DNA of 24,377 bases, taken from the IMG/VR virus record IMGVR_UViG_3300031994_000056. One strand, given 5' to 3'. The position numbers and the translations under genes were made by a program. Each line of letters starts with the position of its first letter. The stretch's first letter is position 1. Shown one piece after another: positions 1-24,377 of this stretch. The stretch is from a virus. Taxonomy: Duplodnaviria > Heunggongvirae > Uroviricota > Caudoviricetes. Below the pieces are notes generated by a model. The model did no database searches. It was not told where the DNA came from and saw only the letters and a list, made by a program, of their open reading frames with translations.

Positions 1-1
1 T

Positions 2-256
2 GTAACAACAGATGCAGTTAAAAATAGATTTAGTGAATTTGATAACATCTTTGTGCTTGGTTTAGCAAAAGATTTCTGTGTAAAATATTCACTAAAAGAT
101 TTAAATTTCTTTAATAATAAAATCAAATTATATTTAATTAATGACTTATCTAAATCGGTTTTTCCTAAAAAAGATAAAGAATTACTTAAAGAATTTGAAG
201 GACAAGATATAAAAATAATAAATAAAAAAGAAGCGGAGGAAATAATATGTCTATAA
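2..256 (+). CDS. pncA: Nicotinamidase/pyrazinamidase (isochorismatase family), C-terminal part; gene starts upstream of the window
   Basis: The frame is open from base 2 (VTTDAVKNRFSEFDNIFVLGLAKDFCVKYSLKD...). VLGLAKDFCVKYSLKD matches the PncA GxAxDxCV-xxT/S-xxD segment holding the catalytic Cys. It overlaps pncB by 10 nt. Confidence 0.85.
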   Translation, partial: VTTDAVKNRFSEFDNIFVLGLAKDFCVKYSLKDLNFFNNKIKLYLINDLSKSVFPKKDKELLKEFEGQDIKIINKKEAEEIICL

Positions 257-1425
257 TTAAAAGTTTATTAGATACAGATTTATATAAAATCAATATGATG
301 TGTGTATACTTCAATCGTTTTCCAAATAAAGTTGGAAGATTTGAATTTAAATGTCGTAATAAAGATGTAAGATTTACAACAACAATGCTTAAAAGAATTA
401 ATGATGAGTTAGATAATTTATGTACTTTACAATTTACAAATGAAGAAATAAATTGGTTATCTAATTTAGCATGGCTTAAAAATAAAATTGGCTTCTTATC
501 ATTTCTAAAACTATTTAAGTTTGATAGAAATATGATAACAGCAGAACTTCAAGAGGGTGGAAAACTTAAAGTTTCTGCTAAAGGTCCTATCTATATGATA
601 AGTTATTTCGAAACATTTGTTCTCTCTATTGTAAGTGAAGTATATTATGATGCAACTTATCCAGAAGAAGATTGCTCTTTAGCTATGAGCAAATTAGAAA
701 AGAAAATAGGTCAGATATTATACGCTGGCAGACCATTTAAGTTCAGTGAATTTGGTGCTAGAAGAAGATTTAGTTTTGATTGGCACGAGCAAGTAGTTAA
801 AACATTAGCTAAAAAAGTACCTTCATGGGAATTTGTAGGTACATCAGATATGTATTTAGCTATGAAATATAATCTCGTTCCTCAAGGAACTATGGCACAT
901 GAGTTCCTTTGTTTAGGTCAAGCACTGGATAATGTAACATTAGAAGCATCTCAAAGATACATGTTACAACAATGGGCAGATGAGTTCAGAGGAAATTTAG
1001 GTATAGCTTTAAGTGATAATCTTGGAATAGATAAATTTCTTAAAGACTTTGATTTATATTTCGCTAAACTATTCAATGGTATAAGACAAGATAGTGGAGA
1101 TCCAATAGAAGTTGGGAATAAAATAATTGAACACTATAAAAAACTTGGTATTAATCCTTTAACCAAAACAATAGTATTTAGTGATTGTTTAGATGTTAGA
1201 AAAGCACTAGATTTGAATGAAAAATTTTCTGATAAAATTAATGTAGCCTTTGGTATAGGAACCAATTTAGTTTGTGATATGGGGAGTTTCAGTCCATTAC
1301 AATGTGTAATGAAACTTGTAGAAGTAGATGGTAAACCTGTAGCAAAGATAAGTGATAGCGATGGTAAAGTAATGTGTGAAGATGAAGATTATATAAATTA
1401 TCTCAAGTCTGTAATTAAGAGATAA
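247..1425 (+). CDS. pncB: Nicotinate phosphoribosyltransferase
   Basis: Motifs SLLDTDLYK, EFGARRRFS, GTMAHE, RQDSGDP, VFSDCL, FGIGTNL and VMKL..KPVAKISDS are PncB-type, not NadV/NAMPT-type. GGAGG RBS at about 235-239. Confidence 0.95.
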   Translation: MSIIKSLLDTDLYKINMMCVYFNRFPNKVGRFEFKCRNKDVRFTTTMLKRINDELDNLCTLQFTNEEINWLSNLAWLKNKIGFLSFLKLFKFDRNMITAELQEGGKLKVSAKGPIYMISYFETFVLSIVSEVYYDATYPEEDCSLAMSKLEKKIGQILYAGRPFKFSEFGARRRFSFDWHEQVVKTLAKKVPSWEFVGTSDMYLAMKYNLVPQGTMAHEFLCLGQALDNVTLEASQRYMLQQWADEFRGNLGIALSDNLGIDKFLKDFDLYFAKLFNGIRQDSGDPIEVGNKIIEHYKKLGINPLTKTIVFSDCLDVRKALDLNEKFSDKINVAFGIGTNLVCDMGSFSPLQCVMKLVEVDGKPVAKISDSDGKVMCEDEDYINYLKSVIKR

Positions 1426-1480
1426 TATATTAGCCGTTAAGTCAGTTAAAGTATATTAAAATATATAATAGGAGAAACAA

Positions 1481-1987
1481 ATGAAATATATAATATGTGA
1501 TTTAGACGGAACATTATTTAATGTAGAACATAGACTTCCTTTATTACAGAACTGTAGAAATGAGGAAGACTATGATAAATTTCATGCAGCACATGTTAAC
1601 GATACTATTAATGAAAATATACTTGGGATACTTAATACTTATATGATGTTAAAGAATAGTGTAAAGTTTATATTTGTTACAGGACGCCATGAAAAATTTA
1701 GGGAGTCAACTGTTAAACAACTGGATGATTTAGTTTTTTCACCAGAACAATATACGCTTTATATGAAGTCTTCCTATGAAATGTATACACCAAATTTTGT
1801 AACAACAGTATTAGAAGACTTAGCAATTAAATGTGGTTTAGATAATATATTATTTGTTTTGGACGATAGACCAGCAACAGTTAAACTTTATAGAGAAGCA
1901 GGTCTTACTTGTTTACAAGTAAAAGATTCAACTGGCTTTATTGAAGATGTAAAGAAAGAGGAAATACAAAATGAAACTAAACTTTAA
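1481..1987 (+). CDS. HAD-superfamily phosphatase, T4 PNKP 3'-phosphatase-like, standalone
   Basis: DLDGT motif I, VTGR motif II, LDDRP motif IV and C-terminal GLTCLQV. GGAG RBS. Confidence 0.8.
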   Translation: MKYIICDLDGTLFNVEHRLPLLQNCRNEEDYDKFHAAHVNDTINENILGILNTYMMLKNSVKFIFVTGRHEKFRESTVKQLDDLVFSPEQYTLYMKSSYEMYTPNFVTTVLEDLAIKCGLDNILFVLDDRPATVKLYREAGLTCLQVKDSTGFIEDVKKEEIQNETKL

Positions 1988-2291
1988 CAAACAACAGACA
2001 CTTACTATTGAAGAACTATTATTCCATAAAACTTGTGATATGTGTCCAGAACAATATGACGTTTATAAAGGAACAAAACAAGTAGGATATGTTAGATTAA
2101 GATGGGGAAATTTAACTGTAGATTTTCCAAATGCTTTAGACAAACTTATTTATTCAAAAGACTTTGGTAACGGATATAAAGGTTGTTTTAACGATGATAA
2201 TGAAAGAATACTTTACCTTAAAAAGGTAGCAAAGTGTATAAAGGAGGAGCTAAAACATGTTAACAAACGAAAAAGTAATACAAAATATTAA
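1971..2291 (+). CDS. Hypothetical phage protein
   Basis: 106 aa with RBS, overlapping both neighbours. CPEQYDV..VGYVRLRWG resembles a recurrent phage hypothetical family; function unknown. Confidence 0.7.
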   Translation: MKLNFNKQQTLTIEELLFHKTCDMCPEQYDVYKGTKQVGYVRLRWGNLTVDFPNALDKLIYSKDFGNGYKGCFNDDNERILYLKKVAKCIKEELKHVNKRKSNTKY

Positions 2292-2940
2292 AGATTGGTT
2301 TAAACAATCCGGTTCAAAAACTGCAGTAATAAATATAAGTGGCGGAGCAGATAGTACTTATGTTGCTTGGTGTTTAGTAAAAGCGTTAGGAAAAGAAAAT
2401 GTATATGGTATTCTCCAACCTAATGGTGCACAAAAAGATATTAATGATGCTTTAAAAGTAGTTACAGAATTAGGAATTAGTTATACTGTATTGAATATAG
2501 GTGATATCTATGATAAATTTAAAGTATTATTAAGTAGTAATAATCCAGACTATATTAATATTGCACCTAGAATCCGTATGACTGTGGCTTATGCAATAGC
2601 TAATGGTAGGAACGCTAGAGTAATTGGTACAGGTAATGCATCAGAAAGATATGTAGGATACTTTACAAAATGGGGAGATGGCGCTTGTGACTATAATCCT
2701 ATAAAGGATATTCTTAAAACAGACTTAATTCAAATGGGATTAGAGTTAGGAATACCAAAAGAACTTATCTGTAAAACGCCTTCGGATGGTCTTACAGGAA
2801 AAACTGATGAAGAAAAATATGGCTTTTCTTATAAAGTTTTGGATGAGTATATTAAGACTGGTGTCTGTGAAGACTATAAAATAAAAGAAAAAATAGATAG
2901 GATGCATAAAAATAGCAGGCATAAGTTTGAGGAGATTTAA
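2257..2940 (+). CDS. nadE: NH3-dependent NAD+ synthetase (no glutaminase domain)
   Basis: SGGADS PP-loop, NIAPRIRM..YAIA, VIGTGNASE..VGYFTKWGDG, PSDGL.G.TDEE and SY..LD motifs. GGAGG RBS at about 2243-2247. Confidence 0.95.
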   Translation: MLTNEKVIQNIKDWFKQSGSKTAVINISGGADSTYVAWCLVKALGKENVYGILQPNGAQKDINDALKVVTELGISYTVLNIGDIYDKFKVLLSSNNPDYINIAPRIRMTVAYAIANGRNARVIGTGNASERYVGYFTKWGDGACDYNPIKDILKTDLIQMGLELGIPKELICKTPSDGLTGKTDEEKYGFSYKVLDEYIKTGVCEDYKIKEKIDRMHKNSRHKFEEI

Positions 2941-2941
2941 A

Positions 2942-3307
2942 ATGAAATGGTTATATAGACTAGAAAGTATATCTCCTGATAGTGGTTTATGGTACAACTC
3001 TAATAATAAATACGTGTGGGGTTGTAAAAACTGTCCCGGTGATGCCAAAAATTTACCTATGGGTTATGATGAAAGATACCATATAGACGGTAAAAATTGG
3101 TTCTCTTCTTGTTCAAATAAAGAAGATTTATTGCACTGGTATAGTAAAGAAGATGCAATATTCCTAATAGAACATGGATTTGTATTTACAAGATACTTAG
3201 CAGTTGATTATCATGAGTTTAAAAAAGAAACGGTATTCTTAAAAGAAACCGCAGTCAAAAGAGAAGTTATAGATTTCATTAGTTTATTTGAAGGAGATCT
3301 AAAATGA
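2942..3307 (+). CDS. Hypothetical protein with ADP-ribosyltransferase-like R-S-E motif pattern (tentative)
   Basis: Start reassigned to ATG 2942 (GAGGAG at 2929-2934). LYR (R6), FSSCS (S56-C-S58) and KETVF (E96). The ORF is well supported; the function is inference. Confidence 0.5.
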   Translation: MKWLYRLESISPDSGLWYNSNNKYVWGCKNCPGDAKNLPMGYDERYHIDGKNWFSSCSNKEDLLHWYSKEDAIFLIEHGFVFTRYLAVDYHEFKKETVFLKETAVKREVIDFISLFEGDLK

Positions 3308-3678
3308 AGAAAATATTGATATTAATACTTTGTTTAATAATATTACCTACTATTTGTTCTGCAGATTATACTGATATGTTTAAAAATTTTTTAGTAGTGC
3401 AATTTATAACAACTTTAACATCTGCAAGTACTGGACAGAAAGCATCAGATAAAGTTGATACAAAAAGACAATATGAGAAAAAGAAAAAAGAATTTCTAAC
3501 AAAGAAATTTCCTGGACCAAAAGGAGAATTAAAACGCTGCTATATTGGTGATAGTTATCCTGAAGTATATGTGTTAACGGTAGAAAGTCATGATTATCTT
3601 ATACTTAAAACTAATGTAGGCGTTAGTCTTGCACATTCAGAAAGTTGTCCTTGCAAACAAACGGAGGAAATAAAATGA
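3304..3678 (+). CDS. Exported or membrane hypothetical protein
   Basis: N-terminal MKK plus hydrophobic stretch and CSA|D signal-peptidase-I-like site. ATGA overlaps with both neighbours. Confidence 0.7.
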   Translation: MKKILILILCLIILPTICSADYTDMFKNFLVVQFITTLTSASTGQKASDKVDTKRQYEKKKKEFLTKKFPGPKGELKRCYIGDSYPEVYVLTVESHDYLILKTNVGVSLAHSESCPCKQTEEIK

Positions 3679-4703
3679 AAAAACTAGATGCTATCGTTTA
3701 TATAGGTAGGTTTCAGCCCTTCACTAATGCTCACTATAGGATAGTGAAACAGGCAATATCTAAAGCTAAAAAACTTATTATAGTTATTGGCTCAGCAAAA
3801 CGCTCTAGATCGTTCAGAAATCCGTTTACAGCGGAAGAAAGGAAAGATATGGTATCTTCTATTAAAGATTTAAAAAAGGCAAAAATAGAGTATATACTGC
3901 AGCCTAATAGCAATTATAACTTCAACTGGTGGGTTAAAGATGTACAGGAACAAGTAGGTAAGTTAACTAAACCTGGGGATAAAATAGGAATAATAGGACA
4001 TAAAAAAGACGCTTCTTCTTATTATTTGAACTATTTTCCACAGTGGGAGTTTATCGAACTATCAGAATTAGAAGAAGGTCTATCTGCTACAAGTGTTAGA
4101 AACTTATATTTTATGGATGCTACAGCTGTAATACCAGAGTTAGGCGTACCAAAAGACGTTAAAGATTGGTTGAATAATTGGAAACGTACTAATCGAACTA
4201 TATTTGAAACAATAAAAGATGAAAAGAAATTCATTGTAGAGTATAAAAAGAAATGGGAAAACGCTCCTTTTCAACCTATATTTGTAACTACGGATGCTAT
4301 GGTTTTATGTAAAGGACATATACTTCTTATTCGTAGAAGGTTTAATCCAGGTAAAGATTTATACGGTATGCCTGGAGGGTTTATAGATCCTACAGAATAT
4401 CTTAAAGATTGTGCTGTAAGAGAACTAAAAGAAGAAACAAAAATAGATGTAGACAAAGCTGTACTTAGAAATAGTATAGAATTGACCAAAGTATTTGATG
4501 ACCCATATAGAGAAGCACGTGGACGAGGTATAACACATTGCTTTCTATTTAATTTAAACTTAAAGGATTTACCAAAAGTTAAAGGCTCGGACGATGCTTA
4601 TGGTGCTCAATGGATACCATTAGGAAGTTTAGACGAGATGCAAGACCAATTCTTTGGTGACCATTATCAGATTATAAAGAATATGCTCGGACAAATAAAC
4701 TAA
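3675..4703 (+). CDS. nadM: Bifunctional NMN/NaMN adenylyltransferase and ADP-ribose pyrophosphatase (NadM-Nudix, NatV-like)
   Basis: Start reassigned to ATG 3675 (GGAGG RBS). IGRFQPFTNAH (H/T-x-G-H variant), IGSA...RNPFTAEER, IIGHKKDASSYYL, SATSVR, Nudix box GGFIDPTEYLKDCAVRELKEET and LPKVKGSDDA. Confidence 0.93.
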   Translation: MKKLDAIVYIGRFQPFTNAHYRIVKQAISKAKKLIIVIGSAKRSRSFRNPFTAEERKDMVSSIKDLKKAKIEYILQPNSNYNFNWWVKDVQEQVGKLTKPGDKIGIIGHKKDASSYYLNYFPQWEFIELSELEEGLSATSVRNLYFMDATAVIPELGVPKDVKDWLNNWKRTNRTIFETIKDEKKFIVEYKKKWENAPFQPIFVTTDAMVLCKGHILLIRRRFNPGKDLYGMPGGFIDPTEYLKDCAVRELKEETKIDVDKAVLRNSIELTKVFDDPYREARGRGITHCFLFNLNLKDLPKVKGSDDAYGAQWIPLGSLDEMQDQFFGDHYQIIKNMLGQIN

Positions 4704-4706
4704 CAC

Positions 4707-4735
4707 TTGACAAAACAGTAATAATGTAATATTAT
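4707..4735 (+). promoter_or_regulatory. Sigma70-type promoter upstream of nrdG
   Basis: TTGACA (4707-4712), 17-nt spacer, TATTAT (4730-4735), in an intergenic region. Confidence 0.75.
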
Positions 4736-4743
4736 AGTAGAGG

Positions 4744-4782
4744 ATCACCCTATAAGGGTAACATATTATAGGGTGATTTTTT
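4744..4782 (+). terminator. Intrinsic terminator-like hairpin
   Basis: 12-bp perfect stem ATCACCCTATAA (4744-4755) / TTATAGGGTGAT (4766-4777), 10-nt loop, T-run 4777-4782. Confidence 0.8.
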
Positions 4783-4811
4783 ATCGAAGAAAAAAGGAAA
4801 TTAATTGAAAA

Positions 4812-5309
4812 ATGAATATAAATTTACAAACAACATGGCTTGATTACCCAGACAATGAAAGTTTAGCAGTTATATTTTATACATACGGATGTATACATAA
4901 ATGTAAAAATTGTCATAATTTAGACCTACAAACTCCAGTAACATCCTATCCGAGCAGTATAATTGATGAAATCTTCACGTATTGTAAGCGAAATAATACA
5001 AATAAACTTGTATTATCAGGAGGTGATTGTCTGCTTAAAGAAGTAAATTTAAACTTAACAAATACCATTATAGATAAGTATAGTAAAGAATTAAATATCT
5101 GTATCTATACAGGATATGATATTGATTATGTAAAAACCAATGTTCATAAAGGATTTAAATTTGTTAAGTGTGGTAAGTATGATGAAACTAAGAAAATTGA
5201 ACCTAACAAAACTGACACTTATTTTCAATTAGCATCCACAAATCAATGTTTATATGACAGTAGTTACCAATTATTAAGTAATAATGGTAAATATTATTTT
5301 AACAAATAG
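4812..5309 (+). CDS. nrdG: Anaerobic RNR activating enzyme (radical SAM)
   Basis: GCIHKCKNCHN (CxxxCxxC), VLSGGD, IYTGY and KCGKY motifs; directly upstream of nrdD. Confidence 0.92.
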   Translation: MNINLQTTWLDYPDNESLAVIFYTYGCIHKCKNCHNLDLQTPVTSYPSSIIDEIFTYCKRNNTNKLVLSGGDCLLKEVNLNLTNTIIDKYSKELNICIYTGYDIDYVKTNVHKGFKFVKCGKYDETKKIEPNKTDTYFQLASTNQCLYDSSYQLLSNNGKYYFNK

Positions 5310-5318
5310 GAGAAAGAA

Positions 5319-7499
5319 ATGAGTAAAGAACAACAAGAAGAATTTAAAAAACCTATTAAGGTCGATTATCCAGAGTTTAATATTGAAGATCCAGTGGAAT
5401 ATCAGAAAGAACTAGATAAAATAACAGACCAATATTTCATCAACGCGTCTACAACAAGAACTCTTAAAAATATAAGAGAAGTATTAGTTAATAAATTAAG
5501 AAAAAAATATCATTTAACTAATGGTCAACTTAAAGCAGCAGCTGATTCTATACTTAAAATTCATGGATTACATGAAGATAACTTTGATGAAACATTACAA
5601 TTCTCAAAGTTTATAAGTGCAAAGAATAATAATGAATTAAGTATTGATGGTAATGCAAATAAAACTGAAACAGGTATTAAAGCATTAATGGTAGAGTCAA
5701 CACTTGCTTCAAGAAAGCTAATCGGTTTTGATCAACTTTACAGAGTTATGGTTGATTTATACGGCAGAGAAAAAGCAAAAGAATTATCTGGAAGTATGTA
5801 TGACTTATCTTTAGCTATTGCAGACTCCACTAATTTACTAATTCCATATTGCTATGCTGCAGACTTCTCAAAACTTGTTACATTAGGAAGAGAATTTGGA
5901 AAAGAACCTTCAGCTCCAGCAAAAAGATTAAGCACATACTGTAATATTGTTTGTGATACTGTAAGAGAATTAAGCTGTCATTTAGCAGGAGCAGTAGCAA
6001 TTTCTACATTCTTTTTAGACTCTGCTCACTTATTAATATATAAAGAAAGAATTCCTTTAGAAAAAATTAAAACAAATAAAAGAGTTAGATATTATATAAA
6101 CAATTGTTACCAACAAGTTATCTATTCATTAAACCATGCTTCAAGAGATGCAGTTGAATCTCCGTTTACAAATGTATCTTGCTTTGATGAATATAAACTT
6201 AGAACACTTGTTAGTGATATGGCTTGGTATTTTCCAATGAAAATAAAAGCTCTTATAGATAATAATATGGATGATGAAGTACTTGGTCATAAAATGACTG
6301 AAGATGAATGGAAAGATTTTGTTATAGACTATATAATGACATTACAAGAAATTTATATAGATATATTCAATGAAGGTAATCCTTTAAAAGGTGGATTACA
6401 GTTTGCTTTTCCAGTTACAACTATAAACTTTTCTGTTAAATATAACGACAAAGGTGAAAGAGAAATCCAAGAACCAAACAGATTATTAAATTATGCAACA
6501 AAAAAAGACATTAAAAGATATAATGTTTATGTTAGTGAAGGGACTAAAGTAGCGTCCTGTTGCAGATTGATAAATGATACTGAAATGTCAGAACTTGCTT
6601 CGTCTGTTAATTCATTTGGAGGTTCTTCTATATCATTAGGTTCAGATAGAGTTGTTACTATTGACCTCTTAAGAATTGCTTTCGAATGTAAAGACTATGA
6701 AGATTATAAAAGAATATTGAAGTTAAGAATAGACCATTGTGCAAAGATATTAAAAGCACATAGAGTACTTATAATGAAATTAAAATCATTAGGTACACAA
6801 CCTTTTATATCAAACGGTTGGATTAACTTTGGTAGAATGTTCGGTACATATGGTTGTATCGGATACTTTGAAGCTGATAAAATATTAAAGAAAAGATTTG
6901 ATAAAGACTTTGATTATATGAAAGACTTTATGATTTATCTTAATCAAGAAGTCGATAATAAAAAGAAAGAAGTAGATGAAAACGGAAATAAATTATACAA
7001 TTTCCCAATGAACATTGAGCAGATTCCAGGTGAATCGATGGCTATTAAGATAGCTAAAGTGGATAAAATTCTTTATCCAAATGAAGAAATACCTACAGTT
7101 TTAGCTAACCAGTTTGTTTCATTATGGGAAGATAAAACAATCTATGAAAAAATGGATAGAGATGGGGAACTTAATAGACTATTAACTGGTGGTGGAATTT
7201 GTCATATACAATGCTCTGAAAAACTATCATCACATCAAGCAAAGAAACTTATTAAGTATGCCGCCAAGAGTGGTTGTGATCACTTTGCTATTAATGGTGT
7301 ATATATGAAATGTAACGATTGTAATACTGTTGTAGAAAGTAGTGGTGATACATGTCCTAAATGTGGTGGTAAACATGTAGAACATTATACAAGAGTAATT
7401 GGTTTCTTTAGTAAAGTAGAAAATTGGATACCAGAAAGACAAACAGCAGATTTTCCTAATAGAAAATTTGTTGACGTAAAAACAATTGACTCTAAATAA
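5319..7499 (+). CDS. nrdD: Class III (anaerobic) ribonucleoside-triphosphate reductase
   Basis: SPFTN, FPVTT, finger loop SCCRL, EQIPGES, GGGICHI, Zn ribbon CNDC..CPKCG and glycyl-radical loop YTRVIGFF. Confidence 0.95.
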   Translation: MSKEQQEEFKKPIKVDYPEFNIEDPVEYQKELDKITDQYFINASTTRTLKNIREVLVNKLRKKYHLTNGQLKAAADSILKIHGLHEDNFDETLQFSKFISAKNNNELSIDGNANKTETGIKALMVESTLASRKLIGFDQLYRVMVDLYGREKAKELSGSMYDLSLAIADSTNLLIPYCYAADFSKLVTLGREFGKEPSAPAKRLSTYCNIVCDTVRELSCHLAGAVAISTFFLDSAHLLIYKERIPLEKIKTNKRVRYYINNCYQQVIYSLNHASRDAVESPFTNVSCFDEYKLRTLVSDMAWYFPMKIKALIDNNMDDEVLGHKMTEDEWKDFVIDYIMTLQEIYIDIFNEGNPLKGGLQFAFPVTTINFSVKYNDKGEREIQEPNRLLNYATKKDIKRYNVYVSEGTKVASCCRLINDTEMSELASSVNSFGGSSISLGSDRVVTIDLLRIAFECKDYEDYKRILKLRIDHCAKILKAHRVLIMKLKSLGTQPFISNGWINFGRMFGTYGCIGYFEADKILKKRFDKDFDYMKDFMIYLNQEVDNKKKEVDENGNKLYNFPMNIEQIPGESMAIKIAKVDKILYPNEEIPTVLANQFVSLWEDKTIYEKMDRDGELNRLLTGGGICHIQCSEKLSSHQAKKLIKYAAKSGCDHFAINGVYMKCNDCNTVVESSGDTCPKCGGKHVEHYTRVIGFFSKVENWIPERQTADFPNRKFVDVKTIDSK

Positions 7500-7514
7500 A
7501 AAATTTAGTATAAT
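7486..7514 (+). promoter_or_regulatory. Near-consensus sigma70 promoter overlapping the nrdD 3' end
   Basis: TTGACT (7486-7491), 17-nt spacer, TATAAT (7509-7514). Predicted start about 7521-7522, at the 5' end of the tRNA-like RNA. Confidence 0.85.
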
Positions 7515-7521
7515 ATAAAAA

Positions 7522-7659
7522 GATCTTTGTATAGCTCAACGGGAGAGCGGCTTGCTTTGCAAGCGACTGTTACAGATTTATGAACTTATCACTCATAAAT
7601 TGATGGTAACATAGACTTGATATGTCGAGGTGGTGGTTCAAATCCACTTACAAAGGTCA
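7522..7659 (+). ncRNA. tRNA-shaped RNA with a 62-nt structured insert at the variable-arm position
   Basis: Acceptor CTTTGTA (7525-7531) / TACAAAG (7649-7655); TA then D arm GCTC-AACGGGA-GAGC (7534-7548); hairpin GCTTGC-TTT-GCAAGC (7550-7564); insert 7565-7626; GAGGT; T arm GGTGG-TTCAAAT-CCACT (7632-7648). No encoded CCA. Confidence 0.8.
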
Positions 7660-7678
7660 CATTTTTTAGGGGAAAAAG

Positions 7679-7867
7679 ATGAGTAAAAAAATGAAATCCT
7701 ATTGGTTTTTATATGAAGAAATAAAAAAATGCACGGATTGTCCTTGTAATTTTTTAGATGGGCATCAAAGTTACTGTAGGCTTTTAAAAAAATTTAATGT
7801 AAACAAAAAGAAAGATTGCCCTTTAGAAATCGTAGAAGAATGTAAATTTGTAGGAGGTACTGACTAA
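7679..7867 (+). CDS. Small Cys-rich hypothetical protein
   Basis: 62 aa with CTDCPC, CRLL, CPL and a further Cys. AGGGG RBS; TAATG overlap with thioredoxin. Confidence 0.65.
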   Translation: MSKKMKSYWFLYEEIKKCTDCPCNFLDGHQSYCRLLKKFNVNKKKDCPLEIVEECKFVGGTD

Positions 7868-8142
7868 TGCTAAATATTATCAAAATTTATACATCTTTTT
7901 GTGTACCATGTAAAATGTTAATCCCTGTATTAGAAAAATTACAGGCAGAATTTACAGGCAAAATTTCAATTCAAGATGTTAATGTAGATGAAGGTATACC
8001 GGAATTATATGCAGATATGAATATAATGAGCACACCTACATTACTATTTATAAAAGATGGAGTGCTATTAAAAAAGATTGTAGGTCTTAGATCTTATGAG
8101 TCTTTAAAAGAATTAATAACTAAATTACTTGAGGAAAAATAA
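7867..8142 (+). CDS. trxA: Thioredoxin
   Basis: CVPC active site in (T)SFCVPCKML, VNVDE, cis-Pro motif STPTLLFIKDG and VG; 91 aa; GGAGG RBS. Confidence 0.9.
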   Translation: MLNIIKIYTSFCVPCKMLIPVLEKLQAEFTGKISIQDVNVDEGIPELYADMNIMSTPTLLFIKDGVLLKKIVGLRSYESLKELITKLLEEK

Positions 8143-8143
8143 T

Positions 8144-8290
8144 ATGGTTGAATGTCCTGTGTGTGGAAGTTTAAAAGTTAAAGTAACTGGACAGTTTTAT
8201 AAATGTACAAATTGTAATTACACTTGGAAGAAAGGTTGCCCAACTTGTGGGAGGAATTTAAATGATAATACAATTAAAAGATGTAGATGA
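8144..8290 (+). CDS. 48-aa zinc-ribbon protein (absent from the ORF track)
   Basis: My translation: MVECPVCGSLKVKVTGQFYKCTNCNYTWKKGCPTCGRNLNDNTIKRCR*. Three CxxC plus one Cys; GAGG RBS at 8131-8134; fills the gap between trxA and 8262. Confidence 0.7.
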   Translation: MVECPVCGSLKVKVTGQFYKCTNCNYTWKKGCPTCGRNLNDNTIKRCR

Positions 8291-8627
8291 TTGGTCTGTT
8301 CAAGACTTTATAAGATATATAAAATCAAAATGTAGTTTAAAAGGTATAGATTATACAGCAAAAACAAAACAATCTTTTATGATATTAGGTAGAACTTTTA
8401 AACTTTTAAAGTTAAATAATAAAAGTAAAAGTTGGTTAAAAAATAAAATTGATATATTTTTAAATAGTGAAACAACGGAAAGTGTTACAAACCTTTTATT
8501 TATAAATTACTTAACAAGAACATTTCCTAGACAATTACAGGATAATACTATAAAAAACTTACCTAAAGTAAATAAAATATCTGAAGATGTAAAACGAAAA
8601 TTAGTTATGCTACGGAGTTGTTTATGA
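8262..8627 (+). CDS. Hypothetical basic protein
   Basis: 121 aa with GGAGG RBS at 8250-8254; no motif recognised. Confidence 0.7.
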   Translation: MIIQLKDVDDWSVQDFIRYIKSKCSLKGIDYTAKTKQSFMILGRTFKLLKLNNKSKSWLKNKIDIFLNSETTESVTNLLFINYLTRTFPRQLQDNTIKNLPKVNKISEDVKRKLVMLRSCL

Positions 8628-8833
8628 AATATAAATTACCAAAATATAAATTTATAATCCCTTGTGAGATATATGACGGTCATAATTTTCATCCTGGTGA
8701 TGTAGTTAAAGTAATATATGTAAATGTAAGTGCAGATAATTGTAGAGATGTATTTGTAATGTTTAAAGATAAGGAATATCATATTCCAGTTGACGCATTT
8801 TTATTATGTACTAAAAAGATAAAAGTTATTTAA
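8624..8833 (+). CDS. Small hypothetical protein
   Basis: Start reassigned to ATG 8624 (GGAG at 8614-8617; ATGA overlap). Last gene before the convergent terminator. Confidence 0.65.
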   Translation: MKYKLPKYKFIIPCEIYDGHNFHPGDVVKVIYVNVSADNCRDVFVMFKDKEYHIPVDAFLLCTKKIKVI

Positions 8834-8837
8834 GAAT

Positions 8838-8874
8838 AAAAAAAACCATCTTCCTAATATTAGGAAGATGGTTT
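8838..8874. terminator. Terminator at the convergence of the two gene blocks
   Basis: Perfect 32-bp palindrome AAACCATCTTCCTAAT-ATTAGGAAGATGGTTT (8843-8874). The A-run 8838-8845 gives a U8 tail on the minus strand. Confidence 0.9.
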
Positions 8875-8883
8875 AATTAATTA

Positions 8884-9237
8884 TTACTTTTCAGTATTAT
8901 CAATATCATCAACAGCTTTTTTAGCATCATCAATAGCTTTTTTAGCATCCCATTTAGCATCGTCTACAGATTTTCTTACATCCCAATAAAGTTTAAATGC
9001 TTCTTCTTCGGAAAGATTAAACTCATTAATAAGTTTTGGAACAATTGTTCTTTCATTTTCTCCAGCTTTTAATCCTTCTTTTATAGTATCAAACTCTTTT
9101 TCATAATTTTTAAACTCATCTTTTGAAATATCAAGAGCTTTCAATACTATACAAGCTTCTCTTATAGCCTTTGAATCATTTCTGTCTAATGCGTCATTTA
9201 ATTGTGCTTCTACAATTTTTTGTGCTTCTCTTTTCAT
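8884..9237 (-). CDS. Hypothetical helical protein with C-terminal heptad repeat
   Basis: 117 aa, GAGG RBS, ATGA overlap with the holin-like gene; ends DAKWDAKKAIDDAKKAVDD. Confidence 0.75.
   Translation of the reverse strand: MKREAQKIVEAQLNDALDRNDSKAIREACIVLKALDISKDEFKNYEKEFDTIKEGLKAGENERTIVPKLINEFNLSEEEAFKLYWDVRKSVDDAKWDAKKAIDDAKKAVDDIDNTEK
8905..8946. repeat. 21-bp tandem repeat, 2 copies, in frame
   Basis: ATCATCAACAGCTTTTTTAGC / ATCATCAATAGCTTTTTTAGC, one mismatch. Confidence 0.85.
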
Positions 9238-9566
9238 TTCTTTTTACCTCTCCTATTTGTAATTTTATTTACTGCATTATTAATTACTTCTGTAGCATCT
9301 ACTTTTATATCTGTATCTTTAGTTATTGTTTCTGTTTTAGTATCTGTACTCTTAAATTGGAAAGCAGATTTATTATCAAAACAACTAAAGCCAAAACATC
9401 CACTGCTAAATGTTAAAAACATTATAGGGTATTCCATTGGATATTTTAATGTAGCTAAAACAACTGCTACTATAAAAGATAAAATACCCATTACAATCTT
9501 GGAATTTACATTTCCACTTGCGTCACAAATCATACTTAAAAAATAATTTTTAATTGACTTAAACAT
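9234..9566 (-). CDS. Putative holin
   Basis: 110 aa with two hydrophobic segments (IVMGILSFIVAVVLA; YPIMFLTFSSGCFGF) and a charged tail ending RRGKKK, at the end of the late block. Confidence 0.55.
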   Translation of the reverse strand: MFKSIKNYFLSMICDASGNVNSKIVMGILSFIVAVVLATLKYPMEYPIMFLTFSSGCFGFSCFDNKSAFQFKSTDTKTETITKDTDIKVDATEVINNAVNKITNRRGKKK

Positions 9567-9575
9567 ATACTCTCC

Positions 9576-9971
9576 TTACTTAGCTACAAATACCCCTAAT
9601 ATAACGCCAACTGCAAATGCAATTCCAATTGTATATTTATAAATTGATTCTTTGTCTTTTGACCTGTTCAATAATTGCTGATAATTCTCGTTCTGCTTCT
9701 CCATTAGCTGAAACTTTTCCAAGTAATTCTTCTCTAATGTTTGCGACTCTTTCATTTGCTTCTCTAACTCGTTCTTCTGATTGTCTAATTCGTTCTTTTG
9801 TTTCTCTAATAAGATCATCATATCTTCGTTGTTGAGCCTCAATTTGTCTATTTGCTTCGTTAAGTTGTTCAGCTGCTCGCTTGTTATGTAAAAAGTATCC
9901 TGCGAAAAAGCAACCTGTACACACAAGCAAAAACAAAATAATAAAACCAACAATTCCTTTATATACGTCAT
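9576..9971 (-). CDS. Signal peptide, coiled coil and C-terminal TM protein (spanin-like, overlapping ORF B)
   Basis: 131 aa: hydrophobic N-terminus ending AFS|Q, long heptad region, C-terminal TM YTIGIAFAVGVILGVFVA. Its stop TAA sits in the holin RBS (TAAGGAG). Confidence 0.7.
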   Translation of the reverse strand: MTYIKELLVLLFCFCLCVQVAFSQDTFYITSEQLNNLTKQIDKLRLNNEDMMILLEKQKNELDNQKNELEKQMKESQTLEKNYLEKFQLMEKQNENYQQLLNRSKDKESIYKYTIGIAFAVGVILGVFVAK

Positions 9972-9975
9972 TCAT
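9637..9975 (-). CDS. N-terminal TM or lipobox-like anchor plus coiled coil (spanin-like, overlapping ORF A)
   Basis: 112 aa: GIVGFIILFLLVCTGCFFAGYFL followed by a charged heptad helix. AGGAG RBS 5 nt upstream. Confidence 0.65.
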   Translation of the reverse strand: MNDVYKGIVGFIILFLLVCTGCFFAGYFLHNKRAAEQLNEANRQIEAQQRRYDDLIRETKERIRQSEERVREANERVANIREELLGKVSANGEAERELSAIIEQVKRQRINL

Positions 9976-9984
9976 GTTTTCTCC

Positions 9985-10401
9985 TTATAATTTAATAACA
10001 GCTGAGTACTCTCCGGCTTCAATCGTACCACTTGATTTTATATAAATATTTAATGCATATGTAGTATCACCTTCTGACTCATATGCAACTAATTCAGAAG
10101 CTGGAAGTACAGTACTTCCAGATGAATTACGCACTTGCATAACCATAGTTGAGTCTGTTATAATAATATTATTAGTTTCATCATTACTTACAACCCATGT
10201 ACATACACTAGCATTATCTGGAACCATTGTCGGGCAGTCATCAATAAATATTTTTGGCATAGTATCTGCTACAGATTTATCTTCAAAAAAATCTGGTAAA
10301 ACAACAAAGTTACCAGGCAACTTTAATGAGGTGTAGGTATCAACACCTATATTTTTTATTAATAATTGTGTAGTTGTATTACTTGGAATAATAGACGCCA
10401 T
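9985..10401 (-). CDS. Hypothetical virion or tail-fibre-associated protein
   Basis: Start reassigned to ATG 10401 (GGAGG at 10410-10414). Beta-rich; directly follows a fibre gene. Confidence 0.65.
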   Translation of the reverse strand: MASIIPSNTTTQLLIKNIGVDTYTSLKLPGNFVVLPDFFEDKSVADTMPKIFIDDCPTMVPDNASVCTWVVSNDETNNIIITDSTMVMQVRNSSGSTVLPASELVAYESEGDTTYALNIYIKSSGTIEAGEYSAVIKL

Positions 10402-10403
10402 AA

Positions 10404-11684
10404 TTAAATCCTCCACCAATTATATCCGTTACTGGTTAAACCTACTACTAATGTAACGGGGTTTGTTAAATCTAAATCTAATTTACTATAAGTTTTATTA
10501 TCTGACTCTACTATAGAAGTACCACCATCTATTAAGTTAGTTGATGTATTATCGTTTACTAACGATGTAATTGAAACTGTTGTATTTTCAGAAGCTGCTG
10601 TTGCTCTAAAAGTATATTTATAAGCAGTTGTATTAATACTTGCTTCGGGAAGTCTAATAGTAACTTCAGAATTATCGGGTGCAGTTGAAGCATCAATAAG
10701 AATAATGTCATAAGCTTGTGCTACAATATTACTTTCAGATAAATCTAATATTGGTGATAATATAGATACAGATGTACCACTCGCAGATATAGTCTGTATA
10801 GAGTTAAAACCTGCATTATTTACATTTGCACCAATATCTGCAGCAGATAAACCATGAGGGTTCGTTGCACTAGGAATCCCTGTTCCTAAAGCATTTATAT
10901 GTGTTTCTAAATTTATATATTCTCCTGAACTTGTTGGATAATTAATTATACCAGTTGTAGCATAATAAGGCGATCCAACAACACTACCATTTAAATAACC
11001 TAATTGCATTGTTTCATTCGAAGCTATAGGATCTATACTTGTATCTGTAGCATCCACTTGACCTATTAATAACCAGCTATCATCATACTCTACATTAGTT
11101 GTTACTTTAATAACATAACCGTCTATAAAATTTGTTTCATAACTTTTACCTGAAACTATTTGTGACGAACTTGCTGTTTGATTTACAATTTCTTGATATT
11201 TAATATAAACATAATTTATTAGTCCTGACTCAATTGGAATATTATAATTTCCAGAATTTCTAGCATAACCTTCAACACCATTATTTCCAAATCCAGTTAA
11301 TGTAGGATCGTCTGTACGTTGTGGGTTCCAAGTAGTTTCATTTAAATCAAAGTAAATATTTGCATTTAACTGTGTACTTGTTGGGTTTACACTTTCAACA
11401 ACATATGATTGATTTTCTGTAATCTTAATTGTATTACCGTCTTTATCTACAGCTATACCACCAAATGCAGCATCAGTTTGGTTATATTCTATATAACCTA
11501 CATTAATATGTGTTGAGTCAACAACTTCAATTAAAAAGTTTTTAGAAATTGAATCAGGTAATTTTAAAACTCCAGGAATATATAATAATTTATTTATATC
11601 GCTCCCGTCTTTTTTAATTTGATTACCTAAATTTTGCAACTGATTAATGTTTATTTTACCGCCACTTTTAAAATAAGTTGACAT
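10404..11684 (-). CDS. Tail fibre or baseplate-attached structural protein
   Basis: 426 aa; HINALGTGIPSATNPHGLSAADIG resembles the H..NPH fibre segment; beta-rich C-terminus; position after the wedge gene. Confidence 0.6.
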   Translation of the reverse strand: MSTYFKSGGKININQLQNLGNQIKKDGSDINKLLYIPGVLKLPDSISKNFLIEVVDSTHINVGYIEYNQTDAAFGGIAVDKDGNTIKITENQSYVVESVNPTSTQLNANIYFDLNETTWNPQRTDDPTLTGFGNNGVEGYARNSGNYNIPIESGLINYVYIKYQEIVNQTASSSQIVSGKSYETNFIDGYVIKVTTNVEYDDSWLLIGQVDATDTSIDPIASNETMQLGYLNGSVVGSPYYATTGIINYPTSSGEYINLETHINALGTGIPSATNPHGLSAADIGANVNNAGFNSIQTISASGTSVSILSPILDLSESNIVAQAYDIILIDASTAPDNSEVTIRLPEASINTTAYKYTFRATAASENTTVSITSLVNDNTSTNLIDGGTSIVESDNKTYSKLDLDLTNPVTLVVGLTSNGYNWWRI

Positions 11685-11702
11685 TTTTCCGCTCCTTTAT
11701 TC

Positions 11703-14315
11703 TTATAACCATACATATTTAATATTTACTTGTGGGAATTTAACCAATTCTATACGCTTTTTTATTTCTGGTCTAATATCAATATTATAATATAACCATA
11801 TATAAGAACCATCAACAGGTCTATTATCTTCATAGTTCCAAATTAAAGTACCTGTTCTTACATCAACAGTGTATAAAATATTTGAAATCTCTTGTGTTAA
11901 ATTTTTGTCTGCATAAACTTTAAAACTTGGATCTGGATATATTACATTTTGATTATTTAATTTAATTTTGTTTCCATATACTAAATATTTTTCTCCATTA
12001 GCTGGTTTTGTCCAACTATTAAATGTTACTTGATATGTATTTAATATATATTGATACGTATAACTTATAGGATCTGTAACTTCATCTGTGATATATTCAT
12101 CATAATTTTTAAATATATAATCTTTTTCTATTACAGGTTCCTCTAACGATATTAAATAATATTCATTCCCTACTAATTGATAGATTGCATTTATATCTAA
12201 AGGAATTGCACCAAATTTTAAAGCATTACAAATATAATCTATTTTTCTTAAACTAGTTTGATCTACAAGAGTTGTTTCATTATATTGGTATAATTTACCA
12301 GTTAACTTATCCAAATAAATTGCATCTGTAATTAAATCAGTTGTATCTATTTCCCAAGAGCCATTTACTAATATATATAAATTACTATTCATTGTATTAA
12401 AATACATCGCACCGTCTGATAATCCGTAAGCAACAGGCTCTGTATCAGTTACTGTAACTAAATCATAATATGCATTTATTTGGTTCCTTACTTCATAATA
12501 GTGATCATTTATATTTAATAACTCATATTTATCATAAGTTTCAATACTTTTTTCTGTAAGACTAATTATAGTTAAAGGCTCTTCTTCTGTATAACTTTTC
12601 TTAAATAAAATATCTCTATATTGATCATTTACAGACTTTAATATACTTACATCATTAAGCGATGAAAACATATCTGCTGTAATTGTTCCTGCTTGTAACA
12701 CTTCATAAAAGTTATTATTATATAGGATGATATCTCCTATATCATAACTTACACTATTGTCATATAATTTAATTTCAGGTAAATTAAGACCTGTTCCTTC
12801 TATATTAAAATATGTATTATAAGCTGTTAAATACTCAGCATCAGACAATGACTCAAATGTTGCTGTTCCTTCTGATAAAGCATTAACTACTTGTCTAATT
12901 CCTAATTGTGTTCCTCCATTCATAGCTGCTTGCCACAATCCAGCAGTACCATTATCTTGATTTCCTAAAACACAGTTTCTATAATTAATATTACCCATCC
13001 ACGCAGGTTGTCTGAAATCAAAATATGAGGCAAAATTTTTATAAACAAAATTATCACTGACATCTTCTACATAAAGATTTCCTTTTGACTCACGTAAATC
13101 AATTTGTATTTTATTAAATATTTTACCAAATGTACTTGCAAAAATTAAATGGTTGTATGTTTTAAATGTAATCTCATTTATTTTTTCTTCGGAACCTTCT
13201 TCTAATATATAAGTTTGTAATACTTTACTGTTATAAATATAAGGCACTCTAAAATAAACGTATCCTACTGAACTAAAATCAACTGAAATAATGTTATGTT
13301 CTTGTGGTGTACCTTCAAATGTTATTCCAAAATCTTCTAAATTAACTTCTTCAGAATCATATTGCCAATAATCATATATACTATTCCAATAAAAATCATA
13401 CACACCTGATCCACTTACTTTATCACTAAATACAAATTTATTGATAGATAAATTTTTTAAATTATCAAAACTATCATTTTCGTAAATATCTGCAGTTATA
13501 GATTTACTGGAAAGATTTGAAGCAATTGCTTTACCATCCATATAAAGAGTATATTTTTTTGGAGTTATATCGTCTAATGTAGTAACATATAAATAATTAC
13601 AATTAACTTTTGATGGTATATTTTTTGGCACCAATGGAACTTGTGTATATTCTGTATATACATATCCTGGTTGTATATTTTTATTCGGATTTAAATTTCC
13701 AGACTCAATTGAAACTTCACTCGTTAAATACATACTTGGCAAATCACCTGGAACCATTTGTTGTGAATATACATAACCTCTATCTCTATATGGTACTATA
13801 TTTCTATCAGTATCAATGTTACCTAACTGTTTATATAAATCAATTATAGACCAGTATGTTTGTGTTAGTTGATCTGTATACAAATATTTAACTTGTGTGT
13901 ATGAGTTATCAATTAACATATCAGCTGTCCAATTAGAAAGGAAGCTAAAGAAATTTGCATTATTTAATGCTGCAACTGCATAATAATATTGCGTAGTTAA
14001 TTCATTATCTGTTAAATAATCAATATAACAAGTCTGTGTATTTTCATTTTCATCTTTATTTAGAACCATTGCAATTAAAGTTGCATCATTATGCCCAATC
14101 GTAGTTGACCTATATACATAATAGCCTTTCATATCTGTAAGAGACGAATTTTTCCAACTTATTATATTATAATTTCTTTCATGTAAAACATATAAATCTT
14201 TTGGGATACCTATATTAGCACTTGGTAATTTTGCACCATAAAGCCAAGTATCCCCATAAAGTATAAGTGGATCTAAATTTCTATAGTAAGATATATCTTC
14301 AAAATGATTTGTCAT
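11703..14315 (-). CDS. Baseplate wedge subunit with an N-terminal FN3-like domain
   Basis: 870 aa; ISWKNS...GYYVYRS...YIDY...YYYAVAALN is FN3-like; LWQAAMNGGTQLGIRQVV resembles the tail-I/wedge segment; baseplate gene context. Confidence 0.55.
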   Translation of the reverse strand: MTNHFEDISYYRNLDPLILYGDTWLYGAKLPSANIGIPKDLYVLHERNYNIISWKNSSLTDMKGYYVYRSTTIGHNDATLIAMVLNKDENENTQTCYIDYLTDNELTTQYYYAVAALNNANFFSFLSNWTADMLIDNSYTQVKYLYTDQLTQTYWSIIDLYKQLGNIDTDRNIVPYRDRGYVYSQQMVPGDLPSMYLTSEVSIESGNLNPNKNIQPGYVYTEYTQVPLVPKNIPSKVNCNYLYVTTLDDITPKKYTLYMDGKAIASNLSSKSITADIYENDSFDNLKNLSINKFVFSDKVSGSGVYDFYWNSIYDYWQYDSEEVNLEDFGITFEGTPQEHNIISVDFSSVGYVYFRVPYIYNSKVLQTYILEEGSEEKINEITFKTYNHLIFASTFGKIFNKIQIDLRESKGNLYVEDVSDNFVYKNFASYFDFRQPAWMGNINYRNCVLGNQDNGTAGLWQAAMNGGTQLGIRQVVNALSEGTATFESLSDAEYLTAYNTYFNIEGTGLNLPEIKLYDNSVSYDIGDIILYNNNFYEVLQAGTITADMFSSLNDVSILKSVNDQYRDILFKKSYTEEEPLTIISLTEKSIETYDKYELLNINDHYYEVRNQINAYYDLVTVTDTEPVAYGLSDGAMYFNTMNSNLYILVNGSWEIDTTDLITDAIYLDKLTGKLYQYNETTLVDQTSLRKIDYICNALKFGAIPLDINAIYQLVGNEYYLISLEEPVIEKDYIFKNYDEYITDEVTDPISYTYQYILNTYQVTFNSWTKPANGEKYLVYGNKIKLNNQNVIYPDPSFKVYADKNLTQEISNILYTVDVRTGTLIWNYEDNRPVDGSYIWLYYNIDIRPEIKKRIELVKFPQVNIKYVWL

Positions 14316-14324
14316 TTTTTAATC

Positions 14325-15608
14325 CTATGTTTTAATTATAAACATCATTTGAATTGCAGGTGGTTGAACTGTTTCAGATTTACCATATACATCATTTCTA
14401 AAAGTATCTACATCATTTACTTTATGTAATTCACCTTTTGAGGCATCAAATCTAAATTCAACTGAAGAACCACCACCATCTGCCGAGCCACGATTATTTA
14501 AATTACCAGCATTATATATTGCTCCGCTTCCTGTCCAAGCATTACTATCTTCTCTCCAGCTACCTTTAATATTTGGTAATCCAGCTTCTATATCTGTTCC
14601 AACATTTGAAGAATCGCCACCCCAAAATGTTTTACCTCTAAAATCTGGAACTTTAAATACAGAACCACTTCCACCGTATCTATATCCAATTACATTAAAT
14701 AATTTTATATATTCATTTGTGTTATAACTTGTACCGTCACAAAGCAGCCATCCTGCAGGTGCAACTGCTCCTGCAAAAGGAACAACTACTCCTGTTAAAT
14801 TTACAATAATTGGAACTTGCATTACGCCACCACTATATACAATAGATGAATTATCAATATTTGTTTGTAATATAGAATTAGCTACGCCACCAGCAGTCGT
14901 ACGTTTTAAACCATTTCCAATCATACTACTATTAAATTTTTCAGCAGTTATAGTCTCGGTTCTAATTTTATCATTTGTAACTGCAGAATTAATTATCTTA
15001 ACATTTGTTACAGCATTATTTGCAATCTTACTTTCTATAATTGCACCATTTTCTATACCAGCTGTTGGTATTAAACTGCCGTTAGTATTTCCTGTATGAT
15101 TATGTGCAGATACATCAATACCATCAACTAAATTAACGTTAACTATACTTCTATAAGGATTTTCAGATGTACCTTCTCCCATCTTTAAATCACCTATCAT
15201 AAAATTACTACCGTCAGTATAAACTGTATTTGCGTCCATATCAGTTACAACTTTCTGTATATCTTTAACATCCTCTACCCAAACTATACTCCCGCCACCT
15301 TTATAATGACAATATAAATTTTTACCTATAGGACTATAACCATTATCAAATGTAATAACTGCGCTTGTTGCATTAACCGTATATTCAGAAATTTCAATTG
15401 CAGTTTCACCTGACATATAATATACACGTAAATCTGATGTATCTTCATTATAAATACATTCATTTAATACATAACAATATTGTGTTTCTGAAATTGGTAT
15501 GTATCTATCATTTAATAAAGGTTCATCTAATTCAGCATAATCTGGATCGGAACGTTTATTTACGATATCTCTTCTAAAAGAACCTAATGAAACAAACTTA
15601 TTTGCCAT
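14325..15608 (-). CDS. Tail fibre with phage tail-collar domain
   Basis: Collar motif GVVVPFAGAVAPAGWLLCDG..Y.KLFNVIG..YG..VPDFRG, then AGLPNIKG...TVQPPA..MFIIK; AVTxxKI repeats. Start reassigned to ATG 15608 (GGAGG RBS). Confidence 0.85.
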   Translation of the reverse strand: MANKFVSLGSFRRDIVNKRSDPDYAELDEPLLNDRYIPISETQYCYVLNECIYNEDTSDLRVYYMSGETAIEISEYTVNATSAVITFDNGYSPIGKNLYCHYKGGGSIVWVEDVKDIQKVVTDMDANTVYTDGSNFMIGDLKMGEGTSENPYRSIVNVNLVDGIDVSAHNHTGNTNGSLIPTAGIENGAIIESKIANNAVTNVKIINSAVTNDKIRTETITAEKFNSSMIGNGLKRTTAGGVANSILQTNIDNSSIVYSGGVMQVPIIVNLTGVVVPFAGAVAPAGWLLCDGTSYNTNEYIKLFNVIGYRYGGSGSVFKVPDFRGKTFWGGDSSNVGTDIEAGLPNIKGSWREDSNAWTGSGAIYNAGNLNNRGSADGGGSSVEFRFDASKGELHKVNDVDTFRNDVYGKSETVQPPAIQMMFIIKT

Positions 15609-15630
15609 CATTTCCTCCAATAACTTTTAC

Positions 15631-17097
15631 TTAAATTGTTATAGACAAATTACCTAATGTGATATATTGTGTTTTATTAACTGTTATAATATCGTTAACA
15701 GCTGGTTGTGTATCTGACGTTTTCTTAAAATAAGTTAGAGGTAATACAACACGCTCTACACCGTCTATATAACATAGATTTACTATATCTGATTGCTCAA
15801 TACTTTCGCCAACTTTTAATGTAGATATATAAGAACTAATAACTGTTATTAATTTATTAACAATATTATTTTTTTCGTCTGCATCTGTAGTTGTACTAAC
15901 TACTTGTAAGAATATATCAATAGGAATATTTTGTGCTTCTTTTACTAAAATATTTGCTCCTGTATTGTATTGTTCCTGAGATAAAAAATTAGCTACGTCT
16001 GTAATTAATTTATTATAACTATACTGTAATCCATGTGTTCCTGCAGGAACAGTTTCAGAAAATATAATTTTATCTAATGATTTTTGAGAACCTGAATAAA
16101 TACTTGATTGATCAGGTACTGCAATAGCTGTGATATCTGTATCTGTTAAAGCAGCTGTACCTGCTACAATTGGTCTAGGCATATTTCCTGTAAGCTCAAT
16201 ACTTGTTGTAGGTGCATTAAATACTATCTCATCATTTTTATATTGTGCTATTGTTGAACCTTTTAAATAAATATCATAACATCCACCTTCACTTCTTACA
16301 GGTGCCATTAAATCGTCACCAGCAGTTATAACTTCTACAGAAGTAGCTGCTGGAAAATTTTGTAAAATTAAACTCTTTATTCCATTAACTGTTCCGATAT
16401 TTATACCAGATACCTCGTACTTCATACGTGCAATAAAATTAGCATTTGTTTCTGTATCTGTTCCATTAGATATTTCAGTTTTATTTGTAACATTTGGGAA
16501 CCCTGTAACTGTTGAAATACAAATTGAAATATCACCTATAACTGTATTTCCAATAGTTCCTGTAACAACAGCTTGAACAGGAACATCTAACATATAACCA
16601 TTTGTTCCAAAAGTTGAATCATAATAAGCATTACTAAACGTAACCTCTTGAGTCGTTTGGTATTGTATACCTTTTGAAGCAGATGCTACTACAGTACCTA
16701 ACGGAATTACTGTGCTTTCTTCGTCAGCTCCTACTGGATCAGGTCTCCAAAAATTTACTATACCTGTAGCAACTGTTGCTTGTTTTCTTGATTTACCATA
16801 ATTTGCTGCTAATTTTTCAACAGATTCAGATATATATGAAATAACAGTATCTGTATCTGTATTTAAAGCGTCTGCAATTTTTTGTAATTGAGATGGAGAA
16901 TTTAATAATTCTCCACAAGAATCAAAACTTTGAAGAGCATTAATGTATTGTAAAAGTATCTCAACTTTAGCTACTTGTGTTGCACAAGGAATCAGAAATA
17001 AATCTTCTACAGCTGACCTAGGTGTAGTATTTACGTTTCTGTTTTCTAAAATTGTATTTTTTAATTCTGTATACGCCTTTGTAATATCAATAGCCAT
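15631..17097 (-). CDS. Baseplate J-like protein
   Basis: RKQATVATGIVNF, IPLGTVV, VPVQAVVTGTIGN, NGTDTET..F..R and GVERV pattern. Start reassigned to ATG 17097 (GGAG RBS). Confidence 0.85.
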   Translation of the reverse strand: MAIDITKAYTELKNTILENRNVNTTPRSAVEDLFLIPCATQVAKVEILLQYINALQSFDSCGELLNSPSQLQKIADALNTDTDTVISYISESVEKLAANYGKSRKQATVATGIVNFWRPDPVGADEESTVIPLGTVVASASKGIQYQTTQEVTFSNAYYDSTFGTNGYMLDVPVQAVVTGTIGNTVIGDISICISTVTGFPNVTNKTEISNGTDTETNANFIARMKYEVSGINIGTVNGIKSLILQNFPAATSVEVITAGDDLMAPVRSEGGCYDIYLKGSTIAQYKNDEIVFNAPTTSIELTGNMPRPIVAGTAALTDTDITAIAVPDQSSIYSGSQKSLDKIIFSETVPAGTHGLQYSYNKLITDVANFLSQEQYNTGANILVKEAQNIPIDIFLQVVSTTTDADEKNNIVNKLITVISSYISTLKVGESIEQSDIVNLCYIDGVERVVLPLTYFKKTSDTQPAVNDIITVNKTQYITLGNLSITI

Positions 17098-17105
17098 ATG
17101 CACTC

Positions 17106-17540
17106 CTATATAGTAACTTTTACTATTTGACCAGCTGCAGTAACTACATCCATAGATACACTAACAGCTTTATTTACTTTTTCTACAGTTTCTGTGTCTA
17201 TTACAATATTGTTTAATCCTGTAATTTGTTCACTTGAACTCGGTGATTCTTCTAATGCTCTTATATAAGCAATAGCTCCTACTATAGTTTCTTGTACTGC
17301 ACTTTCTACTAAACTATTTCCAATTGGATTTTTTCTAATAACATTTAATGTAGTACCATAATTTGGAAAATAATCAGAACTGTATTGATCCGTTTTTAAT
17401 ACTTTCGCAACTTCCTGAGCAACATAGTCTGAATTATAAACTAAATCAATATCATTATTTGATAAAAATTCAATGTCATTATAAGTTTGAACATTAAATA
17501 TATTATTTTTTGTATTAATATTTATAAATTTTATATCCAT
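17106..17540 (-). CDS. gp25/GPW-like baseplate wedge (sheath initiator) protein
   Basis: 144 aa; VAQEVAKVLKT...FPNYGTTL pattern; immediately upstream of baseplate J. Confidence 0.65.
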   Translation of the reverse strand: MDIKFININTKNNIFNVQTYNDIEFLSNNDIDLVYNSDYVAQEVAKVLKTDQYSSDYFPNYGTTLNVIRKNPIGNSLVESAVQETIVGAIAYIRALEESPSSSEQITGLNNIVIDTETVEKVNKAVSVSMDVVTAAGQIVKVTI

Positions 17541-17585
17541 AAAAACCTCTAAAAAAAGTATAATATGATAGTTCTGTCAAGGGCA

Positions 17586-18143
17586 TTATTTAACTAAATC
17601 GTTTGCTTGTTTAGTTGTTACAACTGTAGTAGTTGTAGTTTCACCTTTACTTACTTTCTTTGTTATTAATTTTTGTGCACCTGTAGTAATAGTATTTAAA
17701 GCACTTGTAGCTTGTTTAACAACATAATTTTTAGCTTTTTGTGCATACTCTTCAGCTTGTTTATTTAATTCATCTAATCTTTTTTCTAATTTTTGTTGCC
17801 ATCCTTCCAGTGTATCTATAGTATCTTCTAAATCAGTAATTCTATCTTCCATTTTATTTTTTAAATTTTGTAAACTAACTGTCTTAGCAGTACTTGCAGC
17901 TTCAGTACCGCTACTAGTAGATTTACCAAATAAACTTTTTGGTAACGGTAATTGATCAGGTAGTGTTTGTACTTGACTTTTAGCATCATTCACCATTTGT
18001 CTAGCATCTGCTAATTTAGATGTAGCGTTATTATAAGCAACTTTATAACTAGTCAATGTAGCTTTATAAGTAGTTACTTGAGTTTTTATTAATGTAATTG
18101 TATTTTGTATATCTGAAATTCCCATACTATTTAAATCTAACAT
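17586..18143 (-). CDS. Coiled-coil hypothetical protein in the baseplate cluster
   Basis: 185 aa with long heptad stretches and a Thr/Lys-rich tail. Confidence 0.65.
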   Translation of the reverse strand: MLDLNSMGISDIQNTITLIKTQVTTYKATLTSYKVAYNNATSKLADARQMVNDAKSQVQTLPDQLPLPKSLFGKSTSSGTEAASTAKTVSLQNLKNKMEDRITDLEDTIDTLEGWQQKLEKRLDELNKQAEEYAQKAKNYVVKQATSALNTITTGAQKLITKKVSKGETTTTTVVTTKQANDLVK

Positions 18144-18145
18144 TA

Positions 18146-18928
18146 TTACTCCTTAACTAATAATGTATTTTGTGCTGGAGTTGTAACTGCAACTGTATTT
18201 CCTGTACCTGTACCTGTATTAACTTGTACAGAATGCTGATGCTGATTCAACCATTGTAATAATGATTGACCTTTAACTGTATTTTCTCCACCAACAATAA
18301 CATTTTTAGAATCTACATTAACAGTACTTTTTCCACTTACATTAACTTCTTTTGCGTTCAAATTAATTGTATTACCGGTAGAAATTGTTATTTTATCATC
18401 ACTAATTGTAATAGTAGTATTTCCTTTAGAAACTGTTAATTGATGTGAGTCTTGTTCTTGTTTAATAATAAACCCATCTGTACCTGTAATCTCTAAAGAA
18501 TCATAATCGATTGTCATTTTGCTTCCATCACAATTCAATTGTATTGATTGAGAACCTGAAGTTAATGATGCGACCATAGACTGTAGTAAAAGTGTAGATA
18601 CTCCAGAAGAAAATAACTGATCTCCTTCTTCTGTTAATGTTGTAGAAAGTGATTCCTTTTCACTACCTTCAACATCTCCTTCAATTGTTGATGCAAAATA
18701 TTTAATAGGTAAAACCATATCCTGTCTATTTGGTATTGATGAAATAACCGCAAACAATAAATAATAACCAACTTTAGGTATCTCTTGATGAGCTAGTGTA
18801 TCTGGATAATAAATATTTTGATAATTCTCACTTGTTAAATTTCCAGACGTTAAATCAACAATATTCATTTTTTTGCTTTGTGCATCAACAGAAGTAATTA
18901 ATCCTAATTTTAATCCGATTCTATACAT
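18146..18928 (-). CDS. Baseplate central spike (gpV/gp45-like)
   Basis: N-terminal OB-like GLITSVD..., beta-helix repeats TITISDDKITISTGNTINLNAKEVNV and apex HxH motif WLNQHQH. Confidence 0.8.
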   Translation of the reverse strand: MYRIGLKLGLITSVDAQSKKMNIVDLTSGNLTSENYQNIYYPDTLAHQEIPKVGYYLLFAVISSIPNRQDMVLPIKYFASTIEGDVEGSEKESLSTTLTEEGDQLFSSGVSTLLLQSMVASLTSGSQSIQLNCDGSKMTIDYDSLEITGTDGFIIKQEQDSHQLTVSKGNTTITISDDKITISTGNTINLNAKEVNVSGKSTVNVDSKNVIVGGENTVKGQSLLQWLNQHQHSVQVNTGTGTGNTVAVTTPAQNTLLVKE

Positions 18929-18944
18929 TATAAAGCCTCAACTG

Positions 18945-21900
18945 TTAAATAATTGTTATTTCTATAATAGGGCATCCTGCATTTACTATTAAATTCCCTA
19001 ATTCTTCAGTATATTTACTATTAGCTGTAAATGTTCCATGTATGTCACCACTAAAATCACCTACTAAAATACAGCCGTCTGTATGTTGCACACTAGATCC
19101 TGTATGTATTCTTATATCTGTAAAAAACGGAACATTTAAAAGTTCTGGATAATTTCCTCCAAATTTAGGTGACCAAGACACACGTGTTAAATATATGCCA
19201 TTTGGTATAGCGGTTTCATTATCAATTTTTATATTTGTTAAATCTTGTCCTCTATAAGTATCCTCTAATGTATAACAAAAAGGTTTCTCTGTAACAGTAT
19301 TTATATATAACTTGCCGATAGTTCTTGAACTATCTAAAAGATATCTATGAAGAATAATTTTTAATGGTCTAGCTGAAGAATTATACTTATCTAATACATA
19401 TTTATTAGGATCTAAATTAACATCTGGTAACTGTAATTTTTGTATTTTATATGGATACCAATCTTTCGAATTTAATTTCATATAAGAATTATCTGCATTA
19501 TAAAGATTTACTTGTATTTGTTCTTTTAGTTCAACACTCTTAATAAATTCTGACTTTTCAGAGTTTAAAGTTATATTTTTTGTATAAGAACTACTTCTAT
19601 CATTTGAAACAACATTAATACCTCCTGCATTTGTTACTGTAACAGCACCGCCATCAAGTCTACAAACTAAAGCACTGCTATTCTTATATTCTACATTATA
19701 AGTTCCGTTATCATTTATATAAGTTTTATCTTGTATATATAAATATCCTTTTTCAAAATCATCTATTTTATAAGCCACATCAACAACATTATTTTTAAAC
19801 TTATCTATAATTTGTTTTTGTGTATCATTATTAATCGTAATATCTTTTTGTAAGTTTATTATTAAAGATGTATTGTAAACACATGGTACTTTCCTAAACA
19901 CTCCTTCTCCTGATTTAATTAAACTTCCCCAAGATACTATATTATTTATTTTTAAATTTAATTCTTTATCAAGTCTTTCATTGCAAAAAAGAAACGAGCC
20001 AAATTGATTACCATTTATCGACTCAATTAAGTTATATATAGTTACATTATATAAATTTTCAAAATCACTATTATTCCAAACATACAGTACTGATGGATCA
20101 AAAACAGCTTTAAAATCATTTACTGTTGATACTCTACCGTCTGTATATTTATCAATCCCTACATATAAACCACCTTTATTATAAATTTGTTGAATAGTAG
20201 GAATTTTATCTTCTGGAATTTCATTATATCCTACACGAATTACACAAGGTAAAAATTTATTATCACACTTTCCTGTATTAATAAATTGATTTATTTCACT
20301 TTCAGTTGTTATATAATGTTTTTCTAATATTGTAACATCGTAACCATATAAATCTTTTACTTTTTCATAATCAAATTTTATTACTGGATAATAATATAGT
20401 AAACCTGTTTTTGAATATAATGTTACATCTAAAATTAATTTTGTAAACTCACCTAATATTTCACCCATTGAATTTCTTAAAGACATATCTTTCAGTTTTA
20501 CTTGATTATTTTTTCCAATATTAGGCGTTATAATAGTTTCATTAAATTCAATTAAATCTGTTTTATAATTTATAGGGCTTACACCAGCAATATAAGCCCC
20601 ACGGTTATACAATGATTGTACTAATGGAAATTGTTCACTATCTTTATATACATAAGCTGGTACACCTACATTAATTGTTTCATTATGATATAAATCTTTA
20701 AAAAGGTTAAATAATTTTTTATACCATGTAAAATATATTCCTGGAGTTGAATTAGAAAATAATTTTTTAAATTTATTAATTAATATATTTCCTTCTTTCT
20801 CATTTACATATTCTAAAAGTATTGAAACGTCTTTACCAGCATAATCATAGGCTAATTCGAATTCATAATAAGCAAATTTACTATTACAAAATTTATTATA
20901 TTTATTAACCATATTAGTTAATCTATCATAATGATCAAAATATTGATACTCAGTATTTTTTTTCTGCTCAATATACCAAACTTTATATGACTGTGTATAC
21001 CTATCATTTTTTAAATATCTATTATATGCTTGTAAAATCTCATTCATTATAATCTGAAAATCTTTTAAGTCACCTGCTGCAAATCCAGAAAGTATATTAG
21101 GTACTATAGAGTCTGTAACAAAAAACTTATTATTTACAGTAGCATACGGTGCTGATAAATTTGAAATATTAATATCTGTAATATAATCTAAAGAATTGTA
21201 TTTACCTCCAAAAGTAGCATCTTTATTTAAATATTCTAAAAATTTTTGTTCATTTGCTTTAGTACGTATTTCTCTAGAATAGTAAGCAGTAGCATTTAAG
21301 TCGTGAGTTTTTGAACTATTTGTTCGCATCAACAGATCTGTAAACCATATAGCATTTATTAATTGTTGTTTAGGTGTAAATGCACTAGATAAAATATCTT
21401 CATAACTTTTAAAATCTTTAACTCTAATATTTGTCGGCGCCATTGTTTTATATAAAGATCTTGTTTCATTTGTGCTAACATAGCTATTTCTATTTATATA
21501 TGTATCAAATTTATTTTTATTTGGTGCTTCAAAACTAGCCCAATAATATCTATTATTTGCACATAAATTATTTACTTTATCTTCTATACGTTTTTGTTGT
21601 TTTTCTGTAAGCATATTAGGAGTAATACTTGACTGGTACATACTTAACTCTGGAAGTCTTTTAAAATTTAAAATATATGCTCCTGATTTTTGTATATCAG
21701 CTAAATTATTACGTCCTCTCATATTATCTATTAACTCAGCAACACGCATATATTTAAATGTTAATCTATGTATATCTACATTTCCAGGAGAAATAGTTGT
21801 AGAAATTGTAGTTAAATATCCTACAAATCCTGTAGATAATATATTACCAGTAATACTTTTATTAATAGGAAAATAATACAATCTACCTAAAATATAATCC

Positions 21901-23849
21901 TGTGTTAATGGAACTGTTAACTCAAAAGTTCTTGTATTACTATTTGATTTTGTAACATCTAATGCAGAATAAACAGCTGCATCAATTTCAGATTGTACAC
22001 TGGGAGAGTTTTTAGGTGAGTCTATTCTAAAACCATATTTTAATAATGCAGGAATATCTTGATAATATCCTCCACAAAATTCATTCTGAACACCTATAGC
22101 TGGAATGGACCATTGATAATCAGATCTACTTTTTAAAGTGGAATCATCTATAGACTGAGTCCATTCAATAAAATCATTTTCATCAATAACATCATCATTA
22201 ATCCAAACATTATAACGTGGAGGTCTTAAAATTAAAATTCCATTTCTATCTTCAAAGATTTCTAAAAAAGTGTTATTTGCTAACGTTTGTAAAATAGATA
22301 AAGGTGTTGTCATGTTAGACCAAAATAAATCAAAATGACTTCTAAGCATTAAAAGATATGCTTGTAATTTTTCTTGATTAACATTATTTTCTACCTTTGC
22401 TAAAACAATATGTGTTGACTTTCCTACCTCACGTATAGTAGATGTTGTTACTGCTAAATGATAAAGAATAATTAAAGGTTTAGCATATTGATAAGGTAAC
22501 TTTTTTAATTTAGCTGGGTCACTTATTAAACGTAATACATAACTAGTTTTATCTTCTTCTACAGGAGACACAGCCAAAACATCACTTAGTAATTTAGTAA
22601 ATAAATCAAAAGCATTTAACCCATCAAAGAATGTTGAAAATACATTAGTAACTGCAGCACTTGAAGTTTTCTGTTGTTTATCAGTACCTGCAATAAAGTC
22701 TATAACACTGTTAAACTGAGGTGCTATTGCATTACTACTAATGGTAGGATTTAATGAAAGTACTTTTGAAATACCTTCACAAGATACATTTAATAATGAA
22801 ACACCACCAAATCTTTGAGATAAACTTACTTTTGTAACAAAGCCTATAAATTGTGTATTTCTGTTTATAGTATTATTTATATTCTGTTCTGACGATATAG
22901 TCTTAGATATTAATTTATTTTGATTTAAATTTACAATCTCAATTATATCATTTGCTTCAATATTAATATTATGCTTTAACAATATATCTTGTCTTAAATT
23001 AAAGTTTGTCATATTAGACAAACCTTCCAAAGTAGTTGTGATTACTCCTACAGAATCTACTGAATTTTCTTTATTGTCATTACTAAAATCACCACGAGAA
23101 GTATTTAAAGCAATAAAATTATCATTTGTATATTTTGTACGTTCTGTAATAACTTCATCAATAACACCACAAGAACTTAGGTCGGTTAGTTCTATAACAT
23201 GTACGTATTTAGATTTTTCAAGTTTACCTTCTTGTATTGCTTGTATATCTTCTATAACAGGATCAAATAATTTATTTAATAAATTTGTACTTAAATCTAA
23301 AGCTTTCTTAATGTAATTATCATAAGCTTCTTTTTTCTCCATAGTATTAAGCCAGTTAATCTTTATTTCATTATTCTCAACTGACATCATACTATTTTCA
23401 TAATCACGTTGTAACATCTGTAAAGCATAGTTCTGTGCTAAAGCTTTTTGTACTAAGTCATCTTCACCTGAAATTGTAGCACGGTTATACTTTAATAAAA
23501 CATCTGTATTCTCTTTACCTAACGGTTTATACTCAAGAGTTTGTGACTCACCTATTTGTTTACTTTGGTTTGTTTGACTTGTACTCAAATTTGATTTTTT
23601 ATTGTAATAATCATTAACATATTCATCATACTTACTTTTTATTTTTTCTGCATCACTACTTTTTGATGACAATGCTTTTATAATATTATCACTAGGTACA
23701 CCTAATGTATATAAATCTGTTACAAAACTTTCAAATAAAAATTGATTTGCAGAATTGTTATTCATTAAATCTGCTATACTATTTTGTAAAGCAGAATAAT
23801 TATACTTATATAAATATATTTTATAATTATTTTTAAATAAACTTGTCAT
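18945..23849 (-). CDS. Large baseplate hub protein with a C-terminal DUF5675-like (L,D-transpeptidase-like) domain
   Basis: 1634 aa. Hub-like segments FIGFVTKV, EIFEDRNGILILRPPRY, LLKYGFR and LGRLY..GYLTTIS. C-terminus TIGKLYI..CYTLED..KIDNETAIPNGIY..SPKF..L.NVP.F..IRIHTG..HTDGCILVG. Confidence 0.75.
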   Translation of the reverse strand: MTSLFKNNYKIYLYKYNYSALQNSIADLMNNNSANQFLFESFVTDLYTLGVPSDNIIKALSSKSSDAEKIKSKYDEYVNDYYNKKSNLSTSQTNQSKQIGESQTLEYKPLGKENTDVLLKYNRATISGEDDLVQKALAQNYALQMLQRDYENSMMSVENNEIKINWLNTMEKKEAYDNYIKKALDLSTNLLNKLFDPVIEDIQAIQEGKLEKSKYVHVIELTDLSSCGVIDEVITERTKYTNDNFIALNTSRGDFSNDNKENSVDSVGVITTTLEGLSNMTNFNLRQDILLKHNINIEANDIIEIVNLNQNKLISKTISSEQNINNTINRNTQFIGFVTKVSLSQRFGGVSLLNVSCEGISKVLSLNPTISSNAIAPQFNSVIDFIAGTDKQQKTSSAAVTNVFSTFFDGLNAFDLFTKLLSDVLAVSPVEEDKTSYVLRLISDPAKLKKLPYQYAKPLIILYHLAVTTSTIREVGKSTHIVLAKVENNVNQEKLQAYLLMLRSHFDLFWSNMTTPLSILQTLANNTFLEIFEDRNGILILRPPRYNVWINDDVIDENDFIEWTQSIDDSTLKSRSDYQWSIPAIGVQNEFCGGYYQDIPALLKYGFRIDSPKNSPSVQSEIDAAVYSALDVTKSNSNTRTFELTVPLTQDYILGRLYYFPINKSITGNILSTGFVGYLTTISTTISPGNVDIHRLTFKYMRVAELIDNMRGRNNLADIQKSGAYILNFKRLPELSMYQSSITPNMLTEKQQKRIEDKVNNLCANNRYYWASFEAPNKNKFDTYINRNSYVSTNETRSLYKTMAPTNIRVKDFKSYEDILSSAFTPKQQLINAIWFTDLLMRTNSSKTHDLNATAYYSREIRTKANEQKFLEYLNKDATFGGKYNSLDYITDINISNLSAPYATVNNKFFVTDSIVPNILSGFAAGDLKDFQIIMNEILQAYNRYLKNDRYTQSYKVWYIEQKKNTEYQYFDHYDRLTNMVNKYNKFCNSKFAYYEFELAYDYAGKDVSILLEYVNEKEGNILINKFKKLFSNSTPGIYFTWYKKLFNLFKDLYHNETINVGVPAYVYKDSEQFPLVQSLYNRGAYIAGVSPINYKTDLIEFNETIITPNIGKNNQVKLKDMSLRNSMGEILGEFTKLILDVTLYSKTGLLYYYPVIKFDYEKVKDLYGYDVTILEKHYITTESEINQFINTGKCDNKFLPCVIRVGYNEIPEDKIPTIQQIYNKGGLYVGIDKYTDGRVSTVNDFKAVFDPSVLYVWNNSDFENLYNVTIYNLIESINGNQFGSFLFCNERLDKELNLKINNIVSWGSLIKSGEGVFRKVPCVYNTSLIINLQKDITINNDTQKQIIDKFKNNVVDVAYKIDDFEKGYLYIQDKTYINDNGTYNVEYKNSSALVCRLDGGAVTVTNAGGINVVSNDRSSSYTKNITLNSEKSEFIKSVELKEQIQVNLYNADNSYMKLNSKDWYPYKIQKLQLPDVNLDPNKYVLDKYNSSARPLKIILHRYLLDSSRTIGKLYINTVTEKPFCYTLEDTYRGQDLTNIKIDNETAIPNGIYLTRVSWSPKFGGNYPELLNVPFFTDIRIHTGSSVQHTDGCILVGDFSGDIHGTFTANSKYTEELGNLIVNAGCPIIEITII

Positions 23850-23852
23850 TAA

Positions 23853-24377
23853 TTACCACCCGTATCCTAAGCTATATCCTGAATCAGAAGCAACAACAGT
23901 TAACTTTATGGAATTAGAATCGTTCTTTGCAGCAATTTCTGCTTTTGAAGTTCTTGCTTCTATAACTGGCTCCCCAACAAACTGTACAGTATAGTCATAT
24001 AAAAAAGGTTTATCAGAACGTTCTGAATATGTAAAGTTTTTTATATGTCCTACAAATGTAACAAATCCATCTTTAAAACTATCTGAACCAGCTACACTTC
24101 CAGAATTTTCCATAAGTAAATATATATAAGGTGATTTATTTTCTACATTTCTTGTAAATAAACCTTCACCATAATAAGATAATAAGTCGTTAATTTTTTT
24201 AACATCTGTATCAACTACAGTATCAAACTTACCTTCAGTATCTGCACCAGTCCAATCATTGTTTGAAACTTCTTGTAGTTTATGCATAAACGTTGATATA
24301 CTACCTGTGATACTGGAAACATTTGCATTTAACTGCTTTATCATATTTGAATTACTTTCATTTAAATTTCCAACAGT
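23853..24377 (-). CDS. Tail or baseplate-associated protein, 5'-truncated by the window
   Basis: The frame stays open past the listed ATG (24344) to the window edge (TVGNLNESNSN-MIKQ). FVGHIKNFTYSE..PFLYDYTVQF resembles tube-initiator-like folds. Confidence 0.55.
   Translation of the reverse strand, partial: TVGNLNESNSNMIKQLNANVSSITGSISTFMHKLQEVSNNDWTGADTEGKFDTVVDTDVKKINDLLSYYGEGLFTRNVENKSPYIYLLMENSGSVAGSDSFKDGFVTFVGHIKNFTYSERSDKPFLYDYTVQFVGEPVIEARTSKAEIAAKNDSNSIKLTVVASDSGYSLGYGW

Follow-up and report, generated by a model that had tools for sequence, protein, structure and literature searches.

Genes for four enzymes of NAD+ metabolism, PncA, PncB, NadE and a NadM-Nudix fusion, lie together in the window, the 24,377-nt stretch of DNA analysed here, which forms part of the 300,445-bp viral record IMGVR_UViG_3300031994_000056 (CheckV 98%). 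The initial annotation had described these genes as a co-oriented, near-gapless cluster. All four are present where it placed them, on the plus strand, and the DNA is indeed tightly packed, with overlaps or gaps of at most 55 nt; the enzyme genes are not adjacent, however, as four further ORFs are interspersed among them (Table 1). The whole eight-gene array is also intact in a relative, L007, whose PncB is 84% identical. A sigma-70-like promoter match just beyond nadM may mark where the NAD unit ends; in a scan of positions 1-5400, promoter-like sites were in no excess (30, versus 31.0 in shuffled sequence) and no terminator-like site was detected. A thioredoxin gene lies near the NAD cluster in one relative.

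Table 1. Features of the NAD cluster and its downstream neighbours (window coordinates)
Feature	Coordinates	Strand	Length	Evidence
PncA nicotinamidase, C-terminal part	2..256	+	84 of 189 aa	Pfam Isochorismatase, PDB matches
PncB nicotinate phosphoribosyltransferase	247..1425	+	392 aa	NAPRTase_N + NAPRTase
Stand-alone PNKP-type HAD phosphatase	1481..1987	+	168 aa	Pfam HAD_PNKP 1.1e-15; phrog_415/505 'polynucleotide kinase'
ORF	1971..2291	+	106 aa	phrog_21607 2e-20
NadE, single-domain NH3-dependent NAD synthetase	2257..2940	+	227 aa	NAD_synthase 4e-56
Phage T4 Y00F-family protein (PF26820)	2942..3307	+	121 aa	phrog_23161; Atlas score 0.96 to PF26820 clusters
ORF, hydrophobic signal-peptide-like N-terminus	3304..3678	+	124 aa	translation
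NadM-type NMN/NaMN adenylyltransferase fused to Nudix ADP-ribose pyrophosphatase	3645..4703	+	352 aa	CTP_transf_like + NUDIX
Sigma-70-like promoter match, 11/12	4707..4735	+		consensus scan; within 108-nt gap upstream of nrdG
NrdG + NrdD, anaerobic ribonucleotide reductase	4812-5309, 5319-7499	+		Fer4_12/Radical_SAM, NRDD; phrog_626, phrog_25611

Enzymes and interleaved ORFs

Comparisons with Pfam, NCBIfam and the PDB upheld the enzyme assignments. The start of the full PncA gene (L004:9687-10256) lies outside the window, 314 nt upstream; the catalytic Cys (DFCV) is encoded inside the window. PncA matches Pfam Isochorismatase at 1.8e-11 and scores 84 bits against the NCBIfam nicotinamidase NF008623, under the cut-off of 174; all seven of its PDB sequence matches at E<=0.001 are nicotinamidases or near homologues, led by P. 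horikoshii 1ILW (2.7e-34). In the alignment with 1ILW, the phage protein agrees at the stretches holding what we take to be the D/K/C triad and the D-H-H zinc ligands. PncB, the sole NAPRTase-family gene in the genome, passes both NCBIfam cut-offs (NF003704, 482 bits against 379; TIGR01514, 420 against 270), keeps an intact GTMAHE motif and has 1YIR as its top PDB match (5e-91). NadE carries the motif SGGADS and scores 187 bits against TIGR00552 (cut-off 63.65) and 201 bits against NF010587, under the cut-off of 255; it matches P. horikoshii 2E18 (1.7e-47, 165 bits), C. jejuni 3P52 (1.6e-31) and F. tularensis 3FIU (2.2e-31, 112 bits). NadM-Nudix, the only CTP_transf_like gene genome-wide, matches phrog_395 at 2.4e-77 and NF003786 with 365.5 bits, under the cut-off of 397; its best PDB match is Synechocystis 2QJO (4e-78), and F. 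tularensis 2QJT is also found (1.4e-65). The nucleotidyltransferase motif reads T-N-A-H in the phage protein versus H-L-G-H in Synechocystis NadM. Homologues of the fusion occur in 454 of 50,697 cultured-phage records, KVP40-like vibriophages among them.

Three of the interleaved ORFs are shared only with L007 among the PncB loci examined. The HAD phosphatase has a DLDGT motif that aligns with the Pnkp1 phosphatase domain 4XRP. The 106-aa ORF, which gave no match in Pfam, has hypothetical proteins of viruses as its Atlas neighbours, and for the 124-aa ORF no family reached threshold in Pfam, PHROG or NCBIfam searches.

The fourth, the Y00F-family protein, has 298 homologues, the majority at 60-93% identity, with R6, E8 and E96 invariant and an S-S-C-S stretch almost invariant. 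Nearly all fold matches of its AF2 model (pLDDT 85) belong to the ADP-ribosyltransferase (ART) superfamily, but they are weak (VIA Z <= 4.0; Foldseek probability <= 0.25 against the PDB), and the protein may possibly adopt a minimal ADP-ribosyltransferase-like fold. Were it a small ADP-ribosyltransferase or NAD+-binder, the salvage enzymes could serve to recycle its nicotinamide and resupply its NAD+. Its gene sits between nadE and nadM both here and in L007, a homologue is fused to the PncB C-terminus in L061, a complete phage genome, and others adjoin PncB in L030, L031 and L070; the conserved R, S-S-C-S and E also map to predicted strands, arranged as in an R-S-E ART core. We nevertheless regard this as an unlikely purpose for the cluster, given the weak fold scores, a size of about 120 aa that is much below that of known ARTs, and the distance of most family members from any NAD gene. 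Of the other PncB-carrying virus records, 33 in all, just 2 have a Y00F-family protein, and because most PncB clusters do without one, a supply line of this kind cannot explain the pathway generally.

Viral origin and recurrence

The contig is that of a phage, as had been proposed. Baseplate wedge and tail-fibre genes of a myovirus share the window with the NAD cluster, which is flanked on a single contig by a UvsW-like helicase, NrdD/G, baseplate and tail-fibre genes, and GC content is uniform across the window at 0.23-0.32. PncB falls in a virus-only clade (n=8, SH-aLRT 96), some members of which also have PncA, NadE and the fused NadM-Nudix. The nearest cellular PncB is 48% identical in a collection of 185,579 species' genomes, and a larger protein database holds Helicobacteraceae MAG proteins at 53-55%. 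We also considered whether the NAD genes might be mis-binned host chromosome or sequence flanking a prophage, as bacteria have an operon with the identical gene order, bacterial clades of PncB include a few 'viral' rows (L035, L073) and IMG/VR lists 7 of the 33 other PncB-carrying records as proviruses. Against this stand the size and CheckV value of the record, the phage-type genes on both sides of the cluster, the uniform GC content, the distance of PncB from cellular homologues and its virus-only clade, together with direct terminal repeats in 10 of the 33 other records; a host origin is thus very nearly refuted.

Similar gene sets recur in other viruses. A PncB relative is encoded by 424 IMG/VR stretches. 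In the co-occurrence survey called for in the initial annotation, 49 of 85 viral loci (80 of the 85 from IMG/VR) carry PncA as well as NadE no more than 6 kb from PncB, and 11 have NadM and Nudix in addition. Of 19 further PncB records in IMG/VR with a completeness of 90% or more, 17 encode NadE, 15 a CTP_transf_like protein and 15 an isochorismatase. The complete phage L061, which has terminal repeats, condenses the route to PncA, the PncB fusion and an NMNAT::NadE fusion. We looked for a close cultured relative of this phage lineage and found none. The cultured jumbo phage Phosso of Sinorhizobium (PV764938) has a NadE-PncB-Nudix-NMNAT-PncA cluster in about 6 kb, with small hypothetical genes between; there, however, Nudix and NMNAT are unfused, the order differs, a nucleoside deoxyribosyltransferase-like gene comes after the cluster and PncB is only ~31% identical. 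Agrobacterium phage Atu_ph07 likewise carries a partial NAD set close together.

Relation to bacterial operons and known phage pathways

The predicted phage route is 'salvage I' as commonly found in bacteria, followed by the two universal final steps. Of the 80 closest bacterial PncB loci, 17 have their genes arranged as pncA-pncB-nadE-nadM(Nudix); 13 of the 17 also have another Nudix ORF, NrtR-like, beside them (on the opposite strand in 11). Operons such as pncA-pncB-nadE and related NrtR regulons have been listed previously (PMC2330246). The operons of Acidovorax, Comamonas, Variovorax, Undibacterium and Methylomonas share the four functions, their order and the single strand with the phage. 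They differ in the length of their NadE ORFs, which measure ~570-950 aa between stop codons, as would fit the glutamine-dependent enzyme with two domains; the phage NadE, at 227 aa, is of the ammonia type. Moreover, none of the phage ORFs scanned encodes an NrtR-like regulator, and the phage PncB, in its virus-only clade, is only 43-48% identical to theirs.

We searched the whole genome for genes of the known phage NAD+ pathways. No second NAPRTase-family gene (NAMPT/Namat) accompanies PncB, no Prs/Adps was found, upstream of the cluster or elsewhere, and there is no PnuC, so the genome carries none of NARP1, NARP2 or NARP3. As had been claimed, the set fits neither NARP1 nor NARP2: the genome has a single NMNAT and a single NAPRTase-family gene, and it lacks Prs/Adps. 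The place of a third NAD+ reconstitution pathway that had been proposed for it is already taken, by NARP3 (PnuC + NadR), published in 2026 (PMC13464706). The suggested check for a PRPP synthetase was negative, and as the genome encodes no Prs, the salvage route would rely on host PRPP.

A close counterpart is NARP2 of Vibrio phage KVP40 (Nampt + Nmnat/Nudix; Osterman et al. 2024), which likewise takes nicotinamide as its substrate, draws on PRPP and ATP, and has an enzyme of the NadM-Nudix family at its last step; by sequence, the phage fusion belongs to the class that serves as the NMNAT of NARP2. In this Nampt-less genome, however, the single amidated step from nicotinamide to NMN is replaced by PncA, PncB and NadE, which would take the route through deamidated intermediates at a greater cost in ATP. 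NARP1 (Adps + Namat) and NARP3 are likewise phage-encoded means of rebuilding NAD+, but their chemistry lies elsewhere, in ADPR-PP and in imported nicotinamide riboside, respectively, and the only cytidylyltransferase-like gene in the present genome is NadM-Nudix.

The initial annotation knew of no description of such a route as phage counter-defence; the earlier literature largely overturns that claim. Li et al. (2024, Microbiome, PMC11662467) reported complete salvage or Preiss-Handler pathways in 174 of 668 gut jumbo phages, described a pncB-nadD-nadE cluster (e.g. Kuafu_71) in 'NAD-jumbo phages', mentioned phage pncA and proposed counter-defence against NAD+ depletion. Those phages, at >200 kb and with a clustered full gene set from niacin to NAD+, resemble the one here, which differs from Kuafu_71 in having the fused NadM-Nudix in place of NadD and PncA within the array, and from their clusters in its four interleaved ORFs, one of them ART-like. 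Gene clusters of this kind are thus on record for giant phages, and the present genome is another example.

Proposed route and role in infection

The route from nicotinamide through nicotinate and NaMN to NAD+ holds on gene content, from which we infer the enzyme activities, the order of the steps and any effect on defence systems. PncA would hydrolyse nicotinamide to nicotinate, which PncB would join, with ATP, to host-made PRPP to give NaMN. The NadM domain and NadE would then complete NAD+, more likely by way of NaAD than of NMN, and the Nudix domain would convert free ADP-ribose to AMP and ribose-5-phosphate.

Because NadM-Nudix enzymes sometimes favour NMN over NaMN (PMC3376133), step order and flux are uncertain. 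In F. tularensis, NadM-Nudix replaces NadD, as it does here, and the protein homologous to NadE functions as an NMN synthetase (PMC3376133); both Francisella proteins are clearly homologous to those of the phage (2QJT and 3FIU, above). A Francisella-type order, in which NadE turns NaMN into NMN and an NMN-preferring NadM makes NAD+ without NaAD, is possible but the less likely of the two: the phage NadE is closer to P. horikoshii 2E18 than to the F. tularensis enzyme, the one archaeal NadE assayed (M. jannaschii) is an NAD synthetase without NMN synthetase activity, and archaeal and Acinetobacter NadM take NaMN and pair with ordinary NAD synthetases (PMC3376133).

The cluster could also be general auxiliary metabolism, boosting NAD(H) for phage replication whether or not an NADase defence is present, for example as redox and nucleotide support through the long infection cycle of a jumbo phage; any anti-defence effect would then be a by-product. 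The adjoining NrdG and NrdD place the cluster among genes of nucleotide metabolism, a thioredoxin gene lies near it in a relative, and the cluster directly reproduces an operon with a housekeeping role in bacteria. Moreover, NARP2 lifts NAD+ even without a defence system (bioRxiv 10.1101/2024.02.11.579819), and Li et al. (PMC11662467) describe phage and host NAD pathways as complementary. Other observations argue against metabolism as the main role, which we consider possible rather than probable, although it overlaps our preferred explanation and does not exclude it. PncA and Nudix use the two products of NAD+ glycohydrolysis and not external niacin, and our search of the genome for proteins with a special need for NAD+ turned up neither an NAD-dependent ligase nor a Macro or SIR2 protein. 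Furthermore, a second NAPRTase-family gene (NAMPT/Namat) occurs in none of the 33 other virus records with PncB, which come from related, non-independent phages (Prs/Adps in 1 of 33), which suggests that the PncB and NAMPT routes are alternatives for one job, though with NAMPT in 71 of 668 jumbo phages, ~10% (PMC11662467), this absence is only modestly surprising. The PncA-PncB-NadE-NadM route may thus be functionally equivalent to NARP1/2.

For the suggestion that the deamidated intermediates are poor NADase substrates, we found no supporting evidence. Sirtuin-type enzymes are inhibited by their product nicotinamide, so its removal would free them from this inhibition and could disfavour the phage.

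Together, these data make it likely that the cluster is a phage-borne copy of an ordinary bacterial deamidating NAD+ salvage operon, long resident in large-phage lineages. A counter-defence role is plausible, although no gene at the locus points specifically to defence. NARP2 overcame Thoeris and DSR2 experimentally (bioRxiv 10.1101/2024.02.11.579819), whereas the phage route is known here from its genes; it would in effect be NARP2 with the NAMPT step swapped for PncA, PncB and NadE. By holding or increasing the NAD+ pool of the infected cell from NAD+ breakdown products, as a NARP2-like route would, the cluster would therefore be expected to blunt NAD+-depleting defences.

The NAD gene array and its setting

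The window corresponds to bases 52,155-76,531 of the 300,445-bp source record, which has a CheckV completeness of 98%, and the GC content of the window is 0.23-0.32 throughout. Genes lie on the plus strand over bases 1-8,800 and on the minus strand from about 8,900 onward. Because proteins of the baseplate wedge (phrog_6, 1e-37) and of a tail fibre are encoded in the minus-strand block, the source contig is that of a jumbo myovirus and not host chromosome. The same block contains a 1634-aa ORF whose only PHROG match covers its C-terminal 130 residues (phrog_1501, function unknown); its 870-aa and 426-aa neighbours have no PHROG match. Judged by the baseplate wedge protein, the nearest cultured phage is Bacillus phage G, at 25% identity. 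The window contains no tRNA, and the closest cellular PncB proteins in the genome collection (48%) are scattered over Brachyspira, other Spirochaetota, and Burkholderiales. Brachyspira has a similarly low GC content, and naming it as the host would be only a guess.

Bases 2-4703 of the window hold eight co-directional ORFs that overlap or are separated by gaps of at most 55 nt. The four NAD enzymes recognized in the initial annotation (PncA, PncB, NadE, and NadM-Nudix) are all among them; their shared direction and tight spacing stand as described there, but the cluster is larger than the four genes proposed, with four further ORFs interleaved among the NAD genes. The eight-gene array recurs on L007, a 180-kb contig from a relative whose PncB is 84% identical, and the two share flanking helicase, glycosyltransferase, and NrdG/NrdD genes, indicating that the arrangement is stable within this phage group. 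Of the other PncB loci compared, L007 alone shares the HAD phosphatase, the 106-aa ORF, and the 124-aa ORF with this record.

A 33-nt repeat within the array was considered as a cluster-specific regulatory element and rejected, as it consists of an AT-rich leader and a strong AGGAG ribosome-binding site common to two other genes. A promoter and terminator scan of the cluster gave counts not above those of shuffled sequences. The stand-alone phosphatase, of the PNKP type, is retained in L007. Extended NARP1 operons include a Macro-type ADPR-1''-phosphate phosphatase (bioRxiv 10.64898/2026.01.28.702374); we do not claim the HAD protein as its counterpart, as it belongs to a different fold family and is shared by the closest relatives only.

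Coordinates of the array and of related features (L004 is a stretch that reaches upstream of the window, in its own coordinates; L030, L061, and L070 are other PncB loci)
Feature	Sequence	Coordinates	Strand	Remarks
Double GT2 glycosyltransferase	L004	7217-8938		573 aa, with TPR repeats; upstream of the window; kept in L007
227-aa ORF	L004	8935-9618		no known function; directly 5' of pncA; kept in L007
PncA	L004	9687-10256	+	189 aa; starts 314 nt upstream of the window, which holds the last 84 residues only; Pfam Isochorismatase
PncB	window	247-1425	+	two curated NCBIfam models above cut-off
33-nt repeat	window	1449-1481		
HAD phosphatase, PNKP type	window	1481-1987	+	stand-alone; between pncB and nadE
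106-aa ORF	window		+	phrog_21607
NadE	window	2257-2940	+	227 aa, single domain
Y00F-like 121-aa ORF	window	2942-3307	+	phrog_23161
124-aa ORF	window		+	hydrophobic N-terminus
NadM-Nudix	window	3645-4703	+	full-length homology to solved bifunctional enzymes
1634-aa ORF	window	18945-23849	-	baseplate/tail block
PncB::Y00F fusion	L061	9986-11557		523 aa; Y00F homologue at PncB C-terminus
NMNAT::NadE fusion	L061	11563-12810		415 aa; CTP_transf_like residues 5-143, NadE 182-414
Y00F homologue	L030	11175-11558		directly downstream of PncB
Y00F homologue	L070	9595-9978		directly upstream of PncB
Phage-like NAD locus	L008	2447-9164		ENA ERZ724098 NODE_716
PncA, NadE, and PncB homologues	LR756501.1	423160-431429		tblastn

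Predicted enzymes and the order of the steps

PncA scores 44.9 against Pfam Isochorismatase (cut-off, 27), and its seven PDB sequence matches are all nicotinamidases or close homologues, the best being Pyrococcus horikoshii 1ILW (2.7e-34). The phage residues agree with 1ILW at the VVD.Q, i.K., and ..CV stretches, which we take to be the site of the D10/K94/C133 catalytic triad, and rDWHPxNH and HCVQ, presumably holding the Asp-His-His metal site, are conserved. The phage protein thus appears to keep the Asp-Lys-Cys triad and the metal ligands by which nicotinamidases differ from the other isochorismatase-like hydrolases. It falls below the cut-off of the NCBIfam equivalog NF008623 (84 bits against 174), a model built on the longer enterobacterial form of the enzyme. 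PncB carries Pfam NAPRTase_N and NAPRTase domains, exceeds the cut-offs of NF003704 (482 against 379) and TIGR01514 (420 against 270), and best matches Pseudomonas aeruginosa PncB2 (1YIR, 5e-91), with GTMAHE aligned and conserved. In an 18-sequence alignment, H218 is invariant; the histidine of GT-x-AHE is the site of ATP-driven autophosphorylation in PncB.

NadE is an N-type ATP-pyrophosphatase with an SGGADS P-loop and no glutaminase domain, scoring 187 against TIGR00552 (cut-off, 63.65). In NadM-Nudix, Pfam detects an N-terminal nucleotidyltransferase and a C-terminal Nudix domain in one chain; Synechocystis 2QJO aligns to residues 17-349 (4e-78) and Francisella 2QJT also matches (1.4e-65), and the score against NF003786 is 365.5, below the cut-off of 397. 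The nucleotidyltransferase motif reads GRFQPF-T-N-A-H, as opposed to H-x-G-H in the Synechocystis and Francisella enzymes, which have Gly at the position of the phage Ala; human NMNAT also lacks this Gly. In its Nudix stretch, G-x5-E-x7-RELKEE, the phage protein follows the pattern of 2QJO and 2QJT.

From these assignments, PncA would convert nicotinamide to nicotinate, PncB would use host PRPP and ATP to form NaMN, the NadM domain would produce NaAD, and NadE would complete NAD+ with ammonia and ATP, while the Nudix domain would split free ADP-ribose into AMP and ribose-5-phosphate. All of these activities are predicted, and we consider it very probable that the cluster forms a functional pathway from nicotinamide to NAD+. 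PRPP must be supplied by the host, because the phage genome has no Pribosyltran_N match and hence no Prs or Adps. A PRPP synthetase had been suggested upstream of the cluster; none is present there, the genes upstream of pncA being a UvsW-like helicase, a GT2 glycosyltransferase, and unknowns.

The last two steps could also run in the other order, from NaMN through NMN to NAD+. Such an order is known from Francisella tularensis, where NadD is likewise replaced by NadM: its NadE homologue synthesizes NMN, which NadM then adenylates (PMC3376133). The phage NadE, however, is closer to that of the archaeon P. horikoshii (165 bits) than to its F. tularensis counterpart (112 bits), and the only archaeal NadE to have been assayed acts as an NAD synthetase and shows no NMN synthetase activity (PMC3376133). 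Because of this relationship we lean toward the classical order, NaMN to NaAD to NAD+, and regard the Francisella-type order as a plausible second choice.

Known phage pathways, spread, and origin

The phage genome contains a single NAPRTase-family gene, which scores as PncB, leaving no Nampt or Namat, and a single CTP_transf_like gene, NadM-Nudix. It has no NMN_transporter match (PnuC), and no NAD-dependent ligase, Macro, SIR2, or nucleoside deoxyribosyltransferase gene was found. Both components of NARP1 (Adps and Namat) are thus absent. NARP2 (Nampt and Nmnat) shares the NMNAT/Nudix enzyme with the phage module, which replaces only the Nampt step, whereas NARP3 (PnuC and NadR; PMC13464706) would require a PnuC that is missing here, and the only CTP_transf_like gene is NadM-Nudix. 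The initial annotation was right that the set matches neither NARP1 nor NARP2, as the whole genome lacks Adps, Namat, and Nampt; its label of a third pathway no longer applies now that NARP3 has been published.

Complete salvage or Preiss-Handler pathways have been reported in 174 of 668 gut jumbo phages, with clustered pncB-nadD-nadE described, phage pncA mentioned, and counter-defence against NAD+ depletion proposed, explicitly without experiments (Li et al. 2024, PMC11662467). Our phage, larger than 200 kb and encoding PncB, an adenylyltransferase, and NadE, plus PncA, has every step and is a "NAD-jumbo phage" with a Preiss-Handler pathway in the sense of that study. The locus adds little to the 2024 description except the apparent exclusivity with NAMPT/Namat and Adps and an embedded, possibly ART-like gene. 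Our literature search found no paper testing the nicotinate route against a defence system, and "NARP4" is not in use for any phage pathway.

PncB relatives are encoded on 424 IMG/VR stretches; a single-protein scan of IMG/VR with PncB returned nothing, and these relatives were found by profile. Among 85 loci examined (the best 80 from these stretches and five others), 61 have PncA and 59 have NadE within 6 kb of PncB. Both occur in 49, of which 11 also have a NadM-type NMNAT and Nudix, as counted with an NMNAT profile that was built from NadM and probably misses NadD. We also searched 33 other PncB-carrying IMG/VR records whole (19 at least 90% complete, 10 with terminal repeats, 7 classed as proviruses). 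NadE was present in 29, CTP_transf_like and Isochorismatase in 24 each, Prs/Adps in one, and a second NAPRTase-family gene in none. Since Nampt and Namat (0/33) and Adps (1/33) are nearly absent alongside PncB, the nicotinate route may be an alternative to NARP1 and NARP2; this is suggestive and not proof, as the phages are related to each other and Nampt is expected in only about 10% of jumbo phages (71/668; PMC11662467).

Among 50,697 cultured-phage records, 13 carry PncB and 454 carry NadM-Nudix, the latter including KVP40-like vibriophages. When the cluster was compared with cultured phages at the nucleotide level, the only hits were short stretches of PncB in huge uncultured phages. Within 6 kb, the cultured Sinorhizobium phage Phosso encodes a PncA homologue together with NadE, PncB, Nudix, and NMNAT, and a nucleoside deoxyribosyltransferase gene lies alongside. 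The complete 189.6-kb phage L061 (IMGVR_UViG_3300021387_000046) compresses the route into three genes, PncA and, directly adjoining each other, a PncB fusion and an NMNAT::NadE fusion, which is good evidence that the four activities act as a unit in phages. Downstream of these are a nucleoside-deoxyribosyltransferase-like gene and Xan_ur_permease, a possible base transporter.

Other layouts of the same pathway were also seen. On the phage-like contig L008, PncB (54% identical) is joined by a 465-aa NAD synthase, a CYTH-domain gene, and a separate CN_hydrolase that might be a split glutaminase; an rIIB-like gene, a NADAR-domain gene, and an RNA ligase are also present. In the 735-kb huge phage of Al-Shayeb et al. 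(LR756501.1), PncA, NadE, and PncB homologues lie within 8 kb; Li et al. 2024 (PMC11662467) mention nadD alone for this phage.

"Salvage I" followed by the last two universal steps is the textbook bacterial route (PMC2330246). PncA, PncB, NadE, and NadM-Nudix occur in exactly the window order, on one strand, in 17 of the 80 bacterial loci with the closest PncB, in genera including Acidovorax, Comamonas, Variovorax, Undibacterium, and Methylomonas. A second, NrtR-like Nudix ORF adjoins 13 of these 17 operons, on the opposite strand in 11. This shared gene order suggests that the phage cluster is a captured housekeeping operon.

The capture appears not to be recent. Cellular PncB proteins are at most 48% identical to that of the window in the genome collection and 53-55% identical for Helicobacteraceae MAG proteins in a larger protein database, and the bacterial same-order operons have long NadE ORFs, in contrast to the short ammonia type of the phage. 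A quick maximum-likelihood tree of 157 rows, with SH-aLRT support only, places the window PncB in a virus-only clade of eight (support 96), where L018, L019, and L058 likewise have a fused NadM-Nudix, PncA, and NadE close by. The viral label changes 7 times on this tree, against 52.7 for shuffled labels, a figure that speaks for clustering and not for a single origin because the bacterial rows are the 80 nearest loci only.

The Y00F-like protein, and a possible counter-defence role of the module

Lying between nadE and nadM, one of the interleaved ORFs encodes a 121-aa member of the Y00F family of phage T4 (PF26820; atlas score, 0.96). Most of its 298 homologues are 60-93% identical; R6, E8, and E96 are invariant and S55-S56-C57-S58 is nearly so, with no conserved ExE pair in the alignment. 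A confident AF2 model (pLDDT 85) places R6 on strand 1, S-S-C-S at strand 2 and just beyond, and E96 just before a strand, an order that might correspond to R-S-E type catalytic residues of ARTs. Fold searches with this model scored weakly, with a VIA Z of no more than 4.0 and a Foldseek probability against PDB of no more than 0.25, and nearly all of these weak matches belong to the ART superfamily: cholera, LT, and pertussis toxins, DarT, ParT, RES toxins, PARPs, and DUF952. We treat an ART-like or NAD+-binding function, at slightly below even chances, as a lead and not a finding.

In L061 a Y00F homologue is fused to PncB, and in L030, L031, and L070 one adjoins it (directly downstream in L030 and L031). 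Most family members lie far from NAD genes, and only 2 of the 33 other PncB-phage records have a homologue. We therefore see Y00F as a protein family spread widely among phages, members of which have entered NAD clusters on several occasions. A predicted complex of PncB with the Y00F-like protein scored 0.00, which speaks neither for nor against binding.

By analogy with NARP2, any pathway from nicotinamide to NAD+ should oppose NADase-based immunity, and the predicted substrates of PncA and the Nudix domain are precisely the two molecules that NAD+ glycohydrolysis releases. Against a specific defence role, the module is a plain housekeeping operon inside a nucleotide-metabolism block, and its route costs more ATP than NARP2 and relies on host PRPP. 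On balance, we see about even chances that the cluster gives a phage measurable protection from one or more NAD+-depleting systems. A broader proposal, rather less probable, is that the module is a fourth phage NAD+ pathway, which a large and mostly uncultured group of big phages uses in place of NARP1 and NARP2 to overcome NADase defences; some lineages would also have recruited a minimal ART-like Y00F domain as an accessory linked to PncB, as in the fusion seen in one complete phage genome.

Bacterial immunity commonly ends in NAD+ depletion, as in Thoeris, DSR, SIR2-HerA, SEFIR, and others, and three phage routes that rebuild NAD+ have been demonstrated experimentally. The nicotinate route is widespread in uncultured large phages and rare in cultured ones, and that rarity of PncB in culture probably accounts for the lack of published tests. 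If the counter-defence reading is true, a large share of the jumbo phages in the gut and the environment would come under the NARP concept, and it would follow that phages can co-opt an entire housekeeping operon of their hosts to this end.

What the first reader, a model, noticed from the sequence alone, without database searches (positions are those of the whole stretch)
7486..7667. tRNA-shaped RNA with its own consensus promoter, a non-canonical anticodon arm and a 62-nt insert
Seen: correct acceptor, D and T arms. The anticodon arm folds either as a 6-bp stem with a UUU triloop, or as CUUGC-UUUGCAA-GCGAC (Ala UGC loop, 4 bp) without the Ala G3:U70 pair (U3-A70 here). The insert 7565-7626 sits where a 4-5 nt variable loop belongs; deleting it leaves a normal-looking GAGGT. 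The acceptor extends to 10 bp (GATCTTTGTA / TACAAAGGTC) starting at the predicted transcription start, has no CCA, and is followed by ACA-U6. The insert is far too short for a group I intron or tmRNA. Inference: a tRNA mimic, such as a decoy for anticodon nucleases or T-loop-reading proteins, an unusual processed tRNA, or a tRNA-like leader controlling the trx operon that starts 12 nt after the U-run.
Basis: partly seen in the sequence, partly recalled or inferred. Interest (0 to 1): 0.78.

Follow-up and report, generated by a model that had tools for sequence, protein, structure and literature searches.

The report
Phage tRNA-shaped RNA with kissing hairpins
This is a real, conserved phage gene for an RNA that keeps the folded shape of a transfer RNA but cannot read codons and instead carries two extra hairpins whose tips base-pair with each other; it belongs to a small RNA family for which I found no description, and its job is untested.

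Summary
Window 7525-7656 (+) scores as tRNA in Rfam (38.4 bits) with about 60 nt inserted in the variable region, and it follows an 11/12 sigma-70-type promoter.

It is not a decaying pseudogene. I found ten homologues in four phage lineages. Across the 11 sequences, 29 of 38 stem pairs show compensatory changes. The tertiary tRNA pairs 15-48 and 19-56 also covary.

- **Not a decoder:** the arm at the anticodon position is a 6-bp stem with a triloop here. The Ala-type 7-nt loop is broken in 5 of 6 close relatives. The discriminator base takes all four values, and CCA is never encoded.
- **The insert is a module:** it has a long hairpin with an invariant GUUAC/GUAAC base and a short hairpin. 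Their loops are complementary in every member through five different sequence pairs, so they form a kissing lock rather than anticodons.
- **Context varies:** the element precedes unrelated genes, or a tRNA, in other phages, and is absent from near relatives. It is therefore not a trx-specific leader.

My best reading is a non-decoding, trans-acting tRNA mimic released by tRNA-processing enzymes. Its partner is unknown. The scan's earlier unchecked notes describe this kind of RNA on other DNA (e1-5427655, e1-130305).

The parts
7486..7514 (+). Sigma-70-type promoter TTGACT-N17-TATAAT. The spacer holds the palindrome CTAAAT-N5-ATTTAG. The predicted start is near 7521-7522, 3-4 nt before the RNA's first paired base.
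   Evidence: Matches 11 of 12 positions and is the only such site in 7000-8400. Conserved in all eight close relatives, including the two that lack the element. L141 has TTGACT-N17-TATAAA 7 nt before its copy.
7525..7531 (+). Acceptor stem, 5' strand (CUUUGUA). It pairs with 7649-7655.
   Evidence: All 7 pairs show double changes across the 11 sequences and are 100% paired. Pair 3-70 is never G-U.
7534..7548 (+). D arm (GCUC-AACGGGA-GAGC), preceded by U8 A9.
   Evidence: Rfam alignment. A15 (7539) pairs with U48 (7631), and G19 (7542) pairs with C56 (7639); both tertiary pairs covary.
7550..7564 (+). H1, the hairpin at the anticodon-arm position: a 6-bp stem GCUUGC/GCAAGC with a UUU triloop. 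Its sequence looks like a relic of a tRNA-Ala(UGC) anticodon arm.
   Evidence: The triloop stem is 100% paired with 2 compensatory pairs and one G-U. The 7-nt-loop alternative is 66.7% paired, and two of its five pairs are broken in 5 of 6 sequences. The loop size varies between lineages.
7568..7611 (+). Long hairpin (LH). The lower stem (U)GUUAC/GUAAC(A) is invariant. An asymmetric internal loop (AG opposite UGAUG) follows, then an 8-9-bp upper stem and the loop ACUUAUCAC.
   Evidence: The lower stem is identical in all 11 sequences, while all 8 upper-stem pairs show double changes. RNAalifold predicts it independently.
7614..7626 (+). Short hairpin (SH): GAC-UUGAUAU-GUC.
   Evidence: All 3 pairs show double changes.
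7587..7591 (+). UAUCA in the LH loop, the proposed kissing partner of UGAUA at 7618-7622 in the SH loop.
   Evidence: Loop-loop complementarity of 4-7 nt occurs in all 11 sequences through five different sequence pairs. Loops of the most divergent members pair 6-7 nt with their own partner and 2-3 nt with foreign ones.
7632..7648 (+). T arm (GGUGG-UUCAAAU-CCACU).
   Evidence: Rfam alignment. 4 of 5 pairs show double changes.
7649..7656 (+). Acceptor stem, 3' strand (UACAAAG), plus discriminator G. No CCA follows.
   Evidence: The discriminator is G, A, C or U across the family.
7657..7678 (+). Trailer UCACA-U6, then the Shine-Dalgarno GGGGA (7669-7673) of the 62-aa ORF that starts at 7679. The element is co-transcribed with what follows.
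   Evidence: No terminator-like site is scored. The U-run is absent in the L010 group.

Best explanation
The locus encodes a roughly 132-nt non-decoding, tRNA-shaped small RNA that belongs to a small family shared by unrelated rumen or gut-type phages. It is transcribed from a strong host-type promoter that starts 0-4 nt before its 5' end, as the first unit of an operon. It folds into a genuine tRNA L-shape, with acceptor, D and T arms and the 15-48 and 19-56 tertiary pairs. A closed short hairpin sits where the anticodon arm belongs. A 62-nt module sits in the variable region: a long hairpin with an invariant GUUAC/GUAAC base and internal loop, and a short hairpin, whose loops base-pair with each other. 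Inferred steps: the tRNA shape lets host RNase P, RNase Z and the CCA-adding enzyme cut the RNA free of the downstream mRNA or tRNA and stabilise it. The invariant helix, held in place by the loop-loop lock, is the working surface that binds a host factor. The RNA would therefore act in trans as a tRNA mimic, and as an accessory function, plausibly in phage-host conflict over tRNAs. Shown here: the gene, the fold, the loop pairing, the lack of decoding features and the patchy distribution. Not shown: expression, processing, the partner and the biological effect.
For: The Rfam tRNA match places the insert in the variable region. Ten homologues were found: L010, L015, L016, L018 and L022; L130; L141 and L133; L144 and L145. 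On the six close sequences every helix is 100% paired, with 12 compensatory pairs, and RNAalifold gives the same fold. On 11 sequences, 99.3% of cells are paired and 29 of 38 pairs show double changes. The Levitt pair 15-48 and the pair 19-56 covary. G-U pairs are compatible only with a + strand RNA. The Ala-type anticodon loop is broken in 5 of 6 sequences. H1 loop size, the discriminator base and the acceptor sequence all vary, and CCA is never encoded. The loop-loop complementarity is kept through five different sequence pairs. The element precedes unrelated genes or a tRNA gene, with its own promoter in L141. It is absent from L011 and L012, from 45 records of NrdD-related phages and from 5 close relatives of G051. 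No protein is shared by all carrier phages, so any protein partner would have to be host-encoded.
Against: There is no expression or processing data. The family is small, with 11 sequences in five loop types, and alignment A9 was fitted to the model's structure, which inflates the share of paired cells. In L144 and L145, H1 is a 5-bp stem with a 7-nt loop (G-U-GAG-A-A) that could in principle decode. In L141 and L133 the D loop lacks GG and the T loop is UGUAAUU, so the canonical elbow is not universal. The element usually lies 15-30 nt before a ribosome-binding site, which also fits a cis role. The long hairpin (about 15 bp) is much longer than the short one (3-5 bp), so an intramolecular kiss needs a sharp bend, and the pairing could instead be between molecules. 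The search of large genomes scored only 67 candidates per record, so absences there are soft.
Confidence: 0.55

Rival explanations
1. The element is a cis-acting processing or stability signal, comparable to the t-elements of plant mitochondria or mascRNA. The tRNA shape would only recruit RNase P and RNase Z, to separate the upstream nrdD read-through transcript from the downstream message and define its 5' end. The released RNA would have no function.
For: It lies between the promoter and the first ribosome-binding site, with no conserved terminator. Three of the four other lineages also place it 15-30 nt before a ribosome-binding site. Relatives without it carry a plain 5' hairpin at the same place. 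Mitochondrial t-elements are documented (PMC1920247, listed).
Against: A processing signal needs only the acceptor and T half of a tRNA. Here the 62-nt module is conserved, with an invariant helix and covarying kissing loops. In L141 the element precedes a tRNA gene behind its own promoter and after a terminator. The downstream genes are unrelated between lineages.
Confidence: 0.2
2. It is a working, aminoacylated tRNA of unusual build. Either H1 would be the anticodon arm of a class-II-like tRNA, or it would be a two-anticodon-arm tRNA-Ile in which the loops CU-UAU-CA and UU-GAU-AU are Ile anticodon loops.
For: The tRNA core is intact. In the window the two loops have 7 nt with U at position 2 and read UAU and GAU. 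L144 and L145 have a 5-bp stem and 7-nt loop at the H1 position. The scan's earlier unchecked notes describe phage tRNA-Ile genes with UAU and GAU arms.
Against: H1 is a triloop in 8 of 11 members, supported by covariation. GAU becomes GAC or AGU, and UAU becomes CAU, AAU or other triplets, in relatives, while the mutual complementarity of the two loops is what stays constant. The long hairpin has about 15 bp, is separated from the D stem by H1, and has C where a purine-37 belongs. The discriminator and acceptor are not conserved, and G3:U70 is absent.
Confidence: 0.08
3. It is a self-assembling RNA.
For: Two loops within one RNA are complementary and covary. From my own knowledge, this is the signature of phi29-type pRNA. 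The very unequal hairpin lengths make an intramolecular kiss geometrically demanding.
Against: There is no similarity to pRNA and no Rfam match other than tRNA. The carrier phages differ in size and gene content, and the loci examined lie among nucleotide-metabolism and replication or recombination genes rather than packaging genes. Nothing here tests oligomerisation.
Confidence: 0.1
4. It is a decaying tRNA pseudogene with a random insertion.
For: Default ARAGORN misses it. The anticodon arm is aberrant.
Against: 29 of 38 pairs show compensatory changes, the tertiary pairs covary, and the insert itself is conserved across four phage lineages. The insert is not a repeat in the genome.
Confidence: 0.02

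Closest known systems
Bacteriophage T4 'species 1' RNA (rnaC) and 'species 2' RNA (rnaD), small stable RNAs of the T4 tRNA cluster
   Same: Both are phage-encoded RNAs of about 120-140 nt, co-transcribed with tRNAs or operons. Both have a tRNA-type T arm and paired ends plus extra long hairpins (for the rnaC fold). Neither has a known function.
   Different: They are not homologous: model R1 gives only 12.3 bits on rnaC. In my fold rnaC shows no canonical D arm and no loop-loop complementarity comparable to this family. The family here keeps the full tRNA core, including the 15-48 and 19-56 pairs.
Bacterial and phage Y RNA-like RNAs (YrlA, Rfam RF02553), partners of Ro60/Rsr (PMC4201824)
   Same: Both are non-decoding RNAs with a tRNA-like domain (D and T arms, tertiary pairs) that tRNA enzymes recognise. 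Both occur in phages. The host phage and L154 both encode RtcB.
   Different: RF02553 has no match at the locus and the genome has no TROVE gene. The topology is inverted: YrlA has its ends in the Ro-binding stem and a closed 'acceptor'. The GGUCCGA-like Ro motif is absent.
Class II tRNAs (Leu, Ser, Tyr) and long-armed allo-tRNAs (PMC5389517)
   Same: Both have a cloverleaf core with extra structure in the variable region. The Levitt pair is kept.
   Different: The variable region here holds two hairpins (62 nt) joined by a loop-loop pairing, not one 3-7-bp arm. There is no conserved anticodon loop or discriminator.
phi29-family packaging RNA (pRNA)
   Same: Both are phage RNAs from a strong promoter in which two loops of the same molecule are complementary and covary between relatives.
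   Different: pRNA is not tRNA-shaped, and there is no sequence or model similarity. The pRNA loops pair between molecules on the portal; here the mode of pairing is unknown.
Engineered tRNA scaffolds, and viral tRNA-linked RNAs such as the MHV68 tRNA-miRNA units and mascRNA
   Same: Both use the tRNA fold as a handle for RNase P and RNase Z processing and for stability.
   Different: Those examples are eukaryotic or artificial. Here the cargo sits in the variable region and is itself conserved.

Membership tests
Canonical decoding tRNA (Rfam RF00005) | Cloverleaf with acceptor, D and T arms and a score above the gathering threshold | tested here: met
   38.4 bits against a gathering score of 29. 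All three arms covary.
Canonical decoding tRNA (Rfam RF00005) | Tertiary core pairs R15-Y48 and G19-C56 | tested here: met
   Both pairs covary: A-U with G-C at 15-48, and G-C with A-U at 19-56.
Canonical decoding tRNA (Rfam RF00005) | A 5-bp anticodon stem with a 7-nt loop (U33, purine 37) kept among relatives | tested here: not met
   The arm is a 6-bp stem with a triloop, supported by covariation. The 7-nt-loop fold is broken in 5 of 6 sequences. The loop is 3, 7 or about 14 nt in different lineages.
Canonical decoding tRNA (Rfam RF00005) | Conserved aminoacylation identity (discriminator, acceptor pairs; G3:U70 for Ala) | tested here: not met
   The discriminator is G, A, C or U. All 7 acceptor pairs vary, and pair 3-70 is never G-U.
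Canonical decoding tRNA (Rfam RF00005) | 3' CCA and charging in vivo | not testable with these tools
   CCA is not encoded in any member. Whether it is added, and whether the RNA is charged, needs experiments.
tRNA gene with an intron (group I, or bulge-helix-bulge type) | An intron in or near the anticodon loop with ribozyme or bulge-helix-bulge features, leaving a normal tRNA after removal | tested here: not met
   No intron family matches in Rfam at E up to 10. At 62 nt the insert is far shorter than group I introns as I know them. It lies in the variable region and is a conserved two-hairpin module. After removal the anticodon arm would still be a triloop.
YrlA / bacterial Y RNA (RF02553) | Match to the covariance model and adjacency to a Ro60/TROVE gene | tested here: not met
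   There is no RF02553 match at the locus. The best match elsewhere in the genome is 17.7 bits against a gathering score of 69. No PF05731 match occurs in the 300-kb genome.
tmRNA | A tRNA-Ala-like domain with G3:U70 plus a tag reading frame | tested here: not met
   ARAGORN finds no tmRNA. The acceptor has U3-A70. At 132 nt the RNA has no room for a tag frame and pseudoknots.
T4 rnaC/rnaD-type stable RNAs | Sequence or structure homology to T4 rnaC | tested here: not met
   Model R1 gives 12.3 bits on a partial match to T4 rnaC. The resemblance is one of kind only.
Two-anticodon-arm phage tRNA-Ile (UAU + GAU), known only from this scan's earlier notes | A canonical UAU anticodon arm next to the D arm, plus a variable-arm hairpin that displays a conserved GAU | tested here: not met
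   The UAU-bearing hairpin has about 15 bp and is separated from the D stem by H1. GAU is replaced by GAC or AGU in relatives, while loop complementarity is kept.
Cis-regulatory leader (riboswitch, T-box or attenuator) | Alternative terminator/antiterminator or SD-masking structures tied to a conserved downstream gene | tested here: not met
   No terminator-like site is found and the U-run is not conserved. The downstream genes are unrelated, or a tRNA.
Phage tRNA-scaffold RNAs with kissing loops (this scan's notes e1-5427655 and e1-130305; unpublished) | A tRNA body that displays two hairpins whose loops pair, with covariation | tested here: met
   for this family.

The most novel reading that the evidence does not exclude
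That factor could be, for example, a tRNA-cleaving defence nuclease or a tRNA-sensing regulator. It would be an RNA-only counter-defence or host-takeover device built on the tRNA fold.
Probability: 0.15. Interest if true: 0.85.

Novelty: new variant of a known kind. Interest (0 to 1): 0.68.

Why it matters
Phage tRNA genes are usually read as codon-usage helpers or as spare parts against anticodon nucleases. This element shows a phage keeping the complete tRNA fold, including its tertiary pairs, while giving up decoding and adding a conserved, self-locking module. The same RNA is shared by unrelated phages and is missing from near relatives, which is the pattern of accessory host-interaction functions. 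Standard tools either miss it (ARAGORN) or would label it a tRNA (Rfam), so annotations can miss or mislabel such genes. A defined family with a covariance model, a testable loop-loop pairing and an invariant helix gives a concrete way to ask what tRNA-shaped non-coding RNAs do in phage infection. That question has been open since the T4 species 1 and 2 RNAs were described.

Tried and rejected
- **DNA similarity:** blastn (distant mode) of the element against 50,697 phage records found no match.
- **First NrdD locus scan:** The search for related loci with the single NrdD protein in viral contigs found nothing.
- **Pattern scans without true hits:** searches gave none (L014 is a chance match in a coding region). 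One search gave none. One search failed because I set one gap a base too long. L017, L019, L020 and L021 and L128 and L129 are chance matches.
- **False positive from R1:** the match on G005 and G007 (L121, L120) is a tandem pair of ordinary tRNA-Ala(UGC) and tRNA-Ile(GAU) genes.
- **Insert as a repeat or mobile element:** the genome holds only short chance matches.
- **Ro60/Y RNA link:** rejected for this phage.
- **K-turn in the internal loop:** I checked this by eye against the consensus I recall, and it does not fit.
- **Ile-anticodon reading of the two loops:** rejected once L130, L141, L144 and L145 were found.
- **Shared phage-encoded partner:** no protein is shared by all carrier phages. 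RtcB is present only in the host phage and in L154.
- **Sequencing runs:** no RNA holder was listed.
- **tRNA listing in 12 relatives:** the table was cut before low-scoring long matches, so it was uninformative.
- **Literature:** five searches found no description of such an RNA. The library excludes most subscription journals.
Full report
**What is there.** The window is positions 52155-76531 of a 300,445-bp, 26% GC uncultured virus record that CheckV rates 98% complete. The surrounding genes are:
- a NadM/Nudix gene;
- nrdG;
- nrdD (5319-7499);
- the element;
- a 62-aa Cys-rich ORF (7679-7867);
- thioredoxin.

Rfam's tRNA model matches 7525-7656 (+) at 38.4 bits against a gathering score of 29. 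About 60 nt are placed as an insertion in the variable region. Default ARAGORN finds nothing. With introns allowed it offers an unconvincing tRNA-Ala(tgc) with a 43-nt intron. The single-sequence fold has z = -4.4. It shows:
- a 10-bp acceptor;
- the D arm;
- a 6-bp stem with a UUU triloop;
- a long hairpin and a small hairpin;
- the T arm.

The promoter TTGACT-N17-TATAAT (7486-7514) matches 11 of 12 positions. It is the only such site nearby and one of 18 TTGACW-N16-18-TATAAT sites in the genome; another precedes the phage's tRNA cluster. No terminator-like site is scored.

**Homologues in close relatives.** No similar DNA exists in the cultured-phage collection. NrdD does have many metagenomic relatives. 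Contigs whose NrdD is 88-91% identical carry the same element at the same place, after the same promoter: L010, L015 and L016. A pattern scan of JGI metagenomes added L018 and L022. Two equally close relatives, L011 and L012, have the same promoter and downstream genes but no element; they carry a simple 5' hairpin instead.

On the six sequences every helix is 100% paired and 12 pairs show changes on both sides. RNAalifold predicts the same fold on its own. Two tertiary tRNA pairs covary:
- R15-Y48 is A-U in two sequences and G-C in four.
- 19-56 is G-C in five and A-U in L015.

G-U pairs occur in several helices, which fits only a + strand RNA. This rules out a decaying pseudogene.

**The anticodon position.** The Ala-type arm (7-nt loop UUUGCAA) favoured by Rfam is only 66.7% paired, and two of its five pairs are broken in 5 of 6 sequences. 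The U6 run is not conserved either; the L010 group reads AAUGAAAGAAAAAAGGAG.

**A wider family.** A covariance model (R1) and further pattern scans found more distant members:
- **L130:** 62.8 bits, on a phage-like contig of a yak-rumen MAG.
- **L141 and L133:** 51 bits, in roughly 50-kb phages with terminal repeats.
- **L144 and L145:** 99-106 bits, in 21-kb and 37-kb phage records.

In the 11-sequence alignment A9, which is fitted to the model, 99.3% of cells are paired and 29 of 38 pairs show double changes. The lower stem of the long hairpin (GUUAC/GUAAC) is identical in all 11. Its flanks are also almost fixed, reading UGUUAC-RG, UGNYG-GUAACA and UAR.

H1 differs between lineages:
- a 6-bp stem with a triloop in the window clade and in L141/L133;
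- a 5-bp stem with the 7-nt loop GUGAGAA in L144/L145;
- an irregular form in L130.

The discriminator is G, A, C or U. All acceptor pairs vary, pair 3-70 is never G-U, and CCA is never encoded. Decoding and a fixed aminoacylation identity are therefore not what is conserved.

**The loops pair with each other.** In the window the long-hairpin loop (A-CUUAUCA-C) and the short-hairpin loop (UUGAUAU) look like Ile-type anticodon loops (UAU and GAU). The scan's earlier notes describe phage tRNA-Ile genes with two such arms, so I tested that reading and it fails. In relatives the triplets change, but the two loops stay complementary to each other. The five pairs are:
- UAUCA/UGAUA;
- AUCAA/UUGAU;
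- UAAUCA(A)/(U)UGAUUA;
- UAGUCA/UGACUA;
- UGACUAA/UUAGUCA.

The complementary run is 4-7 nt in every member. The loops of L130 and of L141/L133 pair 6-7 nt with their own partner and only 2-3 nt with foreign partners. Shuffled loops reach the observed run in 0.06-5% of trials, except for L016 at 11%. This is covariation for a loop-loop helix. Whether it forms within one molecule, which would need a sharp bend at the conserved internal loop, or between molecules as in phi29 pRNA, cannot be decided here.

**Context and distribution.** The element always lies at the head of a transcription unit, but what follows differs:

| Member | What precedes the element | What follows the element |
|---|---|---|
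| Window clade | Sigma-70-type promoter | Small ORFs and thioredoxin |
| L130 | Terminator-like hairpin | A 73-aa ORF and a PolA-like gene |
| L145 | No clear promoter | A YqaJ-like exonuclease |
| L141 | Terminator, then TTGACT-N17-TATAAA 7 nt before the first base | A tRNA gene |

With the broader model R2 I found no further member in 45 records of NrdD-related phages, nor in five close relatives of G051. Only 67 candidates per large record were scored, so those absences are soft. No protein is shared by all carrier phages. RtcB is present in the host phage, where it is interrupted by about 1 kb, and in L154, but not in G051 or G052. The distribution is that of an accessory, exchangeable RNA gene. 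If it has a protein partner, that partner would have to be host-encoded.

**Comparison with known RNAs.**
- **Rfam:** nothing but tRNA matches, even at E up to 10.
- **YrlA:** there is no model match and no Ro60/TROVE gene in the genome. The topology and the Ro motif also differ (PMC4201824).
- **T4 rnaC:** this is the nearest precedent in kind, a phage stable RNA of 139 nt with a T arm and long hairpins. It is not homologous, at 12.3 bits.
- **Literature:** five full-text searches found no description.
- **Earlier scan notes:** unchecked notes report the same kind on other DNA: 'tRNA-scaffold RNA with kissing loops' (e1-5427655) and 'tRNA-shaped scaffold locked by a loop-loop kiss' (e1-130305). 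I could not compare sequences with those loci.

**Verdict.** The gene, its tRNA-like three-dimensional core, its lack of decoding features and the loop-loop pairing are well supported. Three things are inferred and untested: release by RNase P and RNase Z, action in trans through the invariant helix, and a role in conflict over tRNAs. No RNA sequencing run was listed for this DNA. A purely cis role as a processing signal remains the main rival.

Noticed in passing
Own genome 13963-14067 (outside the window; L008:1501-1609): A second insert-bearing tRNA-like gene scores 32.5 bits on RF00005. It is GC-rich, ends in CCA, and has about 31-35 extra nt around the anticodon region. Its fold is not better than shuffled sequence (z = -1.1). 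Model R1 does not match it.
   Followed up: partly
L109:1501-1860 (IMGVR_UViG_3300017527_000512): Two tandem tRNA genes carry inserts of about 60 nt in the anticodon loop (RF00005, 49 bits each). The YrlA model scores 39.9 bits across their junction. A third structured RNA follows, and then an ORF starting at L109:1886 whose N-terminus looks like Ro60/TROVE. This appears to be a Y-RNA-like array in a phage.
   Followed up: partly
Own genome 201092-203353 (outside the window); L154:10863-12020: The jumbo phage encodes an RtcB RNA ligase interrupted by about 1 kb, possibly an intein. It is 59-62% identical over its two pieces to the uninterrupted RtcB of the L130/L154 phage, which also carries the element.
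   Followed up: partly
L015:1069-4311 and L016:1357-4599: In these close relatives NrdD is 1080 aa long and carries an intein, with Intein_splicing and LAGLIDADG hits. The window's NrdD (726 aa) has none.
   Followed up: no
L011 and L012, about 5182-5254: These relatives have the same promoter and downstream genes but lack the element. In its place is a 5' hairpin, GTGTCCCTA...TAGGGACAC, directly after the -10 box.
   Followed up: partly
window 7492-7508: The promoter spacer contains a perfect palindrome, CTAAAT-N5-ATTTAG, in the window and several relatives. The L010 group has a 1-2-base variant (CTAAGT...ATTTGA). It could be an operator.
   Followed up: no
window 9234-9971 (-): The small ORFs at 9234-9566 and 9576-9971 are 53% and 37% identical to ORFs of G052, the unrelated 37-kb phage that also carries the element. 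This hints at a shared host or gene exchange.
   Followed up: no
Own genome 9045-9131 (outside the window): ARAGORN calls an 87-nt tRNA-Met(CAU) with a 3-bp variable arm capped by a GUAA loop. That is unusual for a Met or Ile2-type tRNA.
   Followed up: no

What the first reader, a model, noticed from the sequence alone, without database searches (positions are those of the whole stretch)
9576..9985. Two fully overlapping membrane coiled-coil genes started from one Shine-Dalgarno: a possible new spanin architecture
Seen on the minus strand: AGGAG-AAAAC-ATGA-ATG, i.e. two ATGs 4 nt apart (5 and 9 nt from the same RBS). They open different frames that both stay open over 335 shared nt in an AT-rich genome. 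ORF A has an N-terminal TM or lipobox-like VCTG|C anchor plus a coiled coil. ORF B has a cleavable-looking signal, a coiled coil and a C-terminal TM, and its stop lies in the holin RBS. A 21-nt repeat (9761-9802) supplies heptads to both frames. Established: Rz/Rz1 spanins are often nested, but Rz1 normally starts internally from its own RBS and is a short Pro-rich lipoprotein. Inference: a co-initiated pair of oppositely anchored coiled coils that could zip two membranes together SNARE-style.
Basis: partly seen in the sequence, partly recalled or inferred. Interest (0 to 1): 0.75.

Follow-up and report, generated by a model that had tools for sequence, protein, structure and literature searches.

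The report
Twin-start two-frame phage lysis gene pair
About 400 bases of a large gut phage are read in two reading frames, from start codons four bases apart, to make two different membrane-anchored rod proteins; some 25 diverged relatives keep both, always beside cell-bursting genes, so this is probably an undescribed way of breaking the host envelope without a lipid anchor.

Summary
On the minus strand one AAGGAG site precedes ATGAATG. ORF A (9975..9637, 112 aa) and ORF B (9971..9576, 131 aa) share 335 nt.

This is real dual coding:
- 25 distinct sequences, down to about 30-40% identity, keep both frames and the twin start (RTGARTG).
- With either protein held fixed, genome codon usage predicts 10-17 stops in the other frame; none occur.
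- Both frames are under purifying selection (0.56 and 0.37), while the third frame is not (1.14).
- Indels come as 7 or 14 codons.

A is an N-terminal membrane helix plus a rod. B is a signal peptide with a conserved signal-peptidase-I-like site, a rod and a C-terminal membrane helix. Neither has a conserved lipobox cysteine.

The pair always sits with a two-helix holin-like gene, and usually with a small endolysin (DUF5675 or Peptidase_M15_3). One relative is a prophage on an Endomicrobiaceae contig that also carries BamA and LpxC, so that host has two membranes.

My best reading is a lipoprotein-free spanin-like pair. The dual coding is about 95% certain; the outer-membrane role is about 50% and untested. 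Whether A and B bind each other was not resolved.

I found no published description. Earlier notes of this scan report the same layout in other phages.

The parts
9981..9986 (-). Shared Shine-Dalgarno AAGGAG, 5 nt before A's ATG and 9 nt before B's ATG. It overlaps the stop TAA (9987-9985) of the upstream 144-aa gene.
   Evidence: Read directly. A purine-rich GGAG-type site precedes the twin start in most relatives.
9969..9975 (-). Twin start ATGAATG. A starts at 9975 and B at 9971. The TGA inside it closes B's frame immediately upstream.
   Evidence: RTGARTG (ATG, GTG or TTG for A; ATG or GTG for B) is conserved in 25 distinct sequences. In L027 A's start reads GGG. The remote L041 has ATGTG with B first.
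9637..9975 (-). ORF A, 112 aa: N-terminal membrane helix followed by one continuous helix.
   Evidence: 11 homologues; dN/dS 0.56, CI 0.41-0.78; helix 3-111, pLDDT 85.6. Weak PHROG Rz-like spanin hits, E 5e-6.
9576..9971 (-). ORF B, 131 aa, in the +1 frame of A: signal peptide, short conserved tip, about 100-residue helix ending in a membrane helix, final residue Lys.
   Evidence: profile finds 14 proteins; dN/dS 0.37, CI 0.26-0.52; helices 2-23 and 31-130, pLDDT 88.
9892..9957 (-). A residues 7-28: predicted transmembrane helix.
   Evidence: Best 19-residue Kyte-Doolittle window 2.60, starting at residue 7; 1.9-2.9 across 23 relatives. There is no conserved Cys.
9903..9971 (-). B residues 1-23: predicted Sec signal peptide, with the cleavage site placed before Q24-D-T-F-Y-I-T.
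   Evidence: In 29 relatives, position -3 is A, C, V, S or G in all 29. Position -1 is S, A, C or G in 26, and the other 3 fit after a one-residue shift. There are 1-3 Lys/Arg in residues 1-7. Five have no Cys. Cleavage itself is inferred.
9582..9638 (-). B residues 112-130: C-terminal transmembrane helix, mostly beyond A's stop, where only B codes.
   Evidence: Kyte-Doolittle window about 2.0 in all but a few relatives (range 1.63-2.33); Gly122, Gly126 and the final Lys are invariant.
9746..9809 (-). Three imperfect 21-nt tandem units, each one heptad in both frames. This is the zone where relatives differ by 7 or 14 codons.
   Evidence: alignments.
9234..9566 (-). Holin-like gene, 110 aa, two membrane helices and a Lys/Arg-rich tail. 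Its ribosome-binding site (9577-9572) overlaps B's stop.
   Evidence: Homologues lie next to A/B in every locus long enough to show it, upstream or downstream. No Pfam or PHROG family matched, so 'holin' is inferred from topology and position.
8884..9237 (-). 117-aa charged helical protein, the last gene of the operon; role unknown.
   Evidence: It is conserved after the holin-like gene in the large-phage relatives L004, L016 and L018-L020.

Best explanation
One mRNA stretch behind one ribosome-binding site is translated in two frames, from start codons 4 nt apart, giving two different bitopic envelope proteins at a coupled ratio.

Protein A is held in the inner membrane by an N-terminal helix. 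It projects a rod of about 80 residues (about 12 nm).

Protein B is exported by a cleavable signal peptide and held in the inner membrane by a C-terminal helix. Its equally long rod ends in a free, conserved N-terminal tip (D-T-Y/F-Y/F-I/L-T).

Because both rods are written in the same DNA, every heptad gain or loss changes both by the same length.

I propose that the pair belongs to the lysis cassette and does the job that spanins do in other phages of double-membraned hosts. After the holin and the endolysin have acted, it breaches or fuses the outer membrane, without a lipoprotein subunit.

Shown: the dual coding, the selection on both frames, the cassette context, and a diderm host for one relative.
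Inferred: topology, signal cleavage, A-B contact, and the outer-membrane role.

My odds: both frames translated, about 0.95; lysis function, about 0.8; spanin-equivalent action, about 0.5.
For: Dual coding:
- Both frames and the twin start are intact in 25 distinct sequences.
- 10-17 stops are expected in the other frame and none are found.
- dNN/dSN is 0.56 (0.41-0.78) for A and dNN/dNS is 0.37 (0.26-0.52) for B. The third frame gives 1.14. Control frames of the neighbouring holin-like gene give 0.71 and 0.94.
- The synonymous-in-A distance is 0.44, against 1.6 in the neighbouring gene.
- Constraint is mosaic: B's tip region scores B 0.29 and A 0.98, while A residues 47-62 score A 0.45 and B 0.69.
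- B's membrane helix is conserved where A no longer codes.

Architecture:
- Both fold as confident long helices.
- The signal-peptidase-I-like site and the hydrophobic ends are conserved.

Lysis context:
- The pair lies next to the holin-like gene in every locus long enough to show it.
- It lies next to DUF5675 proteins of 132-147 aa or Peptidase_M15_3 proteins of 138-162 aa. A preprint likens DUF5675 to C82 peptidases and lists it as a candidate lysin.

Host:
- Prophage L035 lies beside dnaG and rpoD on the same 83-kb Endomicrobiaceae contig as BamA and LpxC.

Absence of a canonical spanin:
- A crude scan found no credible lipoprotein ORF in these cassettes or in the whole 300-kb record. The same scan did pick up the lipobox of the remote relative L040.

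Remote relative:
- L040 keeps ATGAATG, but its A-frame product is a lipoprotein (LVSC) paired with a C-terminally anchored B. That is a two-component spanin topology.

Weak similarity:
- A has weak PHROG hits to Rz-like spanin families.
Against: - No function has been tested.
- Neither product has any known means of reaching or anchoring in the outer membrane. As predicted, both are inner-membrane proteins with rods of about 10-12 nm.
- A's orientation in the membrane is not fixed by flanking charges.
- The host of the window's own phage is unknown.
- One relative (L036) sits in a MAG labelled Bacilli that lacks BamA, LpxC and LolA. That contig holds only phage genes and may be mis-binned.
- The Endomicrobiaceae host has LolA and Lgt, so there is no obvious need to avoid lipoproteins.
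- In the window no endolysin is adjacent; the nearest Peptidase_M15_3 gene is about 30 kb away.
- The PHROG hits are weak and may reflect composition only.
- One contig (L042) carries a 1-nt frame swap, and in L027 A has lost its start codon.
Confidence: 0.55

Rival explanations
1. Both proteins are made and belong to lysis, but they act at the inner membrane. They would be holin partners or timers (antiholin-like or holin-assisting factors, like T4 RI or LambdaSo Lcc6), not outer-membrane disruptors.
For: - Both are predicted inner-membrane proteins with no outer-membrane anchor.
- Linkage is tightest to the holin-like gene. The endolysin type varies, and no endolysin is adjacent in the window.
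- Extra small membrane factors needed at the holin step are known; Lcc6 in LambdaSo is an example.
Against: - Periplasmic rods of 80 residues with heptad-unit length changes are typical of periplasm-spanning proteins, not of known holin regulators.
- The cassettes show no other spanin candidate.
- The remote relative L040 pairs B with a lipoprotein.
Confidence: 0.22
2. Only one frame is translated. On this view A is an ordinary Rz-like i-spanin and B is an open frame with no product, or the reverse.
For: - Gene callers almost always call A only (11 clusters against 1).
- B's codon usage is unlike the genome's.
- The +1 frame of a control gene also gives a ratio below 1 (0.71), so the selection test has some bias.
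Against: - 10-17 stops are avoided in each direction, in 25 sequences.
- B's ratio of 0.37 lies outside the control's interval of 0.56-0.87.
- B's start codon, signal site and C-terminal membrane helix are all conserved, and that helix lies beyond A's stop.
- A's own ratio is 0.56 and its synonymous rate is suppressed.
Confidence: 0.04
3. The functional product is a frameshift fusion: A's N-terminal membrane helix joined to B's C-terminal half. That would be a rod with a membrane helix at each end, made by programmed ribosomal frameshifting.
For: One natural contig (L042, P0018) encodes exactly such a hybrid, through a 1-nt frame swap.
Against: - B is open from its own conserved start codon with a conserved signal peptide, and A is open to its own conserved C-terminus. 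A fusion needs neither.
- I did not look for a conserved slippery site and saw none in passing.
- The single hybrid lies on a short 1.7-kb metagenome contig and may be an assembly error.
Confidence: 0.04
4. The pair serves another envelope task, such as superinfection exclusion, or anchoring or organising something in the periplasm. Its place in the lysis cassette would only reflect late co-expression.
For: - No function has been tested.
- Phage membrane proteins with coiled coils have varied roles.
- The junction next to the pair accepts unrelated inserted genes.
Against: - Linkage to holin-like and endolysin genes holds across large lytic-type and small temperate phages with otherwise different genomes.
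- The pair sits at the prophage end next to the endolysin, as lysis genes do.
Confidence: 0.1

Closest known systems
Embedded two-component spanins (lambda Rz/Rz1, T7 18.5/18.7; survey Kongari et al. 2018, PMC6139136)
   Same: - Two envelope proteins come from one DNA stretch, with the second in the +1 frame.
- A has the i-spanin layout of an N-terminal membrane helix plus a periplasmic coiled coil.
- The pair sits in a lysis cassette, and a relative has a diderm host.
   Different: - In about 70% of embedded pairs the o-spanin starts at 0.4-0.5 of the i-spanin's length; in the LambdaSo pair it has its own ribosome-binding site. It is a short, Pro-rich (lambda Rz1), unstructured lipoprotein.
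- Here the second gene starts 4 nt after the first, behind the same site.
- It is longer than the first gene and is a 100-residue helix.
- It has a signal-peptidase-I-type signal, a C-terminal membrane helix and no lipobox.
Overlapped two-component spanins (P2 LysB/LysC; Shewanella LambdaSo Rz/Rz1, preprint 10.1101/2024.01.23.576932)
   Same: The second frame runs past the stop of the first; here by 61 nt.
   Different: - Known cases overlap only in part.
- Their second product is a lipoprotein; LambdaSo has Cys19, shown by mutation.
Unimolecular spanin (T1 gp11)
   Same: B has the same end-to-end plan: an N-terminal export signal, a periplasmic domain and a C-terminal membrane helix.
   Different: - gp11 has a lipobox (LSGC) that places its N-terminus in the outer membrane.
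- Its periplasmic domain is not a single long helix (my own knowledge).
- B has no lipobox, is all helix, and always comes with A.
Class I viral fusion subunits and SNAREs (a likeness in working, not kinship)
   Same: B has a cleaved signal, a free N-terminal tip, heptad-repeat rods and a C-terminal membrane helix. Two rods are anchored at opposite chain ends.
   Different: - There is no sequence or fold evidence of relation.
- B's tip is polar-aromatic, not a hydrophobic fusion peptide.
- Fusion activity is untested.
Twin-start, fully overlapped spanin-like pairs noted earlier by this scan in other phages (e1-3417986, e1-2636466, e1-3430461, e1-5337409, e1-5354423)
   Same: The layout is the same: two membrane-anchored helical proteins, starts 2-5 nt apart behind one site, at a lysis cassette.
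   Different: - These are other sequence families on other DNA. A sequence look-up found no note on this family.
- They are unchecked AI notes, not publications.

Membership tests
Two-component spanin (i-spanin + o-spanin) | Genes lie in or next to the lysis cassette (holin, endolysin) | tested here: met
   A holin-like gene is adjacent in the window. DUF5675 or Peptidase_M15_3 endolysin-type genes are adjacent in relatives.
Two-component spanin (i-spanin + o-spanin) | i-spanin: integral inner-membrane protein with an N-terminal membrane helix and a periplasmic coiled-coil domain | tested here: inconclusive
   A has the hydrophobic N-terminus and a long helix, plus weak Rz-like PHROG hits. Its orientation (rod in the periplasm) is only inferred.
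Two-component spanin (i-spanin + o-spanin) | o-spanin: outer-membrane lipoprotein with a lipobox and an invariant Cys | tested here: not met
   Five of 29 B sequences have no Cys in the signal, and the Cys positions vary. The site fits signal peptidase I. A has no conserved Cys either.
Two-component spanin (i-spanin + o-spanin) | Gene layout is embedded, overlapped or separated, with the o-spanin starting inside or after the i-spanin gene | tested here: not met
   B starts 4 nt after A, behind the same site, and ends 61 nt after it. The definition is from PMC6139136.
Two-component spanin (i-spanin + o-spanin) | Host has an outer membrane | tested here: inconclusive
   Met for prophage relative L035 (BamA and LpxC on the same contig). 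Unknown for the window's phage. L036 is binned with a Bacilli MAG.
Two-component spanin (i-spanin + o-spanin) | Required for outer-membrane disruption; complements an Rz/Rz1 defect | not testable with these tools
   This needs a bench experiment.
Unimolecular spanin (T1 gp11 type) | N-terminal lipoprotein signal | tested here: not met
   B's signal has no conserved lipobox.
Unimolecular spanin (T1 gp11 type) | C-terminal transmembrane helix | tested here: met
   B residues 112-130: Kyte-Doolittle window about 2.0, helical in the model, conserved.
Functional same-strand overlapping gene pair (dual coding) | Both frames kept open across diverged relatives, beyond what composition explains | tested here: met
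Functional same-strand overlapping gene pair (dual coding) | Purifying selection on each frame, and suppressed synonymous change | tested here: met
   (0.56 and 0.37; third frame 1.14; neighbouring-gene controls 0.71 and 0.94; synonymous distance 0.44 against 1.6).
Functional same-strand overlapping gene pair (dual coding) | Both products detected | not testable with these tools
   No proteomic or ribosome-profiling data are at hand.

The most novel reading that the evidence does not exclude
A and B form a lipoprotein-independent spanin, a new class of bacterial-envelope fusogen. Both rods would be anchored in the inner membrane. They are kept the same length because they share their DNA, and are made at a set ratio from one ribosome-binding site. 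Their conserved far tip (B's free D-T-Y-Y-x-T end and A's basic I-I-E-Q-x-K-R-Q-R tail) would seize and breach the outer membrane once the wall is gone. With the related lipoprotein-bearing form (L040) and the look-alike pairs seen elsewhere in this scan, twin-start full overlap would be a widespread, unannotated solution to the last step of phage lysis.
Probability: 0.35. Interest if true: 0.85.

Novelty: new variant of a known kind. Interest (0 to 1): 0.75.

Why it matters
Gene callers report only one of the two genes: A was called in 11 protein clusters and B in 1. The second protein is therefore missing from annotations, and many phages that look 'spanin-less' may not be.

If the pair does break the outer membrane, spanin function does not need a lipoprotein. 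That would open a directly testable question about how an inner-membrane-anchored rod pair can attack the outer membrane.

For overlapping-gene biology it is an unusual case. Overprinted proteins are usually disordered, but here both products are long, confidently helical rods. Their heptad seams appear to be written in the same nucleotides, and their lengths are locked together.

The twin start is also a simple natural device for making two proteins at a fixed ratio from one ribosome-binding site.

Tried and rejected
- Phage GenBank collection: blastn of the locus and tblastn of A and B found no match.
- IMG/VR scans with A and with B found no relatives.
- The first genome scan, with the narrow B alignment, found nothing. 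A broader alignment then found L035 and L036.
- Pfam gave only sub-threshold coiled-coil noise for A and B. PHROGs gave nothing meaningful for B.
- The protein Atlas returned only unnamed viral clusters.
- Complex prediction on the two rods (A 30-112, B 24-111, with alignments) gave no verdict (score 0.14, mark 0.32). It is neither for nor against binding.
- Lipoprotein reading of A (VCTG|C) or of B: rejected, because the Cys is not conserved.
- 'Purine-rich coiled-coil DNA is open in all frames by itself': rejected by the randomisation, by the stop-filled third frame, and by the single-frame TM-coiled-coil control gene in L037.
- 'The host lacks the Lol pathway, hence no lipoprotein', a lead from earlier notes on other phages: not supported here, since the Endomicrobiaceae MAG has LolA-family and Lgt matches.
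- Five literature searches found no description of co-initiated, fully overlapped or lipoprotein-free spanin pairs. The LambdaSo 'nested' pair is a canonical lipoprotein case.
- Not tried: RNA-seq runs. They cannot tell the frames apart.

Full report
**What is there**

On the minus strand the upstream 144-aa gene ends in TAA (9987-9985). That stop overlaps AAGGAG (9986-9981). After five bases comes ATGAATG (9975-9969).

- The first ATG opens ORF A (9975..9637, 112 aa).
- The second ATG, 4 nt later, opens ORF B (9971..9576, 131 aa) in the +1 frame.
- The TGA inside the motif closes B's frame just upstream, so each ORF starts at its first possible codon.
- The two ORFs share 335 nt.
- B's stop TAA (9578-9576) lies inside the AAGGAG of the next gene, whose ATG is at 9566.
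- Tandem Repeats Finder reports three imperfect 21-nt units at 9746-9809.

**Is it chance?**

No.

- I held protein A fixed and redrew synonymous codons from the usage of this genome's 100 longest ORFs. Frame B then carries about 11 stops and was open in 0 of 3000 draws.
- With B held fixed, frame A carries about 13 stops, again 0 of 3000. Ten relatives gave the same result, with 10-17 stops expected.
- The third frame has many stops in every sequence.
- Another TM-plus-coiled-coil gene in the same genome, beside a Peptidase_M15_3 gene in L037, has both alternative frames full of stops. Purine-rich coiled-coil DNA does not stay open by itself.

**Relatives**

- A has 11 protein clusters in the big protein collection and B has one. 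Gene callers pick A.
- I fetched the DNA, scanned metagenomes and genomes, and ran a profile of B.
- In all, 25 distinct sequences carry both ORFs intact with a twin start of the form RTGARTG. All four ATG/GTG combinations occur, and TTG occurs once. They reach down to about 27-32% identity for A and 32-41% for B.
- One of the 25 is a second copy in this same 300-kb record (L038).
- Length differences are one codon in the hydrophobic N-terminus, and 7 or 14 codons in the 21-nt repeat zone. Both frames and both heptad patterns are therefore preserved.

Exceptions:
- In L027, A's start codon reads GGG, though its frame is still open.
- In L042, a 1-nt frame swap joins A's N-terminus to B's C-terminus. 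It lies on a 1.7-kb contig and may be an assembly error.

Two remote profile hits keep the principle:
- L040 has ATGAATG, but its A-frame product has a clean lipobox (LVSC).
- L041 has ATGTG, with B first and A starting 2 nt later.

**Selection**

I used an OLGenie-style count over 153 sequence pairs.

| Frame tested | Ratio | 95% bootstrap interval |
|---|---|---|
| A (dNN/dSN) | 0.56 | 0.41-0.78 |
| B (dNN/dNS) | 0.37 | 0.26-0.52 |
| Third frame of the overlap | 1.14 | 0.79-1.74 |
| Holin-like gene, +1 frame (control) | 0.71 | 0.56-0.87 |
| Holin-like gene, +2 frame (control) | 0.94 | 0.71-1.27 |

- The method has some bias in the +1 frame, but B lies outside the control's interval.
- Changes that are silent in A are 3.7 times rarer than in the neighbouring gene (0.44 against 1.6).
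- By region the constraint is mosaic. At B's mature tip, B scores 0.29 and A 0.98. At A residues 47-62, A scores 0.45 and B 0.69. At A's C-terminus both are low. These regional values have no intervals.
- A's codon usage resembles the genome's and B's does not. This suggests A is the older frame and explains why gene callers prefer it.

**The two proteins**

- AlphaFold2 with the alignments gives A as one helix, residues 3-111 (pLDDT 85.6). It gives B as helices 2-23 and 31-130 (pLDDT 88).
- A's first 28 residues hold a strongly hydrophobic helix.
- B has 1-3 Lys/Arg in residues 1-7, followed by a hydrophobic core.
- One alignment column then behaves like a signal-peptidase-I site. Position -3 is A, C, V, S or G in all 29 sequences, and position -1 is small in 26; the other 3 fit after a one-residue shift.
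- After that column comes the conserved tip D-T-Y/F-Y/F-I/L-T.
- B ends in a hydrophobic helix followed by Lys. Most of that helix is encoded beyond A's stop.
- Neither protein has a conserved cysteine. Five B signals and three A N-termini have none, and near relatives of the window have Met where the window has Cys. The lipoprotein idea therefore fails.
- The best heptad phases of the two rods coincide on the DNA, though B's phase is only marginally best.

**Context**

- A homologue of the window's 110-aa two-helix, basic-tailed protein lies next to the pair in every locus long enough to show it. It is downstream in the large phages and upstream in the small temperate ones.
- In the temperate phages the pair is followed by a DUF5675 protein of 132-147 aa, or flanked by a Peptidase_M15_3 protein of 138-162 aa.
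- A preprint groups DUF5675 structurally with C82 peptidases among candidate lysins.
- These are short, single-domain wall hydrolases. From general knowledge, that is the style of phages of Gram-negative hosts.
- The window's own record has a Peptidase_M15_3 gene about 30 kb away. It also has a complete second cassette (2-TM protein, holin-like gene, weak M15_3, TM protein, A/B) at about 152-155 kb.

**Host**

- L035 is a prophage whose lysis end abuts a HIT-family gene, dnaG and rpoD.
- It sits on an 83-kb contig of a ruminal Endomicrobiaceae MAG. The same contig carries Omp85/BamA and LpxC a few kb further on. I verified that the locus and those hits are on one contig. That host has an outer membrane with LPS.
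- The same MAG also has LolA-family and Lgt matches.
- L036 is binned with a Bacilli MAG that lacks these markers, but the contig holds only phage genes.
- The host of the window's phage is unknown.

**Reading**

The dual coding is as well supported as computation allows. The cassette position, the missing lipoprotein ORF, the i-spanin-like A, the u-spanin-like plan of B and the lipoprotein-bearing remote relative all point to a spanin-equivalent role. The lipoprotein absence rests on a crude scan that did detect L040's lipobox.

The weak point is mechanism. Both products should sit in the inner membrane, and nothing shows how the outer membrane is engaged. If both are anchored there, the rods must run antiparallel. 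B's free tip and A's C-terminal basic tail would then lie together about 10-12 nm out. B-specific selection on its tip fits a functional far end.

Whether A and B bind each other was not resolved (see Tried and rejected).

**Comparison and novelty**

- Kongari et al. define spanins by an outer-membrane lipoprotein or lipoprotein signal. They list embedded, overlapped and separated layouts; in about 70% of embedded pairs the o-spanin starts at 0.4-0.5 of the i-spanin's length.
- The LambdaSo 'nested' pair is of that kind.
- The present pair fails the lipoprotein and layout criteria, so I do not file it as a member of that family. It may still work like one.
- Five full-text searches found no description of such pairs.
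- Earlier notes of this scan describe the same layout in other phage families. None covers this sequence family. They are unchecked leads. I partly reproduced one of them (a lipoprotein plus a C-anchored partner) in L040.

Noticed in passing
G000:C1:154215-154566 (+), = L038:2065-2422 (outside the window): The same record holds a second A/B pair with a GTGAATG twin start, 36% and 47% identical to the window's A and B. It lies in a complete cassette: 69-aa 2-TM protein, 103-aa holin-like gene, 139-aa weak Peptidase_M15_3, 72-aa TM protein, then A/B.
   Followed up: partly
G000:C1:147056-150784 versus 285779-289041: Segments 88-92% identical lie about 139 kb apart, and close relatives of the window region sit on contigs of about 161 kb (L001, L018). 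The 300-kb 'linear' record may be two related phages joined rather than one jumbo genome.
   Followed up: no
L037 (G000:C1:104470-107688), ORFs 1815-2177 (-) and 1339-1806 (-): A single-frame TM-plus-coiled-coil gene lies directly upstream of a 155-aa Peptidase_M15_3 endolysin. It may be a further lysis module. I used it here as a negative control for frame openness.
   Followed up: partly
window 19041-19352 (-), inside ORF 18945..23849: The 1634-aa ORF carries a DUF5675 domain (E 1.9e-23) near its C-terminus. It is a candidate wall-degrading domain of a tape-measure-like or tail protein.
   Followed up: no
L004:4453-5577, L016:821-1255, L018:3549-3812, L019:3565-3933: The short gap between the A/B pair and the holin-like gene takes up unrelated inserted genes in relatives: 374 aa with DUF7487, then 144, 87 and 122 aa. 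In the window the two are directly coupled.
   Followed up: no
L040:1797-2211: A remote relative with the same ATGAATG start has an A-frame product that is a lipoprotein (LVSC lipobox). It is paired with a signal, coiled-coil and C-terminal-TM protein, next to a DUF261 protein and RecT/SSB genes.
   Followed up: partly
L042:902-1291 and L027:2998-3004: There are two natural variants. A 1-nt frame swap fuses A's N-terminus to B's C-terminus (P0018). In the other locus A's start codon is GGG while its frame stays open.
   Followed up: partly
L005:4352-4858, L022:1299-1575, L029:3462-3762, L025:242-382: Small Cys-rich (CxxC-type) proteins of 46-60 aa recur inside these lysis cassettes, between the A/B pair (or the holin-like gene) and the endolysin. 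Their role is unknown.
   Followed up: no
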